From: an uncultured Clostridia bacterium
GTDB taxonomy: Bacteria > Bacillota > Clostridia > TANB77 > CAG-508
Assembly: GCA_934130935.1 (NCBI GenBank)
Contig: CAKOYQ010000001.1
Span: forward strand, 95,979 to 159,978
Reading direction: 5' to 3'
Length of the DNA: 64,000 nt
Shown: piece after piece, positions 1 through 64,000 of the stretch
How the letters are laid out: the number at the start of each line of letters is the position of its first letter
Position numbering within the stretch: the first letter of the stretch is position 1
The notes under the pieces: generated by a model
The model's input: only the letters and a program-made list of their open reading frames with translations
The model's database searches: none
What the model was told of the DNA's origin: nothing
Program-made: the position numbers and the translations under genes

Positions 1-70
1 TTCTAAAGTGTGCATATTTATATTGAACATATTCTTTAAGTAAAGTAGATATTGATAAACTACACTCAAA

Positions 71-541
71 TTAAAAAAATATCATATATGTTAATAATCC
101 TAGGACACCCAATTTAGTCATATCTTCTGTCATAAATGATTCTTCTTGAACCTTTTCGGCTTTTTCATCAACAACACTTATATTATAAGATTTGACATCT
201 TGAATTTTAAAGTAAGTTTCAAAGTCCTTTGTTTTGTTTGCATCTAAATTTCCTATCTCTAAATAATTTGTTCCTAACAAATTTCCTCTTTCAGAATATA
301 AATCTACTTTTAAATATTTTCCGCTTAAATTGTTATCTTCAGAATTTGTAACAATTCCATTAATTCTTCCATTTACTCTTGTGGCTTCCGCATTATTTAC
401 TGAAATTTGATTTGTTTGCTCCCATTTAGGAGTAATTGCTTTGTATGTTGAATTTATTCCATAATATATTAAAATATCCGATAATATCCAAAATAATACT
501 AACCATATAGCATATTTGGCAAATGTTTTTACTCTATCCAT
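71..541 (-). CDS. hypothetical membrane protein (N- and C-terminal hydrophobic segments)
   Basis: 156-aa ORF with an N-terminal TM helix (AIWLVLFWILSDILIYY) and a C-terminal hydrophobic tail. No recognisable catalytic motif. Confidence 0.35.
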   Translation of the reverse strand: MDRVKTFAKYAIWLVLFWILSDILIYYGINSTYKAITPKWEQTNQISVNNAEATRVNGRINGIVTNSEDNNLSGKYLKVDLYSERGNLLGTNYLEIGNLDANKTKDFETYFKIQDVKSYNISVVDEKAEKVQEESFMTEDMTKLGVLGLLTYMIFF

Positions 542-649
542 AAAATCCTCCCTTAGTTCTTATATATTATACAATATTTTCCCTCTAATGGCAAGTATTT
601 GTGTCTTATAAACCATTAAATAGTTACAGGATATGTTTTATTTTTCAAA

Positions 650-831
650 GAGAGACTTAAATATAAGCTTTGAATGAAATGACGAATGTGCATGGAGAAA
701 TTTTAGAAATTCTTATGTAGTTTTATGGTAAGAGTTCACGATAGTGGAAAGGACCCATAAAGCAAATTAGAATTTCTTAAATTTCGTAATAAGCCGAGGA
801 ATGTAATGAAAAGCTTATATTTAAGTCTCTC
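650..831. mobile_element. core repeat element copy A with 22-bp perfect terminal inverted repeats (MITE-like)
   Basis: The left end gagagacttaaatataagcttt and the right end aaagcttatatttaagtctctc are perfect inverted repeats. The conserved interior (gaatgaaatgacgaatg...gtaatgaaaag) is shared with the copies at 27207, 47078 and 60464. Confidence 0.6.
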
Positions 832-879
832 TTATAAAAAATCAAAATCATTATCTTATAACATTGAATCAGTCAATCT

Positions 880-1401
880 CTATTTTATTTCTTCCCAAAA
901 CACCATATTTTCTATATTATTTCTTTTATAATGTGCTTCACTTGGTTTAGAATCTTTAGCAGGATATCCAACAGGCATCAATGCAACAATTTCATAATTT
1001 TGTGGAATTTTATATATCTCTCTTACTTTTTGAGAATCAAAATATCCTATCCATGTTGTACCTAACCCTAAATCTTGTATTTCAAACATCATATGTGTTG
1101 CAACTATGCTCGCATCCACTACTCCTTCATCTCGATTATCGAATTTGCTCTTCCATGAAACATTTTTGTCATAACAAATAATAAACATTGTTTTAGCTCC
1201 CCAACCAAATTTTGTACATTCACTTAATTGGGATAATTTCTCTTCATCTTGTATTACTAATATTCTTTGTGGTTGATAATTTACAGCTGTTGGAGCAACC
1301 CTAGCCGCTTCTAATATTTTATCTATTTTGTCTCTTTCAACCTTTTGCTCTGTATAACTTCTGCATGAATACCTTGCTTTGGCAAGTTCTAAAAAATCCA
1401 T
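880..1401 (-). CDS. nitroreductase family protein
   Basis: 173-aa ORF. The N-terminal motif RYSCRSYTEQKV...ILEAARVAPTAVNYQPQR is typical of the NAD(P)H nitroreductase/FMN reductase fold. Confidence 0.7.
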   Translation of the reverse strand: MDFLELAKARYSCRSYTEQKVERDKIDKILEAARVAPTAVNYQPQRILVIQDEEKLSQLSECTKFGWGAKTMFIICYDKNVSWKSKFDNRDEGVVDASIVATHMMFEIQDLGLGTTWIGYFDSQKVREIYKIPQNYEIVALMPVGYPAKDSKPSEAHYKRNNIENMVFWEEIK

Positions 1402-1532
1402 TAAAATATCTCCTCCTAGAATAAACTTAATATTTAGTATTATAATAATTTAATTTCAAGAAGTCAATAAAATTTGAATATAACGTAACCAAAAAATTTA
1501 TATAAAATATAATACAATGAAAGGAGTTTTAT

Positions 1533-2240
1533 ATGGATTACGAATTAATGATGAACGGAAATGTTAAGATTGGTCAACATGCCCCAGATTTTACAGCAGA
1601 AACTACATATGGACCTGTTAAACTTGATGATTATAAAGGTAAATGGTTAGTGTTCTTCTCTCATCCAGGCGATTTTACCCCCGTATGTACCACTGAAATG
1701 ATTGCATTTGCAAATGCACACTCATATTTTGAAAAACTAAATACATGTTTATTAGGATTGAGTATAGACAGCAATGCATCACACTTAGCATGGATGCATG
1801 ACATCTATTGTATGACAGGGATAGTTTTACCATTTCCAATAGTAGCTGATAGAAATGCTTTAATAGCAAGAAAATATGGCATGATTTCTAATGAAATTAG
1901 TACAACAGAAACTGTTAGAAATGTATTTATCATTGATGATAAAGGAATTGTCAGAGTTATACTTGTATATCCTCTAAATATTGGCCGATTTATCCCAGAA
2001 ATATTAAGAATCATTCAAGCTTTGCAAATGGCAGATTATTCTAAAGGTTCTACACCAGCTAATTGGATGCCTGGTCAACCTGTAATCATACCATCCCCAA
2101 AGACATATCCTCAATTACAAGAACGTTTAGATTACATTAATCAAAATAATAATGGTATGAGTTGGTATTTAAGTTTTAAAAAACCACCAGAAATATGCGA
2201 AAAAGACACTTCTAAAAACTCAAACGATGATTGTAAATAG
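1533..2240 (+). CDS. peroxiredoxin (AhpC/TSA family, 1-Cys Prx6-like)
   Basis: 235 aa with the peroxidatic-Cys motif FFSHPGDFTPVCTTE and thioredoxin-fold length. The start at 1533 follows GGAG (aaggagttttatATG). Confidence 0.75.
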   Translation: MDYELMMNGNVKIGQHAPDFTAETTYGPVKLDDYKGKWLVFFSHPGDFTPVCTTEMIAFANAHSYFEKLNTCLLGLSIDSNASHLAWMHDIYCMTGIVLPFPIVADRNALIARKYGMISNEISTTETVRNVFIIDDKGIVRVILVYPLNIGRFIPEILRIIQALQMADYSKGSTPANWMPGQPVIIPSPKTYPQLQERLDYINQNNNGMSWYLSFKKPPEICEKDTSKNSNDDCK

Positions 2241-2266
2241 ATTTAAAGATTAAAGAAAAGGAACCT

Positions 2267-4489
2267 CTAGGCTCCTCTTTCTTTTAATTTTTTATTTTTA
2301 ACTATGTCAACACCATATGTTATTGCTAATGTACAAATAGTTATAGACATCAAAATCATAATATAACTACCCTTGAAATTTGTAGCAGTAGGAACTAAAA
2401 TTTCTCTCAATAATTTAATTGAATATGTCATTGGCAAATAAGGTGTTACTGATTGAAATCCTTTATCTATTGTCTCTATTGGGAATGTACCCCCAGATGC
2501 TGCTAGTTGTAAAACAAGAATTATTAGTGCTAAAAATTTTCCAATATCTCCAAAGTTTCTAATTAGGAATTGAATGATACTTGTAAATGTAATACCTATT
2601 AAGATACTAGCAAAATAATATAATGCACTATTTTGAACTTCATATCCTAAACCTAATTTTAACAATGCTGCAACTATTATTCCTTGAATTGCGCCTATTG
2701 CTATATAAATTATATTCTGTAAAAACTTCTTTTCACTATTATGGTCTAAAATTCCAAATCTATGCTTTTGATCATAATACAATACCACATAACACATTAA
2801 TGCTCCTACCCACAAACCAATACATAAGAATAGTGGAGTAAATGCTATACCATAAGAATTAACTTTTCCATATTCTTCTGTCTTAAATTCTACTGGGTCT
2901 TCTGCAAACTCTTCAATACCTGAAAGGCTTTTTAAATCATTATTAGTAGTTTCAATATTTTTATTTATTTCATCATTAAATTCTTGTAAACCATCTGTTA
3001 ATTGTGTGCTTCCAGAATATAATGAATCTGTTCCAGCAGATAATTTATTTAAAGCTGTTTTTACTTGTATAGAACTACTGTCTAATTTCTCTAAACCACT
3101 TTTTAAACTATTACTTCCACCTAACAATTTAGTAGTTCCATTTTTTAAACTTCTTACACCAGACTGCAATGATTTAGTACCTATTTGAACTTGTGCTAAT
3201 GCAGATTGTAAATTTGTTATTCCTGATGTAATCTGTCCTAATGATTCAGACTTTTTAGCTAATAGTTGAGTACCAGTATATAACTCATTTGAACCTGCTT
3301 TTACAGCTCCTTCTAAACCTATTAATTGGTTAGCACCAGCCATTATAGTTGGCTCCATCTTAGTCAATGCAGTTTCAGATGTTTTTATACCTGTTCCATT
3401 TTTTGTTAATGATTCTATCTCTTTACTTTCAATAATATTTTTAGCTTTTATCGCTAATTTTTGAACATTAGCATCTTCGCTATTCTGTAATTCAGATAGT
3501 TCTGTTAATAACTCGGAAATTTGAGTATTTGATTCATTAACTGAATCAATATATTTATTTACATTTCCTAATAAATAATTTGTTCCATTTATATATCCTA
3601 TTGTTCCATTTGCTAGAGATGTTGCTCCATCTGCATATGCAGATAATTTAATATTTAAGTTCCCAGCCCCATTATTTATATCTGTAATACCATTTGATAA
3701 TGCTTGAACACCATCAGCTCCTTTTGCAGCTAAATCGTTAACTCCAGAATTTATTTGAGAAACCGCATTATTTAATGAATCAGAACCTGTGTTTAATGTA
3801 TCAACACCAGAGCTTACTTGATTAAGACCACTTTCTAAAGATTTACTTCCTTCATATGCTGAATTTACACCAGTATTAAATTCTGTATAACTATTGTTTA
3901 AAGTTGTAGTTCCATCATTAACTTCCTTAATTCCATTAGTCAAAGTCTCTGAACCATTTAATAATTGACCTGATGCATCAGATATCTTTTCTAAACTGTC
4001 AGGCACACTTTTTAAATTATCAGATAAATTTCCTACTATTGCACCACTAACCTTTGCTTGTAAATTAATCTCCATAGTCTTTACCGCACTGTTAATTATT
4101 TGAGAAGATAAATAGTTTGATGCTTGATTTGGACTATATGTTATAGTTGATATTTGTTTATCTGTTGTTGAAGCACTATTTAAACTCTTAGTAAAATTAC
4201 TAGGAATAGTTATAGTAGCATAATACTTACCATTTTGCATACCTTCATTTGCCTCATCTAATGTTACAGGACATATATCAAAAGTTCCATCATCTTGCAA
4301 AGATTTTAAAAATTCATTTCCCTGATTTTCATTGTTTTCGCCATCATCTAAATTAACTACAGCAATTTTTAATCCTTTCAAATCACCATATGGGTCCCAA
4401 TAAGATTTTAGATAGAAAAAACTGTATATTATTGGTATTAATAAAACAACCGCAAAAATTATAACTTCTAAAATTTTTTCTTTTTTCAT
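2267..4489 (-). CDS. YhgE/Pip domain membrane protein (phage infection protein-like)
   Basis: 740 aa with an N-terminal TM, a long extracellular region of repeated LxxGxxxLxxG-type Ser/Asn-rich segments, and a C-terminal multi-TM ABC-2-like bundle. It has the typical TetR partner immediately upstream. Confidence 0.65.
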   Translation of the reverse strand: MKKEKILEVIIFAVVLLIPIIYSFFYLKSYWDPYGDLKGLKIAVVNLDDGENNENQGNEFLKSLQDDGTFDICPVTLDEANEGMQNGKYYATITIPSNFTKSLNSASTTDKQISTITYSPNQASNYLSSQIINSAVKTMEINLQAKVSGAIVGNLSDNLKSVPDSLEKISDASGQLLNGSETLTNGIKEVNDGTTTLNNSYTEFNTGVNSAYEGSKSLESGLNQVSSGVDTLNTGSDSLNNAVSQINSGVNDLAAKGADGVQALSNGITDINNGAGNLNIKLSAYADGATSLANGTIGYINGTNYLLGNVNKYIDSVNESNTQISELLTELSELQNSEDANVQKLAIKAKNIIESKEIESLTKNGTGIKTSETALTKMEPTIMAGANQLIGLEGAVKAGSNELYTGTQLLAKKSESLGQITSGITNLQSALAQVQIGTKSLQSGVRSLKNGTTKLLGGSNSLKSGLEKLDSSSIQVKTALNKLSAGTDSLYSGSTQLTDGLQEFNDEINKNIETTNNDLKSLSGIEEFAEDPVEFKTEEYGKVNSYGIAFTPLFLCIGLWVGALMCYVVLYYDQKHRFGILDHNSEKKFLQNIIYIAIGAIQGIIVAALLKLGLGYEVQNSALYYFASILIGITFTSIIQFLIRNFGDIGKFLALIILVLQLAASGGTFPIETIDKGFQSVTPYLPMTYSIKLLREILVPTATNFKGSYIMILMSITICTLAITYGVDIVKNKKLKERGA

Positions 4490-4492
4490 AAA

Positions 4493-5065
4493 TTAATCAA
4501 CATCCTTTCTTAAACCATTTTTTAAAATCTCAGAAATACTACTTGCTATCATTTGTTCATCTAATTCTTTTTCGTGTTCATTCCATTCAAACATTAAAGC
4601 AATATACATTTTGTATATTAAAAATGAAGTAATATCTGCATTTTTATAATCAATGTAACCATTTTCTTTAGCTTTTTCTAGTTTTGTCTTTATATAATTT
4701 TGTATCTGTGTATCAATTAATTCTAAACTATTTATAATAACAGGATTTTTAAGCCATTCTGCTTCTTTTGTTATAATATTTAAAAAATCTTTATCTTTTC
4801 TATATTTTAAAAGACTATAAATAGATTGATTTACAGTTTCAAAAAAATCCAAATTTTTATTATCTATTTCTTCTACAATGTTTTTCATATTAACAATTTC
4901 TTCTTGTATAAAATATTTTAATAAGTCTTCTTTACTAGAAAAATAAGAATAAATAGTTTTTTTAGTTACATTAGCTTCTCTTGCTATTTCATCCATAGAA
5001 ACTTTTTTAAATCCATATTTATGAAATAACAACCTTGCAGATTCAATAACATTTTCTTTCTTCAT
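4493..5065 (-). CDS. TetR/AcrR family transcriptional regulator
   Basis: 190 aa with an N-terminal HTH (LFHKYGFKKVSMDEIAREANVTKKTIYSYF). It overlaps the downstream YhgE gene by a few nt, so the two form an operon. Confidence 0.7.
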   Translation of the reverse strand: MKKENVIESARLLFHKYGFKKVSMDEIAREANVTKKTIYSYFSSKEDLLKYFIQEEIVNMKNIVEEIDNKNLDFFETVNQSIYSLLKYRKDKDFLNIITKEAEWLKNPVIINSLELIDTQIQNYIKTKLEKAKENGYIDYKNADITSFLIYKMYIALMFEWNEHEKELDEQMIASSISEILKNGLRKDVD

Positions 5066-5101
5066 TTAAATTCCCCCCTCTGTATGAATGTTTTTACACT
5101 A

Positions 5102-5128
5102 ATATACTCATCTAGTGATTTAGTATAT
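5102..5128. promoter_or_regulatory. candidate TetR operator palindrome (ATATACT-N13-AGTATAT) upstream of the tetR/yhgE operon
   Basis: Inverted repeat atatactcatctagtgatttagtatat, 35-60 nt upstream of the tetR start codon. Confidence 0.3.
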
Positions 5129-5164
5129 CATATTTTAAGGAAAATGTCAACACATTTGCCACAA

Positions 5165-5193
5165 AAAAACAAAAAGGCCATATTTAGCCTTTT
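5165..5193 (-). terminator. rho-independent terminator downstream of the Ca2+-ATPase gene
   Basis: Minus strand reads aaaaggctaaatatggcctttt followed by a T-rich run, about 25 nt after the stop codon. Confidence 0.55.
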
Positions 5194-5216
5194 CGTTTTT
5201 TGTTGCTATATTTTTT

Positions 5217-8015
5217 TTATTCACCTGCAACTGTATTTACTTTAAATAATTTTAATAATTCAACAATGGCTATTGGTGCTAACACTAATGCCATAACTTC
5301 TATCATGTTTCCAAGTGGTAGAATTGGTATACTAAACACGTGTCTTAAAGCAGGGACAGTCAATATTATAACCATTAAAAATGCTGAAAAAAGAACAGCC
5401 CATATTAATATCGGATTGCCTAATATTCCTGTTTTAAATATTGAATTTTTATTATCACGTATATTAAATACATGAACTAATTCAGAAAATGCTAATACGA
5501 TAAATACCATAGTTTGGCCAATCTCAATTTTAATTTCTTCTTTAGATATATATTCTCCGCCATTTGCTAATACTTCGTCCAAATTATCTATTTCTTCAGC
5601 TGATATTACCTGGTTCTCGTATGATATCATAGTTGGTAATTTATCATCAGGTGTTGCTAATCCTATTAGAAATGCTATAAGTGTAAGTAATCCAATCATT
5701 ACACCTTGATATATAATTCTAAAAGTTCTACCTTTTGTAAATATTCCCTCATCCTTTTTTATTGGTTTTCTATTCATTACATCTTTATTCGCTGGATCAA
5801 ATGCTAATGCCAATGCAGGAAATGTATCTGTTACAAGGTTTATCCATAATATATGAATTGGAAGTAAAACTTGTATCATTGTTACATCAGATATGCCAAA
5901 CCAACTAGCTATTGCTGGAGCAAATAATGTAGCCAATAGTAATACTATAACCTCTCCAACATTACATGAAATTAAAAATTGTATTACTTTTAGAATATTA
6001 TCATATATACGTCTTCCCTCTTCAACTGCTGATACTATTGTTGCAAAATTATCATCTGTTAAAATAACATCTGCAGCTTCTTTTGCAACTTCTGTTCCAA
6101 CTTTTCCCATTGCACATCCAATATCAGATGTTTTCAATGCTGGGCTATCATTTACACCATCACCTGTCATAGCAACTACTTCACCATTTGCTTGCCAAGC
6201 TTTTACTATACGGACTTTATGTTCAGGTGATACTCTTGCATACACTGAATATTTTCTTATATCTTTTGTTAATTGTTCATCAGATATCTTATCTAGCTCC
6301 AGTCCTGTTAGAGCCTCATTCTCATTTTCTAATATTCCTAATTTTTTTGCAATCGCAACTGCTGTAATTTTATGATCTCCTGTAATCATTACAGTTTTGA
6401 TTCCTGCATGTTTACATTTTTCAACAGCTTTTTTAGCCTCTTCTCTTGGCGGATCTATCATCCCAACCATTCCTATAAATGTAAGACCGCTTTCTATTGT
6501 TTTCATTTCTTCTTTTGACGGCTTATGGTCAATTTCTTTATATGCAAATGCCAATACTCTTAGTGCATCTTTTGCCATATCTTCATTGTTTTCTCTTATC
6601 CAATTAGCATATTCATCTATGTTTGTTTTTACTTCACCTTTGAATAAATATGAATTACATATTTTTAATAATTCATCTACTCCACCTTTTGTATAAATTG
6701 TATATTTTCCGTTGTTTTCATTTACAGTTGTCATTAATTTTCTTTCAGAATCAAATGGTATTTCTTCTACTCTTTTGTTTTCTCTATAAATTGATTGTTC
6801 ATAATCTTGTTTTAATGCCATATCTATTAATGCTGTTTCTGTAGGATCTCCTGTAATTTCGCAATTTTCAAGTATCCTAGAATCATTGCATAACATACAG
6901 TTGTATACTAATTTATTAAAATCATCTGTTGCATCAACTTTTTCTAAATCTACTGTTGTATCATTGCAAAATATTTTTTCAACAGTCATTTTGTTTTGTG
7001 TCAATGTTCCTGTTTTATCTGAACATATTACTGTACTGCTACCTAAAGTTTCTACAGCTGGTAATTTTTTTACAATAGCATGCTTCTTTACCATTTTTTG
7101 AACACCTATCGCTAATACTATTGTTGAAACAGCAACTAATCCTTCTGGTATTACAGCTACTGCAAGTGATACAGCTGTCATAAACATTCCAACTACACTC
7201 TTTCCTTGTAATAGACCTATAACAAATATTACTGCACATATTACTAAAGCTGCAATTCCAAGTGTTTTTCCTAAACTGTTTAATCTTGTTTGAAGTGGTG
7301 TTTCTTGTTTTTCTGTATTATTTAACATCCCTGCAATTTTACCAACTTCTGTATTCATACCAGTCTCAACTACAACTGCTTTTCCTCTACCATATGTAAT
7401 TAAACTTGATGAAAACAACATATTTACTCTATCGCCAATTCCAATTTCAGTTCCCTCGATAGCCATTATCTCTTTTTCTACTGGTACAGATTCACCTGTT
7501 AGTGAACTTTCTTGAGCTTTTAAATTAACAGCCTCTACTATTCTTAAATCAGCTGAGACATAATCTCCTGTTTCTATTATTACTATATCTCCAGGTACCA
7601 ACTCTCTCGCAGGAATAATTTGTTCCTTTCCATCTCTTATAACTTTTGCAGCATGTTCACTTAGTTTCTTTAATGCCTCTAATGATTTTTCAGCTTTGCT
7701 TTCTTGTGCTACTCCAATTACTGCATTTAGTAATACTACTATTAATATTATTATTGTATCAGTAAATCCCTCTCCTTGTGCAACTCCTACTACTCCTGAA
7801 ACTATTGCAGCTATTATTAATACTATTATTGAAAAATCTTTAAATTGAGCTATAAATTTTTTAATTAATGATTCTTTTTTCTTTTCTTTTAATTCATTAA
7901 GTCCATATTTTTCTTTATTCTCTGTCAACTTAATATTGCTTAAACCTTTTTCCAAATTTGTTCCTAGCTCTTTTTCAACATCTTTTACTTCTTTGTTAAA
8001 CCACTGCTTTTCCAT
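5217..8015 (-). CDS. calcium-translocating P-type ATPase (P2A/PMCA-like)
   Basis: 932 aa with the CSDKTGTLT phosphorylation motif, the TGDGVNDSPALK hinge, and an arrangement of about 10 TM helices. An N-terminal Cation_ATPase_N-like segment is present. Confidence 0.85.
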   Translation of the reverse strand: MEKQWFNKEVKDVEKELGTNLEKGLSNIKLTENKEKYGLNELKEKKKESLIKKFIAQFKDFSIIVLIIAAIVSGVVGVAQGEGFTDTIIILIVVLLNAVIGVAQESKAEKSLEALKKLSEHAAKVIRDGKEQIIPARELVPGDIVIIETGDYVSADLRIVEAVNLKAQESSLTGESVPVEKEIMAIEGTEIGIGDRVNMLFSSSLITYGRGKAVVVETGMNTEVGKIAGMLNNTEKQETPLQTRLNSLGKTLGIAALVICAVIFVIGLLQGKSVVGMFMTAVSLAVAVIPEGLVAVSTIVLAIGVQKMVKKHAIVKKLPAVETLGSSTVICSDKTGTLTQNKMTVEKIFCNDTTVDLEKVDATDDFNKLVYNCMLCNDSRILENCEITGDPTETALIDMALKQDYEQSIYRENKRVEEIPFDSERKLMTTVNENNGKYTIYTKGGVDELLKICNSYLFKGEVKTNIDEYANWIRENNEDMAKDALRVLAFAYKEIDHKPSKEEMKTIESGLTFIGMVGMIDPPREEAKKAVEKCKHAGIKTVMITGDHKITAVAIAKKLGILENENEALTGLELDKISDEQLTKDIRKYSVYARVSPEHKVRIVKAWQANGEVVAMTGDGVNDSPALKTSDIGCAMGKVGTEVAKEAADVILTDDNFATIVSAVEEGRRIYDNILKVIQFLISCNVGEVIVLLLATLFAPAIASWFGISDVTMIQVLLPIHILWINLVTDTFPALALAFDPANKDVMNRKPIKKDEGIFTKGRTFRIIYQGVMIGLLTLIAFLIGLATPDDKLPTMISYENQVISAEEIDNLDEVLANGGEYISKEEIKIEIGQTMVFIVLAFSELVHVFNIRDNKNSIFKTGILGNPILIWAVLFSAFLMVIILTVPALRHVFSIPILPLGNMIEVMALVLAPIAIVELLKLFKVNTVAGE

Positions 8016-8415
8016 TTACATCTTTCCTTTCTTCATTATTAGTCTAAATCAATTCTTTTTATTATATTATAACCATTTATGAAAATAATAAGACTCTTAA
8101 AGAAAAAATACATAATTTTTTCTTTAAAAGTCTCGTTTACTTTCTACTTGATGTCTGTTATTCTTTCGAACAAGCTTGCTAACCAGATTTACTTTCTATA
8201 AAAATAGAAAAATCGCGATTGTTGATTAGCAATTTAAAACTACTCCCTTTTAAGGTTATATATATAAAGTTCTTTATAGTTATTCTTAGTTATAAAAAAC
8301 TAAAGTACTAAAAAGTATTAATTAATTATATGACGATTATACATATATTATTCTTGCTTGTCAAGTTTTATTTGTAAATATTTTTTAAATATTAAGAATA
8401 ATATTTAAAAAATAA

Positions 8416-8444
8416 TTGACTTAAAAGAAAAATTGTGATATAAA
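8416..8444 (+). promoter_or_regulatory. sigma-A type promoter for tRNA-Glu (TTGACT-17-TATAAA with upstream TGTG extended -10)
   Basis: ttgacttaaaagaaaaattgtgatataaat lies about 18 nt upstream of the mature tRNA 5' end. Confidence 0.45.
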
Positions 8445-8461
8445 TATTAAGTATTAAAAAT

Positions 8462-8536
8462 GGCCCGTTGGTCAAGCGGTTAAGACGCCACCCTCTCAAG
8501 GTGGAATCATGAGTTCGATTCTCGTACGGGTCACCA
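8462..8536 (+). tRNA. tRNA-Glu (anticodon CUC as read from the loop ctCTCaa; encoded CCA)
   Basis: The acceptor stem ggcccgt/acgggtc and the D-arm gtcaagcggttaagac match the bacterial tRNA-Glu identity. The anticodon stem is ccacc/ggtgg, the loop is c-t-CTC-a-a, and the T-loop is ttcgatt. Confidence 0.85.
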
Positions 8537-8564
8537 TAATAATTTTATACTAACACATATAAAG

Positions 8565-8601
8565 AAAAAACATTACTAAATTTTAATTAGTAATGTTTTT
8601 T
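8565..8601. terminator. bidirectional rho-independent terminator after tRNA-Glu
   Basis: aaaaaacattactaa-attttaat-tagtaatgtttttt is a perfect 13-bp stem flanked by A-run and T-run. Confidence 0.6.
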
Positions 8602-8640
8602 CTTATATACGAAGAAACAACTAAAAGTAGCCACAATGAG

Positions 8641-9399
8641 CTACTTTATAAAGTCATCTAACTGTCTATATCTAATTATGAAAAATACTGCTCCAATCAA
8701 AAGTATTATTGATATTGTAATTATAGTACTTTTTATTCCAGCTTTAGGCAAATTTTGACCTGCTAAAGACTTATCTATTATCGAACTCTCTTGGTCAACT
8801 TCATCTATTTCATCATTAGAATTTTCATCTTCCGAACTATCTTCATCATCACTAGGCTCTTCTTCATTCTCATCATCTGGGCTTTCTTCTGTGTCATCTT
8901 GTTCTTCATCTCCGTTGTCTAAGTTGTCTTGACTGTCATCATTCAAATCGTCTTCATCTGAATTATCTGCATCTGCACTAAGTGTATCTCCAACTTTATA
9001 ATCTACCCATTCCTTTACAGCTGAAATATTTTCTTTTGTTTCATCTATATTTTCATCTGATAAATCTCTCGTTTGTGCCTTAAGTTCTGTGCTTATTGAA
9101 GTTTTTATTAGTGGGTTTATTCCTACTATATTATTAAATTTGCCAATATCTGAACTTAATTTTTGTTTCAATGAATTATTGACTTTTGTTGCATTATATA
9201 AATCTTCATGTATCATATCCACTACTTTTTTTAATTGTTTTAAATCCCCTAAGTCATCTTCATGTTTTTCTAATAAATTCTTTAAGTTCTTGCTTTTTGT
9301 ACTCGCATAAACAGTATTAGTATTTGCACACACAAGTACTAATAAACACATTAATACGATAGATAGCAACTTTTTATTTGCATTTATAAATTTTTTCAT
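8641..9399 (-). CDS. secreted acidic surface protein with C-terminal LPKAG-TM-RYR sorting-signal-like anchor
   Basis: 252 aa. It has a signal peptide (MKKFINANKKLLSIVLMCLLVLVCANTNTVYAST) and a ~70-aa low-complexity tract of about 60% D/E/S/N. The C-terminus reads LPKAG + hydrophobic helix + RYRQLDD, the arrangement of an LPxTG-type sortase substrate. Confidence 0.5.
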   Translation of the reverse strand: MKKFINANKKLLSIVLMCLLVLVCANTNTVYASTKSKNLKNLLEKHEDDLGDLKQLKKVVDMIHEDLYNATKVNNSLKQKLSSDIGKFNNIVGINPLIKTSISTELKAQTRDLSDENIDETKENISAVKEWVDYKVGDTLSADADNSDEDDLNDDSQDNLDNGDEEQDDTEESPDDENEEEPSDDEDSSEDENSNDEIDEVDQESSIIDKSLAGQNLPKAGIKSTIITISIILLIGAVFFIIRYRQLDDFIK

Positions 9400-9487
9400 T
9401 TTTTCATCTTCCTCATATTCTTTTGTTTAATTTTTTCTCTATACTGAAAGTATATCACATTATGTCTATTAAAGTCAATACCATTAA

Positions 9488-11809
9488 TTACTTATTCTTC
9501 TTTTTAAAATTTACCACAATAGCATTTTCATTATCAAATTCAAAATTCGCATCTGTATTGTCAATTTGAACAGGATTAAATTCATCTCTTTCGTCTACAA
9601 AATTGATATGTTTTGGATCAAATTTATTTCTTGTTGAGTCTTCTGAATCTTCATCATTTGCAACTCCTGGAGTAAATCTTGAAAAATCATATTTTTTAAC
9701 AGGCTGTTCTTCTTTATATTTAGAAGAAATAAAATTCATTTTTCCTTCACCTATAATAAAATCTCCAGTTTCTGCTTTTAGTTTAACAGCAGCTGACTTA
9801 AATTTTAAAGTTGCTAATTTGTTAGTCGCAAAATAACTTTCCCAATCATATTTTACACTTCCCCATTTTGCGTCATATTCTAATTTATTCATATCCATAC
9901 TATTTGAATAGGTCCATGTTCTTCTCTTTGTAAATTCTCGTGACCACCATTCCAATTCTTCTGGTGTAGATCCTCCCAAGAATATTTTACTAGCACAATT
10001 TGAAAGAATTGTATCTTTATATTTTAGCCTTGGAGAATTACCTTCCAACTGCGCTAAATTCTGTGCTGTAATTGTTGTTCCAACTTTATATTTACGGTAC
10101 AATGTAAACATTGCTTCTGTGTCTTTACATATAAAATCTGGAAATTCGTCTATATACAAGAAGTGCGGAATTCTACTATTCTCATTTCCTGCTCTTCTTA
10201 AAATAGCATTTTGCATTGACAACATAAAAAATAATCCAAATGCTCTATGGCTAGTTCTTCCTAAATCACCTCTACGTGTACAAACTAATGTAACCTCTCC
10301 ATTTTCCAATACTTTATCAAAATCTATATTATTATGCCTATTACATAAAATTGTTTTTACACCTGGTAGTCTTAACAAATTGTCTAATTGTGCTGTAGCT
10401 ATATAAATATATTTTTCTGTTTCCTCTCTTCCTGGACTTCCTGCATAAAAATTCTTTTTAAAATAATTTATTTGTATGCTATATTTTTTAGCAAGCTCAT
10501 CATTTGCCTTCATTATTTCACACATTTTTTCTACTAGGTCAAAATTAGTAAGCATTTTCAATAAATCTTCCAAATTAGGTATATTTCCGTTGTTCATTCT
10601 AGGATACATTTCTTTTAACATAATAGAAATATTTTCTAATGCTTGAATTATAAAATCTTCTCTATATGCTTCCTCTCTTTCCAAATGTGTACTTGCATAC
10701 ATTCCTTTTAATACTGATGAAATTGTTATAGCGATTTTTGATGCATCATCATATATAAATGGGTTTAATCCTATTGAATTCATATTTGATGGATCAATTA
10801 AATTGTATTTAATATGATAATTTTTACAAACATTCATTATTCTTGTTGCAGATTCTATATCTGGCGATATTGATGTTATTCCAAGGTTTCTATATACTAT
10901 ATCACTTCCAAGTGATGATAAAATCATTTTATTCATATATGCCTTATAAACCGCTTCTCTGCCAGTTGCTGGTGTTATCATATTTAAGTTAAAGTTATCA
11001 TTTAAATAATCATTATCATATGGTTTGTTTAATATTGCTATTCCTGTTTTTAATGCTGTATATCCCATTTCTTTTGCATTTGAAATATAAAATGCCTTTT
11101 TTTCTATATCTTTAGCCATCATTGGTTCTAATATTAATGATGTTTTTCCTGTTCCAGAACCTCCACATACTAATAGTGATTGATATCTACTCTTTTCTGC
11201 AAATACCATTTTCTTTCCACTTTCATAATTATTACACATATGTATGTCACATGTAAATGGTCCATGTCCTGCTGCTTTATTTGATAAGTTTATTCCTTTA
11301 TAGTCCCAAATAGATCTTGTTTGATCTTTACTGTCCATGATTCCTAATTTTATCCATTTAAACACACCATAAAATGTAGTTAATGGTAAATATAAAGCTA
11401 ATGCTGTTAATGCTGGTCTTATCAATTCTGAAAAATTTGTTACCAATTCTGTATATCCAGGTAATGATATCAAAAATAACCAAACTATTCTATTTATTCC
11501 TTGTGTAAACATTGAAACTGCAACTATATATAATGTTACAACATATGTAAGGAATAATGTAACCTTCATATTTTTTGATGTTGCAAATTCTGATGGTGGT
11601 GAAAATAAATATGCAAATACTGGACATGCCATTGCAAGTGTATATTGTATTGGTCCCCAATATGATACAGACACTCCTGTAAATATTAAAAATAACATCT
11701 CTACAACTCTATCTACTACTATATACAGTGATATTAATGTTAATATATATGTTGCAAATGTATTTCTACTTGCATTAATTTTCTTTAAAAATTTATCTAT
11801 TATTTTCAT
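9488..11809 (-). CDS. membrane-anchored TraG/TraD/VirD4-family (type IV coupling protein-like) P-loop ATPase
   Basis: 773 aa with about 5 N-terminal TM helices. Walker A is LVCGGSGTGKTS and Walker B is HFLYIDEFPDF. The downstream TITAQNLAQL...ILSNCASKIFLGG matches the T4CP QxxxQL/ilxN motifs. It is not FtsK/SpoIIIE, which would show a different Walker A and a gamma domain. Confidence 0.55.
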   Translation of the reverse strand: MKIIDKFLKKINASRNTFATYILTLISLYIVVDRVVEMLFLIFTGVSVSYWGPIQYTLAMACPVFAYLFSPPSEFATSKNMKVTLFLTYVVTLYIVAVSMFTQGINRIVWLFLISLPGYTELVTNFSELIRPALTALALYLPLTTFYGVFKWIKLGIMDSKDQTRSIWDYKGINLSNKAAGHGPFTCDIHMCNNYESGKKMVFAEKSRYQSLLVCGGSGTGKTSLILEPMMAKDIEKKAFYISNAKEMGYTALKTGIAILNKPYDNDYLNDNFNLNMITPATGREAVYKAYMNKMILSSLGSDIVYRNLGITSISPDIESATRIMNVCKNYHIKYNLIDPSNMNSIGLNPFIYDDASKIAITISSVLKGMYASTHLEREEAYREDFIIQALENISIMLKEMYPRMNNGNIPNLEDLLKMLTNFDLVEKMCEIMKANDELAKKYSIQINYFKKNFYAGSPGREETEKYIYIATAQLDNLLRLPGVKTILCNRHNNIDFDKVLENGEVTLVCTRRGDLGRTSHRAFGLFFMLSMQNAILRRAGNENSRIPHFLYIDEFPDFICKDTEAMFTLYRKYKVGTTITAQNLAQLEGNSPRLKYKDTILSNCASKIFLGGSTPEELEWWSREFTKRRTWTYSNSMDMNKLEYDAKWGSVKYDWESYFATNKLATLKFKSAAVKLKAETGDFIIGEGKMNFISSKYKEEQPVKKYDFSRFTPGVANDEDSEDSTRNKFDPKHINFVDERDEFNPVQIDNTDANFEFDNENAIVVNFKKKNK

Positions 11810-11973
11810 AATATTTTTTGTTCCTTTCTAGGCACAATAAGTTTGAGAATATTCCCAAGCCCTCCTTTATTTAATTTTTCATATATATATTATCTAACAA
11901 AATTGCTAAAAATACAAGTTTTTTCATCAAATTTTATAAGTTTTTCTATTATTTGCTTATCCTAAAATTCTTT

Positions 11974-12828
11974 TTATACTATTAATTGTAAAATTATACC
12001 TGACAATACTCCAATACTATATAAAAGTCCTATAATCTTAAAATTTTCTTTTATATCTTTGTTTGTCTTAAGTAATACAAGTAATCCCACACCTGCATTT
12101 ACAGCAACACCTGAAACTAAAACAGGCATAGATATTACATTTTCAACAAATAATTCTGTTAAAATAACAGATGATGCACAATTCGGAATTAGTCCTATTA
12201 GTCCTGCTATTATTGGACCTAAAATTACATTTTTGCTAATAAAATCTGCAATAGCGTCTTCTCCTATTAATAGGATTACTCCATTAATCACAAATGTTAT
12301 TATAAATATAAAAATTATTATATTAAGTGTGTGTTTAACTGCAGAAAAAATGATTCCTTCATCACAATGGCAATGTTCATGCTCACATAATTCTTCAATA
12401 TTATTTTTTTCTACTTTATCACTCTTTCTTATTTTCATAACTATATCAATTCCAAAACCTGCTATTATTCCTATTATTAGTTTTATTCCTAGTATTGTTA
12501 TTATAGTAGATACAGGAACCGATTCAGTTAACAAAATTGGTAACATTTCATCTGAAGTTGTCAAATATACTGCCATTAATGTTCCAAGTGTAATCACTCT
12601 TCCAGCATATAGATTGGTTGCAGATACAGAAAAACCACATTGTGGAAATATTCCTAGCATTGCGCCTAATAATGGTCCAAATCTTCCAGATTTTTCTATA
12701 GTAGCTTTCACTTTATCACTTGTTTTATGCTCTATGTATTCCATTATTAGATATGTTATAAATAAAAATGGTATTATTTTAATTGTATCTAATGAAGTTT
12801 CCTTCAAGGCTTCTAAGATTCCTTGCAT
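11974..12828 (-). CDS. predicted two-repeat permease (DUF318/ArsP-like) with Cys/His-rich loop
   Basis: 284 aa with 8-10 TM helices. Two mirrored motifs (IFPQCGFSVSAT and LIPNCASSVILT) suggest an inverted-repeat transporter. The central loop is LCEHEHCHCDEG. Confidence 0.4.
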   Translation of the reverse strand: MQGILEALKETSLDTIKIIPFLFITYLIMEYIEHKTSDKVKATIEKSGRFGPLLGAMLGIFPQCGFSVSATNLYAGRVITLGTLMAVYLTTSDEMLPILLTESVPVSTIITILGIKLIIGIIAGFGIDIVMKIRKSDKVEKNNIEELCEHEHCHCDEGIIFSAVKHTLNIIIFIFIITFVINGVILLIGEDAIADFISKNVILGPIIAGLIGLIPNCASSVILTELFVENVISMPVLVSGVAVNAGVGLLVLLKTNKDIKENFKIIGLLYSIGVLSGIILQLIV

Positions 12829-12865
12829 TATTTATTCTACTCCTCCTTAATGAAATTTCTTATTT

Positions 12866-14149
<1,284 letters not shown>

Positions 14150-15163
14150 TTAATCTTCAAAATAATCTAATTTCATTGCTTTTTTTACCTTTTTCATTGT
14201 TTCTTTTGCTGTATTTCTTGCTTTTTCTGTTCCTTTAATTAGTATCTCATCTACTAGTTCTGGTCTTTCTTCATAGTATTTTCTTTTTTCTCTTATAGGG
14301 TCTAATGTTGCATTAATATTTTTTGCTAATTGTTTTTTGCATGCAACACATCCTCTTTTTCCAGCTCTACATTCTTCACATACTGTTTTACACTCTTCTT
14401 CTGTACTAAATAATTTATGATAATAAGATACCATACAAATATCAGGATTGCCTAAATCATCTTTTTTTATTCTATTAGGGTCTGTTACTGCACTCATTAC
14501 TTTCTTATTAACCTCTTCTACTGAATCAGATAAGTATATAGCATTTCCAAGTGATTTACCCATTTTTTCATTTCCGTCTAATCCTTTTATCCTTTTTTCC
14601 TTTGATAAAATTGCCTCTGGTTCGACTAACACATCTCCATATATGCTGTTGAATTTTCTAACAATTTCTCTACATTGTTCTATTAGCGGTAATTGGTCTT
14701 CTCCAACTGGAATAACTGTTCCTTCTAATGCTGTTATATCTGCTGCTTGGCTTACTGGATATCCTAAAAATCCATATGTTACACTTTCTCCAAATATATC
14801 TCTTTTTTGTGCAATTTCTGTTTTTACAGTTGGGTTTCTTTCTAATCTTGCTATTGTTACTAAATTTGAATAAAATACTGTTAATTCTGCAACCTCTGGT
14901 ATCATAGATTGTATATATATTGTTGTTTTATCTGGATTTATTCCCACAGATAAATAATCCATTACAATTTCTCTTACATTTTTTCTTACTTTTTCTGGAT
15001 TATTAAAATTGTCTGTTAGTGCCTGAACATCTGCTACTAATATGTATGGCTCATATTCGCCTGTTTCTTGCATTATCACTCTATTTTTTAATGAACCAAA
15101 ATAATGACCAATATGTAATCTTCCTGTTGGTCTATCTCCTGTTACTATTCTCTTTTTTTTCAT
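14150..15163 (-). CDS. trpS: tryptophan--tRNA ligase
   Basis: 337 aa class I aaRS. The HIGH-type motif is TGDRPTGRLHIGHY, KMGKS is the KMSKS equivalent, and the length is typical of TrpRS. Confidence 0.88.
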   Translation of the reverse strand: MKKKRIVTGDRPTGRLHIGHYFGSLKNRVIMQETGEYEPYILVADVQALTDNFNNPEKVRKNVREIVMDYLSVGINPDKTTIYIQSMIPEVAELTVFYSNLVTIARLERNPTVKTEIAQKRDIFGESVTYGFLGYPVSQAADITALEGTVIPVGEDQLPLIEQCREIVRKFNSIYGDVLVEPEAILSKEKRIKGLDGNEKMGKSLGNAIYLSDSVEEVNKKVMSAVTDPNRIKKDDLGNPDICMVSYYHKLFSTEEECKTVCEECRAGKRGCVACKKQLAKNINATLDPIREKRKYYEERPELVDEILIKGTEKARNTAKETMKKVKKAMKLDYFED

Positions 15164-15230
15164 CTTAAATTTCCTCCATTTTTTTCTACGTTATCATTAT
15201 ACTATAATCTTGATAAAAAATAAAGTAATT

Positions 15231-15281
15231 TTCCAAAAAAAGCCTTAATAGTAGCCTAATATTACATTAGACTACTATTAA
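15231..15281 (-). terminator. rho-independent terminator of the hrcA-grpE-dnaK-dnaJ operon
   Basis: Minus strand reads ttaatagtagtctaatgtaatattaggctactattaa followed by ggcttttttt, about 20 nt after the dnaJ stop. Confidence 0.65.
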
Positions 15282-15301
15282 GTTTTAATGTTATATAAAA
15301 T

Positions 15302-16465
15302 TTATCCAAAAAAACCTTTCTTTTTAATTGGTGGCTGTTCGTTCATAGTTTTAGCCAATTTTTCTAGCAAATCTCTCTGTTCTTTGTTCAATCTCTTAGG
15401 AGTTTGAACAATAACTGTAAATACAAAATTCCCTCTTGAAGAGGAATTTAAAGATGTAAAACCTCTATCTCTAATAGTAAATTTAGTACCTGTCTGCGTT
15501 CCTTCTGGAATAGTAAAAGTTTCTGTACTTCCGTCAACCATCGGAATTTTTAAATTTGCACCCAGAGTCGCTTGTGTAATAGTTATTGGCACATCACACA
15601 TTACAGTGTTTCCCTGTCTTGTATATATATTACTTTTTCTCATTTTAATTGTTATGTATAAGTTTCCTTTTGCTCCACCTTTTTCTCCAGGCTCTCCTTC
15701 TCCCTTTAATACTACTGTTTGATTATCATCAATTCCAGCTGGAATCTTCACTTTTATTCTAGCCTGTTTTCTAACAGTTCCTTTTCCTTTGCAGCTATCA
15801 CAAGGTTCTTTTATAATTTCTCCTGTTCCATGACACGCCATACATGTTCTTGTTGTTTGCATTTGACCAAGAATTGTGTTTTGTACTTGTCTCACAGTTC
15901 CTGTTCCATTACATGTAGGACATTTAGTAACAGATGTTCCTGGTTTAGCACCAGATCCATTACAGATATTACATGTTTCAGGTCTTGTTATTGAAATTTC
16001 TTTCTCAACTCCTAAAAATGCTTCCTCAAATGTAATCTCCATATTTAAGTTAAGATCTGCACCTTTTCTTGGGCCACGTTGTGCCTGACTTCTAGCACCA
16101 GTTCTTGCACCTCCACCAAAAAATGATGAAAATATATCTCCTAAATCCCCAAAATCTGAAAAGCCATTAAATCCTGATGATGTATAAGAATAATAATTGC
16201 CTTCTCCAAATGGTCCTCCTGCTCCTCCAAACCCTTGTGGATCAACTGTCCCAAACTGGTCATACATCTTCCTTTTTTGCGGATCTGATAATACTTCATA
16301 TGCTTCATTTACTTCCTTAAATTTTGCTTCCGCTTCTTTTTTGTTATCTGGATTTGCATCTGGATGATATTTTTTAGCAAGTTTTCGATAAGCTTTTTTT
16401 AGTTCGTCATCTGTTGCACTTTTATTAACTCCTAAAACCTCATAATAGTCTCTCTTATTTGCCAT
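15302..16465 (-). CDS. dnaJ: molecular chaperone DnaJ
   Basis: 387 aa with the J-domain (YYEVLGV...HPD), a G/F-rich region, and four CxxCxGxG zinc-finger repeats. Confidence 0.92.
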
Positions 16466-16537
16466 TTTGCTATCCTCCCTTTACTACAACTTAAGGTTGG
16501 ATTGACATATTTCAATTCCAACCTCTTTTAAGTCTAC

Positions 16538-18421
<1,884 letters not shown>

Positions 18422-18548
18422 TTAAGCCAGTGGACACATCTTTTTTTTAATGTGTTATGACTTTATATATTTTTAAAATTAATAACTATTTTACTTTTTG
18501 ACAATTAACATTAAAAGTGCTGAGATGTGCAGATTAGTGCTTTTAATG

Positions 18549-19067
18549 CTAATTAGCCACTACAACCATAGAATGACGTATAACTCTGTTTCCTATTTTA
18601 TAGCCCTTTCTATATTCTTGCACAATTTCTTGTGCATTTTTATCTGGGTCTTGTACACTACTTACAGCTTCGTGCAAACTTGGGTCAAATGTTTCTCCAA
18701 CAGCCGGAATTTCTTCAACTCCTTTTGTTTTTAAAATATCTTTAAACTGTTTTAGCACAAGCTCTACACCTTTTTTATATTCAACATCTTGTGTTTCAAC
18801 TTTTAAAGCATTTTCAAGATTATCTACTATTGGCAAAAATACCTCAACTACATCTGACAGTATAGAATTATATAATGTTTCTCGTTCTTTGCTACTTCTT
18901 TTTTTGTAGTTTTCAAATTCTGCCATAACTCTTTTATATCTATCATTTAATTCATCAAGCTCTTGTTGTTTCGGGTCTATTATGCAATCATTTTTTTCAT
19001 TTTTCTCTTCTGTTTGTTTATCTTGAACCATATTTTCTTCTCTTTCTTCAATCTTTTCGTCTTTCAT
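18549..19067 (-). CDS. grpE: nucleotide exchange factor GrpE
   Basis: 172 aa with the coiled-coil plus beta-domain GrpE pattern (RYKRVMAEFENYKKR...). It sits between hrcA and dnaK. Confidence 0.88.
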   Translation of the reverse strand: MKDEKIEEREENMVQDKQTEEKNEKNDCIIDPKQQELDELNDRYKRVMAEFENYKKRSSKERETLYNSILSDVVEVFLPIVDNLENALKVETQDVEYKKGVELVLKQFKDILKTKGVEEIPAVGETFDPSLHEAVSSVQDPDKNAQEIVQEYRKGYKIGNRVIRHSMVVVAN

Positions 19068-19095
19068 ATTTTCCCTTCTTTCTTTTTATTATATT

Positions 19096-20112
19096 TTATT
19101 CTCCGTCATTACTTGTATCATTTAACTTTTTACTAATATATTTCATTACCGAAATGACTTTTGCATAATCCATTCTTTTAGGTCCTATTATTCCAATTGT
19201 TCCCAAATCTTTATTTCCTATTCTATGTTTGAATGTTACTACACTAAAATCTTTTAATTCTTCTTTTTCATTTTCTTCTCCAATATATACATTTATGTCC
19301 TTAGCAAAACCTGTATTTAACATATCAGCCATTAATTCTTTTTCATCTAATATGTTAACAAAATTCTTAGCGACCTCTAGGCTATTAAATTCAGGTAACT
19401 CAAAGAGTCTATTTGTACCTTCTAAATGGATACTCTCTTCTTCAATTACTTTTTTCATCTGCTCAATAATAGGTTTTATTAGATTTACGCTATAACTCAT
19501 TTCTTCAACCAAATATTTTTCTAATGGCTTATCTATTTTACTAATAGGCTCTCCTTTTAACTTATTATTAAACATATAGCTTAACGTTTGTACTTGATTT
19601 TCAGCTATATCTTCATCAAATTTTATAATAGTTTCTTTCACTAGACCTGTATCTGTCAATATTACAGCCATCATCATTCTAGGACTTAGCAAAACGAACT
19701 TTATATTTTCTATTTTTTGAACATCTGAACTAGGTCCTATTGATACTGTAGTATAGTGAGTTATTTCTGAAATTGTACTTGATGTAATTTTCGTCATTTC
19801 TTCTAACTCATTCACTTTTATTTCAAGCTTATCACTAATATATTTAATTTCTTCTAGTGTTATTTTGTCTTCTTGCAATAGTTCATCTACATAGTATCTA
19901 TATCCCTTTGCTGATGGTACTCTTCCTGCTGATGTATGCGGTTTTTCTAAATATCCCATTTTTTCTAGTTCTGCCATCTCATTTCTTATCGTTGCACTAC
20001 TACATTCTAATCCTTCAAAATTCATTATAGCATTTGAACTTACTGGTTCTGCTGTTTGAATATATGACTCAACTATCGCTTGTAATACTCTCTTTTTTCT
20101 TTCATCTAACAT
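19096..20112 (-). CDS. hrcA: heat-inducible transcription repressor HrcA
   Basis: 338 aa. It has an N-terminal winged helix (VSSNAIMNFEGLECSSATIRNEMAELEKMGYLEKPHTSAGRVPS), is the first gene of the dnaK operon, and has CIRCE upstream. Confidence 0.9.
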   Translation of the reverse strand: MLDERKKRVLQAIVESYIQTAEPVSSNAIMNFEGLECSSATIRNEMAELEKMGYLEKPHTSAGRVPSAKGYRYYVDELLQEDKITLEEIKYISDKLEIKVNELEEMTKITSSTISEITHYTTVSIGPSSDVQKIENIKFVLLSPRMMMAVILTDTGLVKETIIKFDEDIAENQVQTLSYMFNNKLKGEPISKIDKPLEKYLVEEMSYSVNLIKPIIEQMKKVIEEESIHLEGTNRLFELPEFNSLEVAKNFVNILDEKELMADMLNTGFAKDINVYIGEENEKEELKDFSVVTFKHRIGNKDLGTIGIIGPKRMDYAKVISVMKYISKKLNDTSNDGE

Positions 20113-20154
20113 TCTTGTTTCCTCCTCTTCATTTAGGAAATGTTAGTCTTTGTT

Positions 20155-20181
20155 TTAGCACTCTTTCTATTTGTCTGCTAA
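20155..20181. promoter_or_regulatory. CIRCE operator (HrcA binding site), slightly degenerate
   Basis: Sense-strand ttagcagac-N9-gagtgctaa against the consensus TTAGCACTC-N9-GAGTGCTAA. The right arm is perfect and the left arm has 2 mismatches. It lies between the hrcA -10 and the RBS. Confidence 0.7.
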
Positions 20182-20191
20182 TCTGCATATT

Positions 20192-20220
20192 ACTATATAA
20201 TATTTTTTAGCACTTGTCAA
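20192..20220 (-). promoter_or_regulatory. hrcA sigma-A promoter (TTGACA-17-TATAGT)
   Basis: The minus strand reads ttgacaagtgctaaaaaatattatatagt. A half-CIRCE (agtgctaa) sits in the spacer. Confidence 0.5.
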
Positions 20221-20251
20221 GTCTTTTTGCTAATCTTTTTATTTTTTTTGA

Positions 20252-20315
20252 GGGACATTTGGGGTCGGTTCCGTTTTTGACCTTGGGCAATTTGGGGTCG
20301 GTTCTATTTTTGCCC
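20252..20315 (+). repeat. tandem pair of 31-bp GGGCAA-hairpin repeat units (first unit degenerate)
   Basis: gggacatttggggtcggttccgtttttgacc + tt + gggcaatttggggtcggttctatttttgccc + tttt. The pair lies between the nrdD stop and the hrcA promoter. The same unit recurs at 25350, 27106-27182, 27409-27485, 52116, 60406 and 60657. Confidence 0.85.
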
Positions 20316-20362
20316 TTTTGTTTGACCTATAAAAAGAACCAGTTTTTCTGGTTCTTTCAATC

Positions 20363-22489
20363 TTATAAATGTAAAACTCTTGATTTTATTTCTTTAGTTT
20401 TTCCAACATTCCAGAAATTCTCTCCAAGATATCCACACGTTCTACGAACAACATTCATTTTAGAATGGTCTTTATTTCCACATTGAGGACATTCCCATTC
20501 ATTCTTGTCATTTATAATCATTTCTCCATCATATCCACAAACTTGGCAATAATCTGATTTTGTATTAAATTCTGCATATTGAATATTATCATATATAAAT
20601 TTAACAACTTCTTCAAGTGCTTGCAAATTATTTCTCATATTAGGAACTTCTACATATGAAATAGCTCCACCTTTTGACATTGATTGGAATTCACTCTCAA
20701 ATTTAAGCTTGCTAAATGCATCAATTTTTTCTCTAACATCAACATGATATGAATTTGTATAATATCCTTTATCTGTAATATCAGGAATACTTCCATATTT
20801 TTCTTTATCTATACGTGCAAATCTATAACATAAACTTTCTGCTGGAGTTCCATATAATGCAAATCCAATATTTGTTTCTTTTTTCCATTTTTGTATTGTT
20901 TCATTTAGATGTTTCATAACTTTAATAGCAAAATCGTGACCTTCTTTTTGTGTATGTGAAACACCTTTTATTATTTTTGTAAGTTCATATATTCCTATAT
21001 ATCCTAATGATATACTTGAATATCCTCCATATAAATATTTATCAATTTTCTCTCCTTTTTTTAAACGTGCTATTGCACCATTTTGCCAGTGAACAGGAGA
21101 TATATCAGATTTTGTTCCTAATAATGCATAATGTCTACACATTATTGCTTCTTTACACAATTCTAGTCTTACATCAAATTCTTTCCAGAACTTTTCTTCA
21201 TCTCCACCTACTGCTAGACCGATTTGTGGTAAATTGATGCTTACTACACCTTGATTAAATCTTCCTTCAAATTTATAATTTCCATTTTCATCTTTCCATG
21301 GTGCTAAGAAACTTCTACATCCCATTGGACTAAATACATTTCCTTCATAATTTTCTTTCATTTTCTTAGCTGATATATAATCTGGATACATTCTCTTTGC
21401 AGAACATTTTACAGCTAGTTTTGTTAAATAATCATATTTACCACCTTTTAAGCAATTATGTTCATCTAATACATAAATTAATTTTGGGAATGCTGGTGTT
21501 ACATATACACCTACTTCATTTTTTATTCCTTGGATTCTTTGTTTTAAGATTTCCTCTATTATCATTGCATTTTCTTCAATATATTCATCATCTGGTTCTA
21601 AATGTAAGAACAATGTTACAAATGGTGACTGACCATTTGTAGTCATTAGTGTATTTATTTGATATTGAATTGTTTGTACTCCTGCTGATAATTCTTCTTT
21701 TACTCTATCTTTTACTATTTCTTCAATAGCACTCTTAGCTAATTTTCCACCATATTTTTCTGTTAATCTCTTTTGAAATTTGTCATGGCTTCTTCTCAAA
21801 TATTTTCCTAAATGTTTCATATCTACAGATTGTCCACCATATTGATTACTTGCAACTGCTGCAATTATTTGTGTTGTTACTGTACATGCTACCTGAAAAC
21901 TCTTTGGTGTTTCTATCATTTTTCCATTCATTGCTGTTCCATTGTCTAACATATCTCCAATATTTATTAAGCAACAATTAAATATTGGTTGTACAAAATA
22001 ATCTGCATCATGAAAATGTAAAATTCCCTCTTCATGTGCTTTTGATATCTTTTCTGGTAGCAAAATTCTCTTTGTTAAATCTCTTGAAACCTCTCCAGCT
22101 ATATAGTCTCTTTGAGTTGATGCTAATACTGTATTTTTGTTTGAGTTTTCTTCTGCTAATTCTTTATTTTCATTTCTAATCAATCCTAAAATTGATTCAT
22201 CTGTTGTATTTGACTTTCTAACTAATGCTCTTGTATATCTATAAACTATATATTTTTTAGCTAATTCATATTTATCAAATTCCATCAATTTTTCTTCTAT
22301 TACATCTTGAATGTCCTCAACCAACATTCTCTTTTTTCCTAAGTCTTCTATATAATTTATAATCTCATTAATTTCCTCTTTAGTCACTTTTTCTTTTCCT
22401 CTAACCTCTTTATTAGCTTTTTCAATGGCAATCTGGATTTTATTTCTATCAAAATCAATCGTTCTTCCGTCTCTTTTAATAACTTTCAT
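20363..22489 (-). CDS. nrdD: anaerobic ribonucleoside-triphosphate reductase (class III)
   Basis: 708 aa with an N-terminal ATP-cone. The C-terminal Zn ribbon is CQVCGY...CPQCGN and the glycyl-radical motif is RTCGYLG. Confidence 0.9.
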   Translation of the reverse strand: MKVIKRDGRTIDFDRNKIQIAIEKANKEVRGKEKVTKEEINEIINYIEDLGKKRMLVEDIQDVIEEKLMEFDKYELAKKYIVYRYTRALVRKSNTTDESILGLIRNENKELAEENSNKNTVLASTQRDYIAGEVSRDLTKRILLPEKISKAHEEGILHFHDADYFVQPIFNCCLINIGDMLDNGTAMNGKMIETPKSFQVACTVTTQIIAAVASNQYGGQSVDMKHLGKYLRRSHDKFQKRLTEKYGGKLAKSAIEEIVKDRVKEELSAGVQTIQYQINTLMTTNGQSPFVTLFLHLEPDDEYIEENAMIIEEILKQRIQGIKNEVGVYVTPAFPKLIYVLDEHNCLKGGKYDYLTKLAVKCSAKRMYPDYISAKKMKENYEGNVFSPMGCRSFLAPWKDENGNYKFEGRFNQGVVSINLPQIGLAVGGDEEKFWKEFDVRLELCKEAIMCRHYALLGTKSDISPVHWQNGAIARLKKGEKIDKYLYGGYSSISLGYIGIYELTKIIKGVSHTQKEGHDFAIKVMKHLNETIQKWKKETNIGFALYGTPAESLCYRFARIDKEKYGSIPDITDKGYYTNSYHVDVREKIDAFSKLKFESEFQSMSKGGAISYVEVPNMRNNLQALEEVVKFIYDNIQYAEFNTKSDYCQVCGYDGEMIINDKNEWECPQCGNKDHSKMNVVRRTCGYLGENFWNVGKTKEIKSRVLHL

Positions 22490-22598
22490 TTTACTTATCC
22501 TCCTTTGATTATCTTTAATATTTATATTAATAATCTATCATTTGTAGAAAATTAATTACTTAATATGTTTTTATTATACATTTAATTTTTTAAAAAAC

Positions 22599-22614
22599 TG
22601 TTGCAAATGCAACA
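22599..22614. promoter_or_regulatory. perfect 7-bp inverted repeat TGTTGCA-aa-TGCAACA in the nrdD / crp-like divergent promoter region
   Basis: Read directly in the sequence. An additional ATGAAAT...ATTTCAT dyad lies 10 nt downstream. Confidence 0.3.
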
Positions 22615-22721
22615 AAAATGAAATATAATTATTTCGAAATTTCATAATTTTTAGTATAATAATTATGTCGAATTTTGTACCTTTTGTGGCACATGATTTT
22701 GATAATTTAGAGGTGTTTTTT

Positions 22722-23351
22722 ATGGATACTAATTTTGATAAAAAAATTTTTTTAAAAAATTTCATTAATAATTGTAATAAAATTCAAATAAAAAAATTTG
22801 CAAAAGATGAAATTGTAACAACATATATAGAAAAACGTAATCAACTTTGTATAGTTTTATCAGGCGAAGTAGATTTAATAAGATATGATGTTAATGGAAA
22901 TAAAACAATAATTAGCCACTTTGTTACTGATGATGTATTTGGTGAAGTTTTTTATCCTGCAAATACTAATAATGAGCTTTTTGCTATTGCACGTAAAAAT
23001 TCTGAAATATTATTTTACACATATGATTCTTTACTAACAAAATGTAGACGTAATTGTGATTTTCATAAAACTCTTACTAGTAGTTTAAGTGAACTTTTTT
23101 TAAATAATATTGTTGAATTAAATTTGCGTATAGAATTACTTACAAAAAGAAGTACTAGAAGTAAAATACTTTCTTATTTTGATATTCTATCAAAAGGCTC
23201 TTTAAGAAAAACTTTTACATTGCCATACACCTACACAGATTTAGCTGATTTTTTAAGTGTTGATAGAAGTGCTATGATGAGAGAATTAAAATTACTAATT
23301 GATGATGGATTCATCAAAAAAGATGGAAGCAAAATCACTTTATTGTATTAA
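22722..23351 (+). CDS. Crp/Fnr family transcriptional regulator
   Basis: An N-terminal cNMP-binding beta-roll is followed by a C-terminal HTH (RSKILSYFDILS...YTDLADFLSVDRSAMMRELKLL). The start is moved to the ATG at 22722, which has a GAGGTG RBS. The 22665 start of the ORF track has none. Confidence 0.7.
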   Translation: MDTNFDKKIFLKNFINNCNKIQIKKFAKDEIVTTYIEKRNQLCIVLSGEVDLIRYDVNGNKTIISHFVTDDVFGEVFYPANTNNELFAIARKNSEILFYTYDSLLTKCRRNCDFHKTLTSSLSELFLNNIVELNLRIELLTKRSTRSKILSYFDILSKGSLRKTFTLPYTYTDLADFLSVDRSAMMRELKLLIDDGFIKKDGSKITLLY

Positions 23352-23413
23352 TATTATTATAATTGCATATAATTGTATAAATGAAAAAATCTATTTTTAT
23401 TAATGGAGGACAT

Positions 23414-24640
23414 ATGAAAAAAATTTTTATTTTACTTATATTAATATTTATTTTTAGTACACCAATATGTTATGCTTTTTCAGATGGATACACATGGTCT
23501 GTTTTAAACAATTCTATCGAAGCTTCTGCATCTCTTCAAGAAAATGAAGAAATATTGGATAATAATTTTTTAAATTTAGAAACTGGTTCTGCTATTTTGA
23601 TAGAACAAAATAGTGGTCAAATGTTATATGGTTATAACATTCACGAAAAATTGCACCCAGCTAGCGTAACAAAAGTTATGAGTCTTTTGCTTATTATGGA
23701 AGCATTAGATAGCGGAAAAATAACACTTGATACTCAAATCCCTTGTAGTAGCAATGCAGCTTCAATGGGAGGATCTCAAATTTGGTTAGATACAACAGAA
23801 ACGTTAAGCGTTAATGATATGTTAAAAGCTATTGCTGTAGTTTCTGCCAATGACTGCGTAGTGGCTCTTGCAGAATATATTGGTGGAACAGAAGAAGGAT
23901 TTGTTCAGATGATGAATAATAGAGCAAAAGAACTTGGAATGAATGATACTACATTTAAGAACTGTCATGGCCTTGATGAAGACGAACATTTAACATCTGC
24001 TTATGATATATCTTTAATGTCTCGTGAACTTTTATCCAACCATCCATCTATTACAAATTATTCAACTATTTGGACAGATACTTTAAGAGACGGAAAATCT
24101 GCGCTTTCTAATACGAACAAATTAGTAAGAAATTATTCTGGTTGTACTGGATTAAAAACAGGCTCTACTTCACTTGCATTATTTAATCTTTCTGCATCTG
24201 CTAGTAGAGATGGATTATCATTAATTGCTGTTGTTATGAAATCTCCAACTTCTGCCCTTCGTTTTAGTAATGCTACTGCCCTTTTAGATTATGGTTTTAG
24301 TAACTATTCTTATAAATCTTTTGGAAATAAAGGGGAAATTGTTAAAAATGTTGATGTAACAAAAGGCGTTTCAACAAATGTAAATGCAGTTTATGAACAA
24401 TCTCCATCTTTTCTTGTAAAAAAAGGAGAGGAATCAAATGTAACTTATGAAATAAATTTAAATAATACAGTTCAGTCCCCTGTTTATCAAGGACAACAAC
24501 TTGGAACAATAAAATATTCTCTAAATGGCTCTGAAATTGAAACTGTTAATTTGGTTGCAGAAAATTCCGTTGAAAAAATTAATTTAATTAATATGGCAAA
24601 ACATATTTTTAATGATTGGTTTTCTTTATTACGTACCTAA
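23414..24640 (+). CDS. D-alanyl-D-alanine carboxypeptidase (PBP5/DacB-like, S11 peptidase)
   Basis: It has a signal peptide and the SxxK (SVTKVM), SxN (SAND) and KTG motifs. A C-terminal beta-sandwich domain is present. The start at 23414 follows GGAGG. Confidence 0.8.
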   Translation: MKKIFILLILIFIFSTPICYAFSDGYTWSVLNNSIEASASLQENEEILDNNFLNLETGSAILIEQNSGQMLYGYNIHEKLHPASVTKVMSLLLIMEALDSGKITLDTQIPCSSNAASMGGSQIWLDTTETLSVNDMLKAIAVVSANDCVVALAEYIGGTEEGFVQMMNNRAKELGMNDTTFKNCHGLDEDEHLTSAYDISLMSRELLSNHPSITNYSTIWTDTLRDGKSALSNTNKLVRNYSGCTGLKTGSTSLALFNLSASASRDGLSLIAVVMKSPTSALRFSNATALLDYGFSNYSYKSFGNKGEIVKNVDVTKGVSTNVNAVYEQSPSFLVKKGEESNVTYEINLNNTVQSPVYQGQQLGTIKYSLNGSEIETVNLVAENSVEKINLINMAKHIFNDWFSLLRT

Positions 24641-24749
24641 ATTTGAACATTTTTCATTTTTTATCTAAAAACTCTTGTTTTTTAAATAAATGTATGGTAA
24701 ACTATTTATTAGTCATGTTTATAAATTTAAATAGGAGGTGTATTTAATC

Positions 24750-24947
24750 ATGGCAAAATGTGAAATTTGTGAAAAAACAGCAATTCATGGAAATAAATTA
24801 AGTATAACTCGTTCACATATAAGTAAAAGATCTCCACGTACTTGGAAACCAAACTTAAGAACAGTAAAAGCTGATGTTGATGGAGAAATTAAAAAAATTC
24901 ATGTATGTGCTAAATGTTTAAAAAATGGAAAAGTTAAAAGAGCATAA
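24750..24947 (+). CDS. rpmB: 50S ribosomal protein L28
   Basis: MAKCEICEKTAIHGNKLSITRSHISKRSPRTWKPNLRT... is a typical L28. A GGAGGTG RBS sits 8 nt upstream of the ATG at 24750. Confidence 0.85.
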   Translation: MAKCEICEKTAIHGNKLSITRSHISKRSPRTWKPNLRTVKADVDGEIKKIHVCAKCLKNGKVKRA

Positions 24948-24977
24948 AAAAACGCTTAACCAAAAAGCGTTTTTTTT
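24946..24977 (+). terminator. rho-independent terminator after rpmB
   Basis: aaaaaacgctt-aacc-aaaaagcgtttttttt. Confidence 0.7.
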
Positions 24978-25011
24978 ATTATATAATATATATGTTACAA
25001 TCAATATTGAT

Positions 25012-25335
25012 TTAAAACTTTGTTTCTTTAGCACTTAATTCTATTATTTTTTCCATATCATCATCTTCTGCGACCTTGTTTTTACGTATCTTTCCACATT
25101 TTTTACATCTAAAAATAATAACATACCCTTTTTTAGAATTTGTTTCAAGACCTATTGGTTCTAAAATTCCGTGACATGTTTCTGCTCTATCACCTGGGTT
25201 TATATCTAAATGTTTTGAATGTAAGCAGTATGGGCAATGGTTCCTACAAGTATAACCCAATTTAGGAACCTTTTTGCCACAATTCTCACATATGAATTCT
25301 TCATCTATTTTAGTAAATTTACTTGTTTCTAACAT
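25012..25335 (-). CDS. RNHCP domain zinc-ribbon protein
   Basis: 107 aa with two CxxC pairs and the literal RNHCPYC motif (CENCGKK...CRNHCPYCLHSKH...CKKCGK). Confidence 0.6.
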   Translation of the reverse strand: MLETSKFTKIDEEFICENCGKKVPKLGYTCRNHCPYCLHSKHLDINPGDRAETCHGILEPIGLETNSKKGYVIIFRCKKCGKIRKNKVAEDDDMEKIIELSAKETKF

Positions 25336-25349
25336 TTATATCCTTTCTA

Positions 25350-25413
25350 GGGCAATTCGGGGTCGGTTCCATTTTTGCCCTTGGGACATTTGGGGTCGGT
25401 TCCGTTTTTGCCC
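25350..25413 (+). repeat. tandem pair of 31-bp GGGCAA-hairpin repeat units
   Basis: gggcaattcggggtcggttccatttttgccc + tt + gggacatttggggtcggttccgtttttgccc + ttttt. The pair fills the intergenic gap between the kinase-like gene stop and the RNHCP start. Confidence 0.85.
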
Positions 25414-25420
25414 TTTTTAA

Positions 25421-27028
25421 TTATCCCTTAAAATCTCCTCCACCAAGAAATTCTTTAAGCAAAGAATTTGATGGAACTAATTCTTTTGGTATTGGTTCGA
25501 AATATCGCAATATCTCAAGTAATCTTTGTGCCTCAGCATATTCTGGTTCTGAGTTTTTGATTTGTTTTAATAATGGTTCAGCTTCAGCTTTAAGTACTCC
25601 TAATTCATAAATCAATGATGTATTAAAAATACTATCAGCATCTTCTTGGAATGGAAATATATTTCTTTCTTCCCCTCTATTTACATTATTCCACGTCTGA
25701 ATTGTTTTTTGAGGTGAATATCCTCTAAACTGATTATCTCTAACAATTCTCCTTATTAGTCTTGTATCTGTTGTTGAAATTCTATTAAAAGCATCCATAT
25801 TAAGTACTGTTAACGCACTTATATACACTTTGTATTTTTGGTCATGTGGTATTTTTTCGGTCAATTTATCATTTAAGCAATGAATTCCTTCAATTACAAG
25901 TATATCGTCTTTCTCCATTTTTATTTTATTTCCATTATATTTCTTAGTTCCTTCATGAAAATCAAATTCTGGTGTTTCAACTTCCTCCCCATTTAACAAT
26001 GCTAATAAATGCTTATTAAATAGTTCTGTATCAATAGCGTCAATACTTTCAAAGTCATATTCTCCTTTTTTATTTAGAGGTGTCTGTGATCTTTCTACAA
26101 AGTAATTATCTACAGAAATTGTTACAGGTCTCAATCCATTTATTTTAAGTTGAATACCTAATCTTTGTGCAAATGTTGTCTTTCCTGATGACGATGGCCC
26201 AGCTATTAAAATTATTTTTACACCTTTTCTTTCTGCTATTTTATCTGCTATTTGAGAAATTTTTTTCTCATGTAAAGCTTCTGACAATAGTATCATATAT
26301 TTTATTTGATTTTCTTTTACAATTCTGTTTAATCTATATACTGTTCCTACATTTAAAACTCTGTATATCGTCTCATATTCTTGTAAAGCCCATAATAATT
26401 TTTTTGTTTCTTTAAATTCTGGAATTATATTAACATTACTTGAAGTTGGATATCTTAACAAAAAACCATCACTATATTTTTGCAAGTCAAATAATTTTGT
26501 AACTCCTGTATGTGTTGCAATTATCTCATAGAAGTAATTAAAATAATCATCACAGTAATACATGTTAATATCTTCTTTTTCTTTTAAATCAAATTGTAAT
26601 CTTCCTTTTGGTGTATTTGTTTCTTTGTAAAATACTTCTGCTTCTTGTCTAGTCATTGTCCTTTTTTCTATCTTTAAATCTTTTTTAATTATTTCTTGCA
26701 TTTTCTCTTTGACTTTTTCTAGCATATCATCAGTTATTTCCATATTTTCTATATTACAATACATTGCATGTGATAATTGGTAATCTACAATTATATGTGC
26801 CTCTGGATATATATGCCAAAATGCTTTTCCCATTATAAATGTCAAAGTTCTTCTATATATTTTCATTCCTTCTTTTGAATTAATTTTAATTAGTTCTATG
26901 TCTCCATTCTTTGCAACTATGTCATCTAAATTTTTATATTCATTATTAACTTTAGCTCCTACAACTGGATATTCACTCTTTTCTATTTGTTCTTTTAATA
27001 ATTCTGATATTCTTATATTTTCTTCCAT
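25421..27028 (-). CDS. uridine kinase/phosphoribulokinase-family nucleoside kinase with N-terminal TGS-like domain
   Basis: 535 aa. A P-loop (IAGPSSSGKTTFAQRL) sits in the C-terminal half, and the N-terminal ~200 aa resemble the ThrRS/GTPase TGS fold. This architecture is conserved in Clostridia. Confidence 0.6.
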   Translation of the reverse strand: MEENIRISELLKEQIEKSEYPVVGAKVNNEYKNLDDIVAKNGDIELIKINSKEGMKIYRRTLTFIMGKAFWHIYPEAHIIVDYQLSHAMYCNIENMEITDDMLEKVKEKMQEIIKKDLKIEKRTMTRQEAEVFYKETNTPKGRLQFDLKEKEDINMYYCDDYFNYFYEIIATHTGVTKLFDLQKYSDGFLLRYPTSSNVNIIPEFKETKKLLWALQEYETIYRVLNVGTVYRLNRIVKENQIKYMILLSEALHEKKISQIADKIAERKGVKIILIAGPSSSGKTTFAQRLGIQLKINGLRPVTISVDNYFVERSQTPLNKKGEYDFESIDAIDTELFNKHLLALLNGEEVETPEFDFHEGTKKYNGNKIKMEKDDILVIEGIHCLNDKLTEKIPHDQKYKVYISALTVLNMDAFNRISTTDTRLIRRIVRDNQFRGYSPQKTIQTWNNVNRGEERNIFPFQEDADSIFNTSLIYELGVLKAEAEPLLKQIKNSEPEYAEAQRLLEILRYFEPIPKELVPSNSLLKEFLGGGDFKG

Positions 27029-27105
27029 ATCTTTTCCTTTCTTATCTTAATGTAAATCTTTTAAACAATTAAAAATATTTTACTATATATCCCTTAAAAA
27101 ATCAA

Positions 27106-27485
27106 GGGTAATTTGGGGGACATTTGGGGTCGGTTCCGTTTTTGCCCAATGGGGTAATTCGGGGTCGGTTCCATTTTTGCCCTTTTTCTCTTAAATATGA
27201 TAATTATTAATATTAAATATAAACTTTAAATGAAATGACGAATATGATTGGAGAAACTTTAGAAATTCTACGAAATTTTATGGAAAGAGTTCACGAGAGT
27301 GGAAGGGTGCCATAAAATAAGTTAGAATTTCTTAAGTTTCGTAATGAATCGAGGGAATGTAATGCAAAGTTTATATTTAATATTAATAAATTAGTTATGT
27401 CTCGAAAAGGGCAAAAGTGGAACCGACCCCGAATTACCCCATTGGGCAAAAACGGAACCGACCCCAAATGTCCCCCAAATTACCC
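27106..27485. mobile_element. composite palindromic element: 77-bp inverted arms (two GGGCAA-hairpin units each) flanking a ~180-bp copy of the conserved core element (MITE-like)
   Basis: The left arm 27106-27182 and the right arm 27409-27485 are reverse complements with a single mismatch. The core at 27207-27386 is homologous to the cores at 650-831, 47078-47259 and 60464-60630. Confidence 0.6.
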
Positions 27486-27516
27486 GCACAAAAAAACGAG
27501 CATTTCTGCCCGTCTT

Positions 27517-29064
27517 CTATTTTGCATAATCAACAACTCTAGTTTCTCTAATAATATTGACTTTTATTTGTCCTGGATAATCCATCTCATCTTCGATTCT
27601 CTTAGACACATCTCTTGCAAGTAAAGTCATTTGATCATCTGAAATTTTTTCTGGTTTTACAATTATTCTTACTTCTCTACCAGCTTGAATTGCAAATGAT
27701 TTTTCAACTCCGTCAAAAGAATCAGCTATAGACTCAAGATTTTCCAATCTTTTTATGTAAGCTTCCAAAGTTTCTCTTCTTGCTCCTGGTCTTGATGCTG
27801 ATATCGCATCAGCAGCTTGTACTAATACAGCTTCTAGCGTTTGTGGTTCAACATCTCCATGGTGTGCCTCTACTGCATTTATTACAAGTTGGTTTTCTTT
27901 AAATTTCTTTAATATATCTACACCAATCTGAACATGAGTTCCCTCCATGTCATGATCTAAGGCTTTACCTATGTCATGTAACAATCCAGCTCTACGTGCA
28001 AGTTTTGGATCTAAGCCAAGCTCTTCTGCCATTATCCTTGCTAAGTTTGAAACTTCTATTGAGTGATTTAATACATTTTGTCCATAACTTGTTCTGTATT
28101 TTAACTTTCCTATTAGTTTTATAAGTTCTGGATTTAAACCAATTACTCCAGTTTCTAATGCTGCTCTTTCTCCCTCTGATTTTATAGTTTCTGACAATTC
28201 TTCTTTAGCCTTTTCTACCATTTCTTCTATTTTGGCTGGATGTATTCTTCCATCATCTATCAACTTCTCAAGGGCAATTCTTGCTACTTCTCTTCTTAAT
28301 GGATCAAAACCTGATAATATCACTGCTTCTGGTGTATCATCTATTATTAAATCTATTCCTGTAAGAGTCTCTAATGCTCTTATATTTCTACCTTCTCTAC
28401 CTATAATTCTTCCTTTAATATCATCTGATGGAAGTGGTACTATTGAAACTGTAGTCTCTGCTGAGTGGTCTGCAGCACATTTTTGAATTGCATAACTTAT
28501 TGTCTCTCTTGCATTCTTCTTTGCTTCCTCTTTAGCTTTTTGCTCTAAATCTTTAATTAATATAGCTTTTTCAGCTGTTATTTCTTGTTCCACTGAACTC
28601 AATAATTGTACTTTTGCCTCTTCTTTAGTTAAGTTCGCAACCTTTTGAAGAACCTCTAATTGCTCATTCTTTAATTCTTCAATATGCTGTTCCTTCTCTT
28701 TTAGTTCACGTTCTCCTTTTTCTAACTCTCTTTCTTTTTTCTCAAAATTGTCTGAACGTTTTTCTAAGTTCTCTTCTTTTTGGATAATTCTACTTTCTTG
28801 TTTTTGTATTTCGCCTCTTCTTTCTTTAATCTCTTGATCTAATTCATTTCTAGCATTCATAATTTCTTCTTTTGCTTTAAAAATTTGTTCTTTTTTTAAA
28901 TTTTCTGCCTCTATTTTCGCTAGGTCTACTAATCTTTGTGCTTCTTTTTCTGCTCCTCCAATTTTAGATTCAGCAATTTTTTTTCTTATTACCATCCCCA
29001 ATGGTATTCCTATTGCTAATGAGATTAAGACAGTGGCTACTATGATTAAAATATCCATAATCAT
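27517..29064 (-). CDS. rny: ribonuclease Y
   Basis: 515 aa with an N-terminal TM and a long K/E-rich coiled coil. It has a KH domain and an HD domain ([18 protein letters not shown]). Confidence 0.9.
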
Positions 29065-29207
29065 ACACCTCTTTCTTATTTATTTTTCAATGTTCGAATA
29101 AATATATCTTTTTTTACTTTCTTTTTTTATATATTTTTTCAACCAATTATATTTTATAATTATTATTGTAAACTGTCAAGGGTTTTTCGCTAATTTGTAC
29201 ATTAAGA

Positions 29208-29861
29208 TTATATGTTTTTCAAAGTAATCATTTTATCATCAAATTTATTTATCATCTTAGCACATGCAATTAATTCTTTTGATGTTTTTTTATTTACATT
29301 TTGTTCTGATTTATATTTAACTTTGTGTTCAACATTTGCCCAAAAATCCATTGCAAGAGTTCTAATTTGTATCTCACATTTTACATATACCGTTTTTTGT
29401 GTTAGATTAACTGGTACTTCGACAACCATATGATAACTAGAATATCCACTTTCTTTTGGATTTGTAACATAATCTTTTTCTTTTAATATATGTAAATCTG
29501 GCATCTTTTTTATTAAATCTTTTATAAAAAAGATATCATCCTTCAAAGTACATACTATTCTTAATCCTGCAATGTCATTTATTTTTTCTATTAAGTTTAA
29601 ATATGTTTTATCATATTTTTTCTTTTCCATTTTTCTAATTATACTTTTAGGTTCTTTTATTCTCGCATCTATATGATCAATTAAATCATAATTATACATT
29701 ATTTGAAATTCTTCTTTTATTATATTCATTTGTACAGTAAGTTGGTCTAATGCTGATTTGTAAAAAAACATGAGTTTATCAAATGGTTCTTCTTTAACAT
29801 CTAATTTTTCCTCTTTATCTTCTAAAAAGTTTTCAATTATTATTAAATCATTTTCTCTCAT
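29208..29861 (-). CDS. small alarmone synthetase (RelQ/YjbM-type GTP pyrophosphokinase)
   Basis: RelA/SpoT synthetase-domain motifs DIAGLRIVC and YSSYHMVV are present, with no hydrolase or regulatory domains. I moved the start to the ATG at 29861, which has an AAGGTGAAAGGA RBS. The 29879 start of the ORF track is a GTG. Confidence 0.75.
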   Translation of the reverse strand: MRENDLIIIENFLEDKEEKLDVKEEPFDKLMFFYKSALDQLTVQMNIIKEEFQIMYNYDLIDHIDARIKEPKSIIRKMEKKKYDKTYLNLIEKINDIAGLRIVCTLKDDIFFIKDLIKKMPDLHILKEKDYVTNPKESGYSSYHMVVEVPVNLTQKTVYVKCEIQIRTLAMDFWANVEHKVKYKSEQNVNKKTSKELIACAKMINKFDDKMITLKNI

Positions 29862-30077
29862 ACTACAAATTCCTTTCACCTTATTATCATAATAAACATT
29901 AGTATTATAAACTTGATTTGTTTTACTAATTGCATTTTAATTTTATATGTGATTTGTTATGAAAGTATTCTTGTTTTGTGTCTTTTTTGTGAATTGATTT
30001 TTTATTCTACAGATTTATTGAATTTTCAATTTTTTATTGATATAATTTTTTTAATATTTATTAAGGAGGTGATTTTT

Positions 30078-30800
30078 ATGTCCACACCACACAATGAAGC
30101 AAACTTAGGCGATATAGCTAAAACAGTTATAATGCCAGGAGATCCACTTCGTGCAAAATATATTGCTGAAAATTTTTTAGATGACTATAAATTAGTAAAT
30201 TCTGTAAGAGGAATTTATACTTATACAGGTAAATATAAAGGTAAAGAAATAACAGTTATGGCTTCAGGCATGGGGATGCCAAGTATGGGAATTTACTCTT
30301 ATGAACTATATAAATTTTATGAAGTAGAAAACATTATACGCATTGGCTCTTGTGGTTCTTATAAACCAACATTAAAACTATTTGATATTATTCTTGCTGA
30401 AAAAACTTTTTCTGAAAGTAATTTTGCTCTAACATTGAATAATGATGATTGTCATATTGTAAGCAGTGATTCCGAATTAAATTCTAAAATAATTGATACC
30501 GCTCAAAATAACAACATTAATATATTTTCTGGAAATACTGTATGTACAGATTGTTTTGATTTGTATATGACTGATGTTAATCAATTTTTGGCAAGAGTTC
30601 CTGATGGTTTTAATCCTGTTAGTGCCGAAATGGAAGCTTTTGCTCTATTTTATGTTGCTAAACTGCTAAATAAAAAAGCAGCTTGTTTAATGAGTGTTGT
30701 TGATTCAAAATATATAAAAGAAATTGCTACTCCAGAAGAACGCCAAACTGGCCTTAACAATATGATAAAACTTGCACTTGATTCAAGCTTAAAACTATAA
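30078..30800 (+). CDS. deoD: purine nucleoside phosphorylase DeoD-type
   Basis: MSTPHNEANLGDIAKTVIMPGDPLRAKYIAE...GMGMPS is the PNP family 1 signature. The real start is the ATG at 30078 after AAGGAGGTG. The ORF-track N-terminal extension is non-coding. Confidence 0.9.
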   Translation: MSTPHNEANLGDIAKTVIMPGDPLRAKYIAENFLDDYKLVNSVRGIYTYTGKYKGKEITVMASGMGMPSMGIYSYELYKFYEVENIIRIGSCGSYKPTLKLFDIILAEKTFSESNFALTLNNDDCHIVSSDSELNSKIIDTAQNNNINIFSGNTVCTDCFDLYMTDVNQFLARVPDGFNPVSAEMEAFALFYVAKLLNKKAACLMSVVDSKYIKEIATPEERQTGLNNMIKLALDSSLKL

Positions 30801-30806
30801 TTCACC

Positions 30807-30847
30807 TAAAAAGACGGTGTTATACATATCTAACTCCGTCTCTTTTT
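30807..30847. terminator. bidirectional terminator between convergent deoD and argS
   Basis: aaaaagacgg-tgttatacatatctaact-ccgtcttttt. Confidence 0.65.
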
Positions 30848-30856
30848 ATTCTATTT

Positions 30857-32566
30857 TTACATTCTCTCTGGCATTTCAATTCCTAACAATCCTGCTCCTA
30901 TACTTAAAATTTTCCCAACTGAATAAGTTAAATATACACGAGCATCTTGAAGTTCCTTATCTTCATTTATAATTTTATTTTCATTATAAAAATTACTATA
31001 TGCTTTTGCCACATCAATTAAATACCTTGACAAAATTGATGGTTCGTTTTTATCTGTAACTTGAACTAAAACATCCTCAAAATCATAAATTAATTTTAAT
31101 AGTTTGATTGAATATTCATCTTGTAATAGTTTTGAGTCGACTGTTGAAACCTGAGGCACCCCTCCAGCTTTTTCAATAACACTCTTAGTACGTACATAAG
31201 TATATTGAATATATGGTCCTGTTTCTCCTTGGAAATTTAAAATTGTATCCCAATCAAATATTTCATCTTTAACTCTATTATTTGCTAAATCATTAAATAT
31301 TACAGCACCAACTCCAACTCTTTTTGCTACCTCATCTTTATTTTCAAGTTCAGGGTTTTTCTGCTCAATTATCAATTTTGCTCTTGATATTGCTTCATTA
31401 AGTAAATCAAGTAATTTTACACTTGTTCCTTCCCTTGTTGACATCTTTCCTGTTGGTAATAACACCATCCCAAATGAAACATGTTCTAATACATTTGTAT
31501 ATTTCTCGTCTAGTCCAAGAAACTTAGCAACTTCAAATATTTGTTTAAAATGCAAAACTTGTTCATATGATGTAACATATAGTGCTTTGTCAAAATCATA
31601 AGTTCTTGCCCTATACATAATCGCAGCCAAATCTCTTGTTGCATATGTTGATGAACCATTGCTCTTTTCTATTATACATGGTGTATTAATTCCTTTGTCT
31701 TCTAAATCTACGATTTTTGCCCCTTCAGACTCTATTAGTTTCCCACTTTTTTCTAAGATTTCTACAATCTCTGACATCTTGTCTGAATAAAATGCCTCTC
31801 CATTCCAAGAATCAAATTTACTTCCTAATAAATCATATACTTTTTGAAATTCTTTTAAACTTAGTTCTCTAAATTTTTGCCAAAGTTCCACACAGTAAGG
31901 ATCTCCATCCTCAAGCTTTTTGAAATTATTCCTACAATTTTCTAAAATTTGTTCATCTTCTTTACATGCTTGATTAATTCTTATATAAATTTTAGTTAAT
32001 TCATCTATTGGATTTTCTTCAATATTATATTCATTTCCCCACAATTTATATCCTTCAATTAATTTTCCAAATTGTGTTCCATAATCGCCTAAGTGGTTTA
32101 TTCCTGTTACATTATATCCTAAATATTTATATATTTTATATAATGCTGCACCTATTACAGTTGAGCGTAAATGTCCAATATGAAATGGTTTAGCAATATT
32201 AGGAGCAGAATAATCTATTACTATGTTCTTTCCATTTCCTATTGCTGATTTACCATATTCTTCAGCATTAGCCATTTCTTGCAAAACCTCTTTTGCTAAT
32301 AGTTCTTTATTTACAAAAAAGTTTAAATATCCACCTACAACTTCTACTTTTGTTATTTGGTTTTCATTTATTTGAATATTTTCTTTTATTTCTGTAGCAA
32401 TAGCTTGTGGGGCTTTTTTTAATGTTTTTGCCAATCTAAAACATGGGAACGCATAATCTCCATTTTCAGTCCCTTTTGGCTTTTCTATTGATTTTTTTAT
32501 TTCATCTTGATTTATACTTACAACTTTTGATATTTCATTTGCTATTATACTTTTAAAATCTATCAT
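30857..32566 (-). CDS. argS: arginine--tRNA ligase
   Basis: 569 aa class I aaRS with HIGH-type PFHIGHLRSTVIG, an N-terminal Arg_tRNA_synt_N add-on domain and a DALR-like C-terminus. Confidence 0.9.
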   Translation of the reverse strand: MIDFKSIIANEISKVVSINQDEIKKSIEKPKGTENGDYAFPCFRLAKTLKKAPQAIATEIKENIQINENQITKVEVVGGYLNFFVNKELLAKEVLQEMANAEEYGKSAIGNGKNIVIDYSAPNIAKPFHIGHLRSTVIGAALYKIYKYLGYNVTGINHLGDYGTQFGKLIEGYKLWGNEYNIEENPIDELTKIYIRINQACKEDEQILENCRNNFKKLEDGDPYCVELWQKFRELSLKEFQKVYDLLGSKFDSWNGEAFYSDKMSEIVEILEKSGKLIESEGAKIVDLEDKGINTPCIIEKSNGSSTYATRDLAAIMYRARTYDFDKALYVTSYEQVLHFKQIFEVAKFLGLDEKYTNVLEHVSFGMVLLPTGKMSTREGTSVKLLDLLNEAISRAKLIIEQKNPELENKDEVAKRVGVGAVIFNDLANNRVKDEIFDWDTILNFQGETGPYIQYTYVRTKSVIEKAGGVPQVSTVDSKLLQDEYSIKLLKLIYDFEDVLVQVTDKNEPSILSRYLIDVAKAYSNFYNENKIINEDKELQDARVYLTYSVGKILSIGAGLLGIEMPERM

Positions 32567-32581
32567 TACTTCATCTCCCTT

Positions 32582-33964
32582 TTATAATTTTGAAACTTCA
32601 ACCCCCTCTTTGGTATCTTTAACATTATATCCTTTTTCTATAATTAAATCTCTTAATCTATCAGATTCAGCCCAATTCTTCTCACTTCTTGCAACTTTTC
32701 TTTGCTCTACTAAATCTAAAACTTCTTGTGGAATTTGTTGTTCTTCTTTCTTTTCAGCTATTTTTATTCCTAAAACAGTATCAAATTTCTCTAATAATTG
32801 TGCTATTTTAGGCGATTTTTCTGGATATTTTACAGCTTCCCAAACAACACTCATTGCAAGTGGCATATTTAAATCATCATTTATAGCTTGATGAAATCTA
32901 TTTTCCATATCATTTATTACATCTTCTGATACTATATCAGTTCCATTTAAATGTTTTTGATATCCTTCTCTTAAACGATTTAAAGATGTTGATGCAGATT
33001 CTATTCCATCCCAAGTAAAATTTAGTTTTCCTTTATAATGGCATGAAAAATTAAATAATCTATATACTAATGGATCATATCCTCTATTTATAATATCATC
33101 TACAAGATATACATTACCTAAGCTTTTTGACATCTTTCCACCATTTATTAATAGATATTCTCCATGCATCCAGTAATGTGCTGGTATTTTACCACATGCC
33201 CCTTTACTTTGAGCAATTTCATTTTCATGATGTGTTGGTATTAAATCTATTCCACCTGTATGTATATCAAATACCTCTCCTAAGTATTTAGTACTCATTG
33301 CTGAACATTCAATATGCCATCCTGGATAACTTGGTCCCCATGGACTATCCCATTTCATTAAATGATTTTCTGGTGCTTTTATCCATAATGCAAAATCATA
33401 TGGATTTCTTTTTTCAGGATCAACTTCTACTCTTGCTCCTGCTTTTTGCTCTCTAAGATTTATTCCAGATAATATTCCATATTCATCTAGTTTTGATACA
33501 TCAAAATATATTGCAGTAGAAGTCTCATATGCATAGCCTCTTTCCATTATTTTTTCAACCATTTCTAACATTTCTTTTATATGTTCTGTTGCTTTACATA
33601 CTATTTCTGGTGTTTCTATATTTAATCTTTCTAAATCCTTGAAAAACAATTTAGTATAATGTTCTGCAATTTCAATCGGACTTTTGTGCTCTTCTCTTGC
33701 TGATTTTAACATTTTGTCTTCACCTTCATCTCCGTCTGAAACAAGGTGTCCAACATCTGTAATATTCATTACATGTTTTAACTCATATCCATTATATCTT
33801 AATACACGCCTTAATGTGTCTTGAAATAAGTTTGTTCTCATATTTCCTATTGTTGCATCTTTATATACAGTAGGTCCACATGAATATATTTTTGCCTTTC
33901 CTGATTCTATTGATTTAAATAGTTCTTTATTTTTGGTTAAAGTATTATAAAAATATATATCCAT
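32582..33964 (-). CDS. cysS: cysteine--tRNA ligase
   Basis: 460 aa with CGPTVYKDATIGNMRT, the zinc ligands (CxxxH...H) and KMSKS. Confidence 0.9.
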   Translation of the reverse strand: MDIYFYNTLTKNKELFKSIESGKAKIYSCGPTVYKDATIGNMRTNLFQDTLRRVLRYNGYELKHVMNITDVGHLVSDGDEGEDKMLKSAREEHKSPIEIAEHYTKLFFKDLERLNIETPEIVCKATEHIKEMLEMVEKIMERGYAYETSTAIYFDVSKLDEYGILSGINLREQKAGARVEVDPEKRNPYDFALWIKAPENHLMKWDSPWGPSYPGWHIECSAMSTKYLGEVFDIHTGGIDLIPTHHENEIAQSKGACGKIPAHYWMHGEYLLINGGKMSKSLGNVYLVDDIINRGYDPLVYRLFNFSCHYKGKLNFTWDGIESASTSLNRLREGYQKHLNGTDIVSEDVINDMENRFHQAINDDLNMPLAMSVVWEAVKYPEKSPKIAQLLEKFDTVLGIKIAEKKEEQQIPQEVLDLVEQRKVARSEKNWAESDRLRDLIIEKGYNVKDTKEGVEVSKL

Positions 33965-34029
33965 TTATTTTTTCCCCCTTAATTAGGATAAAGAAAAGGT
34001 GGCAAAGCTACTTAGCCACTTTTTCTTTT

Positions 34030-36654
34030 TTATTGATTATTTGTCGTATTATCTGTTGTACTTCCTCCTGTTTCTGTGTTTCCAGTGTCTCCAGAACTAG
34101 GTTTTTCTGGTTCCTCAGTTGGCCCTGTATCTGGTTTTGTAGGTTCTTCTGTTCCACTATTATTAGGTTTCTCTGGTTCTGTATTAACATTTGGTTGTTC
34201 TGTTGGAGTTTCTGGAACTGTTGGTTGTGTAACTACTTCTGCAGCTTTTTTATGTATTGTACAATATTCTGTTGGTGCTGTTCCCATAGTAGTTCCAATA
34301 CCATGTGTTGTCCATAATCCTAATCTTTCTTTTTCTACAACATAATTAGCAGATTTTCTCTCTTTTGACGGACAAAATTCATTTGCTAATCGACCTGATT
34401 CCCTACATATTGTATATTGATTTTGATGTGCATCACACTCTTCTGGTAAATGTCCATCAACAAATATTTCATCATATGTACTTGAACATTTATTAGTTGC
34501 TATTCTACCACTTGTTCTACATATTGTCGCATGTACTATTTTGTCTGGAACTTTAAATGTTGAATTTTCTAATCCTTTATGAATTTCCGACATTATTCCC
34601 GAAAATAACAGTCCTGCTGGATTTGTTCCAGAAAAGTTAATTCTTTGAGGATCATCAAATCCATACCATGCTGCACAAGCATAATAATTTGTAAATCCAC
34701 ATAACCATCTATCTTTTGAAGAGTTCGTTGTTCCTGTCTTTGCTGCCACATCAATTCCATTGATAGCACAATATTTAGCAGTACCTGCATATCCATCAGC
34801 ACCATTTATAACAGATTGCATTAAGTTTTTAATAATATATGCTGTTTCTGCTGAACATACTGTTTCCGTTTTTTGTTTTGGTTCTAACACTACTTTTCCA
34901 TCAGAATCTTCTACTTTAGTATAGAATGTTGGTTCAATGTAATTTCCATCATTTGCAACAGCTGCATATGCTGCAGCCATTTCTAATGGACTTACTCCAT
35001 ATGTCATTCCACCTATTGCTAATGATAAGTTTTCATCATTATGGTCCTTATTTTCACTTGCATGCACAAGTGATGAAATTCCCATTTTTTCCATATATTC
35101 TATTGACTTTTGTGGTGTTAATTCTGCCATAACTTTAAGGAATGGTATATTTTGAGATGTTGTTACAGCTGTTCTTATTGTCCTTAACCCTGTGAATCCA
35201 TTGTAGTTTTCTGGCTCATAATCTTTTCCAAATGTTGTCTTTAAATCTGCATAAATTGTTGCTGGTGTTATTATTCCTTCTTCTATTCCAGGCAACACAT
35301 CTGCTAATGGCTTTATAGATGACCCTGTTTGTCTTTTTGAATTTATTCTGTTTAATCCTCTTGAAGTTGTCTTCTCTCTTAATTGACCTACTGCTCCAAC
35401 TACTTTTCCTGTTGATGGTTCTATAACTACTGCTGCACCTTCTGCTAGAATTGATGCTCCGTTTTCATCTTTTATTACTTTTCCATTTTTATCTTTTAGT
35501 TCTAATTTGTATTTACCTTTTTGTACTTCTGCTTCCATAGCCTTTTGTATTGATGATACCTGTGTTGAATATATTTTTAGGCCACTTGTTTGTAAATATG
35601 TTTCTGCTGCATCTTTTGATATTTGTTTTTCTTCCATTATTTGTTGAGTTAATTGTGTTATCAATGCATCTGTGTGTGAAGAATATACATTTCCTCTAAC
35701 ACCATTTTCAAATTTAAACCCTGCTTCAACTTCAGCTACAGCATTATCATATTCTTCTTGATTTATATAATTAAATTTCTTCATTTGTGATAACACTGTT
35801 TTTGTTCTTTTAGAAATTTTTTCTGTTACATCATTTCCTGAATATGGATTATATGCATTAGGAGAATGATTTATTCCTGCTAAAAATGCACATTGAGCTA
35901 TACTTAAATCTTTAGCTGTTTTATTAAAATAATACTCTGATCCAATTTCAACTCCGTGTTTTTCGCTTCCGCCATTTCCTACATATATTAAATTCAAATA
36001 TAATTCTATTATCTGGTCTTTTGACATTACTTTTTCTATTTGATATGCTTTTGACCATTCCTTTAACTTTCTAACAACACCTGCTGCACCACTTGATGCT
36101 TTTTCTTGGGTTACATTTTTTACAACTTGTTGTGTTATTGTACTTCCACCACCAGCTGTTGATTTTCCACCATGTGTTACAAATGAAAGCACTGCTGCTC
36201 CTGTTCTTTTTATATCTACACCATGATGTTGCTCAAATCTTTCATCTTCTATTGATATATATGCTTTTGGTAAATATGGAGACATCTCTTCAAGTGTTAT
36301 TATTTTTCTACTTTCATCTCCATTTAATTCTGCCAGAACTTCTTTATCTGTATCCATTATCATGGAATTCTCTTTCATTATCAATTCTGACATGTCTATT
36401 GAAAAATCTTCCCCATAAAGTCCATATATTAGTCCTACTGCAACACCTGCTCCTATTACTATTAAAATCACAAAAATAATTAAAATTATTTTCAAAAATA
36501 ATGCTAGTTTTGGATGTTTGTATTTTAATTTCATTTTAGTGTCTTTTCTTTTAGCTTTTGCGTCTTTATTTCCTCTTTTTTCTACTGTTTTATTTCTTGT
36601 TTTTCTATTTTTATATGTTCCATTATTTGTTGATTTTTTTCTTTTTTTCCCCAT
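34030..36654 (-). CDS. class A penicillin-binding protein (PBP1A-type transglycosylase/transpeptidase)
   Basis: 874 aa with an N-terminal basic tail and TM. It has the GT51 motifs (EDERFEQHHGVD, RKxxE) and the transpeptidase SxxK (SGSSIKP). The C-terminus is a Pro/Thr/Glu-rich low-complexity tail. Confidence 0.85.
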   Translation of the reverse strand: MGKKRKKSTNNGTYKNRKTRNKTVEKRGNKDAKAKRKDTKMKLKYKHPKLALFLKIILIIFVILIVIGAGVAVGLIYGLYGEDFSIDMSELIMKENSMIMDTDKEVLAELNGDESRKIITLEEMSPYLPKAYISIEDERFEQHHGVDIKRTGAAVLSFVTHGGKSTAGGGSTITQQVVKNVTQEKASSGAAGVVRKLKEWSKAYQIEKVMSKDQIIELYLNLIYVGNGGSEKHGVEIGSEYYFNKTAKDLSIAQCAFLAGINHSPNAYNPYSGNDVTEKISKRTKTVLSQMKKFNYINQEEYDNAVAEVEAGFKFENGVRGNVYSSHTDALITQLTQQIMEEKQISKDAAETYLQTSGLKIYSTQVSSIQKAMEAEVQKGKYKLELKDKNGKVIKDENGASILAEGAAVVIEPSTGKVVGAVGQLREKTTSRGLNRINSKRQTGSSIKPLADVLPGIEEGIITPATIYADLKTTFGKDYEPENYNGFTGLRTIRTAVTTSQNIPFLKVMAELTPQKSIEYMEKMGISSLVHASENKDHNDENLSLAIGGMTYGVSPLEMAAAYAAVANDGNYIEPTFYTKVEDSDGKVVLEPKQKTETVCSAETAYIIKNLMQSVINGADGYAGTAKYCAINGIDVAAKTGTTNSSKDRWLCGFTNYYACAAWYGFDDPQRINFSGTNPAGLLFSGIMSEIHKGLENSTFKVPDKIVHATICRTSGRIATNKCSSTYDEIFVDGHLPEECDAHQNQYTICRESGRLANEFCPSKERKSANYVVEKERLGLWTTHGIGTTMGTAPTEYCTIHKKAAEVVTQPTVPETPTEQPNVNTEPEKPNNSGTEEPTKPDTGPTEEPEKPSSGDTGNTETGGSTTDNTTNNQ

Positions 36655-36748
36655 TTTTTTATCCTCCCTTTTGGCATAAAATGGATTTTATAATTTTTTT
36701 AAACATTTGACAACATTATAATACATTTTCTAAAAAAAGAAAAGCTTT

Positions 36749-37585
36749 TTAAGAAAATCTTTCGATTTTTCCATTCACTCCAAATACCTCTTTTATTGAA
36801 ATTTTATTTTTTGATATCTTATTACGTATATTATTAAAACTGTCTTTCATATACATAATTGCTTCAAGTAAATCTTTATTTTTAAATTTCTTTGCATTCT
36901 CTCTCCAAACGATTTCTTCTTTTCCAACCTCTATTTCATAATCATTTATATTTATTCCATTAAAACGTTTTGATTCTATTTTCATATTTCCTTCCAAATT
37001 TATAATTATTGCTTTTTCATTTATTTTATATCTATTTAATACTTCTTTATTAAAATCTAAATTTAGTATTATTCGTGGCCTTAACAAACTTTTTTTCTGA
37101 TTGTTGGATATAACTATCAAAACTCCATATTTTTCATATATTTCTTTTTCTATCTTTTTCAATTTTTCTATATGATTTGTTACAACTGTTAATCTTCTAT
37201 ATTGTGTTGCTAGTGTTCTTATTATCTCTATACTGATATCTGTAATTTCATTTGTCGTTATTGCAAATTCAATTTCTTCCTTTTTTAACCCTATTTGTTT
37301 TATTACATAATCTAATATTTCAAATACTAAATATTTTTCTAGCCATCTTCCATCAAATATGTCTATACCACTTGAATTTATGGCATTTATTAAATCTCTA
37401 TTTTCGCACAATTCTTTACTTAAAACAACATTTGTTGTTCCATTTTTTATTAGTTTTTTTATAACTTTTATTATATTTCTTTCCTTTTCTAAATTTGCAT
37501 ATATTTTAAAATTATCTTTTTCTATTTTCATTTTGTATAAATGAAACCTATGCTTATCCAATTTTTCTATATAAAATGTCTTCAT
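36749..37585 (-). CDS. hypothetical protein
   Basis: 278-aa ORF with good coding periodicity and no motif I can assign. It lies between the PBP1A gene and the GH18 gene. Confidence 0.35.
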   Translation of the reverse strand: MKTFYIEKLDKHRFHLYKMKIEKDNFKIYANLEKERNIIKVIKKLIKNGTTNVVLSKELCENRDLINAINSSGIDIFDGRWLEKYLVFEILDYVIKQIGLKKEEIEFAITTNEITDISIEIIRTLATQYRRLTVVTNHIEKLKKIEKEIYEKYGVLIVISNNQKKSLLRPRIILNLDFNKEVLNRYKINEKAIIINLEGNMKIESKRFNGININDYEIEVGKEEIVWRENAKKFKNKDLLEAIMYMKDSFNNIRNKISKNKISIKEVFGVNGKIERFS

Positions 37586-37726
37586 CTTTCACATCATTCC
37601 TTCCTGGTTGTAATTAATTTTTAATTCTTACTTCTATATTAATGTGTATTCTATATAAAATAAATTTATGCCACTGCAAATACAAAAAATGAGTTTACCT
37701 CATATAACAGTAAACTCATTTTTGTA

Positions 37727-39409
37727 TTATTTAGAAAGTTCATCTTTAATTATAGTCCAAACATTAGACGTCTCCATATCTTTTCTCCAACAAGAAGTTC
37801 CTCCTAATTTATATTTAGTAACTAATGCAACTTTTTCCTTAATTGAAGTTCCATCTTCTATCCACATTTTAATAGTATTTTTTCCAGATGCATATTCTAT
37901 ATAATATTGTTTTAGTGTATCATCCCATTGTTTTTCAACATTGTTTGGTATTTTAACATTCATCATATTAACAACTGATCTATCTTTAATCTCGCCATTT
38001 GCATCTATTGTCCACTGTCTAGTATAAAATGGCATTCCTAAAATTATTTTTTCTGTATCTACTTCATCATAGTCTATTATTTTCTTTAAACTTGTTTCAA
38101 CCCAGTTCAAACCTGCTGTTGTGCCTGGTTTTGTGCTTGAGGTTCCATATTGATCATAAGCCATAAATACTAAATAGTCTGCTACATTTCCTAAAACACC
38201 TCTATCAAAACATAATGACCAATTAGGGTCTCCATCTGGTGCTGTTACATCTACAGATGTAACTAATTTCATTTCTAACATTCGTGGCACTAACTCTATT
38301 ATAAACCTTGAATATTTGTCTTTATCAGCTTCATATATATTTTCAAAATCAACATTTATTCCATCTATGTCATATTGTGCACATTTGTCAACAATACTTT
38401 CTATTAATTCTTGTCTTTTTGTATAGCTATTTAAGATTGTTGATGTTATCTTTATTCCAGCTTCTGCATTTGATATCATTGGCCATACTTTATATCCGTT
38501 TGAATGTGCCCATTTTATGTATGAAAGACCTGCATCTCCAACATTATCTTTTAAAGTTCCATCACTTTTATCTAAGTAGAAAAATGATGGTGAAACTACA
38601 TTCACTCCATCAACTACCTGACCTGTTCTATCAGGTGCTTTAACATATTGTGAATAATAATCCCAAAACATATTGATTTTTGTTGTAATTTGTTTTGTCT
38701 TATTTTCTGCTTCTCTAACTGTTGTAATATTTTCTAGTTTATTTGCTTTAATATAGCCTATCTTTCCGTTCTGTGTTCTTACTTTAATCCAGCCATTTTT
38801 TTCAGTTTCATCACTATTGCCAACTACAATAACAGATTCTCCTTTTTGAAGTTTACTAATCGTCTTTGAAAAAATTTTTCCTGTACTCTTTACAGATACT
38901 TTTGATTTTATGTCTGCTTTTATTTGTTCTCTATTTAAGGAATCAACTATTATTATTTTAGTATCTTCTATATTATTTATTTCAATATTATATACATCTA
39001 TCATTTCAGATAATGGTAAATATATAACATCATTTTCTTTAATTGCATGTGCTGATATTTTTTTGGTAGCTCCATTTAATGTTAATTTGTTTGATTCAAA
39101 TCCTATGCTTGCAATTTTGTCTTCATATGTTGTAACAACCTCTTGTATCTCGTCTTCTACATAGATATATTTATCAAAAAAATTTTTCATATCATCTTTT
39201 GATACATAAATAATTCCATTTTCTATTTTTACTTCATTTTTTAGTCGTGATGTTACATTATTATTATTTATTACTAAATTTACAGTTTCATCTGTTTTCT
39301 CTTTTATAAAAATTTCCGCTTTTATAAATATAAATACAGCAACAAGTATTATTGCCACTAATATCAATATTTTTTTCATTTTATTACTATTTTTATTTAG
39401 TTCTTTCAT
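37727..39409 (-). CDS. glycoside hydrolase family 18 protein (YaaH/SleL/YdhD-like peptidoglycan or chitin hydrolase) with N-terminal membrane anchor and SH3b-like/wall-binding domains
   Basis: 560 aa. The GH18 catalytic region is YDIDGINVDFENI (DxxDxDxE), followed by a C-terminal (beta/alpha)8 barrel. N-terminal wall-binding-like repeats precede it. Confidence 0.6.
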   Translation of the reverse strand: MKELNKNSNKMKKILILVAIILVAVFIFIKAEIFIKEKTDETVNLVINNNNVTSRLKNEVKIENGIIYVSKDDMKNFFDKYIYVEDEIQEVVTTYEDKIASIGFESNKLTLNGATKKISAHAIKENDVIYLPLSEMIDVYNIEINNIEDTKIIIVDSLNREQIKADIKSKVSVKSTGKIFSKTISKLQKGESVIVVGNSDETEKNGWIKVRTQNGKIGYIKANKLENITTVREAENKTKQITTKINMFWDYYSQYVKAPDRTGQVVDGVNVVSPSFFYLDKSDGTLKDNVGDAGLSYIKWAHSNGYKVWPMISNAEAGIKITSTILNSYTKRQELIESIVDKCAQYDIDGINVDFENIYEADKDKYSRFIIELVPRMLEMKLVTSVDVTAPDGDPNWSLCFDRGVLGNVADYLVFMAYDQYGTSSTKPGTTAGLNWVETSLKKIIDYDEVDTEKIILGMPFYTRQWTIDANGEIKDRSVVNMMNVKIPNNVEKQWDDTLKQYYIEYASGKNTIKMWIEDGTSIKEKVALVTKYKLGGTSCWRKDMETSNVWTIIKDELSK

Positions 39410-39489
39410 TTGTTTTCTCCTTGCTTTTTTGTTTATTATATTATATTAAACAAAAAATAGCAATAAAAATCTTGCTATTTTTTTGTTAT

Positions 39490-40146
39490 TTACATTTTTC
39501 TAAATACACCTGCAACTTTTCCCAATATTTGACAATTTGGCACTATTATTGGGTCCATTGTGTGGTTTTCTGGTTGTAAACGTATATAATCTTTTTCCTT
39601 ATAAAATGTCTTAACTGTTGCTTCATCTCCTATTAATGCTACAACTATTTCTCCATTATTTGCATTATTTTGTTTTTTTACAAGAATATAATCTCCATCT
39701 AATATTCCAGCTTCTATCATACTTTCTCCTCTTACTGTCAACATAAAGCTTTCACTGTTTCCAACAAAATCTATTGGAATTGGAAATGTATCTGTTACAT
39801 TCTCCACAGCCAATATTGGTTGTCCTGCTGTTATTTTTCCTATAATCGGAACATCAACTAATTCTTTTTCAGCATAAAAATTTTTATTTGATTTTTTTAT
39901 TGTTTGCCCATTGCTACCTTTTATTACTTTTAAAGTTCTACCCTTTTTTCCTTCTTTTTTTATAAATCCTTGTTTTTCTAACTTAGACAAATATGCATGT
40001 ACTGTAGCTGTTGAACTTAATCCTATTGCTTTTCCAATCTCTCTTACAGATGGTGGATATCCGTTTTCCATAACTTGATCTTCTATAAATTTTAGTATTG
40101 CTTTTTCTTTTCTAGTTGTTTCCGCTCTATTTCCCATTTCTCTCAC
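39490..40146 (-). CDS. lexA: LexA repressor
   Basis: 218 aa. The winged-HTH is [32 protein letters not shown] and the S24 autopeptidase has Ser in GESM and Lys in TVKTFYK. Confidence 0.88.
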
Positions 40147-40160
40147 TTCTCCTTTTCTAA

Positions 40161-40215
40161 TTTGACATCATCATATCATAAGGAAAAAGAAATGTCAAAC
40201 AAATTTTTGACATTT
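40161..40215 (-). promoter_or_regulatory. lexA promoter (TTGACA-17-TATGAT) with a perfect 10-bp inverted repeat AAATGTCAAA-N6-TTTGACATTT over the -35 and a third TTTGACAT half-site at the transcription start
   Basis: Read directly from the sequence. The -35 is at 40193-40198 and the -10 at 40170-40175 on the minus strand. The palindrome spans 40190-40215 and the extra half-site 40161-40168. Confidence 0.5.
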
Positions 40216-40221
40216 CTTTTA

Positions 40222-40698
40222 TTATTTTTTTATTTTTCTTATTTCATATTTAATTACTCCTGCTGGTGCATCAACCTCTACTGTTGCTCCTTTTTTTGCG
40301 CCTAAAAGTGCTCTTCCTATTGGGGATTCATTTGATATCTTATTTTCAGCTAAATTTACTTCAGTAGAACCTACTATAGTATATTCTACTTCCTCATCAA
40401 ATTCAACATCATATAATGTAACAGTATTTCCAATTTGTACTGTTTTTGTATCTATTTCTTTTTCATCTATAATTTTTGCATATCTAACTTTGTTTTCTAA
40501 TTCTGCTATTTTATTTTCATTTTCTGCTTGTGCATTTTTTGCTTCATCATACTCTGAATTTTCAGATAAATCTCCAAATCCTAATGCTACTTTTATTCTT
40601 TCAGCTATTTCAGCTCTTTTTTCTGTTCTTAAATATTCTAATTCTTTTTCTATTTTGTCAAATCCTTCTTGTGTTAATATTACTTCTTTTTCTTCCAT
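40222..40698 (-). CDS. greA: transcription elongation factor GreA
   Basis: It has an N-terminal coiled coil and a C-terminal FKBP-like domain, typical of GreA. The start at 40698 follows GAAAGGAAAG. Confidence 0.9.
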
Positions 40699-40820
40699 AA
40701 TAATCACTTTCCTTTCTCAAGTCAAAACAGTATATACGCATAAAGAGCGACTTTTATAGGTCGCCTTTATAATTAACATCTAGTATGATACTCTACTTTC
40801 TTTATTTTGTCAAGTTTTTT

Positions 40821-41468
40821 TTAATCTTTTAGTAAATCTTTCCCATTTTTTAAATAATCCATTCCAGAAAATATAGTGGCAATAATTGATACAATCAACA
40901 TTATTGTTGAAATTATATTTATTGCAAATTGGACTGTTGTCATATATATTCCAGCTGAATTAACTACAACATCACTTGAAACTCTAAAAATAAATTGTCC
41001 AAATTCAAATTTATCTAAAAAACAGAAAATTATAGCAATCATTTGAGTAACTGTTTTTAATTTTCCCCATTTAGATGCAGCAATTACTTTGCCACCCTTT
41101 TCAACAGCTATTAATCTATAACCTGAAACAATAAACTCTCTTGCCAATACTATAATTGGTATCCAAGAAGGTATCTTGCCATATTCGACTAATATTACAA
41201 GTGCAGATAAAACTAATATTTTATCTGCAAGTGGATCTAAAAATTTTCCAAATGTAGTTACTTGATTTCTACTTCTAGCAATATATCCATCCAGTTTATC
41301 TGTTATTGAAGCTACAATAAATATTAAATTCATTATCCAAAAAGCTTTTGGTACTTCTAAAAATGAACCTGAAAGACCACTTATTCCATCTATAATAGGT
41401 ATAATCATCATTATTGGCACTAAAATTATTCTAAATATTGTTAATTTATTAGCTAAATTTAATTTCAT
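40821..41468 (-). CDS. pgsA: CDP-diacylglycerol--glycerol-3-phosphate 3-phosphatidyltransferase
   Basis: The CDP-alcohol phosphatidyltransferase motif is DKLDGYIARSRNQVTTFGKFLDPLADK. At 215 aa it is about 35 aa longer than a typical PgsA, with extra C-terminal TM helices. Confidence 0.8.
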   Translation of the reverse strand: MKLNLANKLTIFRIILVPIMMIIPIIDGISGLSGSFLEVPKAFWIMNLIFIVASITDKLDGYIARSRNQVTTFGKFLDPLADKILVLSALVILVEYGKIPSWIPIIVLAREFIVSGYRLIAVEKGGKVIAASKWGKLKTVTQMIAIIFCFLDKFEFGQFIFRVSSDVVVNSAGIYMTTVQFAINIISTIMLIVSIIATIFSGMDYLKNGKDLLKD

Positions 41469-41558
41469 ATCTGAACTCCTTGTATAAGTTTATTAATTAT
41501 TTTATTAAATCCAAAATGATTCCATGTATTTTTTTATATTTTATTTATATATAGAAAT

Positions 41559-42791
41559 CTACTTTAATATCTCAACTGCTTTTTGTAATTGAGTATCTTC
41601 ATTTCTTGTAACTAAAAATGGATTTGTTACAGTTTCTGGCAACTCAACTTTTTCATTAGGCTCTATTCCTACCCCATTAATCTTAGTTCTATTTGGAGTA
41701 TAATATTCTTCAACTGTAACTTTTAATCCTGCACCACTTCTAAGAGTCAGAAACTGTTGAATTACACCTTTTCCATATGTTGTTGTTCCAACTATTGTAG
41801 CTTCTTCTAAATCTTTAAGTGCACCTGCCAAAATTTCTGATGAACTTGCTGAATTTTTATTTACTAATACAACTATTGGCATATCTATCAAAACATCTTC
41901 TTTAGATTTCTCGATTTTTTCATTTTTATCTTTGTCTACTGTCACTAATAATTCTTTTCCTTTTGGAACAATATAGTCTGCTATTTTTAAAGCTTCATCT
42001 ACTAATCCACCACCATTATTTCTTAAATCTATTATTAATGATGTTATTCCTTGTGCCTTTAATTCCTCATATTTAGATTTAAAATTTGTAGCAGTATTTT
42101 CATCAAAACTTGTTACTTCTAAATATCCTATATTATTCTCTAATTTTTCAGCCATTACTGGATTTGTTGTTATTTTCTTTCTTGTTATTTCAAATGTTTT
42201 TATTTCCTGTCCTCTTTGTATTTCTAGTGTAACACTTGTTCCTTCCTCTCCTTTTATATTATTTGCTGCTGCTGTCATACTTTCTCCATTATATTCTATT
42301 CCATTAATTTTTTTGATTATGTCTCCTGGAAGTATTCCAGCTTCTTCAGCTGGACTATATTTTATTGGTGTTAATACTACTATCGTGTTATCTTTAGTAT
42401 TTTGTACCATGTATATTCCCACTCCAACATAATTTCCCATTAAATTTGCAGTATAATCTCCCATTTCATCTTTTGGAATATATTCAGTATATGGGTCTCC
42501 TAATGAAGCAACATATCCTTCTATTGCACCTTCTGCTGCTTTTTCCTCATCAATATCATTTAAATAATATTTATCTAATATACTTTTTATATATTTTATA
42601 TTTTTTGATAATTGTTCATCTTTTGATGATCCTCCAAATACTGACGAAATTGTTTTATTTTCTTCACTTGTATTATTATATTTATTTGTTATATATACTG
42701 TTGTAAATATAAAAGTCAAAAAAGCAGTTAGTATTACTAACATAACTACTTTATAAAATTTCTGTCTTTTTAAATAATTTTCATCCTCCAT
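41559..42791 (-). CDS. ctpA: carboxyl-terminal processing protease (S41, CtpA-like)
   Basis: 410 aa with a signal anchor, a PDZ domain and the S41 catalytic region (GGLVDEALKIAD...NKNSASSSEILAGAL). Confidence 0.85.
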   Translation of the reverse strand: MEDENYLKRQKFYKVVMLVILTAFLTFIFTTVYITNKYNNTSEENKTISSVFGGSSKDEQLSKNIKYIKSILDKYYLNDIDEEKAAEGAIEGYVASLGDPYTEYIPKDEMGDYTANLMGNYVGVGIYMVQNTKDNTIVVLTPIKYSPAEEAGILPGDIIKKINGIEYNGESMTAAANNIKGEEGTSVTLEIQRGQEIKTFEITRKKITTNPVMAEKLENNIGYLEVTSFDENTATNFKSKYEELKAQGITSLIIDLRNNGGGLVDEALKIADYIVPKGKELLVTVDKDKNEKIEKSKEDVLIDMPIVVLVNKNSASSSEILAGALKDLEEATIVGTTTYGKGVIQQFLTLRSGAGLKVTVEEYYTPNRTKINGVGIEPNEKVELPETVTNPFLVTRNEDTQLQKAVEILK

Positions 42792-42830
42792 TTTTTGTAA
42801 AACTCCTTTTATAAAATTTATAGTAATTTA

Positions 42831-44021
42831 CTATGGTAAATATGGTAATGGATTTACAGGTTTTCCATTTATTCTTACTTCAAAATGCAAGTGTGTTCCT
42901 GATGAATTTCCCGTTGAACCTACTGTTCCTATTGTTTGCCCTTGTGAAACTTTATCTCCAACCTTAACTTTTCTTGAATTTGCTAGCATATGACCATATA
43001 AAGTCATTGTACCATCTCCATGACTTATAACCACATATTCACCATAACTAAAGTAATCTCCTTCACTATTTATTTTGGCAGTTGATATAACAACAGTTCC
43101 AGCTTTAACTGCAACAACATCTTTTCCAGTAACACCTATATTTACGTCAACACCAGTGTGTCCTGCATATGATGGATAATTTTTGTTATTTATATTAGCC
43201 TTGCTCAATCCTCTTACTGGGAATATATATCCACTTGCACTTGGTTTTGTTGTTATATTATTTGATGTATTGTTCTTGTTCCTCTTTGCCTCTTCCTCTG
43301 CTATCTTTTTTAATTGTGCCTGTATTTGTCTCTTATCTTCTTCAAATGCTTCTATCTCTTTTTCTTTTTTCTTTTCTTCATCTGCTAAGTTTGCAACTTG
43401 TGTTTCTTTATCCTTTTTTAAAGATTTTAATTCATTTGATTTCTTTTCTTTTTCTGATAGCGAACTATCTAATTCTTTTTTATTATTTTCAATTTCAATT
43501 TTTTCATTTTCTATTTGTTCTTTTTGTTCTTTAGTTTCTTTCATTAGTTTTTTATCATATGACACTAATTCAGATGCAGCATAATACTTAGCTAAAAAAT
43601 CTGTCATACTTGAAGCATTTAAAAATGTTTCAAGATAACCTGTTTTAGGTGTAGAATACATTTTTAACATTCTTTCATCCAATAATTCCATCTGTTTATT
43701 ATATTCATCTTCTTTTGATTTTATATCTTTTTCTTTTTGAGTTATTTGTGCCTGTAAATCATCAACTCTTGTCTGTAAATCATCAACTTCATCTTCAGCT
43801 GTAATTATTTTATTTCTTAAGCTTTCCACTGTTTTCATTGTTTCAGATTTTTGCGTTTCTAATTCCTTTTTTTCCTCTTTTGCCTCTTCTATCTGATCAT
43901 TTATCTGTGACTGTTTGTTTTTTAAATCTTTTTGAGTTGTCACTGCATATACAGTCATCGTTTGAGATATAAGCACACATGATATCATAATCCCTAAAAT
44001 TTTAGCAAATGTTTTTCTCAT
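42831..44021 (-). CDS. M23 family peptidoglycan DD-metalloendopeptidase with N-terminal coiled coil (EnvC-like)
   Basis: 396 aa with a signal peptide and about 250 aa of heptad-rich coiled coil. The C-terminal LytM domain carries HTGVD...HLHFE. Confidence 0.8.
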   Translation of the reverse strand: MRKTFAKILGIMISCVLISQTMTVYAVTTQKDLKNKQSQINDQIEEAKEEKKELETQKSETMKTVESLRNKIITAEDEVDDLQTRVDDLQAQITQKEKDIKSKEDEYNKQMELLDERMLKMYSTPKTGYLETFLNASSMTDFLAKYYAASELVSYDKKLMKETKEQKEQIENEKIEIENNKKELDSSLSEKEKKSNELKSLKKDKETQVANLADEEKKKEKEIEAFEEDKRQIQAQLKKIAEEEAKRNKNNTSNNITTKPSASGYIFPVRGLSKANINNKNYPSYAGHTGVDVNIGVTGKDVVAVKAGTVVISTAKINSEGDYFSYGEYVVISHGDGTMTLYGHMLANSRKVKVGDKVSQGQTIGTVGSTGNSSGTHLHFEVRINGKPVNPLPYLP

Positions 44022-44053
44022 ATATTTTCTTCCTCTCTTATATATTTTATTCT

Positions 44054-45256
44054 TTAATTATTAATATTTGTATCTGTTTCTCCAGTATTACTTTTATTTT
44101 CTTCTAATTTTTTATTAAAATCATCTGATAACAAATATTCTAAAGGATTTACAGTTTGGCCATTTATTCTTATCTCAAAATGTGCATGTGGTCCTGTCGA
44201 ATATCCAGTAGAACCTACTTTTAAAACTGGTGTCCCTGCTTCAACTTCTTGTCCAACTTGTACTAATATCTCACTTCCGTGTGCATATAATGTTTGGACA
44301 CCTCCTCCATGGTCAATTATTACCATGTTTCCATATGCAGGGTTCATTGTAGCTTTTATTACTACCCCTTTAGCAGCTGACACAAAGTCTGCTCCCATTG
44401 GAGCTCCTATGTCTGTACCTGTATGCAATTTATATGCACCTGTTATAGGATGTACTCTCATACCATATTCTGATGTTACTGTCGTATATCCAGGTATAGG
44501 CCACTTCATTGCACCACCAATATAATCTTCACTTATACTATTTATTAATAGCATTTTTATTTCTGCATCAACCTCTGCAACTTGACTATTATATTCATCT
44601 ATCTTAGCTTGTAGCTTTTGCTCTTCTGATGATAATTTACTTATATAATATTCTCTCATAGTCTTTGTATTTGCTAGCACCTGAGTCTTTGTTTGTTGTG
44701 CCTGTTTACTTGCTATTACTTGTTTTTTCTTTTCTTCTAATATTTTTTTTGTTGTTTCTATTTCATCTCTTTGTCTTTTTACAGTTTCTAATAAATTCCT
44801 GTCAGCCTTTGTCATTTCTTGTATTGCATAATATGTTGCCAAAAAATCTGTCACACTCTTGGCTTCCAACAATATCTGTAATGATTGAAACTTAGGAGTT
44901 GCATATAATTTCAACATCCTAGCATCTACCAATTCCTGAATTTTATTATATTGCTTTTGTGTTTCTTTTAAATTTTCCTCATTTTCTGAAATCTGTGATA
45001 TTAACTCATTAATTTGTACATTAATAGTATTTATTTCTTCTTGTGATTGAGCCATTTGATTATCCAACTCTTGCAACTGTTGCATATTAGTAGATAATTG
45101 CTCTTGAACCGCTTGTAATCTATTATTTGTATCATTTAATGATTCATTAATTGTGTTTGATTTTTCTTGTAAATTTGTAATATCCTCTGCTGATACGCAA
45201 ATACATAGGCTACAAGATATTAGTAATATTAAAATTATTATTATTAGCCTACGCAT
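44054..45256 (-). CDS. M23 family peptidoglycan DD-metalloendopeptidase with N-terminal coiled coil (second paralog)
   Basis: It has the same architecture as the upstream paralog, with an LytM domain carrying HTGTD...HAHFE. I chose the ATG at 45256 as the start because the 45271 start of the ORF track is a GTG lacking an RBS. Confidence 0.8.
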   Translation of the reverse strand: MRRLIIIILILLISCSLCICVSAEDITNLQEKSNTINESLNDTNNRLQAVQEQLSTNMQQLQELDNQMAQSQEEINTINVQINELISQISENEENLKETQKQYNKIQELVDARMLKLYATPKFQSLQILLEAKSVTDFLATYYAIQEMTKADRNLLETVKRQRDEIETTKKILEEKKKQVIASKQAQQTKTQVLANTKTMREYYISKLSSEEQKLQAKIDEYNSQVAEVDAEIKMLLINSISEDYIGGAMKWPIPGYTTVTSEYGMRVHPITGAYKLHTGTDIGAPMGADFVSAAKGVVIKATMNPAYGNMVIIDHGGGVQTLYAHGSEILVQVGQEVEAGTPVLKVGSTGYSTGPHAHFEIRINGQTVNPLEYLLSDDFNKKLEENKSNTGETDTNINN

Positions 45257-45288
45257 TTTACATTCTTTCACCCTTTCTTATAAACAAT

Positions 45289-46206
45289 TTACACTTCTAG
45301 ATATTTTCTCATTGAAATTCTACTTCCAATTACACCAATTCCAATTCCTAATACTAAGTATACTGTTAGTATCAAATTAAACATATCTTTAAAATCTAGT
45401 AATTTCCAATGGACTGTTTCTAAAAATTCTGTACCTGATAACTGATTTGCAATTCCTGTATATGCTAATCCAACAATTCCTACTGATAGCAAACCCGCAA
45501 TCACTCCAATTATAACACCTTCAACTAAAAATGGCCATCTAATAAAACTATTTGTTGCTCCTACATATTTCATAATAGAAATCTCTTTTCTTCTTGCATG
45601 TACCGTTAATTTTATTGTATTTGCTATTATTGATACTGATATAATAACCAATAATACTAAGATTCCTGCTGTAACATATTTTACACCTTTAGCTAATCTT
45701 ACAATCTGTGCAATAACTTGATTGCTTGAAACAATGTTATCAACTTGTGGTATTTCATTTATTGCTGCTTGTACGTCATCATTTAAATTTAAATCTGTTA
45801 GTGTTACATTATATGCTACAGGGAAAATATTTCTTTCCTTATATTCTGCAACAGCTTCACTTCCAAGTAAGTCTTCCATATATTTTATAGCCTCTTCTTT
45901 AGATACATATTCTGCATTTCTTACTCCTTCTATTGAAAGTATCTCATTTCCAACTTCTTCAATTTCTTTATCTGTTGCATCAGTTTTTAAATTAACTCTA
46001 ATTTCTTGGGCTTCAGCCACATTTTCTACAAATGCATTAATATTTTCTCCTATTACAAAAAACAACCCAAATATCAACATCGTTGCACACATTATCATTA
46101 ATGACGATATAGTTGATTTTTTGTTTTTAAACAGATTGCTTATTCCTTCTTTAATTAAATAACTTATTACATTAAACCTCACAATCATACCCACCTTTTT
46201 TATCAT
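45289..46206 (-). CDS. ftsX: cell division permease FtsX
   Basis: 305 aa with TM1, a large extracellular loop and three C-terminal TM helices. It overlaps ftsE. Confidence 0.85.
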   Translation of the reverse strand: MIKKVGMIVRFNVISYLIKEGISNLFKNKKSTISSLMIMCATMLIFGLFFVIGENINAFVENVAEAQEIRVNLKTDATDKEIEEVGNEILSIEGVRNAEYVSKEEAIKYMEDLLGSEAVAEYKERNIFPVAYNVTLTDLNLNDDVQAAINEIPQVDNIVSSNQVIAQIVRLAKGVKYVTAGILVLLVIISVSIIANTIKLTVHARRKEISIMKYVGATNSFIRWPFLVEGVIIGVIAGLLSVGIVGLAYTGIANQLSGTEFLETVHWKLLDFKDMFNLILTVYLVLGIGIGVIGSRISMRKYLEV

Positions 46207-46858
46207 CTTTTATTATTACGCCTTTTTCTATATGTATTACCCTTTTTCTCATTTGGTCTACAATATCTTTTGCATGTGTTGCTACAACTATTGTTGTTCC
46301 TCTCATATTTATTTCATTTAGCAAATTCATTATATCCCATGCTGTATCTGGATCCAAATTTCCTGTTGGCTCATCTGCTATTAGCATTGATGGATTATTT
46401 ACTAATGCTCTTGCTAAAGCAACTCTTTGCTGTTCTCCACCAGACAATTCATTTGGGTACATTTTTGCTTTACCACTTAGTCCAACTAATGATAAAACCA
46501 TTGGTACTTGCCTACGAATATGTCTTGGAGTAGCTTTTACTATATACATTGCAAATGCTACATTGTCATACACAGTTTTATCTGGTAATAGTCTAAAATC
46601 TTGAAATACAACTCCCATACTTCTACGTAAATATGGAATCCTATTTTGCTTTAAAAATGTGGTATCTTTTCCATTTATAATTATATTTCCTGATGTTGGT
46701 TCCTCTTCTTTTAATATTAGTTTTATTAACGTTGATTTTCCGCTTCCTGAAGAACCTACTAAAAATGCAAATTCTCCTTTTTCAATTTTAAAACTTGCCC
46801 TCTTCACTGCTTCTGTACCTGTACTATACTTTTTGCTTACGTTTTTAAATTCTATCAT
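46172..46858 (-). CDS. ftsE: cell division ATP-binding protein FtsE
   Basis: 228 aa ABC ATPase with Walker A (GSSGSGKST), the ABC signature (LSGGEQQRV) and Walker B (LIADE). Confidence 0.9.
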   Translation of the reverse strand: MIEFKNVSKKYSTGTEAVKRASFKIEKGEFAFLVGSSGSGKSTLIKLILKEEEPTSGNIIINGKDTTFLKQNRIPYLRRSMGVVFQDFRLLPDKTVYDNVAFAMYIVKATPRHIRRQVPMVLSLVGLSGKAKMYPNELSGGEQQRVALARALVNNPSMLIADEPTGNLDPDTAWDIMNLLNEINMRGTTIVVATHAKDIVDQMRKRVIHIEKGVIIKDDKKGGYDCEV

Positions 46859-47077
46859 TTTACTTTTTCCTTTTCTTTTTTATAATTTATACATAAAGTT
46901 GCATAATATTTCATTCTTTTTTATCTTATCAATAATATTTTTTTTTTGCAATACTTATGGTTCTAAAAAAAAACAGAAAATTTTGTTTTTTTCTACATTT
47001 CTATCATTTTTCTTTCTATTTCTCCATTTTTTGTTTTTTGTAAATTTTCTGTAAATTTTATTATATTATTAATTTTA

Positions 47078-47259
47078 CTCTTAGAATACTATAAACTTTG
47101 AATGAAATTCCGAATGTGCATGTAGAACCTTTAGAAATTTTTATGTAATTTTATGGAAAGAGTTCACGAGAGTGGAAGGGTGCCATAAAATAAATTAAAA
47201 TTTCTTAAGGTTCGAAATAAACCGAGGAATGAAATGAAAAGTTTATAGTATTCTAAGAG
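47078..47259. mobile_element. core repeat element copy C with 22-bp terminal inverted repeats (MITE-like), between Alg13-like gene stop and ftsE promoter
   Basis: The left end ctcttagaatactataaacttt and the right end aaagtttatagtattctaagag are perfect inverted repeats. The core is homologous to the copies at 650, 27207 and 60464. Confidence 0.6.
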
Positions 47260-47265
47260 TATATA

Positions 47266-47745
47266 TTAATTATTATCTATAAAATCCTGTACAATGCTTA
47301 TAATTTTTCCTGTATTTTGAATATATTTCTTAGGTTCAAATTTTTCAATTCTCTTTAACGCATCTCCTAATTGAGAAACATCTGTAACTCCTATAATATA
47401 TCCCATTTCGTCAAAAGATTTTACAATATCAAGTTGATGGTTATTTACATGTTCATTATACTCTTTTAATCTAGGAACAGCAATCACCTTTTTGCCTTGT
47501 TCTATTGAAGTTATAATTGAACCAACCCCACCATGTGTTATAATCAAGTCTGCTTTATTTATTAATTTTTTCATTTCTTCCATTGGAATTTGATTATATA
47601 TTGTCATATCTTTACTTGAAAACTTTGTATAACCTTCTTGAACAATTACACTATCTTTTATGTTTCCATTCTCTATGTTTCTCTGTATTTCTTCTAGTAA
47701 TCTATGGAAACTATTATTTTGTGTTCCTAACAATACTAATACCAT
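47266..47745 (-). CDS. Alg13-like glycosyltransferase subunit (GT28 C-terminal domain; PssE/Cps14G-like)
   Basis: 159 aa. ADLIITHGGVGSIITSIEQGKKVIAVPR matches the UDP-sugar binding half of split MurG/Alg13-type transferases. Confidence 0.65.
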   Translation of the reverse strand: MVLVLLGTQNNSFHRLLEEIQRNIENGNIKDSVIVQEGYTKFSSKDMTIYNQIPMEEMKKLINKADLIITHGGVGSIITSIEQGKKVIAVPRLKEYNEHVNNHQLDIVKSFDEMGYIIGVTDVSQLGDALKRIEKFEPKKYIQNTGKIISIVQDFIDNN

Positions 47746-48245
47746 TAATAAATAGCACCTCCATATACAGCTTTAGGATATAATTCAAGCATCTCTTCCC
47801 ATTGCACAATAAACAAATCTGCTATTGGATATATTAACTTTCCTGTTGCAGTCTTACTATGTCTATTTGCAAAAGTTTCTATATATATTATTTTATTTCC
47901 CAAGAGCTTGCCTAAATAGCACATTGGACCTGCTGTATGGGTTCCTGTTGTAACTATATATTTAGGTCTTATTTTAAAATATAAGTAAACTGTTTTTAAG
48001 CATAAATAAAAATAAATAAAAACATATCTAAATATCTTTTTTCTTGTTCCATATGGTAAATATGATATCTTATCTCCATACTTTTCTTTTAATCCTTTAG
48101 TTGTCTCATCCTTTTCTGTTATAATGTGATAATCATATTTTTTAAATAATGGACTTAGTTGTAATAGTTCATTAAGATGCCCACCCGTACTTGATATAAA
48201 TAACACTTTTTTCTTCTTCATTTTATGTAATATGGTTAGTACCAT
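47745..48245 (-). CDS. Alg14-like glycosyltransferase membrane-anchoring subunit (PssD/Cps14F-like)
   Basis: 166 aa (VLFISSTGGHLNELLQLSP...YIVTTGTHTAGPMCYL). Its stop overlaps the Alg13-like start in an ATGA arrangement. Confidence 0.65.
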   Translation of the reverse strand: MVLTILHKMKKKKVLFISSTGGHLNELLQLSPLFKKYDYHIITEKDETTKGLKEKYGDKISYLPYGTRKKIFRYVFIYFYLCLKTVYLYFKIRPKYIVTTGTHTAGPMCYLGKLLGNKIIYIETFANRHSKTATGKLIYPIADLFIVQWEEMLELYPKAVYGGAIY

Positions 48246-48387
48246 ATCTCCTTTCTCTTTATTTTGTGTATCATTTTATTATAAAAAAATAGAAACACAA
48301 TTTAAATTATGTTTCTATTATACTTCTGTTTTTTATTTATTGTCAAGAAAATATATAATTTTAGAATCACTACTAAAGTACCAATTT

Positions 48388-49272
48388 TTATGCTCTTGGA
48401 TGTGCTTTTTTATAAATATTTTTTAATGATTCATCTTGAAACTGCATATATACTTGCGTTGATAAAATATCAGAATGTCCTAACATAGTTTGAATAGATT
48501 TTAAGTCTGCACCATTTTGTAATAAATGTGTTGCAAATGAATGACGTAAAACATGTGGTGTTATGTCTTTATCTATATGTGCTTGGTCTTTGTAATATTT
48601 TATAATTTTCCAAAATCCTTGTCTTGTTAAACGTTTTCCATTTACATTTACAAATAATGCATTTTGCTTCTCATCTTTAATCATTATTTTTCTTGCATTA
48701 AGTATATAATCTTTCAAAGCTTTTAAAGACATGTTTCCTATTGGCACTGTTCTCTCTTTTTTGCCATTTCTACATGTTGCATACCCTGTTTCTAAATTAA
48801 TATCTTCAACATTTAAAGATATAATTTCTGTTACTCTCATTCCTGTGGCATAAGCAAATTCAAGCATAGCTTTATCTCTTATTCCTTTTAAATTAACATT
48901 TTTAGGTTGTTCTAATAATAATGCAACTTCATTTGATGTTAATACATTTGGTACTCTTTTTTCTATTTTTGGAGATTGAATCCCTTCTGTTGGGTCTTTT
49001 TCCACAACTTTGTTTTTTACTTCATATTGATAAAATGACCTTATTGACGCTAATCCTCTTGATATTGTTGATGGCTTTTTTCCTATTTCTTGCATATGTG
49101 CTAGATATGTTTTTATTCCTTCTTCTGTTAACTCGCTATAATCTTCTCTTCCTTCTTCTAACATGTATTTTTCAAATTGTTTTAAATCTCTCTTATATGA
49201 TTGAAGTGTGTTTATTGACACTTTTTTCTCATTCTCCAAAAAATCAAAAAATAAGTTTAATTGCTCTTCCAT
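48388..49272 (-). CDS. xerD: site-specific tyrosine recombinase XerD/XerC-like
   Basis: It has an N-terminal SAM-like domain and a catalytic C-terminus (HVLRHSFATHLLQNGADLKSIQTMLGHSDILSTQVY). It lies next to spoIIM, as in Bacillus/Clostridium. I placed the start at the ATG with a GGGGGAA RBS. Confidence 0.8.
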   Translation of the reverse strand: MEEQLNLFFDFLENEKKVSINTLQSYKRDLKQFEKYMLEEGREDYSELTEEGIKTYLAHMQEIGKKPSTISRGLASIRSFYQYEVKNKVVEKDPTEGIQSPKIEKRVPNVLTSNEVALLLEQPKNVNLKGIRDKAMLEFAYATGMRVTEIISLNVEDINLETGYATCRNGKKERTVPIGNMSLKALKDYILNARKIMIKDEKQNALFVNVNGKRLTRQGFWKIIKYYKDQAHIDKDITPHVLRHSFATHLLQNGADLKSIQTMLGHSDILSTQVYMQFQDESLKNIYKKAHPRA

Positions 49273-49385
49273 TTTTTCCCCCATCTACGATATATTTTAT
49301 TGTCTCTTATCAATTATTTACATAACTGATTGTTACTATGTTATATCAAATTTTTAATAAAAAGTAAAGAGATTTTATATAATTT

Positions 49386-50015
49386 CTAAAAATATTTAAT
49401 TAAATTTACTATCAGTCTATATGAGACTTCAATCTTAATTATAGAACTTATGATTAATGCTAACATAATTATAAATGAAACTATACTATGTTTTAATATT
49501 GATAATTTTATATTCTCTTTTCTTCTATCCTTTACTATTGATTTATACAATTTAATACTACTTACTCCTAATATCATTAATGCTGGTATAAATATGATAT
49601 TTTGTAAAAATATCGTTATCAGTACAAATATTATTCCTTTTAGCTTTCCAAGAACAAATACACATGATGCAATAGTATACCCTAAGCAAAATCCTCTAAT
49701 TATAATTATTCCCAAAACTATTGGAATTCCAATTATAGTTGTCCCCGCAAACCATAGCAATAATACCAAAATCACATTATTCTTTACATCTTTTTGTAGT
49801 TCTGCCATATAGTTTCCATTTTGAAGTATTTTTGTTTCATCTACATATGTATTTATATATTTTTCTATTTCAGTTTTATCTTGTGTTTGATTTATAAATA
49901 ATACCCCTAAAAATATTCCTACTGTAAATATGATTATTACAATAAAATAAGATTTTACATTAGTTAAAATATCATCCTTTATCGCTATAAAAATTTCATT
50001 CTTTTTCTTTCGCAT
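49386..50015 (-). CDS. spoIIM: stage II sporulation protein M
   Basis: 209-aa polytopic membrane protein with the SpoIIM pattern (N-terminal MRKKKNEIFIAIKDD...). Confidence 0.65.
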   Translation of the reverse strand: MRKKKNEIFIAIKDDILTNVKSYFIVIIIFTVGIFLGVLFINQTQDKTEIEKYINTYVDETKILQNGNYMAELQKDVKNNVILVLLLWFAGTTIIGIPIVLGIIIIRGFCLGYTIASCVFVLGKLKGIIFVLITIFLQNIIFIPALMILGVSSIKLYKSIVKDRRKENIKLSILKHSIVSFIIMLALIISSIIKIEVSYRLIVNLIKYF

Positions 50016-50083
50016 AATCTTCTCCTCATAAAATAGATTTATTAATGTCTATTCACTGAGGTACATTTTAAGAACTAAAGTCA

Positions 50084-50106
50084 AAAAAAGAAAGGATTAT
50101 ATCCTA
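50084..50106 (-). terminator. rho-independent terminator downstream of the EndoQ-like gene
   Basis: Minus strand reads aggatataatcct followed by ttcttttttt. Confidence 0.5.
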
Positions 50107-50114
50107 TCTTTAAT

Positions 50115-51308
50115 TTATGATGCTGTAACTTTACCGTAAGTTCCGCCTCCACCAGCTTCAACTTTCATGTTCCCTTCTCTTGCATTTAAAATATTTTTAG
50201 CAATTTTTTCTCCTACAACTGCTTCTATATCATCTTCTGATAATTTATGTAAAATGTTCATTTCAGTTTCAAACGTGTCCAATAATTTTTCTATTGTTTT
50301 TCCTCCCACACCTGGAATAAAACTTAAAGGAATTTGATATATATATGGAGGTCTACTTTCTGGACTTTCTGTAGTTTCTTTATCTTTAATTAATTCAATT
50401 CTATCAAAAACTCCAAAAGTCACTTTGTTACTTCCACATTTAGGACAAATTTCAACAGGTTCTTTAGTTTCTATTGTACAATCACAATTATCGCAATGTG
50501 TTCTATGATATTTTCCAAGCTTTGGATCTAATCCATAATTAGCTATTATTTTTCTTCCCTCTTCATTTTTTAATGCTTTTACAACTTCTTTAAAACTTAT
50601 ATCTTCAACTAACATTTTATTATATTCTCTTGCAATCTTTGGTAATGAATGTGCATCTGAATTTGTAACAAATGTTTTTTCCTCTAATTCTGATATCATA
50701 TCTGCCAAAAATGTATCAGAGCTTAGTCCTAATTCTACCGCAAAAATTTTATTATATTTTTCCTTAAATATGTCTTTTAATCTGTCTGCACAATTTCCAT
50801 AATAGCTCTTAAATGGCGTAAAAATATGTGCAGGAATTAGAATTCCATTATATTTTTCAACTATATCTATTAGCTCATAGCCTGATATATTTGACCTTTG
50901 TGTACTTAATGTAATATTTTTTATATGTGTACTCATCTCATTTGAAAAGCCTTTTATATCACTTAAATGAGGAAAAAAACATACATTATGTGCCGCACCA
51001 CATTTTCCATTTCTACCACTTTCTGAAGTTTCTACTTCACTTCCAAGTAAAATACATACTTTGTCTTTATATATAATTCCTCCATCTTCAAGCTCATATG
51101 CCTCTCCTGTTTTCAAGAAATTTTCTATATCTTCAATTACATATGGTGATGCACAATCTATAATTCCTACTATATTTATTCCTTTTCTATCAGCACATTC
51201 TTTTGCAATATTAGCAAAATTCAAGCTTCGTGCAGCTGTTATTTTTATAGGTTTACCTGATTCACTTCTTCCTATATGCACATGTAAGTCTGCAAATATT
51301 TCGTACAT
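50115..51308 (-). CDS. endonuclease Q-like PHP-domain nuclease (TIGR00375 family)
   Basis: The N-terminal ADLHVHIG, then PAHIFTPF, ELGLSSDT, NSDAHS and EYN echo EndoQ motifs. C-terminal Zn ribbons are CDNCDC...CPKCGS. Confidence 0.6.
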   Translation of the reverse strand: MYEIFADLHVHIGRSESGKPIKITAARSLNFANIAKECADRKGINIVGIIDCASPYVIEDIENFLKTGEAYELEDGGIIYKDKVCILLGSEVETSESGRNGKCGAAHNVCFFPHLSDIKGFSNEMSTHIKNITLSTQRSNISGYELIDIVEKYNGILIPAHIFTPFKSYYGNCADRLKDIFKEKYNKIFAVELGLSSDTFLADMISELEEKTFVTNSDAHSLPKIAREYNKMLVEDISFKEVVKALKNEEGRKIIANYGLDPKLGKYHRTHCDNCDCTIETKEPVEICPKCGSNKVTFGVFDRIELIKDKETTESPESRPPYIYQIPLSFIPGVGGKTIEKLLDTFETEMNILHKLSEDDIEAVVGEKIAKNILNAREGNMKVEAGGGGTYGKVTAS

Positions 51309-51325
51309 TATAATCCTCCCTTTAA

Positions 51326-52090
51326 TTACTCTTCTATTTTCGCACGTTTCAAAATCTTTTCTTTACTTTCATTAGTAAACATTGCTCTATTTGCCTGTTC
51401 TTTTGCAGATCTTGCAATACTTTTTAGCTCTTCTAACTTCTTATCAACATTTACTGAATAATCTGTAGCAATCATTTTAACAAATTCAGGAATATCTTTA
51501 GACTCTCTAATTAATTTTTGTAATCTAGCAAAAACTGTTGTATTCACAACACCTTGTATCTCAATTTTTTCCATGGCTTCAACAAAATTTCTAAAAATCT
51601 CCAAATATCTATTATATTCAGTTTTTAGGTTTCTATGTTCTAATAAAACAAGAGCCTCTTCTGGACTAAATCCAATTCTTTCTGGTCTATCTATTAGCAT
51701 TCCTCCAAATTGATCAGCCAATTCTAATATATCACTTTCTCCTTCTCTAGGATTACCACTATACCTGTTTACGCCTTCGCAAATCTTGCAAAATCTTTCG
51801 TCAAATCCTAATTTAGCTAAATATTCAGCGCCCTCTCTTGCATATGTTTTTATCTTTCCTATCTTTTGAGCATCATCTACTTTTTTACAATTACATAGTA
51901 AACAAGCTGTTAGCACCAAATTAAAATCCACTTTAGGATTTGCATACTTCAAAAACATCCTTGCTATTTCTGTTTTAAATATAATCGATTTGTCAAAATT
52001 AATTTTAAGTTTTGGCGCTAAAAAATATATTATCTCTATTTTTGATATTAAATCATCTTCATTTAAAATATAATCAGCAAATTCTTCCAT
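51326..52090 (-). CDS. hypothetical protein
   Basis: ORF with no recognisable motif. The start is trimmed to the ATG at 52090 (AGAGGGGGA RBS), because the 16 upstream codons of the ORF track are the translated GGGCAA hairpin repeat. Confidence 0.35.
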   Translation of the reverse strand: MEEFADYILNEDDLISKIEIIYFLAPKLKINFDKSIIFKTEIARMFLKYANPKVDFNLVLTACLLCNCKKVDDAQKIGKIKTYAREGAEYLAKLGFDERFCKICEGVNRYSGNPREGESDILELADQFGGMLIDRPERIGFSPEEALVLLEHRNLKTEYNRYLEIFRNFVEAMEKIEIQGVVNTTVFARLQKLIRESKDIPEFVKMIATDYSVNVDKKLEELKSIARSAKEQANRAMFTNESKEKILKRAKIEE

Positions 52091-52115
52091 TTTTTCTCTT
52101 GTTCCCCCTCTAAAT

Positions 52116-52146
52116 GGGCAATTTGGGGTCGGTTCCATTTTTGCCC
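52116..52146 (+). repeat. solo 31-bp GGGCAA-hairpin repeat unit
   Basis: gggcaatttggggtcggttccatttttgccc followed by ttttttatttt. It lies between the ftsH stop and the downstream gene's RBS. Confidence 0.85.
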
Positions 52147-52150
52147 TTTT

Positions 52151-53950
52151 TTATTTTACAAAAAACTTATTAAATTCTTGTTCATTTATCTTTTCTTTTG
52201 AAATTAGCTCTTTAGCGATTGCATGAAGTGTTTCAACATTTTGTTTTAATATTTCTTGTGCATCTCTATAAGCTATATCTATTAATTTTTTCACTTCTTT
52301 GCCTATTGCATCTTGCATATCGTCTCCAAACATTTGATATTCAAGTTGTCCATCATTATCTTTTAAAGAGATTGGTCCTATCACATCACTCATTCCATAT
52401 ACTGTAACCATATCTTTAGCAATTTGTGTTGCAACTTCTAAGTCATTACTTGCACCTGTAGAAATATCGTCTAATATTAATTTTTCTGCTGCCCTTCCTC
52501 CTAAAAGTGCAATAAGCTTTTCTTGCATTTCTGTTTTTGATATATAATATTTATCTTCATCAGATTTATACATTGTATATCCGCCAGCCATTCCTCTTGG
52601 AATAATTGAAACTTCTTTTACAGCTGTTTGCGTTGGTAAGAATTGGCTTACTATTGCATGTCCTGCTTCATGATATGCTGTTAATTTTTTGTCTTTTTCT
52701 GATATTTTTCTACTTGTCTTTTCAAGTCCTACAGTTACTTTTTTAACTGCTTCATCTAAATCTGCATTTGTTATAGCATCATGTTCTTTTTTGGTTGCTA
52801 TTATTGCTGCTTCATTTAAAATATTTGCAAGTTCTGCTCCTGTAAATCCAGCTGTGTCTTCTGCAATATTATATAATGATACATCATCTGCTAATTTTTT
52901 ATCTTTTGAATGAATTTTCAATATTGCTTCTCTTCCATTTAAATCTGGTGCTGGAATTGTTACTTGTCTGTCAAATCTACCAGGTCTTAAAAGTGCTTTA
53001 TCTAACATCTCTGGTCTGTTTGTTGCAGCTAAAACTATTATAGTTTCTTCTGTAGAAAATCCATCCATTTCAACTAATAATTGATTTAATGTTTGATTGT
53101 TTTCCGATTCTGCTCCACTATTACTTGTTCTTCTTGAGCCTATTGCATCAATTTCATCTATAAATACTATACATGGAGATAATTTTCTTGCTTTATCAAA
53201 TAGTTTTCTTACCCTAGATGCTCCAAGCCCTGCAAACATTTCTATAAACTCAGATCCACTCATTGATATAAATGGTACATCTGCCTCTCCTGCTATTGCT
53301 TTTGCTATTAATGTTTTTCCTGTTCCTGGTTTTCCATATAATAAAATACCCTTTGGAATCTTTGCTCCCATTTCTGCAAATCTTTTTGGTCTTTTTAAAA
53401 ATTCTACTATTTCTTTTAATTCTTCTTTTTCTTCGTCTAATCCAGCAATATCATCAAATGTAACTTTTGTTTTTCTTTCTGTGTCATCATATACCTCGCC
53501 CTTATCTCCAAGTCCTTGCATCTTGAATATCATTACAAATAATGCAACCATTATCAATGTTGGTAAAATCGAAAATATATATGATGGTATTTTTGACAAT
53601 ACACTTGGATTTTTAATCTCTACACTTATATTATTGTCTTCTAATACTTTTTGTTGTACTAATTCTGTAAATACTTGTGTACTTGGTATTATTGCTCTTT
53701 TTTCTTTCTCTACATCTTTCATTTTCACTTTTAAAGATGTACTTCCTGTTGTCATCTCTATTTTTTCTACATTTCCAGCTTGAATTTCTTTTATTAATTC
53801 TGCATATGTCAAAATATTGTCTTTTGCATTTTTGTCTCCATTACTTTGATATATAAAGAATATAATAATAGATGATAATAATAAAATCATTAATATAAAT
53901 ACTACATTTAATAACATTTTTAATATCTTTTTTGATTTATCTTTGTCCAT
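52151..53950 (-). CDS. ftsH: ATP-dependent zinc metalloprotease FtsH
   Basis: 599 aa with two N-terminal TMs. The AAA+ Walker A is GKPGTGKT and the SRH region is present. The HEAGHAIV zinc site is followed by the M41 protease domain. Confidence 0.92.
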   Translation of the reverse strand: MDKDKSKKILKMLLNVVFILMILLLSSIIIFFIYQSNGDKNAKDNILTYAELIKEIQAGNVEKIEMTTGSTSLKVKMKDVEKEKRAIIPSTQVFTELVQQKVLEDNNISVEIKNPSVLSKIPSYIFSILPTLIMVALFVMIFKMQGLGDKGEVYDDTERKTKVTFDDIAGLDEEKEELKEIVEFLKRPKRFAEMGAKIPKGILLYGKPGTGKTLIAKAIAGEADVPFISMSGSEFIEMFAGLGASRVRKLFDKARKLSPCIVFIDEIDAIGSRRTSNSGAESENNQTLNQLLVEMDGFSTEETIIVLAATNRPEMLDKALLRPGRFDRQVTIPAPDLNGREAILKIHSKDKKLADDVSLYNIAEDTAGFTGAELANILNEAAIIATKKEHDAITNADLDEAVKKVTVGLEKTSRKISEKDKKLTAYHEAGHAIVSQFLPTQTAVKEVSIIPRGMAGGYTMYKSDEDKYYISKTEMQEKLIALLGGRAAEKLILDDISTGASNDLEVATQIAKDMVTVYGMSDVIGPISLKDNDGQLEYQMFGDDMQDAIGKEVKKLIDIAYRDAQEILKQNVETLHAIAKELISKEKINEQEFNKFFVK

Positions 53951-53969
53951 AATTTTAACTTCTTCCTCC

Positions 53970-55007
53970 TTATGCTTCAGAACCTTGTGGTTCTTCTCCG
54001 TCTTCTTTATCTTTATCTTTTTCTTTCTTCTTTTCCTCTTTTTCGTCTTCTTTTGGCTCTTCTTGTTCTTTAATTTCTTCTTTTACTTTCTTCTGTTCTT
54101 GCCTTATTCTTTCAACTTCTTGCATTCTTTTAATTAAATCATCTTTTAAAATAAATATTGTCGCTGCTATGTATATATATGCAATTACTACATAAGCAGT
54201 TTCGAAATATCTTATTTTGAAATTTATAAAATAATTAACTATAATATAACATATATTTAAAATCATGGATAATGTTAATGAATGTATTGCCATACTATAA
54301 ATTGCACTAAATTTCATTCTTATTTTAGCAAGTGTTGCTGTAATCCATCCAAATATTGCTATTTCTAATGAAACCGCTAATGCATATATTATATTTATAA
54401 GTAATAAATATATATACATTGATGCTCCATATCTTATATAAAATTGCATCATTTTTGAGCTTGTTAAATATCCTATTAGTTCTGCTTTATTAAAAGTTTG
54501 TATATTCTTTCCAGTATAATTTTTTACAAATTCGCTATATGTATATATTTGCTTATTTACTTGTTCCTCATCTATTTTACTTATTAAAACTATTTTATCA
54601 CTAAAGAAAAACACCGTTATTCCTGATACTGTCTCTGCTTCTTCTGATTGCTCTCGTTGTTCATCTGTTTCTGCTAAAGGATTAATAACCACTTTATCTA
54701 TGCCCGTATATTTTACCTTCTCTATTATTATTGGCTGTTCTAAATCCATAGTAACTTTTCCTTCTGTAATTGAAAAATCAGGAATATTTTGCTCTATATA
54801 TTGTGCTAAATTGTCTATTACTTTATTCATCTGTAATAGTGAACTTATCATAGTAAATACTGTAACTATAGCTGTTAATATTGTTAGATATTTTATAGCT
54901 CGTAATAATCCTTCTGTTGCCATCACTGGATATTGTTCAAATTTTGTTATTGAATACCAAACTTTTTTAAAAAAATTTATATTAACTACTTCTTCTTTTT
55001 CTTTCAT
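53970..55007 (-). CDS. DUF1189-like polytopic membrane protein with K/E-rich C-terminal tail
   Basis: 345 aa with multiple TM helices and a C-terminal ~50-aa KEEIKEQEEPKEDEKEEKKKEKDKDKED tail. The family assignment is tentative. Confidence 0.35.
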   Translation of the reverse strand: MKEKEEVVNINFFKKVWYSITKFEQYPVMATEGLLRAIKYLTILTAIVTVFTMISSLLQMNKVIDNLAQYIEQNIPDFSITEGKVTMDLEQPIIIEKVKYTGIDKVVINPLAETDEQREQSEEAETVSGITVFFFSDKIVLISKIDEEQVNKQIYTYSEFVKNYTGKNIQTFNKAELIGYLTSSKMMQFYIRYGASMYIYLLLINIIYALAVSLEIAIFGWITATLAKIRMKFSAIYSMAIHSLTLSMILNICYIIVNYFINFKIRYFETAYVVIAYIYIAATIFILKDDLIKRMQEVERIRQEQKKVKEEIKEQEEPKEDEKEEKKKEKDKDKEDGEEPQGSEA

Positions 55008-55065
55008 CTTAAAATTCCTATTTTAAATTTAATATTTAGGTTTTTGGCTCTACCTATAAACCTTT

Positions 55066-56172
55066 TTAGTCATAGTCTCTTGTTATATTACTATCAACAA
55101 ACATTGGGTTAATTTCAAATTTCGCTTCATCATTTATTTTTATCACTTTTCCTGTTATGTTAGCACATACATGAAACATCCCAATTCTTCCAAGTATCTC
55201 GCACTGTTCTCCATTTATATTAACATATAATTTTTTACTTTTTAGTGCATCTTTAATGTCTCTTACAATGTATCTTAATTTATCCACAGTTCTAAACATA
55301 TCTCTATCTACCTTTACATTAATACCATCTGCATATCCACATGGAATTATTGCAATTTTAGTTTCTTTTGTTGTTGTATATGAATTCGAATATCCTATAT
55401 TATACCCAGCTGGAAGTACTTTTATTTCTGTAACATTGGATTTTAAATATCCTACTTTCTTAAATCCCCATGTATTAGGAATTGATAACCTACCAAGCAA
55501 AGCAGAACCTATCCTAACAGCGTCCAAATGCATATCATTAAAACGCAAAAATGCAGATGAATTACATATATGTAACATTCCTGTATTAATATTATTATTC
55601 TTTAATGTATCTACACATTGCATATATCTATTAAATTGCTCTTTAGATTCTTTGCCATTCCCATAAAAAGCAATGGAGAAATGTGAAAAAACCCCATCAA
55701 TTTGAATGTTTTTCCAAGATTTTATTATATCTACCATCTCTTCTTTTTTATTATATATAAATCCATATCTTCCAAATCCTGTGTCTATTTTTAAATGCAC
55801 TTTTATTTTCTTGTCTAATTTTTTTGCTATTTTTTCTATAACATCTCCTGCTTCTTTTGAACCAACTGTTAATATAATTTTATTTTGAATTAAAAGTTCT
55901 ATATCTCTTTCTACTGTAGTTGATGACATCATCAAAATATCTTTTGTTATTCCATTTTCTCTTAATATAATTGCTTCTTCTGTAGTAGCCACTGCCAAAA
56001 AGTCTATTCCATTATCAATTAAAAATTGTGCATATTCTACCAAACCTAATCCATATCCATTGCCTTTTATTACTGCTATTATTCTAGTTTTCTTTTCATC
56101 TTTGTTTATAATTTCTTTAATAATTTTTAAATTATGCTTTAAATTTTTTCTTTCTACAACTAATGCTTTCAT
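55066..56172 (-). CDS. alr: alanine racemase
   Basis: 368 aa with the PLP-lysine motif AVIKGNGYGLG and a fold-type III TIM barrel plus C-terminal beta domain. Confidence 0.82.
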   Translation of the reverse strand: MKALVVERKNLKHNLKIIKEIINKDEKKTRIIAVIKGNGYGLGLVEYAQFLIDNGIDFLAVATTEEAIILRENGITKDILMMSSTTVERDIELLIQNKIILTVGSKEAGDVIEKIAKKLDKKIKVHLKIDTGFGRYGFIYNKKEEMVDIIKSWKNIQIDGVFSHFSIAFYGNGKESKEQFNRYMQCVDTLKNNNINTGMLHICNSSAFLRFNDMHLDAVRIGSALLGRLSIPNTWGFKKVGYLKSNVTEIKVLPAGYNIGYSNSYTTTKETKIAIIPCGYADGINVKVDRDMFRTVDKLRYIVRDIKDALKSKKLYVNINGEQCEILGRIGMFHVCANITGKVIKINDEAKFEINPMFVDSNITRDYD

Positions 56173-56194
56173 ATTACTCCTTTTAAATAACTAA

Positions 56195-57247
56195 TTATTT
56201 GAATTTAGTTTTTAAACCTCTAATATTTCTAAATGCTTTCTCAGAAAATTTATATAATGAATATGTTAATGGCTTGAATGGTATATAAACCTCTCCTATA
56301 AATTCTGTAAATGTAGCACCAAATCCTTTTTTAAATCTGTATAGTCCATATTGTGGATGACTTTCATCAACTACCCCAGATACCCCTCTAAAATCATAAA
56401 CATCATCTTTTCTTGCAATAGCCATTTTTATCATTTCCCATTGCAATAAATAGTTTGGCATTAAATTTCTGTGTTCATTACTACTTGCACCATACAAATA
56501 CCAAGTTTTATTTCCATAAAAAATAGGAATCACTCCTGATATTGGCTTATCCTCATAATATGCCATCAATAATTTCATATGTTTTGGTGCTAATTCATCA
56601 TACATTTTTTCAAAATATGATAACGGTCTTATTATAAATCCATCTCTCGCACCCGTTTCTACCATTATTTTATGAAAATCCTTTAAATCTTCTCTTGTTC
56701 CTTCTTTTACTACTACTCCTTTTTTAGTTGCTAAACGTACATTGTATCTTGTTTTAGAATGAAAACCAGAAAATATTTCTTCTTCTGTTTTACCTTTTAT
56801 ATCTAATCTAAATACATATCTTGGCTGTATTTCCTCTCTAAAGTTTCTCGCATCATCCTTTATTTTATATCCTAAGTTAGTTACAACCTTTCTAAATTCT
56901 TCATCACTGCTTAATATGTCTGGCTCTGCTTTATAAACAATCGCTTTATACTTTTGTGCTAATTCTTTTATTCCATCTGTTAATTGTTTCATTACTTTTA
57001 TATCATGTATGTCACAAGTTGGTCCTCTTGATGAATACATTATATTTCCAAAAAGAGGTATCTTTCTTATTAAAACACTTACCGCTCCAATAATTTTTCC
57101 ACTTCCATCTTCTGCTAGTACTACTTCATTTATCCAGTTTGACTTTACTTTTGCCCATTCTGGTGATTGTTGAAAATTACATCTATCATGCCTTTCTAAA
57201 AAGTCTTTATATTCTTTTCTACTTTTTTCATCTGTTACGAATCTCAT
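56195..57247 (-). CDS. FemAB-family peptidoglycan interpeptide aminoacyltransferase (FemX-like, no coiled-coil insert)
   Basis: 350 aa with the FemABX N-terminal pattern FLERHDRCNFQQSPEWAKVK and the GNAT-like duplicated fold. The stop is 23 nt from the alr start. Confidence 0.7.
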   Translation of the reverse strand: MRFVTDEKSRKEYKDFLERHDRCNFQQSPEWAKVKSNWINEVVLAEDGSGKIIGAVSVLIRKIPLFGNIMYSSRGPTCDIHDIKVMKQLTDGIKELAQKYKAIVYKAEPDILSSDEEFRKVVTNLGYKIKDDARNFREEIQPRYVFRLDIKGKTEEEIFSGFHSKTRYNVRLATKKGVVVKEGTREDLKDFHKIMVETGARDGFIIRPLSYFEKMYDELAPKHMKLLMAYYEDKPISGVIPIFYGNKTWYLYGASSNEHRNLMPNYLLQWEMIKMAIARKDDVYDFRGVSGVVDESHPQYGLYRFKKGFGATFTEFIGEVYIPFKPLTYSLYKFSEKAFRNIRGLKTKFK

Positions 57248-57368
57248 TTTTTTAACCTCATTTCTTTATGCTCTCTTTATTATTTACTTTTTGCCTTTAT
57301 TTTACACTAAATATATTATTTTTACAAGACTTTTTATAAGAAAAATTTAGATATCGTTACTAGCAAAT

Positions 57369-57658
57369 GGATTAAGCATTACATGTTTTTTTACAACCTA
57401 AGGTAGGCCCAAAGGAGGAATTGCATAAAATAAATGAAAGATTTTGTGTATCTAATCTTAACACTAGAAGTTCTTATAGAAGCAAATGAGGAATGTTCAC
57501 GGGCAAACTTGTAAGTTTGAGCTTGAGTGAAAGAGGCTCATTTGATTCAATTAGAACTTCTGTGGTAAGATTGGCTTATCCAAAATCTGTAATGGTTTTT
57601 ATGCAATTCCTCCTTTGGGCCCACCTTAGGTTGTAAAAAAACATGTAACACTTAATCC
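57369..57658. mobile_element. 290-bp palindromic element with 62-bp near-perfect terminal inverted repeats (MITE-like or structured RNA)
   Basis: The left TIR (57369-57430) and the right TIR (57597-57658) differ at 3 positions. Nested internal dyads include CAAACTTgtAAGTTTG. Each TIR carries AAAGGAGGA. Confidence 0.55.
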
Positions 57659-57671
57659 CATTAAATAGTAA

Positions 57672-60389
57672 TTAAATATTTTCCTTTACCATTTTTTCAA
57701 GAGAATCGATTAAGCTCTGTAGTTTTTTTAAATCTGAGCCCATCATTTCCCAATCATTTCTATCATTAGACTCTGTCAAATTTTTATTTGCATCTATAAT
57801 AGCTTGAATCATCCCATCCACATCTTCAGTATTTGTAACATTAATATTTACAGCTGATTGTGATAATAGATTAGTAATTGCTTCACTTAATGTATCTCCT
57901 ATTGCAACTTTCGTTCCAGAAGCAACAATTACCTTTTTTAACGTAGTTGGTTGATTAGGTTCATTTGTCATAGTTTGATAAATTGTTTCAACATATAAAA
58001 CGCTATTATTAAGTGGAATTATTTTCATCTCTTTTGAAATTTTGCTTCCTGTAACATTAATAGAAGTAAGTTCTGCTGAAATTGTCTCATCCTGTTCTAT
58101 TTGATTATCTAACTGAATTGGTCCCAAAATATTACTATCTGATGGATATTTATAAATTTTTAACTTACATTCAGTTCCATCACATGTTCCCACTAGATAT
58201 GAAGTAATATTTGATTTTCCATTTTGAGTATACATTTGGACTAGTCCAAACTCGGCATCCTCATTATTTGGAGCTTTAATCATAGCATAATATGGTTGTA
58301 ATGTTGATACTTTTGATTTTGAAGACGTAGTACCATATTTAGCTAATGCCCATATATCACTATTTCTATATAACACATCTTCTTTTACATTATGATATAC
58401 CATAAGCATTTCAGATTGAACCTTATACAAAAATTCTGAATACTTGAATTGTGATTTTATTCCTTGTGGAATTTCTTTTTCTGTATAATCTGGAAAAACA
58501 GTTGGATATAATTTTAAATAAGCCATTATTACTGGGTCATTTCTATCTGTTATATAAAAATCCATATCACCATTATAAGCATTTACAATTACTTTTACTG
58601 AATTTCTTATATAATTAATATTTCGTTTAGCTCCATCATATTCAATTTCTGTAAATGTCGAATATGGATATTTATCAGAAACAGTATATGCATCTAATAC
58701 CCAATAAATTTGACCGTTATCTATAACTGTATATGGATTTTCATCATATATCAAATTTGGTAATATCGTTCTTGCTCTTTCTATTATATTTCTATTTGTC
58801 AATATCTTGCTTTCTTTTGAAACAGTTGTTGACATTGCAAGTTTTATATCTTTATTTTTTATTGCCAATATTAGTCTATCAAAAAATCCAACCTGTATCC
58901 CTGAATTACCATTATAATTATATGTATGCTCAACTCCAGAATTATCAGTATAGTCATATTCTGTCTTGTTCTTTGTATTTGTAACAGCAACACTATTTGT
59001 TTCAACACCATAGTATATCCTTGGTTCTTTTATTTCATATATATTATCTACTCCACTTATATCTTTTTGTAAATATTGAATATTTCCATTTTCTTCAACA
59101 TGTGTTGCAGAAACAACAATTTGTCCAATTCCATGTGTATATTCATATGTTTTATTATTATAAGATATTGAATTATTCTCAATCTCTCTTGGAGTCACAT
59201 ACACTAATTTATCATTACCTTTTATGTTATACTTTGAAAGAGTTGCATCTCTAAATGTATAATATCCAGTTTCAGTTTGGGTATCTTTTAAACTTTGAAC
59301 AACTAAATCTTTGTCCACTATTACTATATTATCAATAACATCAGAATTTTGTTGAATTTCTTCTTCTTTTATTGTTCCAGAATAGTCAACACTTGTTTCT
59401 TCTACATCTATATCATATGCATCCTGAGTAGATTTAATATTTTCAGATATATATTTTCTTTCTTTATCAAATTTGTTAGATTTTACAAAAATCAAATTAT
59501 ATCCTACCATAACTATAAATAATGCTACTAAATATATAGGAATAGCTAATAATGGATATATAATCTTTTTATTTTGCTTCTTTATAAAATAATTTACAGC
59601 TATTATTACAGAAATTGTAATTACTATTGATAGCAATAAATATCCCCATAACTGAATTGTTGATTCAACAATTCCAGCACCTGTTAATTCTGTTCCATTA
59701 CTTAAAGTTAAAAACTTCCCTACAACTATATTTTGTGTATTTAACATGTTATATAACCCTATTGCTATGGCTAGCATAATAGTGTTTCTTAATAATTTTT
59801 TTATAAGTTTACTTTCACGTAATAAATCTCTATCAACAGCTTTAAAATATACATTAAACACTATTATATAATATCCAACCATATATATGCTAACACCCAT
59901 TATTAGTCTAATAAAATGCCATAGCAATGACTCTATCAATGGTTTTATAAACATATAATATGATATATCAAGATTAAATATTATATCTGTTTTTCCAAAT
60001 GATGCATTACTTACAAACAATAGTACTTTGTCTAGTAAATTGTTTGATATAATTACACTTGCTATTGCTGAAATTATTAAAACTATCGATTTGTTAGGGA
60101 GTTTTGGTACTTCAAGTTTTTCTTGTTCAAAAAAAGGCTTTAGTCCTTTTTTTATTCCAATATTCGTAAAATATAAGATTATACACAAAAATACAAATGA
60201 AATTCCCATTATTGAATATTTATATTTTATTTCTGTAAAAAACTTTTCTACATATTGCTCTCCAATTTCAACATATTCTAAATATTGTCCTCTTAATGAT
60301 ATATATGTTGCAAATATATATATTGCAATAAATGCAATTACAATTATTGCTCTTACTTTTTTGCTAATCTTTACTTTATTTTTTTCCAT
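57672..60389 (-). CDS. UPF0182 family large membrane protein
   Basis: 905 aa with about 7 N-terminal TM helices and a large extracytoplasmic domain. The length and topology are typical of UPF0182. Confidence 0.6.
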   Translation of the reverse strand: MEKNKVKISKKVRAIIVIAFIAIYIFATYISLRGQYLEYVEIGEQYVEKFFTEIKYKYSIMGISFVFLCIILYFTNIGIKKGLKPFFEQEKLEVPKLPNKSIVLIISAIASVIISNNLLDKVLLFVSNASFGKTDIIFNLDISYYMFIKPLIESLLWHFIRLIMGVSIYMVGYYIIVFNVYFKAVDRDLLRESKLIKKLLRNTIMLAIAIGLYNMLNTQNIVVGKFLTLSNGTELTGAGIVESTIQLWGYLLLSIVITISVIIAVNYFIKKQNKKIIYPLLAIPIYLVALFIVMVGYNLIFVKSNKFDKERKYISENIKSTQDAYDIDVEETSVDYSGTIKEEEIQQNSDVIDNIVIVDKDLVVQSLKDTQTETGYYTFRDATLSKYNIKGNDKLVYVTPREIENNSISYNNKTYEYTHGIGQIVVSATHVEENGNIQYLQKDISGVDNIYEIKEPRIYYGVETNSVAVTNTKNKTEYDYTDNSGVEHTYNYNGNSGIQVGFFDRLILAIKNKDIKLAMSTTVSKESKILTNRNIIERARTILPNLIYDENPYTVIDNGQIYWVLDAYTVSDKYPYSTFTEIEYDGAKRNINYIRNSVKVIVNAYNGDMDFYITDRNDPVIMAYLKLYPTVFPDYTEKEIPQGIKSQFKYSEFLYKVQSEMLMVYHNVKEDVLYRNSDIWALAKYGTTSSKSKVSTLQPYYAMIKAPNNEDAEFGLVQMYTQNGKSNITSYLVGTCDGTECKLKIYKYPSDSNILGPIQLDNQIEQDETISAELTSINVTGSKISKEMKIIPLNNSVLYVETIYQTMTNEPNQPTTLKKVIVASGTKVAIGDTLSEAITNLLSQSAVNINVTNTEDVDGMIQAIIDANKNLTESNDRNDWEMMGSDLKKLQSLIDSLEKMVKENI

Positions 60390-60405
60390 GCATTTTCTCC
60401 TTTTA

Positions 60406-60687
60406 GGGCAAATTGGGGTCGGTTCTTTTTTTGCCCTCTTAATAATTTATTAGAATTACCAATATAAATATAAATTTTAAATGAAATGACGAATGTAATT
60501 GGAGAAACTTTAGAAATTGTATGAAATTTCATGGAAATAGTTCATGAGAATGAAAGGGTGCCATAAAATAAATTACAATTTCTTAAGTTTCGTAATGCGC
60601 CGAGGAGTGTAATGAAAAATTTATATTTATATTAGTAATTAGTATTAAAAATTAAAGGGCAAAAAAAGAACCGACCCCAATTTGCCC
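60406..60687. mobile_element. composite palindromic element: perfect 31-bp inverted GGGCAA-hairpin arms flanking core repeat copy D
   Basis: The arm at 60406-60436 is the reverse complement of the arm at 60657-60687. The core at 60464-60630 has aaaattt/aaatttt subterminal repeats. The element fills the ftsY-to-UPF0182 intergenic region. Confidence 0.65.
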
Positions 60688-60693
60688 TTTTTT

Positions 60694-61599
60694 CTAAATT
60701 ATAGCTTTAGCAAAATCTTTTGAGTTAAATATTTCCATATCATCTATCTGCTCTCCAACTCCGATAAACTTTACTGGTATTTTATTTTCCTCTACGATTC
60801 CAATAACAGCTCCGCCTTTAGCAGTTCCATCTAATTTTGTAAGAACAATTCCTGTAATATCCGCTTGTTCCTTAAATGCTTTTACTTGTGAAATTGCATT
60901 TTGGCCTGTTCCTGCATCTATAACAAGTAGAACTTCTTTTGAAGCTTCTGGCATTTCCTTATTTATAACTTTTTGAATTTTATTTAACTCGTCCATTAAA
61001 TATTTTTTATTATGCAATCTTCCAGCAGTATCACATATTAATATATCTGCTCCAATTTCTCTTGTTTTTGTAATTGCATCATATACTACAGAAGCAGGAT
61101 CTATTCCTTCTTCTCTTTTAACTATTTCTGCACCTGCTCTTTTTGCCCAAATTTCTAGCTGTTCTACAGCTGCTGCCCTAAATGTATCTGCAGCAGCAAC
61201 TACCACTTTTTTTCCATCTCTTGCTAGCCTCGCAGCCATCTTTCCTATTGATGTTGTTTTTCCAACGCCATTTACTCCTATTACTAATATTACAGATGGT
61301 TTTGTTTCAAGCTTTAATGAATTATCTGATATTTCTAATATATTTTCTATTTCTTCTCTTAAAGCTTCTTTTACTTGTTCTTCATCTTCTATTTTCTCTT
61401 TTTTTATTTTATCTCTTAAATTAGATATTATTTTTGTTGATGTTTCTATCCCTATATCTGACATTATTAATGCTTCTTCTAATTCTTCGAGAAAGTCTTC
61501 ATCAACCTTTCTAAAATTGCTAAACACATTATTTATTTTCTCATTTAATGACTCTTTTGTTTTATTTAATCCTTGTTTTAATTTATCAAAAAATCCCAT
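60694..61599 (-). CDS. ftsY: signal recognition particle receptor FtsY
   Basis: 301 aa with the NG domain (GVNGVGKTTSIGKMA, DTAGR, TKLDG). The acidic A-domain is short. Confidence 0.9.
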   Translation of the reverse strand: MGFFDKLKQGLNKTKESLNEKINNVFSNFRKVDEDFLEELEEALIMSDIGIETSTKIISNLRDKIKKEKIEDEEQVKEALREEIENILEISDNSLKLETKPSVILVIGVNGVGKTTSIGKMAARLARDGKKVVVAAADTFRAAAVEQLEIWAKRAGAEIVKREEGIDPASVVYDAITKTREIGADILICDTAGRLHNKKYLMDELNKIQKVINKEMPEASKEVLLVIDAGTGQNAISQVKAFKEQADITGIVLTKLDGTAKGGAVIGIVEENKIPVKFIGVGEQIDDMEIFNSKDFAKAII

Positions 61600-61717
61600 C
61601 CTAATCCTTCTTTCTTTTTCTTATGCTATTATTCTAGCATCTTTTATTAAAAAATGCAATATAATATATCTATATAAAAAAGTCCCCAATATTATAAGGA
61701 CTTTTTTATTTGCATTA

Positions 61718-63082
61718 TTATTTGCAGTTCTTTTCAATTAATTTTGCAATATCTCTTGCTTTCTCTTCTATAATCTTTTTGTCTTTACCTTCAATCATCA
61801 CTCTAACAAGAGGTTCAGTTCCAGAAGGCCTAATTAGAACTCTACCACTTCCCGCAAATTCCTTTTCTAAGTTTTCAATCGCTGTCTTAATTTCTGTATT
61901 TTTTTCATAATCATATTTTTTATTTGCATCAACTTTTGCATTAATTAAAACTTGTGGATATTTTTGTACCATTGCTCCTAACTCTGATGCTTTTTTCCCA
62001 CTTTCTAATATAGCCTGAATTAACATTAAAGATGTTAAAATTCCATCTCCTGTAGGATTATAATCAAGTAAAATTACATGACCTGATTGTTCTCCACCTA
62101 AATTATATCCATTTTTCAACATTTCTTCTAATACGTATCTATCCCCTACTTTTGTTTGAATGAGTTTCAAATTTTCCTTTTCAGCATATTTATTTAGCCC
62201 CAAATTACTCATGACTGTTGCAACAACTGTGTCTTTTGCAAGTTTGCCATGTTTTCTTAAGTAACCTGAAATAATAGCTAATAATTTATCGCCATCAATT
62301 TCTTCTCCATTTTCATCAATAGCTAAACATCTGTCTCCATCTCCATCATATGCAATTCCAAGACTCATCTTATTTTTTACAACATATTCTTTCAACATTT
62401 CTAAATGTGTTGAACCACACCCTGAATTTATGTTTACTCCATTAGGGGTATTATTTATAATCACATGATTTATTCCAAGTGTCTTAAAAACTTTATCTGC
62501 AACTTGATAAGTAGCTCCATTAGCAGTATCTAAAACAACTTTAAAGTCTGGCTTATTATATTTTGCAATATTGTCATCAAAGTTTTTTCTAAAGAAATAT
62601 ACATATTCATCTAGTAAATCTGTTCTAACCTCAGAAACTCCTATTTTTTCGCTTACAGCTGATAACTCATCAAATTTATCTGAATCCATTACTTTTTCTA
62701 TTTCTTCTTCTATTTGATCAGAAATTTTCATTCCTTTATTACAAAAATATTTTATTCCATTAAATTCAAAAGTATTGTGTGATGCAGATATTACCACACT
62801 TGCATCTGCTTGAAGTTTTCTCGTTAAATACGCTATTCCAGGTGTAGGTATTACACCTAATAATTTAACATTTGCACCATAACTCAAAAAACCTGCTACC
62901 ATAGCACTTTCTATTAATGTTCCAGAAATACGAGTGTCTCTTCCTATTAATATAGTTGGAGTTTTATCAGAATGCTTTGATAAAACATAAGCTCCTGCTT
63001 TTGCAACTCTATATACCAATTCTGGTGATAATTCCGTATTTGCAATTCTACGAATTCCGTCTGTTTCAAAATATTTCCTCAT
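61718..63082 (-). CDS. glmM: phosphoglucosamine mutase
   Basis: 454 aa with the active-site Ser loop SASHNTFEFNGIK and the metal loop DGDGDR. Confidence 0.92.
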   Translation of the reverse strand: MRKYFETDGIRRIANTELSPELVYRVAKAGAYVLSKHSDKTPTILIGRDTRISGTLIESAMVAGFLSYGANVKLLGVIPTPGIAYLTRKLQADASVVISASHNTFEFNGIKYFCNKGMKISDQIEEEIEKVMDSDKFDELSAVSEKIGVSEVRTDLLDEYVYFFRKNFDDNIAKYNKPDFKVVLDTANGATYQVADKVFKTLGINHVIINNTPNGVNINSGCGSTHLEMLKEYVVKNKMSLGIAYDGDGDRCLAIDENGEEIDGDKLLAIISGYLRKHGKLAKDTVVATVMSNLGLNKYAEKENLKLIQTKVGDRYVLEEMLKNGYNLGGEQSGHVILLDYNPTGDGILTSLMLIQAILESGKKASELGAMVQKYPQVLINAKVDANKKYDYEKNTEIKTAIENLEKEFAGSGRVLIRPSGTEPLVRVMIEGKDKKIIEEKARDIAKLIEKNCK

Positions 63083-63118
63083 TTTCTCTATAATCCTTTC
63101 TAAATATGTTATTTCTTT

Positions 63119-63823
63119 TTAATCTGTTAATTGATTTAACAAATTGTAATATTCAGTCATTCTGTTTAAATTCGTAAATTGTATTTTATCATCTTTTATT
63201 GTCCATGAATCTGAATTTTTTCTCAAAAACTCATTTATCTTATCTATCTTATTAATTTTTTCATACAATTTACTTTTTTTATCTTTAACCTTTTCATTTA
63301 ACAAAGTATATTTCTCTTTCATCATATCACTTAACATGATTGTATTGTATAAATCAGTGTAATATCCTTTTCTTGATGAAATATTCCTTTTTTCTATATT
63401 CTCTAAAATCTTTTCTTCTGTCATCAATTCTTCAAGTCTAGAAATACATTTTTGACTTTTATCTTTATATTCAGTTATTATATCATCTATTTCTTTTAAA
63501 TCTTTATCTTGCATATTTTGTATAGAAAATATACTATTTGGATTTATGCCTGTATTAAGTTCTTCCATCTCTACATATATATTCTTTATTTCTAAGATAT
63601 ATTCTTTGATTGCTTTTTCTACTGTTGCATAGTTCTTTTCTGTTTTTATATCAAAATCTATATTATCTTTTGATATATCTGATTGCAATATTTTATTTGA
63701 TTCTTCTGTTAACAATTTCATTTGTTTTTTACCAAAACTACTAAATAAATATGTTATCCCTACGATTCCAAGTATTAATATTAATACTATCACTATTGCT
63801 ATTATTAGTTTTTTGTTCTCCAT
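63119..63823 (-). CDS. hypothetical membrane-anchored coiled-coil protein (occupies the position of cdaR/ybbR upstream of glmM)
   Basis: 234 aa with an N-terminal TM (LIIAIVIVLILILGIVGITYLF) and a K/E-rich helical remainder. I see no YbbR repeats. Confidence 0.35.
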   Translation of the reverse strand: MENKKLIIAIVIVLILILGIVGITYLFSSFGKKQMKLLTEESNKILQSDISKDNIDFDIKTEKNYATVEKAIKEYILEIKNIYVEMEELNTGINPNSIFSIQNMQDKDLKEIDDIITEYKDKSQKCISRLEELMTEEKILENIEKRNISSRKGYYTDLYNTIMLSDMMKEKYTLLNEKVKDKKSKLYEKINKIDKINEFLRKNSDSWTIKDDKIQFTNLNRMTEYYNLLNQLTD

Positions 63824-63880
63824 TTTTCATTTTCCTTTCGTAATTTGGATTCAAGTCTATTTTTCGATTTTATATTTATG

Positions 63881-64000
63881 TTAAAACTTGATTCTTTCAT
63901 TAATCCATGTTTCAAGTTCATCTATTTTAACTCTAACTTGTTCCATTGTATCTCTATCTCTTATTGTTACTGTATCATCTTCTAAGGTATCAAAATCAAT
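63881..64000 (-). CDS. 3' end of a class II aminoacyl-tRNA synthetase (anticodon-binding domain; likely glycyl-tRNA synthetase), partial
   Basis: Translation reads ...[39 protein letters not shown]. The VT(I/V)RDRDTMEQ block is characteristic of the GlyRS/ThrRS-type C-terminal domain. The ORF runs off the window edge. Confidence 0.45.

Follow-up and report, generated by a model that had tools for sequence, protein, structure and literature searches.

The four related repeats in the 64,000 nucleotides of an uncultured Clostridia bacterium analyzed here (the window, which throughout means this whole stretch) belong to a new MITE family with an unusually conserved structured core. Terminal inverted repeats (TIRs), 8-bp target-site duplications (TSDs) and the existence of both filled and empty orthologous sites mark the element as a MITE, and these features bear out the proposal of a preliminary description of this DNA that the repeats are mobile. 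The element has no conserved ORF and is non-coding. The best explanation, and probably the correct one, is a MITE with a selected folded core, of which the window holds old copies, two of them (c2 and c4) flipped by recombination between flanking arms. The hairpin core is more constant than the ends of the element, which suggests a functional RNA. To our knowledge, essentially no mobile elements or non-coding RNAs have been described from small-genome uncultured gut Clostridia.

In the window, the repeats were located with a gapped pattern of 27 bases built from the invariant blocks of c1 to c4 (TTTAGAAATT-N36-50-CCATAAA-N6-12-AATTTCTTAA), which matches at the four sites listed here and nowhere else, with 0 matches expected from shuffles. 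An alignment of the four copies (mean column identity 82%) agrees with the pattern search on four repeats with a common interior of about 150 nt, as first described, and every copy folds into the imperfect long hairpin, 186 to 200 nt in length, that had been proposed for this interior. The copies, with their covariance-model scores, are as follows.

623 to 862, + strand: c1 as a full-length decayed MITE, with flanks homologous to intact copies, for example L001
648 to 833, + strand: c1 hairpin, basal stem AAGAGAGACTTAAATATAAGCTTT and its complement around the conserved inner core, 202.5 bits
27204 to 27389, + strand: c2 hairpin, 186 nt, 182.5 bits
47076 to 47261, + strand: c3 hairpin, 186 nt, 192.2 bits
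60454 to 60640, + strand: c4 hairpin, 187 nt, 172.2 bits

The inverted repeats at the base of these hairpins were originally described as perfect, copy-specific and 15 to 22 bp long. They measure 23 to 25 nt, their inner 13 nt or so (AAATATAARCTTT) are common to the copies, and that of c4 contains one mismatch; what stands of the earlier claim is the copy specificity of the outermost 10 to 12 nt, the only part that varies. Nor do these repeats represent the TIRs of the element. They form a fast-evolving basal stem, and the real ends, where intact, lie about 35 nt farther out. Basal stems recur as subfamily signatures, that of c1 resembling those of L001, L026, L037, L053 and L077 (L-numbers are labels of the collected loci and contigs compared with the window). 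At c1, both ends are recognizable in decayed form (left AGTTACAGGATATG, right TCATTATCTTATAAC), with mismatches to the TIR module at 4/11 positions on the left and 2/11 on the right, and the flanking 8-mers ATTAAATA (615-622) and ATTGAATC (863-870), which match at 6/8 positions, are a decayed target-site duplication. GTTAC-type ends and a convincing TSD were not recognizable at c2, c3 and c4; c2 and c3 have no such repeat at all, and c4 has a possible 8-bp direct repeat at its base (ATTAGAAT/ATTAGTAT, 7/8) whose position is doubtful and which is weak evidence. The route by which c2 to c4 would have reached their sites is suggested by their homology with intact copies.

Further copies were sought beyond the window and were found in numbers. 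Gathering with an exact 27-base pattern within the core gave at least 108 matching stretches in species-representative genomes, and at least 112 distinct full copies are present in 39 assemblies (38 GTDB species representatives and the window), with up to 15 copies per assembly among the matches listed. Because an exact core pattern was used for collection, the apparent conservation of the core is inflated, and an HMM search of the collected loci revealed a minority of decayed copies scoring 55 to 105 bits. All hosts are uncultured gut Clostridia known as MAGs, sampled from humans (Hadza, Nepal, MGYG), rabbits, mice and other sources, and one host assembly is a complete chromosome of 1.55 Mb. 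No family of Rfam 15 reached its gathering threshold on any copy, the tRNA at 8462-8533 alone passing in the window, and Rfam E-value scans of c1, c2 and a fifth, divergent member returned only generic miRNA-precursor hairpin models below threshold, so the search for a known RNA family yielded no member. A full-text literature search with the core sequence, and with MITE and Clostridia, retrieved no relevant paper.

Intact elements are about 255 bp long and consist of terminal modules, spacers of about 18 to 20 nt and the central hairpin, which across the family is rod-like and 170 to 200 nt long. Where the ends are intact, the hairpin is preceded on the left, at a distance of about 35 nt, by the module GTTAC-N4-TAATGG and followed on the right by the complement of this module, and 33 copies are bounded by GTTAC..AATGG/CCATT..GTAAC modules 236 to 257 bp apart, mostly 251 to 256. 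Among the 109 copies examined from the matches listed, 54 carry the module in the form GTAAC/GTTAC-N4-TAATGG at one end at least, 34 of these having it at both, compared with 0 at control positions. The looser motif GTTAC-N6-AATGG is not enriched over the whole window (63 matches, 56 expected); the motif matters only at a fixed distance from the cores. Perfect 8-bp direct repeats lie just outside the modules at L024 (ATCTTGAT), L090 (TGTTTGCT), L079 (CAAATTGC and ATTAATAC), L062 (TAAGCATA), L043 (ATTTGAAT), L036 (GTTTTAAC), L027 (TATATGAA) and others. An automatic test that combined an 8-bp TSD (at most 1 mismatch) with a 12-bp TIR was passed by 18 copies, compared with 1 when the TSD window was shifted, and a TSD with 0 or 1 mismatch was found in 27 of the 43 TIR-bearing copies.

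Related species also differ in which orthologous sites are occupied. A 253-bp element is present at L097 and absent at the corresponding place in the window (about 36765); L037 and L106 are filled at a site that is empty in the window (48224-48389); and c3 is missing at the orthologous L037 site, with a difference of about 207 nt. The empty sites contain neither arm of the variable stem. The species compared share about 82% DNA identity in genes, and the junctions at c3/L037 and at L037-L106/window cannot be placed exactly, the intergenic DNA being too diverged. Insertion polymorphism, for which strains were compared, is thus seen between related species and not within the species of the window, where every strain contig has an element at the sites of c1, c3 and c4, c3 being identical and in the same orientation in 8/8 and c1 constant in orientation in 9/9. 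From this constant occupancy it follows that mobility in this species is ancient. An autonomous partner encoding a transposase and sharing the ends of the element, which had also been envisaged, was not found: the collected loci (about 0.9 Mb) and the viral contigs contained no TIR pair 0.33 to 4 kb apart with a TSD, a scan of viral contigs with the TIR gave no autonomous element, and clustering of ORFs from 108 loci detected no protein family, such as a transposase, enriched near copies.

On the + strand, c1 has an MFE of -68.4 kcal/mol (z -9.9), compared with -53.9 kcal/mol on the - strand. In a structure alignment of 112 copies (A2) analyzed with RNAalifold, 60 pairs are predicted, and 38 of them contain double compensatory changes. 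Of all cells, 95.2% are paired; shuffling lowers this to 83.1%, and sliding the partners lowers it to 52% or less. Double-change cells number 749, as against 179 in shuffles, and 0/500 shuffles reach any of the observed measures. The conserved folded interior of the preliminary description is therefore strongly supported by covariation. Where an apical loop of about 26 nt had been proposed, there is instead a 5-bp helix (UUCAC/GUGGA), which itself covaries and bears a variable tetra- or pentaloop cap (GAGA, GAUA, UUUA or UUUUA). Beneath this helix is a conserved 6x6 internal loop rich in purines (AAAGAG/AGGGUG), and the apical stem is extended in some divergent relatives. A second irregular region, GAAUGAAAUGACGAAUG opposite CGAGGAAUGUAAUGAAA, is held by isolated covarying pairs.

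Wobble pairs indicate which strand is folded. Within the inner helices there are 198 G·U against 20 A·C, or 65 against 20 when two wobble-dominated columns are left out. The outer stem, taken as an internal check on mutation bias, is balanced (G·U 42, A·C 49). One U·G wobble is kept in 84/112 copies and is otherwise replaced only by U-A or C-G. The bias in the inner helices, set against the balanced outer stem, identifies the folded strand as the + strand of the window, and the outer (basal) stem has the properties of a symmetric inverted repeat in DNA. Since single-stranded DNA, too, tolerates G·T wobbles and tandem G·A pairs, the G·U bias would fit either RNA or single-stranded DNA.

The conservation of the core relative to its surroundings points in the same direction. 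The inner core of c1 is 98.6% identical to those of L053 and L061, which lie at non-orthologous sites in other species, where identity to the window in coding DNA is about 82%. The basal stem of c1 has diverged from theirs at roughly every fifth position. When the 43 TIR-bearing copies are compared, a decayed TSD goes with twice the TIR mismatches and the same core identity (0.902 vs 0.904). Taken together, covariation, the G·U bias of the inner helices and the 98.6% core identity argue for selection at the single-strand, probably RNA, level, and we infer that a folded, single-stranded form of the core, most likely RNA, is under purifying selection. A coding role was rejected: no conserved ORF was found, and in many copies, c1, c3 and c4 among them, the only consensus ORF, of 26 codons, is broken by 1-nt indels and by changes in loop length.

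A MITE with a selected folded core could have arisen and decayed in the following way. Insertion by a staggered cut would duplicate 8 bp of the target, the duplication itself being observed, and the cut would be made by a DDE-type transposase acting in trans, as general transposon biology leads one to expect. Once an element has inserted, its ends and basal stem drift in the manner of a symmetric DNA inverted repeat, and the inner 150 nt or so keep their sequence, their pairing and their strand-specific tolerance of G·U, with two irregular purine-rich internal-loop regions and the apical 5-bp hairpin. The selected form would most likely be an RNA made from the + strand of the window that serves as a platform for protein binding or processing. 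The copies of the window are all old, the ends of c1 having decayed and those of c2 to c4 having been lost or replaced, and in natural strains recombination between inverted REP-like units would flip a 218-bp segment of c2 and c4. A bolder form of this explanation, which is held only tentatively, is that the rod of about 150 nt, with its purine-rich internal loops, is a functional bacterial RNA of a new class, multiplied by transposon ends and selected by its hosts in at least 38 species, a 'ribo-MITE'; such an RNA could be phase-variable where long inverted repeats allow its strand to be switched by inversion.

A purely selfish MITE, the core of which is needed by a transposase or a host factor for transposition (for instance as an internal binding site or enhancer) or has spread recently between species, with neither an RNA nor a host function, appears doubtful. 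The TIRs, TSDs and filled and empty sites would all be expected of it, and it would fit with the higher core identity within a genome (mean 0.945) than against copies elsewhere (0.922), with a collection that favors conserved cores and with the decayed copies that do exist. However, the ends that a transposase would recognize vary more than the core does and cannot be found in about half of the copies, and the core is kept where TSDs and TIRs have decayed, as at c1. Recent horizontal spread would keep the stem and the ends as alike as the core, which is not what is seen, and the element was not found in IMG/VR viral contigs, phage records or plasmids. Moreover, a G·U excess limited to the inner helices needs a constraint on a single strand.

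The genomic context of the copies bears on a second alternative. Copies never lie within ORFs; they lie about 40 to 50 nt past stop codons, in either orientation. Among the matches listed, copies between two genes of the same direction are antisense in 47 cases and sense in 26, and loci with several copies are uniform in orientation in 8 cases and mixed in 5. A strict orientation rule was rejected, all copies of the window being on the + strand and other loci being mixed. A main role as a structure at the 3' end of mRNAs, that is, a bidirectional terminator or stabilizer like REP, SPRITE or ERIC, could be hypothesized from the position past stop codons, from the very high stability of the hairpins and from a basal stem that forms an A-tract/T-tract pair (AAAGAAA...TTTCTTT). 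Such a role is nevertheless unlikely: the predictions include no canonical terminator, the stem is long (170 to 200 nt), AT-rich and devoid of a free U-tract, and the conserved asymmetric internal loops and the strand-specific G·U bias would be left unexplained. The mixed orientation to neighboring genes also makes a simple cis role on their mRNAs inapplicable to most copies. In a MITE with a selected folded core, the core may instead act as an RNA made on its own account or as single-stranded DNA.

Two of the four copies, c2 and c4, were described at the outset as nested in the arms of hairpin units. This is confirmed, the arms being inverted REP-like units of 33 nt (GGGCAA..GGGGTCGGTTCC..TTGCCC) that are 99-100% complementary and separated by exactly 218 nt in both cases.

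27106 to 27186, + strand: c2 left arm, about 2.4 tandem REP-like units (GGGnAATTyGGGGTCGGTTCCnTTTTTGCCC)
27187 to 27404, no strand assigned: c2 segment of 218 bp, inverted in some strains
27405 to 27485, - strand: c2 right arm, inverted copy of the left arm, 81 nt, 99% complementary
60405 to 60437, + strand: c4 left arm, REP-like, 33 nt
60438 to 60655, no strand assigned: c4 segment of 218 bp, inverted in some strains
60656 to 60688, - strand: c4 right arm, 33 nt, 100% complementary to the left arm

The nesting had been taken as a sign of the insertion target; what the arms demonstrably do instead is let the segment between them invert. At L117 and L121, the c2 segment is reverse-complemented and both arms are one REP-like unit shorter. 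At L125, the c4 segment is the reverse complement of that of the window with 2 mismatches, and L127 is inverted too. In contig ERZ4560700 NODE_147, c2 is unflipped and c4 flipped, so the two loci flip independently. Flipping was seen only in the copies with long perfect arms (c2 and c4) and never in c1 or c3. The simplest cause, which we infer, is homologous recombination between the arms. It explains their likeness of 99-100%, and likewise the opposite orientation of the orthologous copies in L037 and L106 and the fact that the core is seen facing either way between the asymmetric spacers of GTTAC-type elements. An origin of the arms by palindrome extension through template switching is unlikely, an asymmetric spacer of 17 to 21 nt separating the arms from the hairpin.

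Independent flipping of c2 and c4 among strains of one species, together with the opposite orientations at L037 and L106, might also be thought to reveal an inverton, in which the flipping segment switches an orientation-dependent signal (promoter, terminator or RNA) for neighboring genes. This is rather improbable, since only copies with long perfect arms flip, as ordinary homologous recombination predicts, and no invertase is apparent nearby. A conserved promoter was not found in or beside the element; the candidate pair TTCACG-17-TAAAAT, the only promoter-like pair of hexamers in the core, was rejected because it cannot survive the length variants of the apical stem.

The kinds of sequence that surround the core bear on the insertion model of the preliminary description, which here takes the form of a mobile core of about 186 nt that inserts into the centers of pre-existing palindromes (REP doublets, other MITEs or terminators), as IS621/IS110-type elements do with REPs. 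The core does occur within at least four unrelated kinds of outer arms, namely the GTTAC type, REP-like units, the L095 type and the L009 type, so that the earlier suggestion of variable TIRs, which fails for the basal stem, holds at this larger scale. L095 and L009, two divergent copies whose long arms are unrelated, also have 8-bp TSDs. Cores are flanked by inverted REP-like units at c2, c4, L046, L059 and probably L023, and every inverted pair of such units that was seen (twice in the window, and at L046 and L059) surrounds a core. Palindrome targeting is nonetheless very improbable, since it fails its defining test, no empty targets having been found: the terminal module in its strict form occurs 62 times near a core and 10 times elsewhere, no inverted REP-like pair lacks a core, the short GTTAC element of 103 bp at L014 retains a remnant of the basal arm of the core and looks like a deletion derivative rather than an empty vehicle, the empty orthologous sites (window about 36765, L037) carry no palindrome of any kind, the TSDs lie outside the outer arms and not at the base of the core, and the two orientations of the core within GTTAC-type spacers are accounted for by the arm recombination seen in strains.

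As a MITE with a folded core, the family can be compared with several known systems. The hairpin MITEs Correia/NEMIS of Neisseria, ERIC of Enterobacteriaceae and RUP of S. pneumoniae (reviewed in PMC3184786) are similar in their length of 100 to 260 bp, in being non-coding, in their TIRs and TSDs and in their dispersed intergenic copies, for which one long hairpin is predicted when transcribed. The Clostridia family has no sequence similarity to them, its 8-bp TSD has no fixed target sequence, its interior is more conserved than its ends and is kept across 38 species, and it displays a strand-specific G·U bias. Correia elements are flanked by a TA motif. This motif likewise flanks ERIC-type elements (PMC3184786). 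The closest precedent for a mobile Firmicute repeat with a selected RNA fold is bcr1 of the Bacillus cereus group, which is about 155 bp long, is flanked by direct repeats at non-conserved positions and is transcribed, with compensatory changes that maintain its RNA structure (PMC3184786). The Clostridia family, known from sequence, differs from bcr1 in its 8-bp TSDs, its single rod-like hairpin and its purine-rich internal loops, and the two have no sequence relationship. The 33-nt units resemble REP and REPIN sequences, which RAYT transposases mobilize as inverted doublets, as short, imperfect, G+C-richer palindromes that occur singly, in tandem or as inverted pairs, and c2 and c4 resemble a REP doublet with a long spacer. 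A GTAG or CGTC tag was not seen on reading these units, the conserved core has 5-6 times the length of a REP, and intact members of the Clostridia family, unlike REPs and REPINs, carry TIRs and 8-bp TSDs. Mobilization of the HUH/RAYT type does not yield TIRs together with 8-bp TSDs. The invertons of gut bacteria are similar in that a segment flanked by inverted repeats occurs in both orientations in natural populations, but in the present family no promoter is supported, the flipped segment is nearly palindromic and flips are limited to long perfect arms. Lastly, RNAs of Clostridia and gut bacteria in Rfam (Clostridiales-1, TwoAYGGAY, HEARO/omega RNA) are similar as long, covarying, hairpin-type structures, but none of the copies scores above threshold with a family of Rfam 15.

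Several consequences follow for the study of these bacteria. An abundant and recognizable repeat is a marker for strain typing, and also for assembly errors, since long palindromes and invertible segments break assemblies. It offers a handle on a transposase that would make 8-bp staggered cuts; the families IS6, ISL3, IS256, IS1595 and IS66, which generate 8-bp duplications, would be the foremost candidates. It provides a candidate structured RNA that is absent from Rfam and whose internal loops are conserved above the level of neighboring protein-coding genes; if the fold is functional, bcr1 would be joined by a second well-documented case in Firmicutes in which transposition has spread an RNA structure under selection. 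The inversions between strains show that inverted REP-like arms turn such elements into recombination hot spots.

The window contains one more, divergent member of the family, which the covariance model aligns over its whole length at 57400-57628 with 65 bits.

57356 to 57672, + strand: fifth member, a long hairpin of 317 bp with ends, identified by covariance-model match, fold and ends

It folds with -127.3 kcal/mol (z -16.4), has the ends GTTAC...AATGG / CCATT...GTAAT and has blocks of sequence in common with the main family, among them the apical motif GUUCAC...GUGAAAG. On either side of it, the 8-mers TAGATATC and TAAATATT agree at 6/8 positions. Close relatives of this member were not found among the collected loci, and L089 carries a canonical copy in the orthologous intergenic region. 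With five copies in 64 kb, a genome of about 1.5 Mb could, by extrapolation, hold on the order of a hundred. Of the genes in the window, one beside c2 encodes an RNase Y-like protein, for which a look-up gave no exact record. All five copies are on the + strand. The G+C content of the window is 28-29%, its GC skew is -0.17 to -0.29, and its long ORFs are nearly all on the - strand, the + strand being lagging-strand sequence.

A second repeat family in the window is made up of units of 33-35 nt, with the consensus GGGnAATTyGGGGTCGGTTCCnTTTTTGCCC, that are similar to REP or SPRITE elements. Some units stand alone, while others form tandem pairs or the inverted arms enclosing c2 and c4, two of the four plus-strand hairpin copies of the MITE family first noted in the window. 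With a T-run after them on the plus strand, the units look, from their sequence, like terminators opposing the minus-strand genes.

REP-like units and tRNA gene in the window
20251-20324, REP-like units
25349-25422, REP-like units
52115-52155, REP-like units
27106-27186 and 27405-27485, REP-like units as arms of c2
60405-60437 and 60656-60688, REP-like units as arms of c4
8462-8533, plus strand, tRNA gene (Rfam match, 61 bits)

The distance between the arms, 218 nt in both c2 and c4, is close to the 219 nt left when the two 18-nt terminal modules are subtracted from a full 255-bp element with GTTAC-type ends (GTTAC-N4-TAATGG inverted repeats outside the hairpin). The REP-like arms may therefore occupy the position of these modules. 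Homologous REP-like units (TGCAATTGGGGACGTTTCCTTTTTCACA) also border the cores, that is, the conserved inner hairpins, at two loci from gut Clostridia (L046 and L059); the spacing between units is wider there than in c2 and c4, so the agreement could be a coincidence.

Other strains provide a view of how the c2 locus changes. At two loci in which the c2 segment is inverted (L117 and L121), both arms are shorter by exactly one REP-like unit than at 27106-27485, and this symmetric difference implies that the two arms evolve in concert; gene conversion inside the palindrome would be one such process. In another strain (L120, ERZ27229799 k119_228777), the c2 locus lies upstream of the orthologue of the window gene at 25421-27028, and next to it come MinC and a gene for a penicillin-binding protein in place of the RNase Y-like gene of the c2 neighbourhood. 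This is a rearrangement whose breakpoint lies at or adjoining the right REP-like arm.

Nearly all long ORFs of the window (1-64000) are on the minus strand, and GC skew of the plus strand is -0.17 to -0.29 throughout, so the entire window lies on one replichore. The purine-rich strand of all five elements, including a divergent fifth member, is lagging-strand sequence. The tRNA gene is the sole Rfam match at the gathering threshold within the window.

At one orthologous intergenic site in two species, the core has opposite orientations (L037 3936-4137 vs L106 823-1024), and the corresponding site in the window (48224-48389) is empty. Another intergenic region is occupied in the window by the divergent element of the fifth type (57356-57672), and in L089 by a canonical copy of the family (5154-5356). 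Since their junctions are not the same, either insertions may favour this site as a hot spot, or one of the two elements may have taken the other's place.

Variant copies were also found. A 103-bp element (L014 6355-6457) keeps the GTTAC-type ends and spacers around a centre consisting only of a 28-nt mini-hairpin from the basal arm of the core, and is probably a MITE derivative with an internal deletion. Another copy, 353 bp long (L021 469-821), has a perfect TSD, AACATTTA, but the 5' half of its core is replaced or interrupted by ~100 nt of unrelated sequence that itself forms a hairpin; this copy and another of the same kind (L002 ~4330-4660) look like nested insertions.

What the first reader, a model, noticed from the sequence alone, without database searches (positions are those of the whole stretch)
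8462..11809. tRNA-Glu-adjacent accessory module: acidic LPKAG-anchored surface protein plus solitary T4CP-like membrane ATPase
Immediately 3' of tRNA-Glu lie two genes that are not housekeeping. tRNA 3' ends are a classical integration hot spot. The first is a secreted protein with an extreme D/E/S/N acidic tract and an LPKAG + TM + RYR C-terminus. The second is a 773-aa polytopic ATPase whose Walker A (GGSGTGKT), Walker B (YIDEFPDF) and AQNLAQL...ILSN motifs match TraG/TraD/VirD4 coupling proteins. No relaxase, VirB4 or integrase is present in the window. This is either the decayed stump of an integrative conjugative element, or a domesticated coupling-ATPase/surface-protein pair, for instance a dedicated export or DNA-uptake accessory.
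Basis: partly seen in the sequence, partly recalled or inferred. Interest (0 to 1): 0.65.

Follow-up and report, generated by a model that had tools for sequence, protein, structure and literature searches.

The report
Chromosomally fixed conjugation-type coupling ATPase
A membrane ATPase of the kind that normally feeds DNA into bacterial mating channels is here a permanent, strongly conserved chromosomal gene in a group of small-genome gut Clostridia, not the remnant of a mobile element, and the acidic surface protein next to it is an unrelated, species-specific insertion.

The parts
9488..11809 (-). Gene for the 773-aa T4CP-like membrane ATPase. It is a core chromosomal gene of this clade.
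   Evidence: ORF. Pfam TraG-D_C and T4SS-DNA_transf above their cut-offs. AF2 model with pLDDT 82.7. Best structural matches are TrwB and Cag-beta. 80 orthologous loci. dN/dS 0.04-0.09.
11333..11767 (-). N-terminal membrane domain, residues 15-159: four long hydrophobic helices. Canonical VirD4/TrwB has two.
   Evidence: Helices 15-44, 53-69, 79-114 and 127-159 in the model. Hydropathy windows. Near-invariant N16, E37, G45, P63, K82, N106, W110, P117 and P142 down to 26% identity.
11141..11164 (-). Walker A motif, GGSGTGKT (residues 216-223).
   Evidence: G216 is invariant, and G221, K222 and T223 near-invariant, in 30 sequences. G216, K222 and T223 remain near-invariant in 41 sequences. Coordinates checked.
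10142..10165 (-). Walker B region, HFLYIDEF (residues 549-556).
   Evidence: P548, F550, Y552 and D554 are near-invariant. Coordinates checked.
10310..10744 (-). Helical insertion, residues 356-500, at the position of the T4CP all-alpha domain.
   Evidence: All-helical in the model. 365-400 residues align with TrwB and Cag-beta. Pfam TrwB_AAD_bind scores only 15.2 bits, below its cut-off of 20.5.
9512..9580 (-). Conserved C-terminal peptide motif FNPVQIDNTDANFEFDNENAIVV (residues 744-766), after a disordered acidic linker. Inferred partner-docking site.
   Evidence: pLDDT below 50 for residues 715-766. The motif ..P(V/I)Q.D.TD....FDN(E/D).AI is kept across 81 orthologues at 45-100% identity. 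A (D/G)P(I/V)(Q/K) core is kept in more distant chromosomal members and is absent from the plasmid relatives.
11889..11917 (-). Conserved sigma-A-type promoter of the ATPase gene: TTGTAT, 17 nt, GATAAT.
   Evidence: The block CTTGTAATTTT...TTT.TA.GATAATATAT is at least 80% conserved in 30 aligned upstream regions, including loci with a different upstream gene. Position.
8641..9399 (-). Gene for the 252-aa secreted acidic protein with an LPKAG sorting-signal-like C-terminus. A lineage-restricted insertion, not part of the ATPase system.
   Evidence: ORF. TIGR01167 scores 16.0 against a cut-off of 15.9, and EF0750_LPXTG 26.8 against 47. Composition. Only 12 homologous clusters at 74% identity or more in 5.8 billion proteins. 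One 40% homologue with LPNAG in L012. The exact sequence recurs at the same place in many samples.
9449..9478 (-). Promoter-like site for the acidic-protein gene: TTGACT, 18 nt, TATACT, with TG.
   Evidence: Consensus scan only.
8562..8647 (-). Two terminator-like hairpins after the acidic-protein gene. The perfect 18-bp palindrome at 8562-8604 lies between the gene and the tRNA 3' end and could stop transcription from both sides.
   Evidence: (I4).
8407..8541 (+). tRNA-Glu(CTC) at 8462-8536 plus about 55 nt upstream. This piece is inverted in this species relative to nine related species.
   Evidence: ARAGORN and Rfam. The tRNA is on the same strand as the ATPase gene in 19 related loci. The inverted blastn segment is 82.5-89% identical.

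Best explanation
SHOWN:
- The 773-aa protein is an intact member of the VirD4/TrwB/TraG coupling-protein superfamily.
- It has a four-helix membrane anchor, a Walker A/B nucleotide-binding domain with a helical insertion, a disordered acidic linker and a conserved C-terminal peptide.
- It is a core, vertically inherited chromosomal gene of a clade of low-GC (about 28%) uncultured gut Clostridia. One complete chromosome from the clade is 1.55 Mb.
- The gene is transcribed from its own conserved sigma-A-type promoter.
- It is as constrained as Obg or GlmS.
- All chromosomal copies form one clade.
- The nearest mobile relatives sit on Clostridium plasmids, next to Replic_Relax (MOBC-relaxase family) genes and T4SS-like genes.
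- Deeper chromosomal branches still carry a roughly 311-aa Replic_Relax-type gene beside the ATPase.

INFERRED:
- A plasmid mobilisation module (coupling ATPase plus MOBC-type DNA-processing protein, as in CloDF13 MobB/MobC) was captured once and kept for a host function.
- The protein still works as T4CPs do. It would form a membrane-anchored hexameric ring that uses ATP to receive a protein-bound DNA substrate, recruited through its C-terminal motif, and to move it to or through the membrane.
- The channel would be supplied either by T4SS genes elsewhere in the genome or by co-resident conjugative elements.
- The result would be export or transfer of host DNA.

The acidic LPKAG protein is a separate, species-restricted, probably sortase-anchored surface protein. 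It was inserted into a rearrangement-prone slot between the ATPase gene and tRNA-Glu.
For: Family membership:
- Pfam hits pass their cut-offs.
- Foldseek finds TrwB at E 7.6e-12 with target TM-score 0.70.
- Walker residues are conserved down to about 20% identity.

Core-gene status:
- There are 80 genome loci at 45-83% identity, all full length.
- TrpRS-Obg-ArsP-ATPase synteny holds in 26 loci.
- A second housekeeping context (GlmS, BofA, DUF2508 | ATPase | ArsP, TruA, CdaA) holds in 38 loci. A third (SpoVB-like | ATPase | Replic_Relax, S1, RluB) holds in 6 loci.
- More distant members (30-41% identity) lie next to PyrG, Pth, Fmt/HU, L21/L27 and tRNA synthetases.
- Pairwise identities correlate with those of neighbours: r = 0.94 for GlmS, 0.86 for ArsP, 0.74 for DnaJ.
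- dN/dS is 0.041-0.092 in 11 of 12 close pairs, against 0.058-0.135 for GlmS and 0.07 for Obg.
- GC is 28.2% against 28.5% for the window.
- The promoter is conserved.

Origin and partner:
- The NJ tree puts all chromosomal members in one clade, with two mobile clades outside it.
- Plasmid relatives are 28-29% identical.
- The C. botulinum plasmid copy heads a co-directional cluster with a DUF87 ATPase, a T2SS/T4P/T4SS-family ATPase and a cell-wall hydrolase.
- P0170 lies in a Replic_Relax-then-T4CP operon beside a TubZ-like gene.
- Replic_Relax lies beside the chromosomal ATPase in L069, L076-L080, L081 and L085.
- The same profile hits a gene next to an S1-domain gene on the C. beijerinckii plasmid.
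- Replic_Relax is the MOBC relaxase family (PMC5357655, Table 1).
- The C-terminal motif is conserved.
Against: - No Replic_Relax gene, T4SS gene or oriT was found in the 64-kb window, nor within 8 kb of the gene in the 66 closest loci.
- Whole genomes could not be scanned, so the partner and the channel are hypothetical for this lineage.
- Long-term purifying selection in small genomes is not what one expects for a function that only mobilises DNA. This favours a more direct cellular role.
- The N-terminal domain has four helices rather than the canonical two.
- The NJ tree is midpoint-rooted and has no support values.
Confidence: 0.5

Rival explanations
1. The protein is a self-contained DNA pump. 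With its own four-helix membrane domain, the hexamer forms the conduit itself. It would then work without any T4SS, as FtsK/SpoIIIE, Streptomyces TraB or Thermus TdtA do, in chromosome segregation, sporulation or DNA donation. (The comparison with those three proteins rests on my knowledge, not on tests here.)
For: - It is a core gene under housekeeping-level constraint in small genomes.
- It has a vegetative-type promoter of its own.
- It has four membrane helices, as FtsK/SpoIIIE has, with conserved polar residues (E37, K82, N106).
- No T4SS gene was seen in about 95 held loci totalling 1.49 Mb.
- Sporulation genes (BofA, SpoVB-like) are neighbours in two contexts.
Against: - The same membrane domain is present in the plasmid relative that heads a T4SS-like cluster: the alignment starts at residue 2 for C. 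beijerinckii. It is therefore not an adaptation to autonomy.
- No known T4CP works without a channel.
- The sporulation neighbours differ between contexts and are ordinary synteny.
- Whether FtsK is present could not be assessed (one search was uninformative).
Confidence: 0.2
2. It is the canonical coupling protein of a complete T4SS (conjugative or effector-secreting) that is encoded elsewhere on the same chromosome. Only the gene linkage has been lost.
For: - T4CP sequence and fold.
- A conserved C-terminal docking-type motif.
- Relatives on plasmids sit in T4SS-like clusters.
- Vertically inherited T4SSs with scattered genes exist in other bacteria (my knowledge: the Rickettsiales rvh system).
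Against: - There are no T4SS genes in the 64-kb window or near the gene in any chromosomal locus.
- Genomes of about 1.5 Mb leave little room for a full T4SS.
Confidence: 0.15
3. It is the decayed stump of an integrative conjugative or mobilisable element inserted at tRNA-Glu.
For: - The genes are adjacent to a tRNA gene.
- The slot next to the tRNA is variable. It holds an IS21-type insertion in one strain (L086) and 0.06-4.7 kb of different content in relatives.
Against: - The gene is intact, full length and constrained in at least 80 species.
- Its position is fixed relative to Obg and ArsP.
- GC is host-like.
- There is no tRNA repeat in the window.
- No integrase was seen.
- In relatives the gene lies upstream of the tRNA, not 3' of it.
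Confidence: 0.02
4. The ATPase and the acidic surface protein form a functional pair, a dedicated export or DNA-uptake accessory.
For: - They are adjacent on the same strand, 88 nt apart, with no terminator detected between them.
- The L012 homologue also lies downstream of the ATPase gene.
Against: - The small gene is present in only 2 of 29 loci of the closest group and in none of the other 52.
- It has 12 homologous clusters, against thousands for the ATPase.
- It has its own promoter-like site and terminators.
- In L012 a 500-aa gene separates the two.
Confidence: 0.02
5. It is the ATPase of an anti-phage defence system, like the HerA-, DptH- or MADS-type P-loop translocases.
For: - A weak PADLOC hit to mad8 (35 bits, E 2e-9).
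- DptH, TdpA and HerA-Sir2 structures are among the matches.
Against: - No other defence gene lies nearby in any context.
- Defence genes are typically variable, whereas this one is fixed and core.
- T4CP profiles and structures score higher.
Confidence: 0.04

Closest known systems
TrwB (plasmid R388), VirD4 and Cag-beta: canonical type IV coupling proteins
   Same: - N-terminal membrane anchor.
- Walker A/B domain with a helical insertion.
- Pfam TraG-D_C and T4SS-DNA_transf pass their cut-offs.
   Different: - Only 13-16% identical over the aligned parts.
- A PDB sequence profile finds only DotL, at E 0.008.
- Four membrane helices instead of two.
- Chromosomal, vertically inherited, and with no relaxase or T4SS genes nearby in this lineage.
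T4CPs of large Clostridium plasmids (C. beijerinckii p1, WP_264647377.1; C. botulinum pFWSKR40E1 type, WP_172688299.1)
   Same: - The closest mobile relatives: 28-29% identity over 82-93% of the length, including the membrane domain.
- Same family in the tree.
- Replic_Relax-type and S1-domain genes lie nearby on the C. beijerinckii plasmid, as in chromosomal group C.
   Different: - They are 920-1000 aa long.
- They sit next to recombinases and a T4SS-like cluster.
- They lack the C-terminal motif of the chromosomal clade.
CloDF13 MobB/MobC-type mobilisation module (T4CP plus MOBC relaxase), and pAD1 TraX
   Same: - A coupling ATPase is paired with a Replic_Relax/MOBC-family protein. This is seen in the plasmid-like contig L093, in chromosomal group C, and in L081 and L085.
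- MOBC corresponds to Pfam Replic_Relax (PMC5357655). Its homology to CloDF13 MobC is described in PMC3357382.
   Different: - In the window no MOBC gene is present.
- The chromosomal pairs are convergent rather than operonic, and they are fixed among housekeeping genes.
- No oriT was identified.
FtsK/SpoIIIE, Streptomyces TraB and Thermus TdtA (single-protein DNA translocases; comparison from my own knowledge)
   Same: - A membrane anchor of about four helices.
- Chromosomal, host-level function.
   Different: - Sequence and fold are clearly closer to T4CPs than to FtsK.
- No evidence here for septal or sporulation roles.
LPXTG sortase-anchored surface proteins (TIGR01167; EF2685/EF0750 family), for the acidic protein only
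   Same: - Signal-peptide-like N-terminus.
- LPKAG followed by a hydrophobic stretch and a basic tail.
- TIGR01167 scores 16.0 against a cut-off of 15.9.
   Different: - The motif has A in place of T. The only more distant homologue found, in L012, has LPNAG.
- EF0750_LPXTG is below its cut-off (26.8 against 47).
- The N-terminal domain has no family.
- No sortase gene lies in the window.

Membership tests
Type IV coupling protein (VirD4/TraG/TraD/TrwB) | Match to the family's curated sequence profiles above their cut-offs | tested here: met
   TraG-D_C scores 42.5 bits (cut-off 22) and T4SS-DNA_transf 27.4 bits (cut-off 20.1).
Type IV coupling protein (VirD4/TraG/TraD/TrwB) | Nucleotide-binding domain with conserved Walker A and B, and a fold closest to solved T4CPs | tested here: met
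   [not shown]
Type IV coupling protein (VirD4/TraG/TraD/TrwB) | N-terminal transmembrane anchor | tested here: met
   Four long hydrophobic helices at residues 15-159 in the model, against two in canonical members.
Type IV coupling protein (VirD4/TraG/TraD/TrwB) | All-alpha domain inserted in the nucleotide-binding domain | tested here: inconclusive
   Residues 356-500 are all-helical at the right position. However, Pfam TrwB_AAD_bind scores 15.2 bits, below its cut-off of 20.5.
Type IV coupling protein (VirD4/TraG/TraD/TrwB) | Genetic association with a relaxase and a T4SS (VirB4-type ATPase) | tested here: not met
   Neither is present in the 64-kb window nor in the 66 closest loci. A Replic_Relax partner is present in 8 more distant chromosomal loci. 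T4SS-like genes were seen only on plasmid relatives. Whole genomes were not scanned.
Type IV coupling protein (VirD4/TraG/TraD/TrwB) | Recruits substrates to a T4SS channel (function) | not testable with these tools
   Needs genetics or biochemistry.
NCBIfam NF045973 conju_CD1115 (VirD4-like, CD1115 family) | Score at or above the equivalog cut-off | tested here: not met
   53.3 bits against a cut-off of 250. It is not a member of this subfamily.
Integrative conjugative or mobilisable element at a tRNA gene | Integrase or recombinase, and a direct repeat of the tRNA 3' end marking the far boundary | tested here: not met
   No match to the tRNA 3' 26-mer at up to 3 mismatches, and no shared 12-mer anywhere in the window. 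No integrase among the neighbours.
Integrative conjugative or mobilisable element at a tRNA gene | Variable presence among related genomes, and atypical composition | tested here: not met
   For the ATPase: present in all 80 loci, with GC 28.2% against 28.5% for the window. For the acidic gene, variable presence is met but composition is host-like (29.1%).
CloDF13-type MOB module (T4CP plus MOBC relaxase plus oriT) | A MOBC/Replic_Relax gene next to the T4CP gene | tested here: not met
   Absent from the window. Present in L069, L076-L080, L081, L085 and L093.
CloDF13-type MOB module (T4CP plus MOBC relaxase plus oriT) | An origin of transfer | not tested
   No oriT model exists for this family, and none was searched for.
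LPXTG sortase substrate (acidic protein) | C-terminal sorting signal: LPXTG-type motif, hydrophobic stretch, basic tail | tested here: met
   LPKAG, then 21 hydrophobic residues, then RYR. TIGR01167 scores 16.0 against a cut-off of 15.9, which is borderline. The L012 homologue has LPNAG.
LPXTG sortase substrate (acidic protein) | N-terminal signal peptide | tested here: inconclusive
   MKKFINANKK, then a hydrophobic core, then VYA, by inspection of the sequence. No signal-peptide predictor was available.
LPXTG sortase substrate (acidic protein) | A sortase encoded in the same genome | not testable with these tools
   None in the window. A sortase-like gene exists in a related locus, L051. The genome is not available.

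The most novel reading that the evidence does not exclude
A conjugation-type coupling ATPase has been fixed as a core, housekeeping-grade gene across a whole clade of small-genome gut Clostridia. With its four-helix membrane domain and a MOBC-type nuclease partner, it works there without any type IV secretion system. It would act as a self-contained machine that nicks and pumps host chromosomal DNA out of or between cells, or serves a cell-cycle or sporulation DNA-transport step. That would be a new, T4SS-independent use of the T4CP fold.
Probability: 0.18. Interest if true: 0.8.

Novelty: new variant of a known kind. Interest (0 to 1): 0.55.

Why it matters
Coupling proteins are treated as markers of mobile elements. 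Tools that count ICEs, IMEs and plasmids score a T4CP hit as mobilome. Here a T4CP clade behaves as a core chromosomal gene in abundant but uncultured human and animal gut Clostridia, so such hits would be miscounted. It also suggests that part of a plasmid mobilisation module (a coupling ATPase with a MOBC-type nuclease) was exapted for a host function. If that function is host DNA export or exchange, it would bear on how reduced-genome gut lineages recombine. If it is something else, it would be the first non-T4SS role for this fold. The C-terminal motif and the Replic_Relax neighbour give concrete, testable handles.

Tried and rejected
1. ICE or IME stump. Rejected on synteny, selection, composition and the missing tRNA repeat.
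2. Functional pair with the acidic protein. Rejected on phyletic pattern.
3. Functional link to the adjacent ArsP_2 / 'arsenic efflux' membrane protein. The two are adjacent in 65 of 81 loci. However, they are co-directional in one group, convergent in the other, and not adjacent in deeper branches. I read this as inherited synteny.
4. Sporulation-specific gene. BofA, DUF2508 and SpoVB-like genes are neighbours, but only in some contexts, and the conserved promoter is sigma-A-like.
5. Defence system. There is only a weak mad8 hit and no partner genes.
6. Phage origin. There is one marginal hit among 50,697 phage records.
7. Replic_Relax in the window or in the closest loci. None was found by tblastn or by profile.
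8. My third large protein search, with the Replic_Relax profile, returned only close relatives of the query group (67-100% identity). It could not show whether the window's lineage has a diverged copy elsewhere.
9. A search for FtsK in the held sequence found nothing and was uninformative.
10. A PDB sequence-profile search gave only DotL at E 0.008.
11. The afdb50 fold library was unavailable.
12. A literature search found no description of a core-genome T4CP in Clostridia.
13. Rfam found nothing in the Ca-ATPase leader.

Full report
WHAT IS IN THE SEQUENCE

tRNA-Glu(CTC) lies at 8462-8536 on the + strand (Rfam 61 bits). Two minus-strand genes converge on its 3' end: a 252-aa ORF at 8641-9399 and a 773-aa ORF at 9488-11809. 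Further along the minus strand come ArsP_2 / 'arsenic efflux' (11974-12828), Obg, TrpRS, DnaJ and DnaK. On the other side is a P-type Ca-ATPase at 5217-8015. The ten largest ORFs of the window are all housekeeping: DnaK, NrdD, RNase Y, ArgRS, PBP1, FtsH, UPF0182 and others.

THE LARGE PROTEIN IS A REAL T4CP-SUPERFAMILY MEMBER

- Pfam TraG-D_C scores 42.5 bits (cut-off 22) and T4SS-DNA_transf 27.4 bits (cut-off 20.1). TrwB_AAD_bind is below its cut-off.
- NCBIfam's closest model, conju_CD1115, scores 53 bits against a cut-off of 250. The protein therefore belongs to no named subfamily.
- A profile of 30 homologues finds only DotL among PDB sequences, at E 0.008. The family is remote from all solved T4CPs.
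- An AlphaFold2 model built on 41 sequences has mean pLDDT 82.7 and pTM 0.71.
- Foldseek ranks TrwB (E 7.6e-12, target TM-score 0.70) and H. pylori Cag-beta first, ahead of HerA, DotL and VirB4.
- Walker A (G216, K222, T223) and Walker B (D554) are near-invariant down to about 20% identity.
- The model shows four long hydrophobic helices (residues 15-159), a nucleotide-binding domain with a helical insertion (356-500), a small beta domain, and a disordered acidic tail (715-766).
- The tail ends in a peptide, FNPVQIDNTDANFEFDNENAIVV, that is conserved across 81 orthologues.

IT IS NOT AN ISLAND

A scan of one genome per species found at least 101 stretches that encode a relative. The 80 kept are all full length, at 45-83% identity, and come from uncultured gut Clostridia MAGs. 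Record names include Clostridium sp. CAG:343, 28_12 and 28_17. One record is a complete 1.55-Mb chromosome. I clustered the ORFs of all loci and annotated the conserved neighbours. This gave three main contexts.

- Group A: 26 loci carry TrpRS-Obg-(NUDIX)-ArsP-ATPase, and 18 of them continue to the Ca-ATPase, as in the window.
- Group B: 38 loci at 52-62% identity carry GlmS, BofA, DUF2508 | ATPase | ArsP (convergent), DUF2651, TruA, CdaA.
- Group C: 6 loci at 45-53% carry HU, a SpoVB/MurJ-like gene | ATPase | Replic_Relax, an S1-domain protein, RluB.

An exhaustive HMMER search of 1.84 billion cluster representatives found 114 hits at E 1e-30 or better and 3342 at E 0.001 or better. Members at 30-41% identity again sit among housekeeping genes:

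- PyrG | ATPase | Replic_Relax | RluB | LeuRS.
- IleRS, RNase G, Pth | ATPase.
- HU, Fmt | ATPase.
- HU, Fmt | ATPase | Replic_Relax | RluB.
- Obg, TrpRS, L27, L21, Pth | ATPase.

Several further results point the same way.

- Pairwise identities of the ATPase track those of its neighbours: r = 0.94 for GlmS, 0.86 for ArsP, 0.74 for DnaJ, 0.72 for CdaA, 0.58 for Obg.
- dN/dS between close species pairs is 0.041-0.092 in 11 of 12 pairs. The same pairs give 0.058-0.135 for GlmS, 0.07 for Obg and 0.038 for TrpRS.
- GC is 28.2%, against 28.5% for the window.
- No copy of the tRNA 3' end occurs anywhere in the window.
- A sigma-A-type promoter (TTGTAT, 17 nt, GATAAT; window 11917-11889) is conserved in 30 upstream regions. 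These include loci where the upstream gene differs.

The second half of that criterion, best hits to a non-T4CP family, is not.

WHERE IT CAME FROM

The best plasmid-borne relatives are only 28-29% identical: a C. beijerinckii 169-kb plasmid and C. botulinum plasmids of 134-144 kb. Phage records give nothing relevant.

- On the C. botulinum plasmid the T4CP heads a co-directional cluster. The cluster includes a DUF87 ATPase, a C39 peptidase, a T2SS/T4P/T4SS-family ATPase and a cell-wall hydrolase.
- A 28% relative (P0170) lies in a Replic_Relax-then-T4CP operon next to a TubZ-like gene.
- Another 28% relative (P0143) lies beside an integrase and ParM-like and DnaA_N genes.
- A neighbour-joining tree places every chromosomal member in one clade, with the two mobile groups outside it. 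The tree is rough: midpoint-rooted and without support values.
- Replic_Relax is the Pfam family of MOBC relaxases (PMC5357655, Table 1). It has a PD-(D/E)XK fold (PMC3424549) and is homologous to CloDF13 MobC (PMC3357382).
- A profile of the chromosomal 311-aa Replic_Relax-type proteins also hits a gene on the C. beijerinckii plasmid. That gene is adjacent to an S1-domain gene homologous to the group-C S1 gene. The profile also hits the gene just downstream of the T4CP in L093.

The simplest history is one ancient capture of a plasmid module, consisting of a coupling ATPase, a MOBC-type protein and possibly an S1 protein. The module later dispersed. In the window's lineage only the ATPase remains at this locus, and no Replic_Relax gene is in the 64 kb.

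HOW IT PROBABLY WORKS

Shown:
- An intact ATP site.
- A membrane anchor.
- A T4CP fold.
- A conserved C-terminal peptide following a disordered acidic linker.
- Core-gene behaviour.

Inferred:
- The protein forms a membrane-anchored hexameric ring. The ring receives a protein-DNA substrate through the C-terminal motif, as F TraD does with TraM (my knowledge), and uses ATP to pass it on.
- The motif is conserved even where no Replic_Relax gene is adjacent. A partner therefore probably exists in these genomes.

I could not determine which channel, if any, lies beyond the ATPase. The rivals are a self-contained pump (FtsK, TraB or TdtA-like), a dispersed chromosomal T4SS, and a defence ATPase. 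For the last, there is only a 35-bit mad8 hit and no partner genes.

THE SMALL PROTEIN

It has a signal-peptide-like start and a helical N-terminal domain with no family. Residues 140-207 form a tract of 53% D/E, followed by LPKAG, 21 hydrophobic residues and RYRQLDDFIK.

- TIGR01167 just reaches its cut-off (16.0 against 15.9). EF0750_LPXTG does not.
- Only 12 clusters, all at least 74% identical, exist among 5.8 billion proteins.
- One 40% homologue occurs in L012. It has LPNAG and a different low-complexity linker.
- The exact sequence is found in 204 blocks of the assembly collection. In all four places shown (22 contigs were read) it lies directly after the ATPase gene.
- It has its own promoter-like site and two terminator-like hairpins.

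I conclude that it is a lineage-restricted, probably sortase-anchored surface protein, and that it is not a partner of the ATPase.

THE SLOT AND THE tRNA

In 19 relatives tRNA-Glu follows the ATPase gene on the same strand, 57 to 4707 nt after its stop. The slot between them holds different content in different species. One strain of the window's own species carries an IS21-type insertion beyond the acidic gene (L086). In the window a 135-nt piece with the tRNA and its promoter region (8407-8541) is inverted relative to nine relatives. The Ca-ATPase leader (7951-8265) remains collinear. The apparent '3' of a tRNA' arrangement is therefore a local, species-specific rearrangement.

VERDICT

- Novelty: a new variant of a known kind, namely a T4CP clade that is a vertically inherited core gene. 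I found no description of this in the literature searches.
- Interest is moderate to good (0.55). It is limited by the missing genome-wide view of T4SS genes and of the partner.

Noticed in passing
window 8407-8541: The tRNA-Glu gene with about 55 nt of upstream sequence is inverted in this species relative to nine related species. The flanking Ca-ATPase leader stays collinear. About 140 nt (8266-8406) have no counterpart in the relatives.
   Followed up: partly
window 8016-8364 (minus strand): The Ca-ATPase gene has a leader of about 320 nt. It starts at a perfect TTGACA-17-TATAAT promoter (8364-8336) and contains a 20-bp terminator-like hairpin (8134-8090). The leader is conserved at 67-86% identity in relatives. 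This may be an attenuator or an undescribed riboswitch. Rfam finds nothing, even at E up to 1.
   Followed up: partly
window 11794-11858 (minus strand): A 21-codon upstream ORF (TTG start, LGIFSNLLCLERNKKYYENNR) follows a strong AAAGGAGG ribosome-binding site and overlaps the ATPase start codon out of frame. The inserted leader segment (window 11813-11875) is clearly shared only with L065; L006 and L023 carry different insertions at this position. This may indicate translational coupling or regulation.
   Followed up: no
L069, L076-L080 (about 70-100 nt after the ATPase stop), L081 10251-11174, L085 4491-5420: A conserved 311-aa Replic_Relax-type (MOBC relaxase family) gene lies convergent with the chromosomal ATPase gene in deeper branches of the clade. 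The family is large (5359 hits at E 1e-5 or better) and well conserved, with 56 invariant positions in 7 sequences, including an ED..H motif.
   Followed up: partly
L090 3800-5603 (C. beijerinckii plasmid) and group C loci: A Replic_Relax-type gene and an S1-domain gene are adjacent both on the plasmid and in chromosomal group C. The S1 protein may therefore belong to the captured module rather than being the housekeeping YabR-like protein.
   Followed up: partly
L086 7283-9349: One strain of the window's species carries an IS21-type (IstB) fragment, a NUDIX gene and an HTH_32 gene between the acidic-protein gene and the Ca-ATPase gene. Many genes on that contig are split, which suggests long-read frameshifts.
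   Followed up: no
window 11974-12828 and 65 of 81 loci: An ArsP_2 / 'arsenic efflux' membrane-protein gene (NF037962, 310 bits) stays next to the ATPase gene in two lineages, but in opposite orientations. I judged this to be inherited synteny, but a functional link is not excluded.
   Followed up: partly
L001 and L016 (both from MAG CAKPLT01): One MAG contains two diverged copies of the whole TrpRS-Obg-ArsP-ATPase locus, 81% and 76% identical to the window. The bin probably mixes two species.
   Followed up: no
L065 (closest species in the genome set, 83% identity): The upstream context differs from the window. There is no ArsP or Obg within 6 kb, and a distant P-type ATPase paralogue is present. 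The promoter and the downstream tRNA-Glu are kept, so the gene moves with its own promoter.
   Followed up: no
window 2267-5065: A TetR-family regulator is followed by a 740-aa ABC-2 / DUF3533 membrane protein. The precomputed annotation of the identical gene in L087 gives it a weak EsaA_helical hit, so it is YhgE/Pip-like.
   Followed up: no

Follow-up and report, generated by a model that had tools for sequence, protein, structure and literature searches.

REP/RAYT and Related Systems

The closest described counterparts of the repeats analysed here are the REP, BIME, and REPIN elements with their RAYT (TnpA-REP) proteins in Enterobacteria and Pseudomonas (PMC2817692, PMC3116915, PMC3479197, PMC5581495), and such REP/RAYT systems have been worked out almost wholly in Proteobacteria. 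In Pseudomonas, REPINs, which are inverted REP doublets, are thought to be the mobile unit. Abundant repeats are strongly tied to RAYT groups 2 and 3 only (PMC5581495). The TIRYT/TIRtron type (PMC3733652) has been equated with TnpA-Y1 subclass 2.1 (PMC6006769) and with RAYT group 1, a group reported in Clostridia (PMC5581495). The TIRs flanking TIRYT genes have the motif GGGGWSAS in common (PMC3733652, PMC6006769); TIRYT repeat families have been described as only 'moderately abundant', and no REP-like hairpins were reported near subclass 2.1 genes (PMC6006769).

The window considered here, namely, the whole 64-kb stretch of DNA that was analysed, comes from an uncultured Clostridia bacterium and harbours a dense family of 31-nt hairpin units. 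In our view, these units are probably the REP-type miniature repeats of a REP/RAYT-like system (REPtron/TIRtron) present in a clade of uncultured low-GC gut Clostridia, and they would be tied to a domesticated, IS200-like (RAYT/TIRYT) transposase gene that related genomes carry. They share with REP/RAYT systems their occurrence as ~30-nt extragenic hairpins in very high copy number, with several subtypes per genome and in clusters, the association with a single-copy and vertically inherited Y1/HUH gene located between inverted copies of its own repeat, the co-divergence of repeat and protein, and possible roles in termination or mRNA stability. However, the clostridial units lack the canonical 5' GT[AG]G at the hairpin foot, appear to carry their determinant in the apical 'loop' with the stem as the variable part, are mainly solo or head-to-tail tandem instead of inverted doublets, and possess a T-run tail that belongs to the unit. 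Furthermore, the host, a Clostridium of 28% GC, is Gram-positive, and the protein is ~100 aa longer and scores below the NCBIfam RAYT cutoff.

A Hairpin Repeat Family at Gene Junctions

The 31-nt unit GGGCAATTTGGGGTCGGTTCCATTTTTGCCC has 10 matches with up to three mismatches in the 64-kb window (0.00 expected), and its core GGGGTCGGTTC is present in 11 exact copies where 0.03 would be expected by chance, indicating that the family is real. The full units, 11 in number, are distributed over six sites, all intergenic, at a density of about one unit per 6 kb. A sequence-only reading of the window, in which the family was first noticed, had claimed at least 12 units; the twelfth core-like match, at 47519, has one mismatch, lies within an ORF without the unit flanks, and is not a unit. 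The arrangement described in that reading is correct with regard to the tandem pairs (20252–20315 and 25350–25413) and the solo copy (52116–52146), and the inverted arms that it reported were recovered at 27117–27182 and 27409–27474, and at 60406–60436 and 60657–60687. The solo and tandem copies are, as it had stated, all on the + strand with a T-run behind each, and the flanking genes are on the − strand.

The first tandem pair, which has the nrdD terminator on one side and the hrcA promoter/CIRCE on the other, is composed of a GGGACA-subtype unit whose 3' half is degenerate (..TTGACC; 20252–20282, + strand) and one of the GGGCAA subtype followed by TTTT (20285–20315, + strand). The second combines a GGGCAA-subtype unit (25350–25380, + strand) with a GGGACA-subtype unit followed by TTTTT (25383–25413, + strand) and situated 7 nt from the stop codon of a PRK-family gene; this pair fills the 85-nt junction between that stop (25421) and the start of the RNHCP gene (25335). 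The solo unit (+ strand) is identical to the consensus and lies in an operon junction of 60 nt, where 4 nt separate it from the stop codon of the upstream gene. Its distance to the following ATG (52090) is 25 nt, and not 15 nt as had been stated. Upstream of the RNHCP gene, the unit lies 14 nt from the ATG. The nrdD and RNase Y genes possess separate terminator hairpins of their own beside the units.

Structure and Conservation of the Unit

The unit was originally described as a 6-bp GC stem enclosing a conserved 19-nt loop, and both parts of this description need amendment. Only around half of the units have a perfect 6-bp stem, the others being imperfect, as in the commonest variant of the wider sample, GGGACA...TTGCCC, where an A is bulged between 3+2 bp. 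Conservation within the unit is strongest in the loop, but the loop holds an inner helix (U9–A22, G10–C21, G11–C20, and G12–U19 in + strand RNA or ssDNA). Its near-invariant portion is the 12-mer GGGGTCGGTTCC, which is present in exact form in 293 of the 319 units located by their flanks alone, a procedure that makes the count independent of how the units were found. Related families whose stems differ entirely also keep the 12-mer, which argues for sequence-specific recognition and not for a mere terminator stem. The outer stems show compensatory changes across related genomes (GGGCAA/TTGCCC, CGGCAA/TTGCCG, and TGCACA/TGTGCA), with double changes in five of the six pairs and a covariation score of 0.202 versus 0.131 in shuffles (reached by 0 of 500), slid controls giving at most 0.087. 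Since its bases covary, the outer stem would be needed as a structure only.

The + strand is predicted to fold into a hairpin of −12.8 kcal/mol for the GGGCAA type and −8.2 kcal/mol for the GGGACA type, followed by a U-run that corresponds to T32–T35, and the other strand into one of −10.6 kcal/mol without a U-run. Due to G-T wobbles, only the G/T-rich strand of the unit folds into the extended hairpin. Thus, the G+C-rich hairpin followed by a U-tract that characterises intrinsic terminators is found on the + strand only. A promoter/terminator scanner did not call the units, probably because its loop limit of 3–8 nt excludes the apical region. The logo of 235 distinct copies reveals nothing conserved 5' of G1 (at most 0.4 bit), and neither GTAG nor CTAC, as would be expected from the GT[AG]G foot of REP hairpins, at either end of the unit.

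Occurrence in Gut Metagenomes and Copy-Number Variation

Human-gut metagenome contigs and Clostridia MAGs are rich in this unit family, and about 350 further copies were observed in the gut-metagenome contigs and MAG loci examined. Of the ~205 clusters in this material, 91 are solo units, 84–89 are direct tandems, and about 25 are composites, while inverted pairs with a short spacer (16–41 nt) are few; this rarity of inverted doublets is a difference from the REPINs of Pseudomonas. The densest locus, L180, carries up to 12 units in 7 kb. The viral contigs searched were devoid of the unit, and a full-text literature search found the 12-mer or its complement in no paper. Rfam, searched with the whole window at gathering thresholds and with one of the composite elements described below (composite 1) at E ≤ 10, returned just a tRNA and spurious long-hairpin miRNA models.

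Near-identical strains differ in unit number (1 versus 2, 2 versus 3, or composite arms with 1+1 versus 2+2 units). This polymorphism, together with the distribution of the family, suggests that the units are mobile; copy-number variants are the only events seen, no clean empty site or target duplication having been found, and one further site (L043 compared with L028) is too diverged for reading. The substitution rates of orthologous units relative to their flanks are uninformative because copy-number gaps dominate the signal. Two other identities were discarded, namely, a CRISPR-like array, the spacers between tandem units being just 2–4 nt, and a tRNA-derived origin, ruled out by eye as the T-loop consensus is lacking.

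Orientation and Spacing Relative to Genes

Among clusters located between co-directional genes, and after removal of duplicate sites, 47 are antisense and 13 sense (binomial p = 1e-5). The distance to the next start is 89 nt or more in all 13 sense clusters and below 60 nt in 37 of the 47 antisense ones (Fisher p = 2e-7 for sense versus antisense spacing). Sense copies, in which the hairpin is followed by the T-run, are found directly behind stop codons and would act as terminators. In tight operon junctions, the units are antisense, presenting a hairpin without U-tract, and are located 1–20 nt past the stop codon and 12–29 nt ahead of the next ATG. The sequence-only reading had considered that random orientation and position, together with a random loop, would speak against it; both orientation and position are strongly non-random, and the loop is conserved. 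The position ahead of the RBS is explained more simply if the unit fills short junctions in the sole orientation that does not place a hairpin with a U-tract on the mRNA. Alternatively, ssDNA transposition that favours one replication strand could account for the orientation bias; within the window, the direction of the genes and that of replication are confounded.

Composite Elements

Two composites are present in the window, each of which looks like a second element nested within an inverted pair of units. In composite 1, the left arm contains two tandem units (27117–27182, + strand) and extends over 81 nt in full (27106–27186), including a partial unit head GGGTAATTTGG. The right arm (27405–27485), 99% complementary to the left one, also contains two tandem units (27409–27474, − strand), in terminator orientation behind the RNase Y gene. 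The interior (27183–27408) harbours a copy of a ~160-nt quasi-palindromic second repeat, referred to below as the second repeat. Composite 2 carries a single unit in each arm, of the GGTTCTTTTTTT subtype on the left (60406–60436, + strand) and 6 nt past the stop codon of an FtsY-like gene on the right (60657–60687, − strand); its arms are 100% complementary across 33 nt, and its interior (60437–60656) holds another copy of the second repeat.

Comparison of strains whose flanks are at least 99% identical, with some contigs assembled at k = 119/141, longer than the inverted repeats, revealed both interiors in both orientations. For composite 1, about four loci show orientation A (L001, L002/L147, L003, and L151) versus six with orientation B (the window, L004/L150, L005, L006, L148, and L149); for composite 2, two loci have one orientation and eight (plus the window) the other. 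Copies of the second repeat without unit arms show one orientation in 15 out of 15 cases. Those of the window, at 659–821 and 47088–47249, have their own inverted ends, with arms only ~85% matched. No recombinase gene adjoins the composites, the only tyrosine recombinase in the vicinity being XerD-like and located beside spoIIM, and promoter-like matches are not in excess within the second repeat (4 versus 2.9 ± 1.7 in shuffled sequence). A small ORF in this repeat (26 aa, in the copy at 27233) was rejected as a gene in view of early stops in other copies.

A Y1/HUH Transposase in Related Genomes

A tblastn search revealed no Y1 transposase gene in the 64-kb window. Such a gene is present at locus L113, which belongs to the same assembly as contigs 98–99.9% identical to the window; given the matching coverage (5.34x for L113 versus 5.27x and 5.34x for the window-like contigs), it may also be present in the window's own genome. 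The L113 protein (260 aa) matches Pfam Y1_Tnp at 44 bits (cutoff 23) and NCBIfam REP_Tyr_transpos (NF047646) at 51.5 bits, below the cutoff of 80, and possesses the HUH (NHVHMVI) and Tyr (RYVHRNP) motifs. Its AF2 model (pLDDT 74.5) matches the folds of IS608 TnpA (2vic, E 2.5e-6) and E. coli TnpA-REP (4er8, E 8e-6, TM 0.68); PDB sequence searches with the single protein and with a 19-sequence profile found nothing and did not reach 4er8. A C-terminal extension of ~120 aa is modelled as helices at residues 193–257 (pLDDT 81–92). Pfam detected no significant HTH in this part, HTH_7 being found in 1 of 19 homologues with E = 0.014.

Inverted units flank the transposase gene at L180 (++ gene −−), and the layouts are ++ gene −+ at L168-170 and +++ gene −− at L181-183; at L113, the units are on the 3' side of the gene only. 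As the units are dense, a lone unit near a gene is unsurprising; what speaks for the link with the transposase is that the inverted layout recurs across four species and that repeat and protein co-diverge. Homologues sharing 77–100% identity with the L113 protein are accompanied by units with GGGGTCGGTTC, whereas the unit core is GGGGACGGTTC for a homologue with 69% identity and TGCACATTTGGGACCGGTTCTGTTTTGTGCA for one with 61% identity, the latter also being the cognate protein of the GGGACCGGTTCT core. The gene is single-copy and occupies one syntenic slot, with NuoE/F-like genes on one side and YunB/SipL/SpoVG on the other. This slot is common to species whose proteins are 61–100% identical to that of L113, the gene being inverted there in one species, and such conservation of gene order points to vertical inheritance, unlike the case of IS transposases. 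A search for transposases between inverted units 0.5–4 kb apart yielded the Y1 gene from L113 alone, most of these intervals holding housekeeping genes (ddl, pyruvate kinase).

The Y1 transposase, whose gene is flanked by inverted copies of the unit in related genomes, is the best candidate binder. The proposal that the loop is a binding site is supported in part, by loop conservation and non-random placement, but the probable partner is this enzyme and not a regulator acting at the RBS, and the behaviour of the unit remains REP-like, of an unusual loop-conserved type.

In common with TIRYT systems, the clostridial system has a longer Y1 protein with a C-terminal extension and repeats in the form of monomers, dimers, or clusters. 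In its flanking inverted repeats, GGGGTCGG and GGGGACGG agree with GGGGWSAS at seven of eight positions (G for A at position 7), so that they may be variants of this motif. The system differs from TIRYTs by the density of the family and by a clear hairpin with stem covariation. The C-terminal domain of TIRYTs is of the HTH type (Bac_DnaA_C, HTH_23 or HTH_28-like), a type for which Pfam gives no significant match here. With regard to the subterminal hairpins of the IS200/IS605 family (IS608, ISDra2), the transposase fold is shared with the L113 protein model, and by analogy the enzyme would be expected to recognise an imperfect hairpin on a single strand of the DNA. However, the units do not form the termini of a transposase-carrying element, and this gene is single-copy and syntenic, not multicopy.

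Alternative Explanations

In keeping with the binding site proposed in the sequence-only reading, the units could be host-evolved cis-acting RNA, that is, a regulatory or processing hairpin in polycistronic mRNAs whose loop is bound by an RNA-binding protein or an RNase and which controls the stability of the upstream cistron or the translation of the downstream one. The conserved loop and the location of antisense units close 5' of the RBS would agree with such a role, as would the exposure, in the mRNA-strand loop, of AUGGAAC, a GGA-type motif that we take to resemble CsrA-type sites. We nevertheless consider this explanation unlikely: units are also found in the opposite orientation at transcription-unit ends and as inverted pairs, so that one fixed RNA reading cannot fit all copies, and the variation in copy number at one junction among near-identical strains is not what a tuned regulatory site would show. 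In addition, the flanking genes are unrelated in function, and the family tracks a transposase gene. Individual copies may have been exapted as RNA elements. Even less probable is that the units are plain intrinsic terminators or insulators, alike through common descent and without a dedicated enzyme. The hairpin with its T-run, the sense copies right behind stops with a long spacer to the next gene, and the inverted pairs, which would terminate in both directions, are compatible with this idea, but 47 of the 60 copies in co-directional contexts have, with respect to their genes, the orientation that would not terminate, and the nrdD and RNase Y genes are already provided with terminators. Nor would a terminator need an invariant 12-mer, yet it is the stem that varies and the 12-mer that is fixed.

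The composites raise two further explanations, both of which we judge highly improbable. The units might be the terminal inverted repeats of a composite MITE of ~380/280 nt, from which solo and tandem copies would be decayed leftovers, in line with the symmetrical unit arms and the constant 216–226-nt interior in many loci. However, solo and tandem clusters outnumber composites by ~7 to 1 (180 versus ~25), the second repeat also occurs without unit arms and with its own inverted ends, arms differ among composites while being matched perfectly inside each, and inverted unit pairs exist with a spacer of just 16–41 nt. Alternatively, the units could be recombination sites of a site-specific invertase, the composites being programmed phase-variable switches (invertons), of which fimS-type switches and the invertible promoters of gut bacteria are known examples. 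The resemblance concerns the composites only, where natural populations carry a ~220-nt segment between inverted repeats in either orientation, within flanks at least 99% identical, and where the second repeat deprived of unit arms never flips. Against it, there is neither an adjoining recombinase gene nor a convincing promoter in the composites, the promoter-like matches being no commoner than in shuffles, and an orientation-dependent coding change is not apparent, the small ORF not being conserved among copies. The inverted repeats of the composites are copies of a dispersed family, their interior is itself a dispersed repeat, and most units are outside inverted pairs. Furthermore, perfect inverted repeats of 33–81 nt can flip by homologous recombination or template switching, and the ~85% matching of the arms of armless copies explains their stability equally well.

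Proposed Mechanism and Implications

With regard to the preferred REP/RAYT-like reading, we propose that the unit consists of a 31-nt hairpin and a T-run, in which the apical GGGGTCGGTTCC would be the sequence-specific determinant recognised by the Y1 (HUH) transposase, whose gene is single-copy and passed on vertically. Like TnpA-REP and IS608 TnpA, this enzyme would bind the folded hairpin in ssDNA and cut one strand, and such cutting may seed, duplicate, and delete units. Selection would then sort the inserted units according to how they affect transcription. Transcripts of the G/T-rich orientation would carry an intrinsic terminator, formed by a hairpin of 10 bp with U's behind it, and copies in this orientation would survive solely at transcription-unit ends; the opposite orientation, giving a weaker hairpin without U-tract, would be the sole one tolerated in tight operon junctions. 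Inverted units would constitute long perfect palindromes, and recombination or template switching between the arms could both homogenise these and flip the interior.

It is conceivable, though we find it doubtful, that the system is host-integrated, with a domesticated Y1 enzyme that places, duplicates, and removes orientation-specific punctuation by means of the GGGGTCGGTTCC hairpin, inverted pairs serving as frequent inversion switches. The punctuation would comprise terminators at transcription-unit ends and stabilising or insulating hairpins inside operons. If true, this would be the first time that a defined function is assigned to a REP/RAYT-type system of Gram-positive bacteria, with recognition through a loop sequence and a covarying stem, unlike the GTAG-foot model.

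More generally, a dense hairpin family that, in gut Clostridia, co-diverges with a gene of this kind would bring Firmicutes into the REP/RAYT partnership, and the matched protein and repeat variants GGGGTCGG, GGGGACGG, and GGGACCGG offer a natural series for probing recognition by the enzyme. The units also have practical consequences, as they break metagenome assemblies, vary in copy number among strains, and give rise to inversions at the local scale and probably to larger rearrangements. They should be masked or modelled by annotators of these common gut organisms and in pipelines that track their strains. The units further yield spurious ORFs and false N-terminal extensions; as pointed out in the sequence-only reading, the window contains repeat-made ORFs at 20214–20486, 25323–25610, and 27397–27624, as well as an artefactual N-terminal extension to 52138.

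Repeat units and their distribution

The 31-nt unit is a real repeat, present in the window far above chance: its consensus was found at 10 places with up to three mismatches (0.00 expected), and its apical 12-mer, GGGGTCGGTTC, in 11 exact copies against 0.03 expected. The sequence-only reading was right about the family and too generous about its size, since it had proposed at least 12 units where 11 are counted. It had also correctly described the tandem pairs (20252-20315 and 25350-25413) and the solo copy (52116-52146), all on the + strand, and the inverted arms of two composite elements. The arms of composite 1, at 27117-27182 and 27409-27474, carry two units each (81-nt arms, 99% complementary), and those of composite 2, at 60406-60436 and 60657-60687, carry one (33 nt, 100% complementary). 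The ORFs at 20214-20486, 25323-25610 and 27397-27624 and the start at 52138 are spurious, as suspected. A candidate twelfth unit at 47519, with one mismatch, lies within an ORF without unit flanks and was not counted.

The window has 28% GC, a strongly negative GC skew and nearly all of its genes on the - strand, so that its solo and tandem units are antisense to the neighbouring genes. The ATG of the RNHCP gene is 14 nt from a unit, and that of the 51326-52090 ORF, at 52090, is 25 nt away rather than the 15 nt first proposed. Just downstream of tandem units, the hrcA promoter region (20150-20240) harbours a CIRCE-like inverted repeat (TTAGCACTC...N9...). At 27106-27116 and 27475-27485, and at about 520-560 of L009 (L numbers designate loci from related metagenome contigs or Clostridia MAGs), incomplete unit heads (GGGTAATTTGG, GGCATTTGGG) adjoin full units directly on their 5' side, as if the 5' third of the unit had undergone abortive or slipped duplication.

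With regard to distribution, proteins encoded in the window recur on numerous metagenome contigs from the human gut. When species-representative genomes were scanned for the exact pattern, the unit turned up only in MAGs of uncultured Clostridia, apart from one weaker match in a Lachnospiraceae MAG; the genomes named for these matches were 'Clostridium sp. 28_12', '26_22' and 'Clostridia bacterium HGM12814'. In metagenome contigs, a scan that took the loop rather than the stem as its anchor yielded at least 120 stretches, and among the matches listed nearly all were human-gut assemblies. The unit was not found in viral contigs and has no match in Rfam, and a literature search returned none for the 12-mer. 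In L014 (3680-3815; uncultured Clostridia bacterium BRZ_HA bin44), related units (TTTAACATTGGGGTCGGTYC...), five or more of them, stand head to tail in an array; they retain the GGGGTCGGT core without the GGG.../...CCC outer stem, and resemble a diverged or degenerate version of the family.

Conservation and folding of the unit

Among 235 distinct copies, positions 10-20, which also anchored the collection, are essentially invariant. Conservation is strong at G1-G3, A6, T23-T27 and C29-C31, the tail is formed by T32-T35, and positions 4, 5, 8, 9 and 22 are variable. Because this collection was anchored on the core, units were re-found by their flanks alone: of 319 such units, 293 carry the exact 12-mer, 25 differ from it by one mismatch and one by four, which bears out the earlier claim of a conserved loop.

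On the + strand, an outer helix of 6 bp and an inner one of 4 bp form, with U's behind them (-12.8 kcal/mol); the - strand gives a weaker hairpin (-10.6 kcal/mol) that lacks a U-tract. As GGGGUCGGUUCC is self-complementary only with G-U pairs, an extended structure is possible on the G/T-rich strand alone. The commonest form of the unit is GGGACA, which breaks the 6-bp stem, and not GGGCAA. Across related families, the outer helix occurs as GGGCAA/TTGCCC, CGGCAA/TTGCCG, TCG.../...CGA or TGCACA/TGTGCA, with double changes in five of the six pairs; its covariation score is 0.202 versus 0.131 after shuffling (reached in none of 500 shuffles), and slid controls did not exceed 0.087. This covariation, together with the fixed 12-mer, indicates that the stem is maintained as a structure and the apical 12-mer as a sequence.

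Orientation and transcription

About 205 unit clusters were present in about 1 Mb of fetched loci, namely 91 solo units, 84 tandem pairs, 5 triplets and about 25 clusters with inverted units, the interior of the latter usually measuring 216-226 nt and in a few cases 16-41 nt. Once each site was counted only once, 47 of the solo and tandem clusters flanked by co-directional genes were antisense and 13 sense (binomial p = 1e-5). The antisense clusters follow the preceding stop codon at 1-20 nt, and most of them lie 12-29 nt ahead of the next ATG, whereas sense clusters lie -1 to 10 nt past the stop codon, with the next start at least 89 nt off in every case. Junctions shorter than 60 nt accommodate 37/47 antisense and 0/13 sense clusters (Fisher p = 2e-7).

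The simplest reading of this orientation rule is that a sense unit would terminate transcription, and could hence persist only where a transcription unit ends, and that an antisense unit would be harmless within operon junctions. Part of the bias could instead reflect a replication-strand preference of single-stranded DNA transposition, gene and replication direction being confounded in the window; however, the fact that orientation depends on junction length speaks for an involvement of transcription. In the window, units stand next to separate terminator hairpins that belong to nrdD (at about 20333-20360) and to the RNase Y gene; these units are therefore additions and not the original terminators.

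An associated Y1 transposase

A single interval between inverted units, in L113 (7578-8360), encodes a 260-residue protein with HUH (NHVHMVI) and tyrosine (RYVHRNP) motifs. The protein scores 44 bits against Pfam Y1_Tnp (cutoff 23) and 51.5 bits, under the cutoff of 80, against the NCBIfam 'REP-associated tyrosine transposase'. Its AlphaFold model (pLDDT 74.5) matches IS608 TnpA (E 2.5e-6) and, with the best coverage, E. coli TnpA-REP with bound REP hairpin (4er8; E 8e-6, TM 0.68). It has 913 homologues at E <= 1e-20, one of which is named 'REP element-mobilizing transposase RayT' by its source, and a helical C-terminal extension of about 120 residues in which Pfam detects no HTH.

Species with 61-100% identical proteins share the slot of the gene, between NuoE/NuoF-like genes and YunB/SipL/SpoVG, and this conserved position shows that it behaves as a single-copy, vertically inherited gene. 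Its flanking units are arranged ++ gene -- in L180 (91% identity to the L113 protein), ++ gene -+ in L168-170 (77%) and +++ gene -- in L181-183 (61%), and lie on the 3' side only in L113 itself. Compared with L168-L180, the gene points the other way between the same neighbours (YunB/SipL and NuoE/F) in L181-L183, as expected if the flanking inverted repeats mediated an inversion of the gene. The repeat co-diverges with the protein, its core being GGGGTCGGTTC at 77-100% identity, GGGGACGGTTC at 69% and TGCACATTTGGGACCGGTTCTGTTTTGTGCA at 61%; the TGCACATTTGGGACCGGTTCTGTTTTGTGCA family occupies five more gene junctions of its locus, all antisense. Inverted flanking repeats and co-divergence constitute the 'REPtron' pattern of REP/RAYT systems.

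The Y1 gene was not found in the 64 kb of the window. The coverage of L113 (5.34x) equals that of contigs of the same assembly that are 98-99.9% identical to the window, which is suggestive of the presence of the gene in the window's own genome. As for the loop, which the sequence-only reading took for a binding site, that proposal is supported in part, and the Y1 transposase is the putative protein that would bind it and cleave the hairpin.

Among known systems, a strong tie to abundant flanking 16-mers is restricted to RAYT groups 2 and 3, and group 1 is found in Clostridia too (Bertels et al., PMC5581495). TIRYTs are RAYT-like genes flanked by inverted repeats with a common GGGGWSAS; these repeats make up families of moderate abundance, as monomers, dimers and clusters (Di Nocera et al., PMC3733652). 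TIRYTs have been equated with subclass 2.1, whose proteins bear a C-terminal HTH extension and near whose genes no REP-like sequences were found (Quentin et al., PMC6006769). The unit core GGGGTCGG (or GGGGACGG) matches GGGGWSAS at 7/8 positions. Unlike canonical REPs, the unit lacks GT[AG]G at the hairpin foot and inverted doublets are a minority among its clusters, and we therefore regard it as a non-canonical member of the REP/RAYT-TIRYT kind. It is a T-tailed, REP-like repeat of gut Clostridia that conserves its loop and covaries in its stem, and whose copies are probably filtered through transcription by the way they are oriented. The family would extend partnerships of the REP/RAYT type to Firmicutes, and its proteins and repeats provide matching variants that could be used in experiments.

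Composite elements and copy number

A second, quasi-palindromic repeat of about 160 nt has four + strand copies in the window (659-821, 27215-27377, 47088-47249 and 60466-60627), two between unit arms and two armless. It has its own inverted ends (AAATATAAACTTTRAATGAAAT...) and copy-specific palindromic extensions. It has no Rfam match, the four copies share no conserved ORF, and promoter-like matches do not exceed shuffled expectation; it could be a MITE or a structured RNA. Folded as a whole, a composite gives an almost perfect hairpin about 380 nt long.

In loci L001-L006 and L137-L151, the segment enclosed by the arms is found either way round in strains whose flanking sequence is at least 99% identical: for composite 1, one orientation in L001, L002/L147, L003 and L151 and the other in the window, L004/L150, L005, L006, L148 and L149, and for composite 2, eight loci versus two, in a sample including MEGAHIT contigs with k = 119/141, exceeding the inverted-repeat length. 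The armless cores kept a constant orientation in 9/9 and 6/6 strains (15/15 loci, no flip). The arms match perfectly within one composite and differ between composites, and the pair co-varies at orthologous sites between species (L009 versus L015). Both flipping and homogenisation are accounted for if perfect inverted repeats recombine, undergo gene conversion or allow template switching between them. No dedicated invertase has to be invoked, and no invertase gene adjoins the composites.

Strain comparisons of unit loci revealed no clean empty site. At 99-100% flank identity, unit number at one site varied (1 versus 2; 2 versus 3), as did that of the arms, symmetrically (1+1 versus 2+2) or not (1+1 versus 1+3).

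In L004/L150 (same contig, ERZ27229799 k119_228777; L150 about 2040-2420), the MinC-locus composite is joined to the PRK-locus composite: upstream of the PRK-family gene, the left arms and left link derive from the composite downstream of minC (cf. L103, L117). Either dispersed composites have recombined in this strain, which would amount to a large rearrangement, or the hybrid is a chimera of the assembly. Another long quasi-palindrome, unrelated in sequence to the units or the 160-nt core, lies between two - strand genes of the window at 57369-57658, with 78-nt arms, 90% complementary, 134 nt apart.

Follow-up and report, generated by a model that had tools for sequence, protein, structure and literature searches.

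Correia repeat enclosed elements (CREE or NEMIS) of Neisseria duplicate the dinucleotide TA at their target. These elements are described as inverting in place and marking chromosomal rearrangement breakpoints (PMC10969869, PMC3454330), and their hairpin transcripts are given as substrates of RNase III (PMC10969869, PMC2649163, PMC3454330). By analogy they are the closest functional counterpart of the element described here, a giant palindrome in a 64,000-nucleotide stretch of DNA from an uncultured Clostridia bacterium (termed the window), whose central part is a miniature inverted-repeat transposable element (MITE). Both are small, non-coding, multi-copy, and intergenic with inverted-repeat ends, a conserved core, and long hairpins, and the Clostridia element also inverts (6/22) and sits at breakpoints, both in one strain (L112) and between species. 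The two are, however, unrelated in sequence and belong to different host phyla, and the Clostridia MITE duplicates 8 bp in place of TA, has been seen to invert only where a separate GC-rich repeat brackets it, and has no evident promoter or IHF site.

The GC-rich units forming the palindrome arms resemble the REP and BIME sequences of Enterobacteria and Pseudomonas, which are associated with RAYT, in being 32-nt imperfect palindromes that occur in intergenic DNA singly, in tandem, or inverted. They differ in having neither a RAYT in the sequence examined nor a GTAG-like head, in being lineage-restricted, and in that the MITE-associated units are always placed on both sides. In pneumococci, RUP makes TA duplications, compared with 8 bp for the Clostridia MITE. 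BOX, RUP, and SPRITE are distinct small Firmicute repeats that cluster and nest in intergenic DNA (PMC10969869). BOX has a modular build, its sub-units varying in number, similar to the one to three units per arm found here, whereas the sequences of all three pneumococcal repeats are unrelated to the Clostridia element, and in-place inversion is not described for them in the available part of that source (PMC10969869).

Two further systems share the geometry of a segment between inverted repeats. Invertons are described as site-specific invertible promoters of gut bacteria (PMC11892184, PMC10028968). Like them, the Clostridia element is a short inverted-repeat-flanked segment present in both orientations in natural gut populations, but no invertase lies adjacent to it, the flipped segment contains no promoter, and the crossover position appears variable. 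In Drosophila foldback (FB) transposons and in chloroplast flip-flop hairpins, the loop inverts recurrently by recombination of the stem. The likeness to these is an analogy, with long inverted arms composed of tandem sub-repeats in variable number around a central loop, and the difference is that they are eukaryotic or organellar, with unrelated sequences and enzymes.

Architecture of the Palindrome at the rny Locus

A repeat search recovers two inverted arms of 81 nt each that are 99% complementary with a single mismatch and are spaced by 218 nt (Table 1). The 380-bp palindrome at 27106-27485 proposed in the initial annotation is real and far beyond chance, and the reverse complementarity of its arms at all but one position is borne out by this search, although the arms measure 81 nt and not the 77 nt claimed. 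Each arm is composed of two 32-nt units with 35-nt spacing and 84-88% likeness, which agrees with the annotated number of units but not with a strict GGGCAA...TTGCCC form, as the locus reads GGGGACA.../GGGGTAA...TTTGCCC. The repeat search also shows that the interior of the palindrome is a second, nested imperfect palindrome. The variable outer stem of the MITE body is formed by TTATTAATATTAAATATAAAC / GTTTATATTTAATATTAATAA, and the terminal repeats typical of the family survive in this copy as degenerate remnants only. Folding, a check that had been suggested for the arms, yields one hairpin for the whole region, with 27100-27490 reaching -226.8 kcal/mol on the + strand (z = -23.9, none of 100 shuffles as good) and -212.9 kcal/mol on the - strand. 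No target-site duplication is detectable in the sequence flanking the arms. Two different selfish repeats are thus combined in the palindrome, an old MITE copy and mirrored GC-rich REP-like doublets.

Table 1. Coordinates of features in the window
Feature	Position	Strand	Description
Tandem unit pair, no MITE	20250..20315	+	between nrdD and hrcA
Tandem unit pair, no MITE	25350..25413	+	fills the 85-nt gap from the PRK-family gene to the RNHCP gene
PRK/uridine-kinase-family gene	25421-27028	-	next gene after rny on the - strand
Candidate sigma-70 promoter of PRK-family gene	27077..27105	-	TTGATT-17-TAAAAT; adjoins outer edge of left arm
Left arm	27106..27186	+	tandem REP-like GC-rich 32-nt units 27116-27147 and 27151-27182, plus short flanks
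MITE body between arms	27187..27404	+	core hairpin 27215-27377, from family alignment and covariation
Right arm	27405..27485	-	units 27409-27440 and 27444-27475; reverse complement of left arm; mismatch near inner end
Intrinsic-terminator-like hairpin of rny	27487..27515	-	GACGGGCAGAAATGCTCGTTTTTTT on the - strand; just outside the palindrome; read by eye
RNase Y gene rny	27517-29064	-	Pfam RNase_Y_N, KH, HD
MITE copy 1, no units	623..862	+	core 658-821; degenerate ends GTTACAGGATATG... / ...CATTATCTTATAAC
MITE copy 3, no units	47040..47292	+	core 47087-47249; ends approximate, termini decayed
XerC/D-type recombinase gene	48388-49284		beside spoIIM; sole recombinase in the window
Solo unit	52116..52146	+	between ftsH and the next gene
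Second composite copy	60405..60688	+	core 60466-60627; between ftsY and UPF0182 gene

The palindrome is placed immediately downstream of rny, as annotated, and the order along the - strand is rny, the terminator-like hairpin, the palindrome, the candidate promoter, and the PRK-family gene. The terminator-like hairpin is kept at the rny end of another species (L026) with no element following it; the automated promoter/terminator scan returned 0 terminator-like sites and did not call the rny hairpin. Searching for an exact copy of the RNase Y protein gave no record. The gene content of the window consists of housekeeping genes, one Xer-type recombinase, and a TraG-like protein, with no transposase. 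The open reading frame at 27397-27624 (75 amino acids) begins within the right arm and continues antisense into rny and, as the initial annotation held, is most likely an artefact.

The element is missing in related species at the orthologues of rny (L070 and L026) and of the PRK-family gene (L081). Alignments between species end exactly at the palindrome edges, at about 27490 on one side and at window 27106 on the other, the latter being where homology to the region upstream of the L081 gene stops, and the gene neighboring the orthologue is a different one in each related species. The abrupt ends of homology and the changed neighbors indicate that the element sits at a synteny breakpoint. There is no clean empty site at the rny locus, as 13 conspecific sequences are all filled and the neighboring gene differs in the other species. 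The rny-locus element is lineage-specific and fixed within the species.

The Core Belongs to a Family of Foldback MITEs

The core between the arms recurs, as first noted, three more times in the window; these copies are all on the + strand, and the density is ~4 copies per 64 kb. The 8-mers flanking copy 1 (ATTAAATA and ATTGAATC) are identical at six of eight positions. The second composite copy has one unit per side (60405-60437 and 60656-60688), which together form a 33-nt perfect inverted repeat.

A scan of genome collections with the core pattern identified at least 108 loci, nearly all of which, among the matches listed, are gut metagenome-assembled genomes (MAGs) named "uncultured Clostridia bacterium." The listed loci come from human gut (Hadza, Nepal, and others) and rabbits and include one complete 1.55-Mb chromosome. 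An nhmmer profile built from the four window copies and run on the fetched loci (numbered with the prefix L) detected at least 132 copies, of which 89 are full length and have flanking sequence. When folded together with their flanks, the copies show a consistent layout of a conserved centre, a variable outer stem, and often conserved termini. The outer stem varies between copies yet is perfectly self-complementary within each one (for example agaaagacttgaaatataag, aaatccttgatatataag, and gaatgcctcgggatataag), and the termini conserved in many copies read GTTACAGGTTAATGG...CCATTAACCTGTAAC. A test for an association between core subfamily and type of end gave no clean link.

Canonical copies are 249-255 bp long with the terminal inverted repeat GTTACNGGTTAATGG and its complement at the ends, both termini being present in 20 copies. 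The 8-bp flanks of these 20 are identical at all eight positions in eight copies, at seven in six copies, and at six in three copies (at least 6/8 in 17/20), compared with full identity in 0.15% of random flank pairs. Nearly every occurrence of the terminal repeat in the loci (42/44) adjoins a core. A clean filled and empty pair is provided by two species, with L064 carrying a 258-bp insertion relative to the empty window site at 36614-36825; the insertion has its terminal repeats and is flanked by AAATTTTT/AAATTTTA. Another ~17 orthologous pairs have the element in one species only, with intergenic alignments that are mostly ragged. Canonical copies are also within the size of a MITE (under ~500 bp, non-coding), the sole ORF-like stretch being 11 codons, ATG...TAA, inside helices 5 and 6. 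This apical mini-ORF (MERVHESGRVP) was rejected, as 1-2-nt loop indels shift its frame and the stretch lies within covarying helices.

A ~255-bp foldback MITE has the core as its centre; the family is widespread across a lineage of uncultured gut Clostridia with small, AT-rich genomes, and the rny-locus copy is an old, immobilised member. Among the explanations listed in the initial annotation, a miniature inverted-repeat transposable element is upheld for the core by terminal inverted repeats, 8-bp duplications, presence and absence at orthologous sites, and multiple copies. The suggested searches for target-site duplications and empty sites succeeded for the family, with the 8-bp duplications and one clean between-species pair, but not for the giant palindrome itself, which has no duplication around it and no empty site within the species. 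No description of the family was found in Rfam, the sequence collections, or the literature searched; it is a previously undescribed family of a known kind of element. Its recognition adds an abundant MITE family, along with a companion REP-like repeat, for poorly known Clostridia with small genomes from human and animal guts that are seen only as metagenome bins.

The terminal inverted repeats (GTTACNGGTTAATGG) and 8-bp target-site duplications suggest that the family moves, or moved, by means of a DDE-type transposase acting in trans, with either a cut-and-paste or a copy-in mechanism. No autonomous insertion sequence with the same terminal repeats was found in ~0.8 Mb of related loci or in plasmids, phages, or viral contigs, and a BLAST search of plasmid and phage collections with a canonical 255-bp copy gave no match. 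A single viral-contig match to the terminal-repeat pattern is by chance and lies within a phage coding region, and orphan terminal repeats or partial cores considered as candidates for an autonomous insertion sequence turned out to be truncated or internally deleted MITEs.

The initial annotation had also offered a palindrome-associated transposable element (PATE) of the IS200/IS605 type, and a related possibility is a REP/RAYT system moved as single-stranded DNA. In agreement with this, the entire element is a hairpin, the arm units are REP-like (32-nt imperfect palindromes, extragenic, and solo, tandem, or inverted), and the arms have no flanking target-site duplication. IS200/IS605 elements, however, lack both the terminal inverted repeats and the target-site duplications that the core family clearly has, and the 8-bp duplications refute an IS200/IS605 origin of the core. 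Y1_Tnp, TnpB, and RAYT are all absent among the ~50 ORFs of the window, with no TnpA or TnpB near the palindrome, and the units do not have the GTAG-type 5' signature of classical REPs. A PATE or REP/RAYT origin is therefore extremely improbable.

A Separate REP-like Repeat Forms the Arms

Against an expectation of 0, the window contains 11 occurrences of the unit motif GGGGTCGGTTCC. The 32-nt unit has the consensus GGGCAATTTGGGGTCGGTTCCATTTTTGCCC, and a single unit folds at about -12 kcal/mol. The units thus conform to the REP/BIME type as 20-40-nt imperfect palindromes that are extragenic and solo, tandem, or inverted, with one, two, or three units per arm observed among copies and strains. 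The MITE-free units at 20250, 25350, and 52116 are all located in short spacers of co-directional genes, and no RAYT gene flanked by units is present in the window.

Outside the window, among the fetched loci, units occur only in conspecific contigs (L109-L127, L145, and L146) and in the MAG HGM12814 (L012 and L075). In HGM12814, the unit adjoins a core with a junction that is identical at the two loci, both of which are contig ends, and this identity suggests that the composite is able to spread whole. Other species have different GC-rich units at the MITE ends, on both sides in all five cases: GGACCGGGTACA-type units are found in L065 and L010, and in L026 two CCAGTGGGGACACCC-type units on each side give a 425-nt palindrome. 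The arms are a separate, lineage-restricted REP-like repeat family attached symmetrically to the MITE. Possible origins of the symmetry are insertion of the MITE into an inverted cluster of units, copying from arm to arm, and spread of the composite.

Inversion of the MITE Body between Strains

Exact matches to the RNHCP protein, which is encoded 1.7 kb away, occur in many human-gut metagenome contigs; ten of these strain loci (L109-L118) were compared, and their flanks differ by <1% from the window. A metagenome scan with the promoter-side junction added two contigs (L145 and L146), both starting inside the element. All 13 conspecific sequences have the palindrome next to rny or at the corresponding site, and in four of them (L109, L110, L111, and L146), the whole inter-arm segment is reverse-complemented; the window, L112-L118, and L145 are unflipped. 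At the ftsY locus (the second composite copy), the segment is flipped in two of nine strains (L121 and L123), including all asymmetric inter-unit markers. Flips were thus seen in 6 of 22 strain-locus observations at unit-bracketed copies, compared with 0/17 at copies having no units (0/8 at copy 1 and 0/9 at copy 3). All four MITE loci of the window are filled in every strain compared. The initial annotation had not anticipated the separate identity of the arm repeat, the inverted middle in some strains, or the lack of any empty site within the species.

The two orientations are intermixed across the haplotypes of the flanks, with the flipped L109 and the unflipped L118 having 0 SNPs over 2.7 kb on the rny side. 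Both orientations occur in near-identical natural strains, and only at unit-bracketed copies. The site of the arm mismatch is polymorphic, with the combinations (c,a) and (t,g) in unflipped and (c,g) and (t,g) in flipped sequences; in this small sample, these are as expected from arm-arm recombination with a varying crossover or conversion. L110 has one unit in each arm compared with two in the other strains. In L112, minC replaces rny upstream and the left arm plus half of the core derive from another copy, which points to a rearrangement through recombination between copies.

It is very unlikely that the inversions and the rearrangement are assembly artefacts of the inverted repeat. Many contigs do end within the element (e.g. 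L012, L075, L145, and L146), and 81-nt arms are longer than k in k77 SPAdes assemblies, so that assemblers with k below 81 could set the orientation at the rny locus arbitrarily. The arms at the ftsY locus, however, are 33 nt, far under the k of 141 implied by the contig name of L121, and the second flip at this locus is in a SPAdes assembly with 53x coverage (L123); these two flips, with that in L109, are the firmest. Moreover, each flipped sequence is an exact reverse complement, asymmetric markers included, and has SNPs of its own, the flips come from six independent samples, and unit-less copies never flip in the same kinds of assembly.

The overall interpretation, to which we assign a probability of about 0.78, is that an old MITE copy is bracketed by mirrored REP-like units and that its body is flipped by arm recombination. 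The arms are long, near-identical, inverted, and only ~220 bp apart, and they would recombine with each other so that the enclosed MITE body flips. Such recombination would also keep the arms homogenised, as illustrated by their 99% identity and by the equal one-unit arms of one strain, and occasional recombination with other copies would rearrange the chromosome. The inversion would proceed by homologous recombination or replication template-switching and need no dedicated invertase.

As in invertons, the segment between inverted repeats occurs in both orientations at the rny and ftsY loci, and a true inverton has to be weighed, in which the units are sites for a site-specific invertase and the flip toggles a promoter, terminator, or RNA of the core beside housekeeping operons. 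All six crossovers fall in units and none in the 18-24-nt AT-rich inner stems, both inverted unit pairs of the window flip while the unit-less copies never do, and the flips occur in almost identical strain backgrounds. A length of 33 nt is typical of inverton repeats and is that of the inverted repeat at the ftsY locus. However, no invertase is adjacent to the rny or ftsY copy, and the XerC/D-type gene by spoIIM is the only recombinase in the window. The SNP combinations near the inner end of the arms suggest differing crossover points or gene conversion, the promoter-like signal of the core is not above chance, and the symmetric arms at rny insulate the neighboring promoter from the flip. 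For RecA-dependent or template-switch inversion, inverted repeats 33-81 nt long and ~220 bp apart are adequate. Correia elements are described as inverting with no known dedicated enzyme (PMC10969869). A true inverton is considered unlikely, and arm recombination is preferred.

At the rny locus, the element and its flip are probably largely neutral, because the element is positioned after the terminator and before the next -35 box and because the symmetric arms leave the promoter-proximal sequence identical in both orientations. Assemblies break at these elements, synteny breakpoints are marked by them, and near-identical strains carry them in two orientations; for these reasons, inverton-finding pipelines will flag them, and comparisons at strain level can be misled.

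Conservation of the Core Hairpin

Covariation was analyzed in 93 copies using a 59-pair consensus structure. Standard pairs occupy 97.3% of cells compared with 87.0% after shuffling, with 0 of 500 shuffles as high. Changes on both sides are found in 32 of the 59 pairs, compared with 18.8 expected, and the covariation score is 0.295 compared with 0.100 for shuffled alignments and 0.04-0.07 with the partners slid. In the inner helices, G·U pairs greatly outnumber A·C pairs on the window + strand, where A·C is nearly absent; one such pair is U·G in 49 copies, U-A in 33, and C-G in 9, and another is U·G in 79, U-A in 11, and C-G in 2. In the variable outer stem, A·C is at least as frequent as G·U. 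Two purine-rich internal-loop motifs, GAATGAAATGA and GAATGTAATGA, are almost invariant, and the apical loop is variable in both length and sequence. Compared across species, cores are 82-92% identical, a level equal to that of the coding DNA beside them.

The strand-biased G·U pairing of the inner helices suggests selection on the centre of the core to fold on a single strand, either as RNA or as single-stranded DNA, and the outer stem, from its pairing pattern, seems to behave as a DNA-level palindrome. Strong structural conservation with this one-strand bias suggests that the hairpin itself is required, perhaps for mobilisation or as an RNA or single-stranded DNA structure. A need in mobilisation or a cis-acting RNA hairpin effect is more likely than a trans-acting RNA; effects of the cis-acting kind are described for other MITEs (PMC10969869).

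At the gathering threshold of Rfam, one tRNA passes in the window and the core matches no family, which answers the Rfam check put forward with the initial annotation in the negative. A permissive search of 27000-27600 returns plant miRNA-precursor models only, with 73.7 bits against a threshold of 211. These plant matches reflect a generic similarity between long hairpins. The core contains no conserved promoter or terminator, with the promoter/terminator scan being at chance level, and its orientation relative to neighboring genes is unbiased (34 opposite, 23 same, 15 divergent, and 7 convergent). The proposal of a structured ncRNA is in keeping with the compensatory variation and the one-strand G·U bias but has no backing from an Rfam family, a conserved promoter or terminator, or an orientation bias.

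These data bear on the reading that the core is primarily a structured ncRNA gene or cis-acting RNA element that has been copied around, with its MITE-like ends incidental. Compensatory changes in more than half of the pairs, inner helices in which one strand accepts G·U but hardly ever A·C, near-invariant internal-loop motifs, and between-species identity level with coding DNA would all fit such an element. Transposition, however, is shown by the terminal repeats, the 8-bp duplications, and the filled and empty sites, and Rfam gives only generic long-hairpin noise. The unbiased orientation, the promoter and terminator that are not conserved, the variable apical loop, and the presence of ~4 copies per 64 kb also argue against it, and the G·U bias could stem from a master copy and not from selection. 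A primary RNA element is accordingly rather unlikely, and the core is best regarded as the centre of a MITE.

A distinctly doubtful extension is that the unit-bracketed MITE is a switching "RNA-orientation" inverton, in which the core would function as a structured RNA or as a single-strand element, with the units serving as recombination sites. The flip would then set the strand of the core within a host operon transcript, for example that of ftsY-UPF0182, giving heritable, reversible control of mRNA processing or stability, and a MITE together with a REP-like repeat would have been co-opted as a phase-variation device.

The family offers a tractable system in which to ask whether MITE hairpins are kept for mobilisation or for an RNA-level host function, and also whether short inverted repeats alone can yield phase-variation-like switching in Firmicutes. 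The features worth follow-up are the strand-biased conserved hairpin and the restriction of inversion to unit-bracketed copies.

Set against the MITE reading, conservation of the core as strong as that of coding DNA, combined with G·U pairing biased to one strand, goes beyond what a plain MITE requires.

Rearrangement and Decay of the Element

In one conspecific metagenome contig (L112:2230-3308) the palindrome is preceded by minC in place of rny, and a different composite (unit-bracketed) copy is the source of its left arm and left half-core, indicating a chromosomal rearrangement through recombination between elements. The MITE copies at two loci (L017:308-360 and L059:2610-2729) carry an internal deletion that has removed the apex and is bounded by short direct repeats such as TTTAGAAATT, showing decay by slippage inside the hairpin. 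Many MAG and metagenome contigs terminate within the element (L012:5600-5844 and L075:1880-2098 in MAG HGM12814, the conspecific L145:1-200 and L146:1-175, and other locus ends), and the repeat family is therefore a frequent assembly breakpoint. The L075 copy has three units on one side.

Related Repeats in Other Genomes

A palindrome of the same design as that in the window but even larger (425 nt) is present in another species (L026:1990-2420), with the same MITE core and two CCAGTGGGGACACCC-type units on each side, and a GGACC-type unit with a truncated core alongside is found at ~3008-3129 of this locus. Some MITE copies are directly adjoined by a second repeated sequence, ...GCATTCGCTAYGCTCATTTGRTCGCTTACGCGGTAT...CAATATATTATTAATTTTCTAAAAT (L070:5490-5620, L074 at ~3344 and L011 at ~1824). 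In other species, GC-rich REP-like units are also found in inverted or mixed clusters that lack any MITE core (L041:173-230 and L099:569-650) and whose arrangement resembles that of BIMEs.

Recombination and Transfer Genes in the Window

The XerC/D-type gene is the sole recombinase among the ~50 ORFs of the window, and no transposase is found among them. It and MITE copy 3, a copy that does not invert, are ~1.1 kb apart. The tRNA, the 252-amino acid ORF and the TraG/TraD-like gene (8462-11809) may together represent the remnant of an integrated conjugative element.

Coordinates of the recombinase gene and of the possible conjugative-element remnant
Feature	Position	Strand	Context
tRNA	8462-8533		
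Unannotated 252-aa ORF	8641-9399		after tRNA
TraG/TraD-like coupling protein	9488-11809		after 252-aa ORF
XerC/D-type tyrosine recombinase	48388-49284	-	adjoins spoIIM
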